Source: a phage
Reading direction: 5' to 3' (one strand)
Sequence record: AH001322.2
Length of the DNA: 457 bases
Shown: positions 1 through 457 of the stretch, one piece after another
Layout: every line of letters begins with the position of its first letter
Numbering within the stretch: the first letter of the stretch is position 1
The notes under the pieces: generated by a model
Seen by the model: only the letters and a program-made list of their open reading frames with translations
Databases searched by the model: none
What the model was told of the DNA's origin: nothing
Translations under genes and position numbers: made by a program

Positions 1-117
1 GGCCGAAGCAGTGTATTGATTCACTTGAAGTACGAAAAAAACCGGGAGGACATTGGATTATTCGGGATCTGATGGGATTAGATTTGGTGGGGCTTGCAAC
101 CTGTAGTGCAATTTTAG

Positions 118-217
118 NNNNNNNNNNNNNNNNNNNNNNNNNNNNNNNNNNNNNNNNNNNNNNNNNNNNNNNNNNNNNNNNNNNNNNNNNNNNNNNNNNN
201 NNNNNNNNNNNNNNNNN
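118..217. other. Assembly/scaffold gap: run of exactly 100 N, true length and content unknown
   Basis: Seen directly: positions 118-217 are all N. A 100-N run is the usual placeholder for a gap of unknown size, so the flanks may not be separated by exactly 100 bp. Confidence 0.98.
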
Positions 218-284
218 CACTGTCGGCGAAGGTAAGTTGATGACTCATGATGAACCCTGTTCTATGGCTCCAGATGACAAACAT
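218..284 (-). CDS. insH: IS5 transposase InsH (DDE transposase), N-terminal 22 codons only; rest lost in the gap
   Basis: Minus-strand ATG (complement of 282-284) translates to M F V I W S H R T G F I M S H Q L T F A D S, matching the N-terminus of E. coli InsH as I remember it (MFVIWSHRTGFIMSHQLTFADSEF...). A second in-frame Met (complement of 246-248, MSHQLTFADS) is the alternative start used in some annotations. Confidence 0.8.
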
Positions 285-300
285 GATCTCACATCAGGGA

Positions 301-316
301 CTTGTTCGCACCTTCC
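301..316 (-). repeat. IS5 terminal inverted repeat (left IR, 16 bp)
   Basis: + strand cttgttcgcaccttcc at 301-316 is the reverse complement of GGAAGGTGCGAACAAG, the left IR of IS5 as I recall it. It sits at the outer boundary of the IS-like segment, directly beside flanking DNA. Confidence 0.85.
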
Positions 317-320
317 CTAA
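317..320. repeat. Candidate target-site tetramer CTAA at the IS5 junction (possible 4-bp target-site duplication copy)
   Basis: CTAA lies immediately outside the IR. IS5 is known to insert at YTAR (CTAG/CTAA-type) sites and make 4-bp duplications. The other junction is not in the sequenced part of the window, so the duplication itself cannot be confirmed. Confidence 0.45.
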
Positions 321-370
321 GTGATCCCCATGTAATGAATAAAAAGCAGTAATTAATACATCTGTTTCAT

Positions 371-439
371 TTGAAGCGCGAAAGCTAAAGTTTTCGCATT
401 TATCGTGAACGCTTTCGCGTTTTTCGTGCGCCGCTTCAA
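371..439. repeat. Interrupted inverted repeat (dyad symmetry) in the flanking DNA, function unknown
   Basis: Seen directly: cgcgaaagc (377-385) is perfectly complementary to gctttcgcg (411-419), a 9-bp stem with a 25-nt spacer. ttgaagcg (371-378) is perfectly complementary to cgcttcaa (432-439). Together the left arm ttgaagcgcgaaagc (371-385) pairs with a right arm split by a 14-nt insert (420-433). TTTCG/CGAAA motifs recur (379-384, 392-396, 413-417, 422-426). Confidence 0.7.
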
Positions 440-457
440 GCAGCGTTGTTGCAGTGC

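Follow-up and report, generated by a model that had tools for sequence, protein, structure and literature searches.

The 457-base window (the whole stretch of DNA analysed here) is very probably a bacteriophage Mu insertion in the lacZ gene of Escherichia coli, with a copy of IS5 lying within the right end of Mu and a gap in the sequence splitting the arrangement in two. In fact, only 357 of the bases are determined, and positions 118-217 are a run of exactly 100 N. Gaps whose size is not known are conventionally filled with a run of this length, and by that convention we take it for an assembly or scaffold gap of arbitrary length. From left to right, the window reads lacZ, the Mu left end, the gap, the IS5 left end, the Mu right end and lacZ again. 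It holds no open reading frame of usable length for a protein-based look-up; those that run across the N (72-320 on the plus strand and 114-284 on the minus strand) were rejected as artefacts of translating N.

The IS5 part lies on the minus strand, immediately to the right of the gap. Positions 218-316 align without a gap to the terminal 99 bp of MG1655 IS5A (element positions 1097-1195) and are identical at 98 of these 99 positions, the sole mismatch being a C for T at window 292, 25 bp from the tip. The match has a BLAST E value of 4e-42, and the same search returned 7309 IS5 places, spread over 1521 of the 5426 complete E. coli genomes. The alignment runs right up to the tip of the element, at window 316, and stops there; the tip reads ...GCACCTTCC (also written ...GTTCGCACCTTCC). 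On the minus strand, 316-301 form the 16-bp terminal inverted repeat GGAAGGTGCGAACAAG, identical to the end of IS5A, so that the tip carries the inverted repeat GGAAGGTGCGAA(C/T)AAG that marks members of IS5. The transposase gene insH starts 68 bp inside this left end, with its ATG at 248-246 and the same spacing from the tip as in MG1655; the ten codons visible (248-219, minus strand) encode MSHQLTFADS, which are the first ten residues of MG1655 InsH1 without a change. Directly abutting the tip, 317-320 read CTAA, a YTAR-type IS5 target that is native Mu sequence (Mu 36595-36598), and this is the only IS5 junction visible within the window. Judged by its sequence, the element is IS5 proper, at 98/99, and more than merely ISKpn26-like. 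It resembles the IS5 of E. coli K-12 (IS5 family, IS5 group, transposase InsH) in its inverted repeat, in the position and sequence of the insH start and in adjoining a YTAR tetranucleotide, and it differs from it by the one private substitution at 292. The earlier note on this DNA had called a known element family at this place, with an IS5 left end and insH start at 218-316, the element boundary between 316 and 317 and CTAA immediately outside; each of these calls holds up, including the near-identity to the IS5 terminus that it expected from BLASTN and the alignment of the minus-strand translation with InsH.

What lies on the far side of the tip is phage Mu. Positions 317-438 correspond to Mu 36595-36717, up to the final base of the Mu genome, with a single 1-nt gap in the alignment, and at the other side of the N run positions 12-117 correspond to Mu 1-108 (NC_000929), from the first Mu base onwards. 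Both stretches are on the plus strand. The left end (attL) starts with the terminal TG and the right end closes with the terminal CA at 437-438, both termini being identical to the ends of the reference phage. Matches to the MuA-site consensus fall at 18-37 (L1, in attL), 364-383 (R3, plus strand) and 392-411 (R2, minus strand), where none would be expected by chance, and R1 sits at the Mu right terminus in attR. Sites L2 and L3 would fall past Mu 108 and hence within the gap. Compared with phage Mu (NC_000929 / AF083977), the window is alike in its exact TG...CA ends, in sites L1 and R1-R3 and in the 5-bp target duplication described below; it is identical in sequence save for three private deletions of one base each, including one in R2, and it differs in that mom is interrupted by IS5 at its 3' end. 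Indeed, mom is annotated at Mu 35877-36602, and the CTAA target overlaps its last two codons, the final one, AAG, lying at 319-321 and the TGA stop at 322-324 (plus strand). The tip of IS5 is 122 bp from the right terminus of Mu and 46 bp upstream of R3, the outermost MuA site. Since the element sits this far from the Mu right end, attR is left intact. Its insH gene points into the gap, towards the Mu interior and away from attR.

The right end of Mu also contains two terminator-like hairpins on the plus strand, at 378-397 and 404-419, each followed by a T run (two found, against 0.2 expected in shuffled sequences). They overlap R3/R2 and R2/R1, respectively, and may merely reflect the repeated sequence of the MuA sites.

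Mu ends are also present elsewhere among E. coli genomes. Scores equal to that of the reference were obtained for E. coli W, S17-1, ST18, BW2952 and MFDpir, whereas the ends of wild Mu-like prophages are 95-97% identical. S17-1 (NZ_CP040667.1) and ST18 (NZ_CP060709.1) have two Mu left-end places each. In ST18, a conjugation donor, one left end (356877-356985) is in mhpC, adjoining the lac region, and a Mu right end follows at 393470-393594, about 36.6 kb away. A 51-kb plasmid of HB101 (NZ_CP178860.1) carries a Mu left end at 30522-30629, within a TraX-family gene.

The outer flanks of the window give the target of Mu. Transposition of Mu makes a 5-bp target duplication, and here the AGCAG at 7-11 is repeated as AGCAG at 439-443, each copy directly adjoining a Mu terminus. 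When the two flanks are joined and one AGCAG is removed, the result is GGCCGAAGCAGCGTTGTTGCAGTGC, a 25-mer that is matched at 25 of 25 positions in 5295 E. coli genomes, with one match in each, and that is also present in many plasmids bearing lac; all of the matches listed carry a lacZ annotation. The 25-mer is nt 2454-2478 of MG1655 lacZ, which places the duplication at lacZ nt 2460-2464 (around codon 820, approximately MG1655 363842-363846). Thus, positions 1-11 are lacZ nt 2454-2464, upstream of Mu, and positions 439-457 are lacZ nt 2460-2478, downstream of it; the plus strand of the window is the sense strand of lacZ. The lacZ reading frame runs into Mu as ...A-E-A-V-Y-stop, and because it meets this stop (TGA at 17-19) within the phage sequence, beta-galactosidase is truncated. 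A Mu insertion in lacZ points to a laboratory or Mu-exposed lineage. ZL901, an E. coli K-12 lacZ::Mu lysogen used in Mu research, also has its Mu prophage in lacZ, between MG1655 nt 366204 and 366205 (PMC3820752); the two insertions differ in their sites.

The arrangement most likely arose in three steps. Mu, or a derivative with canonical ends, would have transposed into lacZ at nt 2460-2464 with its left (c) end promoter-proximal, leaving the usual 5-bp duplication and a truncated beta-galactosidase. IS5 would then have inserted at the CTAA of Mu 36595-36598 by ordinary transposition through InsH, a DDE transposase. Lastly, the assembly would have broken within IS5, since this repeat is present in multiple copies, and the two resulting contigs would have been joined by a conventional 100-N gap. 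By this account the remainder of IS5 would lie in the gap, and the length of the gap would be arbitrary; if the 1195-bp element is intact, at least its other 1096 bp, the second inverted repeat included, must be there. Three points count against the nested reading: a single IS5 junction is visible; the two contigs are linked solely by the scaffold and by the matching AGCAG and lacZ flanks; and the four private differences, in 327 bp of mobile-element sequence that is otherwise invariant, point to low sequence quality.

These differences deserve a closer look. Three are the 1-nt deletions relative to the Mu reference, after window positions 99, 109 and 407, two of them in A runs; the deletion after 407 is in an A run inside MuA site R2. 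In none of the Mu-end matches listed, whether from E. coli genomes or phage records, are these deletions present. The fourth is the C at 292, which is found in 0 IS5 copies, no copy being 100% identical to 218-316 (1804 records). Together they suggest either a sequence of low quality, with errors in homopolymers, or mutations private to this record. Given the indications of low quality, fine details, among them the C at 292 and the R2 deletion, may be errors, and the apparent lesion in R2 should not be trusted without re-sequencing.

Could the junction between IS5 and Mu have been made by hand? Mu derivatives such as Mud, lambda placMu or mini-Mu cloning and fusion elements might have brought in an IS5 end with the construct or with its vector. 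Such an origin gains some appeal from the Mu ends present in laboratory strains and constructs, such as BW2952, S17-1, ST18, MFDpir and the HB101 plasmid, and from the standing of lacZ as a classic laboratory target, but we consider it highly improbable, as the junction is absent from the plasmid and phage collections and native Mu continues colinearly beyond the IS5 tip, beginning precisely at a YTAR site, the signature of a spontaneous insertion rather than of a cloning joint. In fact, it is because Mu resumes in this way, precisely at the tip, that the junction looks spontaneous rather than engineered.

The nested lacZ::Mu/IS5 reading admits more than one content for the gap. The plainest, to which we give a little under an even chance, is a single insertion of IS5 into an otherwise complete prophage, so that the N run stands for about 36.5 kb of Mu interior plus 1096 bp of IS5. 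The second IS5 junction would then read ...CCCTAA followed directly by GGAAGGTGCGAATAAG, the IS5 right end, and Mom is predicted to keep all of its 241 residues and to gain a 35-residue tail from that end, probably a near-neutral change in a non-essential gene. A simple insertion, however, needs an extra reason for the left contig to stop at Mu 108. The left edge of the gap (114-117, Mu 105-108) reads TTAG, which is itself a YTAR sequence and which is the reverse complement of the CTAA at 317-320, not its direct repeat. This TTAG may mark the other IS5 junction, meaning an internal deletion of Mu. IS5 would then join Mu nt 108 directly to Mu nt 36595, by intramolecular transposition of IS5 or by recombination between two IS5 copies in Mu, either of which could have produced it, and the left junction would read ...TTAG followed by GGAAGGTGCGAATAAG, again the IS5 right end. 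The product, a fossil mini-Mu of about 1.4 kb in lacZ consisting of attL with L1 only, IS5 and attR, strikes us as a serious possibility, though we hold both the deletion and this outcome somewhat short of even. It keeps the core of the nested explanation and differs solely in what the gap contains.

That the left contig stops exactly after TTAG favours such an IS5-bounded deletion, for YTAR sites take up only 1.2-2.1% of the positions in this DNA, and TTAG-IS5-CTAA, with its non-identical flanks, is the expected product of a deletion; the two contigs have also been scaffolded side by side. Yet a TTAG at the edge could be due to chance (about 2%), and a reference-guided scaffolder would place two contigs anchored in lacZ together whatever lies between them. 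Moreover, 99 bp of IS5 are present to the right of the gap and none to the left, an asymmetry that one would not expect of an assembler. It is also conceivable, but very improbable, that the 100 N are exactly 100 masked bases, in which case IS5 would be a truncated copy, no longer than 199 bp, joined to some other sequence about 100 bp from Mu nt 108. The run is indeed exactly 100 N long and some collections mask with N; however, the same number is the standard gap placeholder, and a truncated IS5 near Mu nt 108-208 would require an extra, unsupported rearrangement. An attempt to deduce the gap content from the assembler or its k-mer size, using the 99-bp and 106-bp repeat overhangs, was dropped when the numbers fitted no single scheme.

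The uninterrupted form of the locus that the earlier note wished to see compared with the window is phage Mu itself. None of 5426 complete E. coli genomes, 72,556 PLSDB plasmids and 50,697 phage records has the IS5/Mu junction, and an exact pattern scan gave 0 occurrences in GTDB representative genomes, JGI metagenomes and IMG/VR; the same kind of scan for the junction between lacZ and the Mu left end gave 0 in GTDB representative genomes and JGI metagenomes. When 218-457 were compared by megablast with the complete E. coli genomes, the plasmids and the phages, no place covered both the IS5 and the Mu parts. Since neither junction occurs in any of the collections searched, the insertion is strain-specific. 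A search of the literature turned up no sequenced lacZ::Mu strain carrying IS5 that would match.

Some plasmid matches reach 20 nt past the IS5 tip, and we considered them as a conserved feature. They were rejected: the target there is a different one, TTAG, and the alignment reflects chance resemblance. Plasmid NZ_CP091807.1 (1590-1620) and about a dozen other Klebsiella and Enterobacter plasmids have IS5 followed by TTAG and a weakly Mu-like flank (..TCCCATG..).

IS5 has been seen in phages before. Its occurrence in Mu X mutants was reported by Chow and Broker (1978, J Bacteriol 133:1427), as cited in PMC3091744; those cases are alike in having IS5 in Mu and differ in the site of insertion. 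Annotated copies are also found in P1 (AF234172/3, NC_005856), where the feature notes give a 4-bp IS5 target duplication, and in nmpC of phage 434 (OL657227), both of which resemble the present case in carrying IS5 within a temperate phage or prophage and again differ in the insertion site. The insertions of the Mu X mutants reportedly lie in the early region, not in mom.

IS5 is also known as an activator of silent operons in E. coli (bgl, glpFK, fucAO, flhDC), and the earlier note had raised this prospect for the flagged copy. The element is the same, but its neighbour is not: here it is followed by 122 bp of Mu attR and then by the 3' third of a disrupted lacZ. The stretch from the IS5 tip to the Mu terminus holds no gene, and a scan for sigma-70-like promoters across the IS5/Mu junction found none. 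With no host operon beside the element, activation of the kind known from bgl, glpFK or flhDC does not apply, and most likely this IS5 copy has no regulatory role.

All of the components described here are textbook material, from IS5 and the target gene lacZ to Mu, its ends and its 5-bp duplication. All that is added is their context, a copy of IS5 within the right end of a Mu insertion in lacZ. This arrangement accounts for the Lac-minus allele of one strain and for a gap in its assembly, and it leaves the flagged IS5 copy with no host operon to activate. It also argues that IS junctions should be read with both of their flanks, which in this case reveal Mu in lacZ. If IS5 does bound a deletion of the Mu interior, the window would represent a spontaneous, IS-bounded mini-Mu. 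It would illustrate neatly how a transposable prophage can decay through an IS element until only its ends are left, although decay of this kind is already well documented.

Follow-up and report, generated by a model that had tools for sequence, protein, structure and literature searches.

The compound dyad-symmetry element at positions 371-439 of the phage sequence record AH001322.2, the whole 457-nucleotide stretch of which is hereinafter called the window, is the right end (attR) of phage Mu itself, a known element and not a new regulatory one. Judging from the sequence, we put the probability that positions 363-438 represent the attR of the transposable bacteriophage Mu, with three sites of ~22 bp for its transposase MuA, at about 97%. 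The original prediction had taken the region for an operator of a dimeric regulator or a structured RNA leader. This reading stands in so far as the DNA is non-coding and its symmetry and CGAAA repeats reflect sequence-specific protein binding, but the operator and the RNA leader give way to the MuA site array of the Mu right end. As a whole, the window is a remnant made up of the Mu ends plus IS5 sequence in lacZ, typical of a laboratory or historical construct. The site array of the Mu attR was described in the 1980s and is used in commercial MuA transposon kits; recognizing it turns an "operator" that matched nothing into a textbook array and spares a fruitless hunt for a transcription factor. 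More generally, multi-site transposon ends with mixed orientation can mimic compound operators.

Correspondence with the ends of phage Mu and insertion in lacZ

Megablast and pairwise alignment assign positions 317-438 (+ strand) to the last 123 bp of phage Mu (NC_000929 / AF083977, nt 36595-36717), with 99.2% identity over 122-123 bp and one 1-nt deletion. This alignment reaches the last base of the 36,717-bp Mu genome, which corresponds to position 438 of the window, and megablast searches with 317-457 recover matches at the far right end of Mu prophages, beside mom. Likewise, positions 12-117 (+ strand) align with nt 1-108 of NC_000929, with two 1-nt deletions, and recover the left ends of the same Mu prophages by megablast. 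The segment opens with TG, so that the termini of the element are TG at 12-13 and CA at 437-438. The latter closes the terminal CTTCA of Mu (434-438, + strand), which marks the end of the Mu alignment, is invariant in 8/8 right ends compared, and had formed the outer part of the right arm in the original prediction. Two further candidates, namely tandem GlpR operators at glpFK and the upstream region of flhDC (both known IS5 targets), were excluded by BLAST, the sequence being that of Mu.

The Mu sequences are flanked on both sides by lacZ coding sequence in sense orientation on the + strand, comprising positions 1-11 (lacZ nt 2454-2464) on the left and 439-457 on the right. Joining 1-11 to 444-457, with one copy of AGCAG dropped, yields a 25-mer with an exact lacZ match in ~2,500 complete E. 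coli genomes, corresponding to nt 2454-2478 of the sense strand of MG1655 lacZ. AGCAG is present once in intact lacZ (nt 2460-2464) and twice in the window, where the left copy at 7-11 is identical to the right copy at 439-443. The arrangement thus marks a Mu-type insertion into lacZ, the 5-bp target duplication at nt 2460-2464 being the canonical one. A search of genome contigs with the exact lacZ-Mu junction returned 0 matches. The gene that the original prediction expected to be regulated to the right of position 457 does not exist, as 439-457 belong to the interior of lacZ near codon 820.

The MuA sites and the origin of the dyad

We scored the window with a 22-bp MuA site consensus, which we take to be TGNTTCAYTNNAARYRCGAAAR as given by Craigie et al. 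1984, and obtained matches at offsets identical to those in the Mu reference. L1 (17-38) and R3 (363-384), both on the + strand, match it with 0 mismatches. On the - strand, R2 (391-411) departs from it at 3 positions in the window and at 2 in the Mu reference, and R1 (412-433) at 4. Four copies of the core AARYRCGAAAR are present in the window, where 0.01 would be expected: at 28-38 and 374-384 on the + strand and at 391-401 and 412-422 on the - strand. These are the core matches of L1 (to the 11/12-mer core) and R3 and the cores of R2 (AAATGCGAAAA) and R1 (AAACGCGAAAG), respectively. They also account for the repeated TTTCG/CGAAA motifs noticed earlier, which are indeed present and constitute the CGAAA cores of the MuA sites. 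The GenBank record of phage D108 annotates its right-end sites as transposase-binding by homology to a Mu consensus of 17 nt, YMyNwRAARYRCGAAAR, and the D108 homologues of both R1 and R2 carry this annotation.

R2 extends over 21 nt in the window and 22 nt in the Mu reference, the R2/R1 junction reading GTGAACGC in the former and GTGAAACGC, with one base more, in the latter. The D108 record has the same shorter junction as the window. The missing base, which reduces R2 to 21 nt, could alter the spacing. R1 and R2 are contiguous and point in the same direction, with R3 inverted relative to both, and the right end as a whole pairs with the Mu left end in inverted orientation, with L1 in + and R1 in - orientation.

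The dyad itself has exactly the geometry that had been claimed for it, as confirmed by reverse-complement check and by shuffling: the 15-nt left arm at 371-385 (TTGAAGCGCGAAAGC) is the reverse complement of 411-419 (GCTTTCGCG) joined to 434-439 (CTTCAA), the right arm being split by a 14-nt insert at 420-433 (TTTTTCGTGCGCCG). The spacing of ~55 bp between position 371 and the end of IS5 is likewise correct, the latter being at 316. In a search dedicated to compound dyads, with dinucleotide-preserving shuffles as the null, dyads of at least 15 nt appeared in 0/500 shuffles of 228-457 and in 1/1000 shuffles of 361-445. The dyad is a real, non-random feature. A general repeat search resolved the same region into the inverted repeats I2 (374-385 / 411-422, 92%), I4 (371-378 / 432-439, 100%) and I7 (378-386 / 389-397), and a direct repeat of 21 nt (387-407 / 408-428).

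Given that R3 is inverted and that all three right-end sites contain the core AARYRCGAAAR, R3 and R1 together make up a dyad, as do R3 and R2 to a weaker degree. The left arm of the dyad corresponds to R3's inner half and the inner right arm (411-419) to the core of R1, whose inner half comprises 412-419; the outer half of R1 (420-433) makes up the 14-nt insert. The outer right arm consists of the Mu terminal TGAAG (434-438) and one lacZ base (439); this terminal TGAAG happens to repeat the TTGAAG within R3, which would add the outer arm to the dyad. Its outermost pair, 371:439, depends on a host base that varies among insertions. As Mu stops at 438, the symmetry intrinsic to the element is thus 14 bp.

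Conservation of the right end in Mu-like phages

We aligned eight right ends, namely those of the window, Mu, SfMu, two E. coli prophages, D108, the Yersinia phage vB_YpM_3 and Mu_3F6. R3 is kept in all eight, and the cores, together with the whole of R1, are essentially invariant among them. Members of the D108 group depart from the other right ends in the outer halves of R2 and R3, and upstream of R3 their sequence shows no relation at all. Over the eight right ends, 13 of the dyad's 15 pairs never vary and the other two vary on one side only, with 0 compensatory changes. Such variation is that of a conserved protein-binding sequence and not of a selected RNA helix. The arms of the dyad, which the original prediction had proposed to examine in orthologous loci for conservation and covariation, are thus strongly conserved across these eight right ends and show no covariation at all.

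Alternative explanations of the dyad

The dyad is real and non-random, with repeated motifs resembling half-sites, and the Mu repressor reportedly touches sites in the Mu ends, with an affinity below that of MuA (PMC3820752), all of which might recommend an operator for a dimeric transcription factor that regulates a gene lying rightward of the window. However, on that side lies DNA from within lacZ, near codon 820, and neither a promoter nor a gene start; a 14-nt gap interrupts the dyad, which needs host DNA for its outer pair; and the sequence is that of the terminal 123 bp of a transposable phage. A search for sigma-70-like promoters in 228-457 found none. We consider an operator of this kind extremely improbable. 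That the symmetry arose by chance in AT-rich intergenic DNA and has no function is a practically negligible prospect: it can appeal only to the fortuitous outermost base pair 371:439, and is set against a dyad that 0/500 and 1/1000 shuffles reach and against arms that are invariant among divergent Mu-like phages.

Highly improbable, too, in our view is a structured RNA, be it a leader, a riboswitch or an intrinsic terminator of the rightward mom transcript. In its favour, the minimum-free-energy fold pairs 373-385 with 411-423, and the + strand, which is that of mom, shows two terminator-like matches downstream of the mom stop codon, each with a stem and then a T-run (378-397 and 404-419; shuffles would lead one to expect 0.2). 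Such stems and T-runs probably arise of themselves from adjacent MuA sites in opposite orientation. Moreover, folding of 365-445 is unremarkable on both strands (z = -1.65 on + and -1.22 on -, with 13/200 and 25/200 shuffles equally stable), which speaks against the structured RNA leader of the original prediction, and there are 0 compensatory changes over the eight right ends. A scan of Rfam gave no match at E-values up to 1. A second role of the dyad on top of MuA binding is improbable but may be considered, in that R3 is reportedly dispensable for transposition and yet the inverted R3/R1 arrangement is strictly conserved: it might be a weak terminator pair that halts mom read-out into host genes, to which the two terminator-like matches are the sole pointer, or a hairpin formed by the single-stranded end of Mu in the course of replicative transposition. 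The MuA site array of the Mu right end is the reading that we retain.

The interior of the element

Between the Mu left and right ends, the window holds a run of 110 masked N (118-227), followed on the - strand by an 89-bp terminal piece of IS5, including its terminal inverted repeat (228-316). This IS5 segment is 98.9% identical to the IS5 end in phage P1 (AF234173) and encodes the first transposase codons, MSHQLTFADS. The annotated IS5 of P1 mod::IS5 (AF234173) measures 1195 bp, and the match extends right to the boundary of the element. The 110 N are too short for the missing 1106 bp of IS5; one must suppose a longer sequence behind the N-run or a truncated IS5. The MuA sites L2 and L3 of Mu (about nt 110-172) would also fall in 118-227. 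Were this stretch to open with GGAAGGTGCGAATAAGCGG, the other end of IS5, it would mean that IS5 abuts Mu nt 108 and that L2 and L3 are deleted. An opening with TCGTTAATCAATGAAACGCG would point to a truncated IS5 with L2 and L3 still in place.

On its right side IS5 abuts CTAA (317-320, + strand), an IS5 target tetranucleotide that is native to Mu (36599-36602) and contains the mom stop codon TAA; the sequence of the Mu reference here is ...CATACCCTAAGTGATCC, with 36602 as the last base of the mom CDS. In the P1 IS5 record, the 4 bp beside the same IS5 end are annotated as target duplication. In the window, the tetranucleotides beside the IS5-containing interior are TTAG (114-117) and CTAA (317-320), both of which fit the IS5 target preference, which we take to be YTAR. 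As they do not form a direct repeat, the structure probably did not result from a simple IS5 insertion. Most likely, the Mu interior (~36.5 kb) was lost via an IS5-associated deletion or by recombination between two IS5 copies. The window contains a non-autonomous mini-Mu, in which the interior, including A, B and mom, is replaced by IS5 sequence. The suggestion that a nearby IS5 copy could change the regulation of the element is not borne out: the end of IS5 lies 46 bp outside R3 and disrupts 0/3 MuA sites, and it is the Mu interior that has been replaced instead.

The exact IS5-Mu junction was found 0 times in genome, viral and metagenome contigs, and megablast searches with 228-457 and with the whole window recovered no record spanning this junction in complete E. 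coli genomes, phages and plasmids. A literature search for an IS5-bearing mini-Mu in lacZ yielded nothing beyond a citation of Chow and Broker 1978, which, as far as the citation goes, reportedly deals with IS2 and IS5 in Mu mutants. The best match to the whole window, NZ_CP026085.1, from an assembly labelled E. coli DH5alpha, was rejected as an unrelated, engineered attL-FRT scar-attR unit. Positions 3778628-3778852 of this sequence comprise a Mu left end of ~70 bp, a pKD3/pKD4-type FRT scar (GTGTAGGCTGGAGCTGCTTC ... CATATG) and a Mu right end from R3 to the terminus. This mini-Mu has a glycosyltransferase gene on one side and a Flag-2-type fliJ/fliI/fliH cluster on the other, which is unexpected under the DH5alpha label.

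Relative to Mu, the window has three 1-nt deletions, at 99-100 (CAA-CCTG), 110-111 (GC-AATTTT) and 407-409 (GTG-AACGC), the last of which is shared with D108. Within the IS5 segment there is presumably one substitution, at 292, with CTCACATC in the window and CTCATATC in the IS5 reference. The three deletions in short runs and the single IS5 substitution could be errors of early gel reading or minor polymorphisms.

A separate feature of the left end is an imperfect 18-nt direct repeat (43-60 / 63-80; CGGGAGGACATTGGATTA / CGGGATCTGATGGGATTA, 72%) in the spacer that separates L1 from L2. This spacer corresponds to the reported HU-binding region (PMC3145075).

Proposed action of MuA on the window copy

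Previous studies have established that the Mu ends carry three MuA sites apiece, that single MuA monomers occupy the individual sites and impose a bend of 80-90 degrees on the DNA, and that R3 is dispensable, with L1, R1 and R2 being enough for a stable synaptic complex (PMC3145075). In vitro, a 50-bp R-end with R1 and R2 is sufficient, and strand transfer takes place with a 5-bp stagger (PMC3362531). The Mu repressor is also reported to bind the Mu ends, less tightly than MuA (PMC3820752). On the basis of this literature, MuA monomers would bind and bend each of the sites in the window. MuA on the right-end and left-end sites would then assemble into a transpososome with nicking activity at the terminal CA (437-438), and the joining of the Mu ends to the target with a 5-bp stagger would have generated the AGCAG duplication in lacZ. 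Both binding and cleavage by MuA are predicted for the window copy by analogy with the Mu reference sequence, on which they are known to occur (PMC3145075). As the window lacks the A and B genes as well as the enhancer, the element would be mobile only with MuA supplied in trans.

A further R1R2 end was seen in the genome of the Proteus phage vB_PmiA_PM1 of the Autographiviridae (PQ065999.1), in which ~42011-42060 is an exact 50-bp copy (GTTTTCGCATTTATCGTGAAACGCTTTCGCGTTTTTCGTGCGCCGCTTCA) within the CDS of a hypothetical protein. It looks like the adaptor of a MuA-transposon library that was left in the assembly.

Comparison with known systems

The closest known counterpart of the region is the attR of Mu itself (NC_000929 / AF083977), with which the window has in common the three sites, their orientation, the terminal CA and the 5-bp target duplication. 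In both the Mu reference and the window the array directly follows the mom stop codon; the window differs in lacking one base at the R2/R1 junction and the body of the mom gene. D108, SfMu and the Mu-like prophages of E. coli and Yersinia have R3, R2 and R1 in the same order and orientation as the window, with a nearly identical R1; set against the D108-type ends, the window falls in the Mu type proper. The ends of Tn7 and other multi-site transposons also bear several transposase sites of mixed spacing and orientation, which give rise to local repeats and dyads, but their transposases are of other families and their site sequences differ, such that the likeness is one of analogy only. Mini-Mu units and in-vitro MuA transposons with 50-bp R1R2 ends resemble the window in being non-autonomous, bounded by Mu ends and dependent on MuA in trans (PMC3145075, PMC3362531). 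The window is set apart from them by an interior of IS5 sequence in place of a marker or scar, and by a left end of which only L1 and the spacer are visible.
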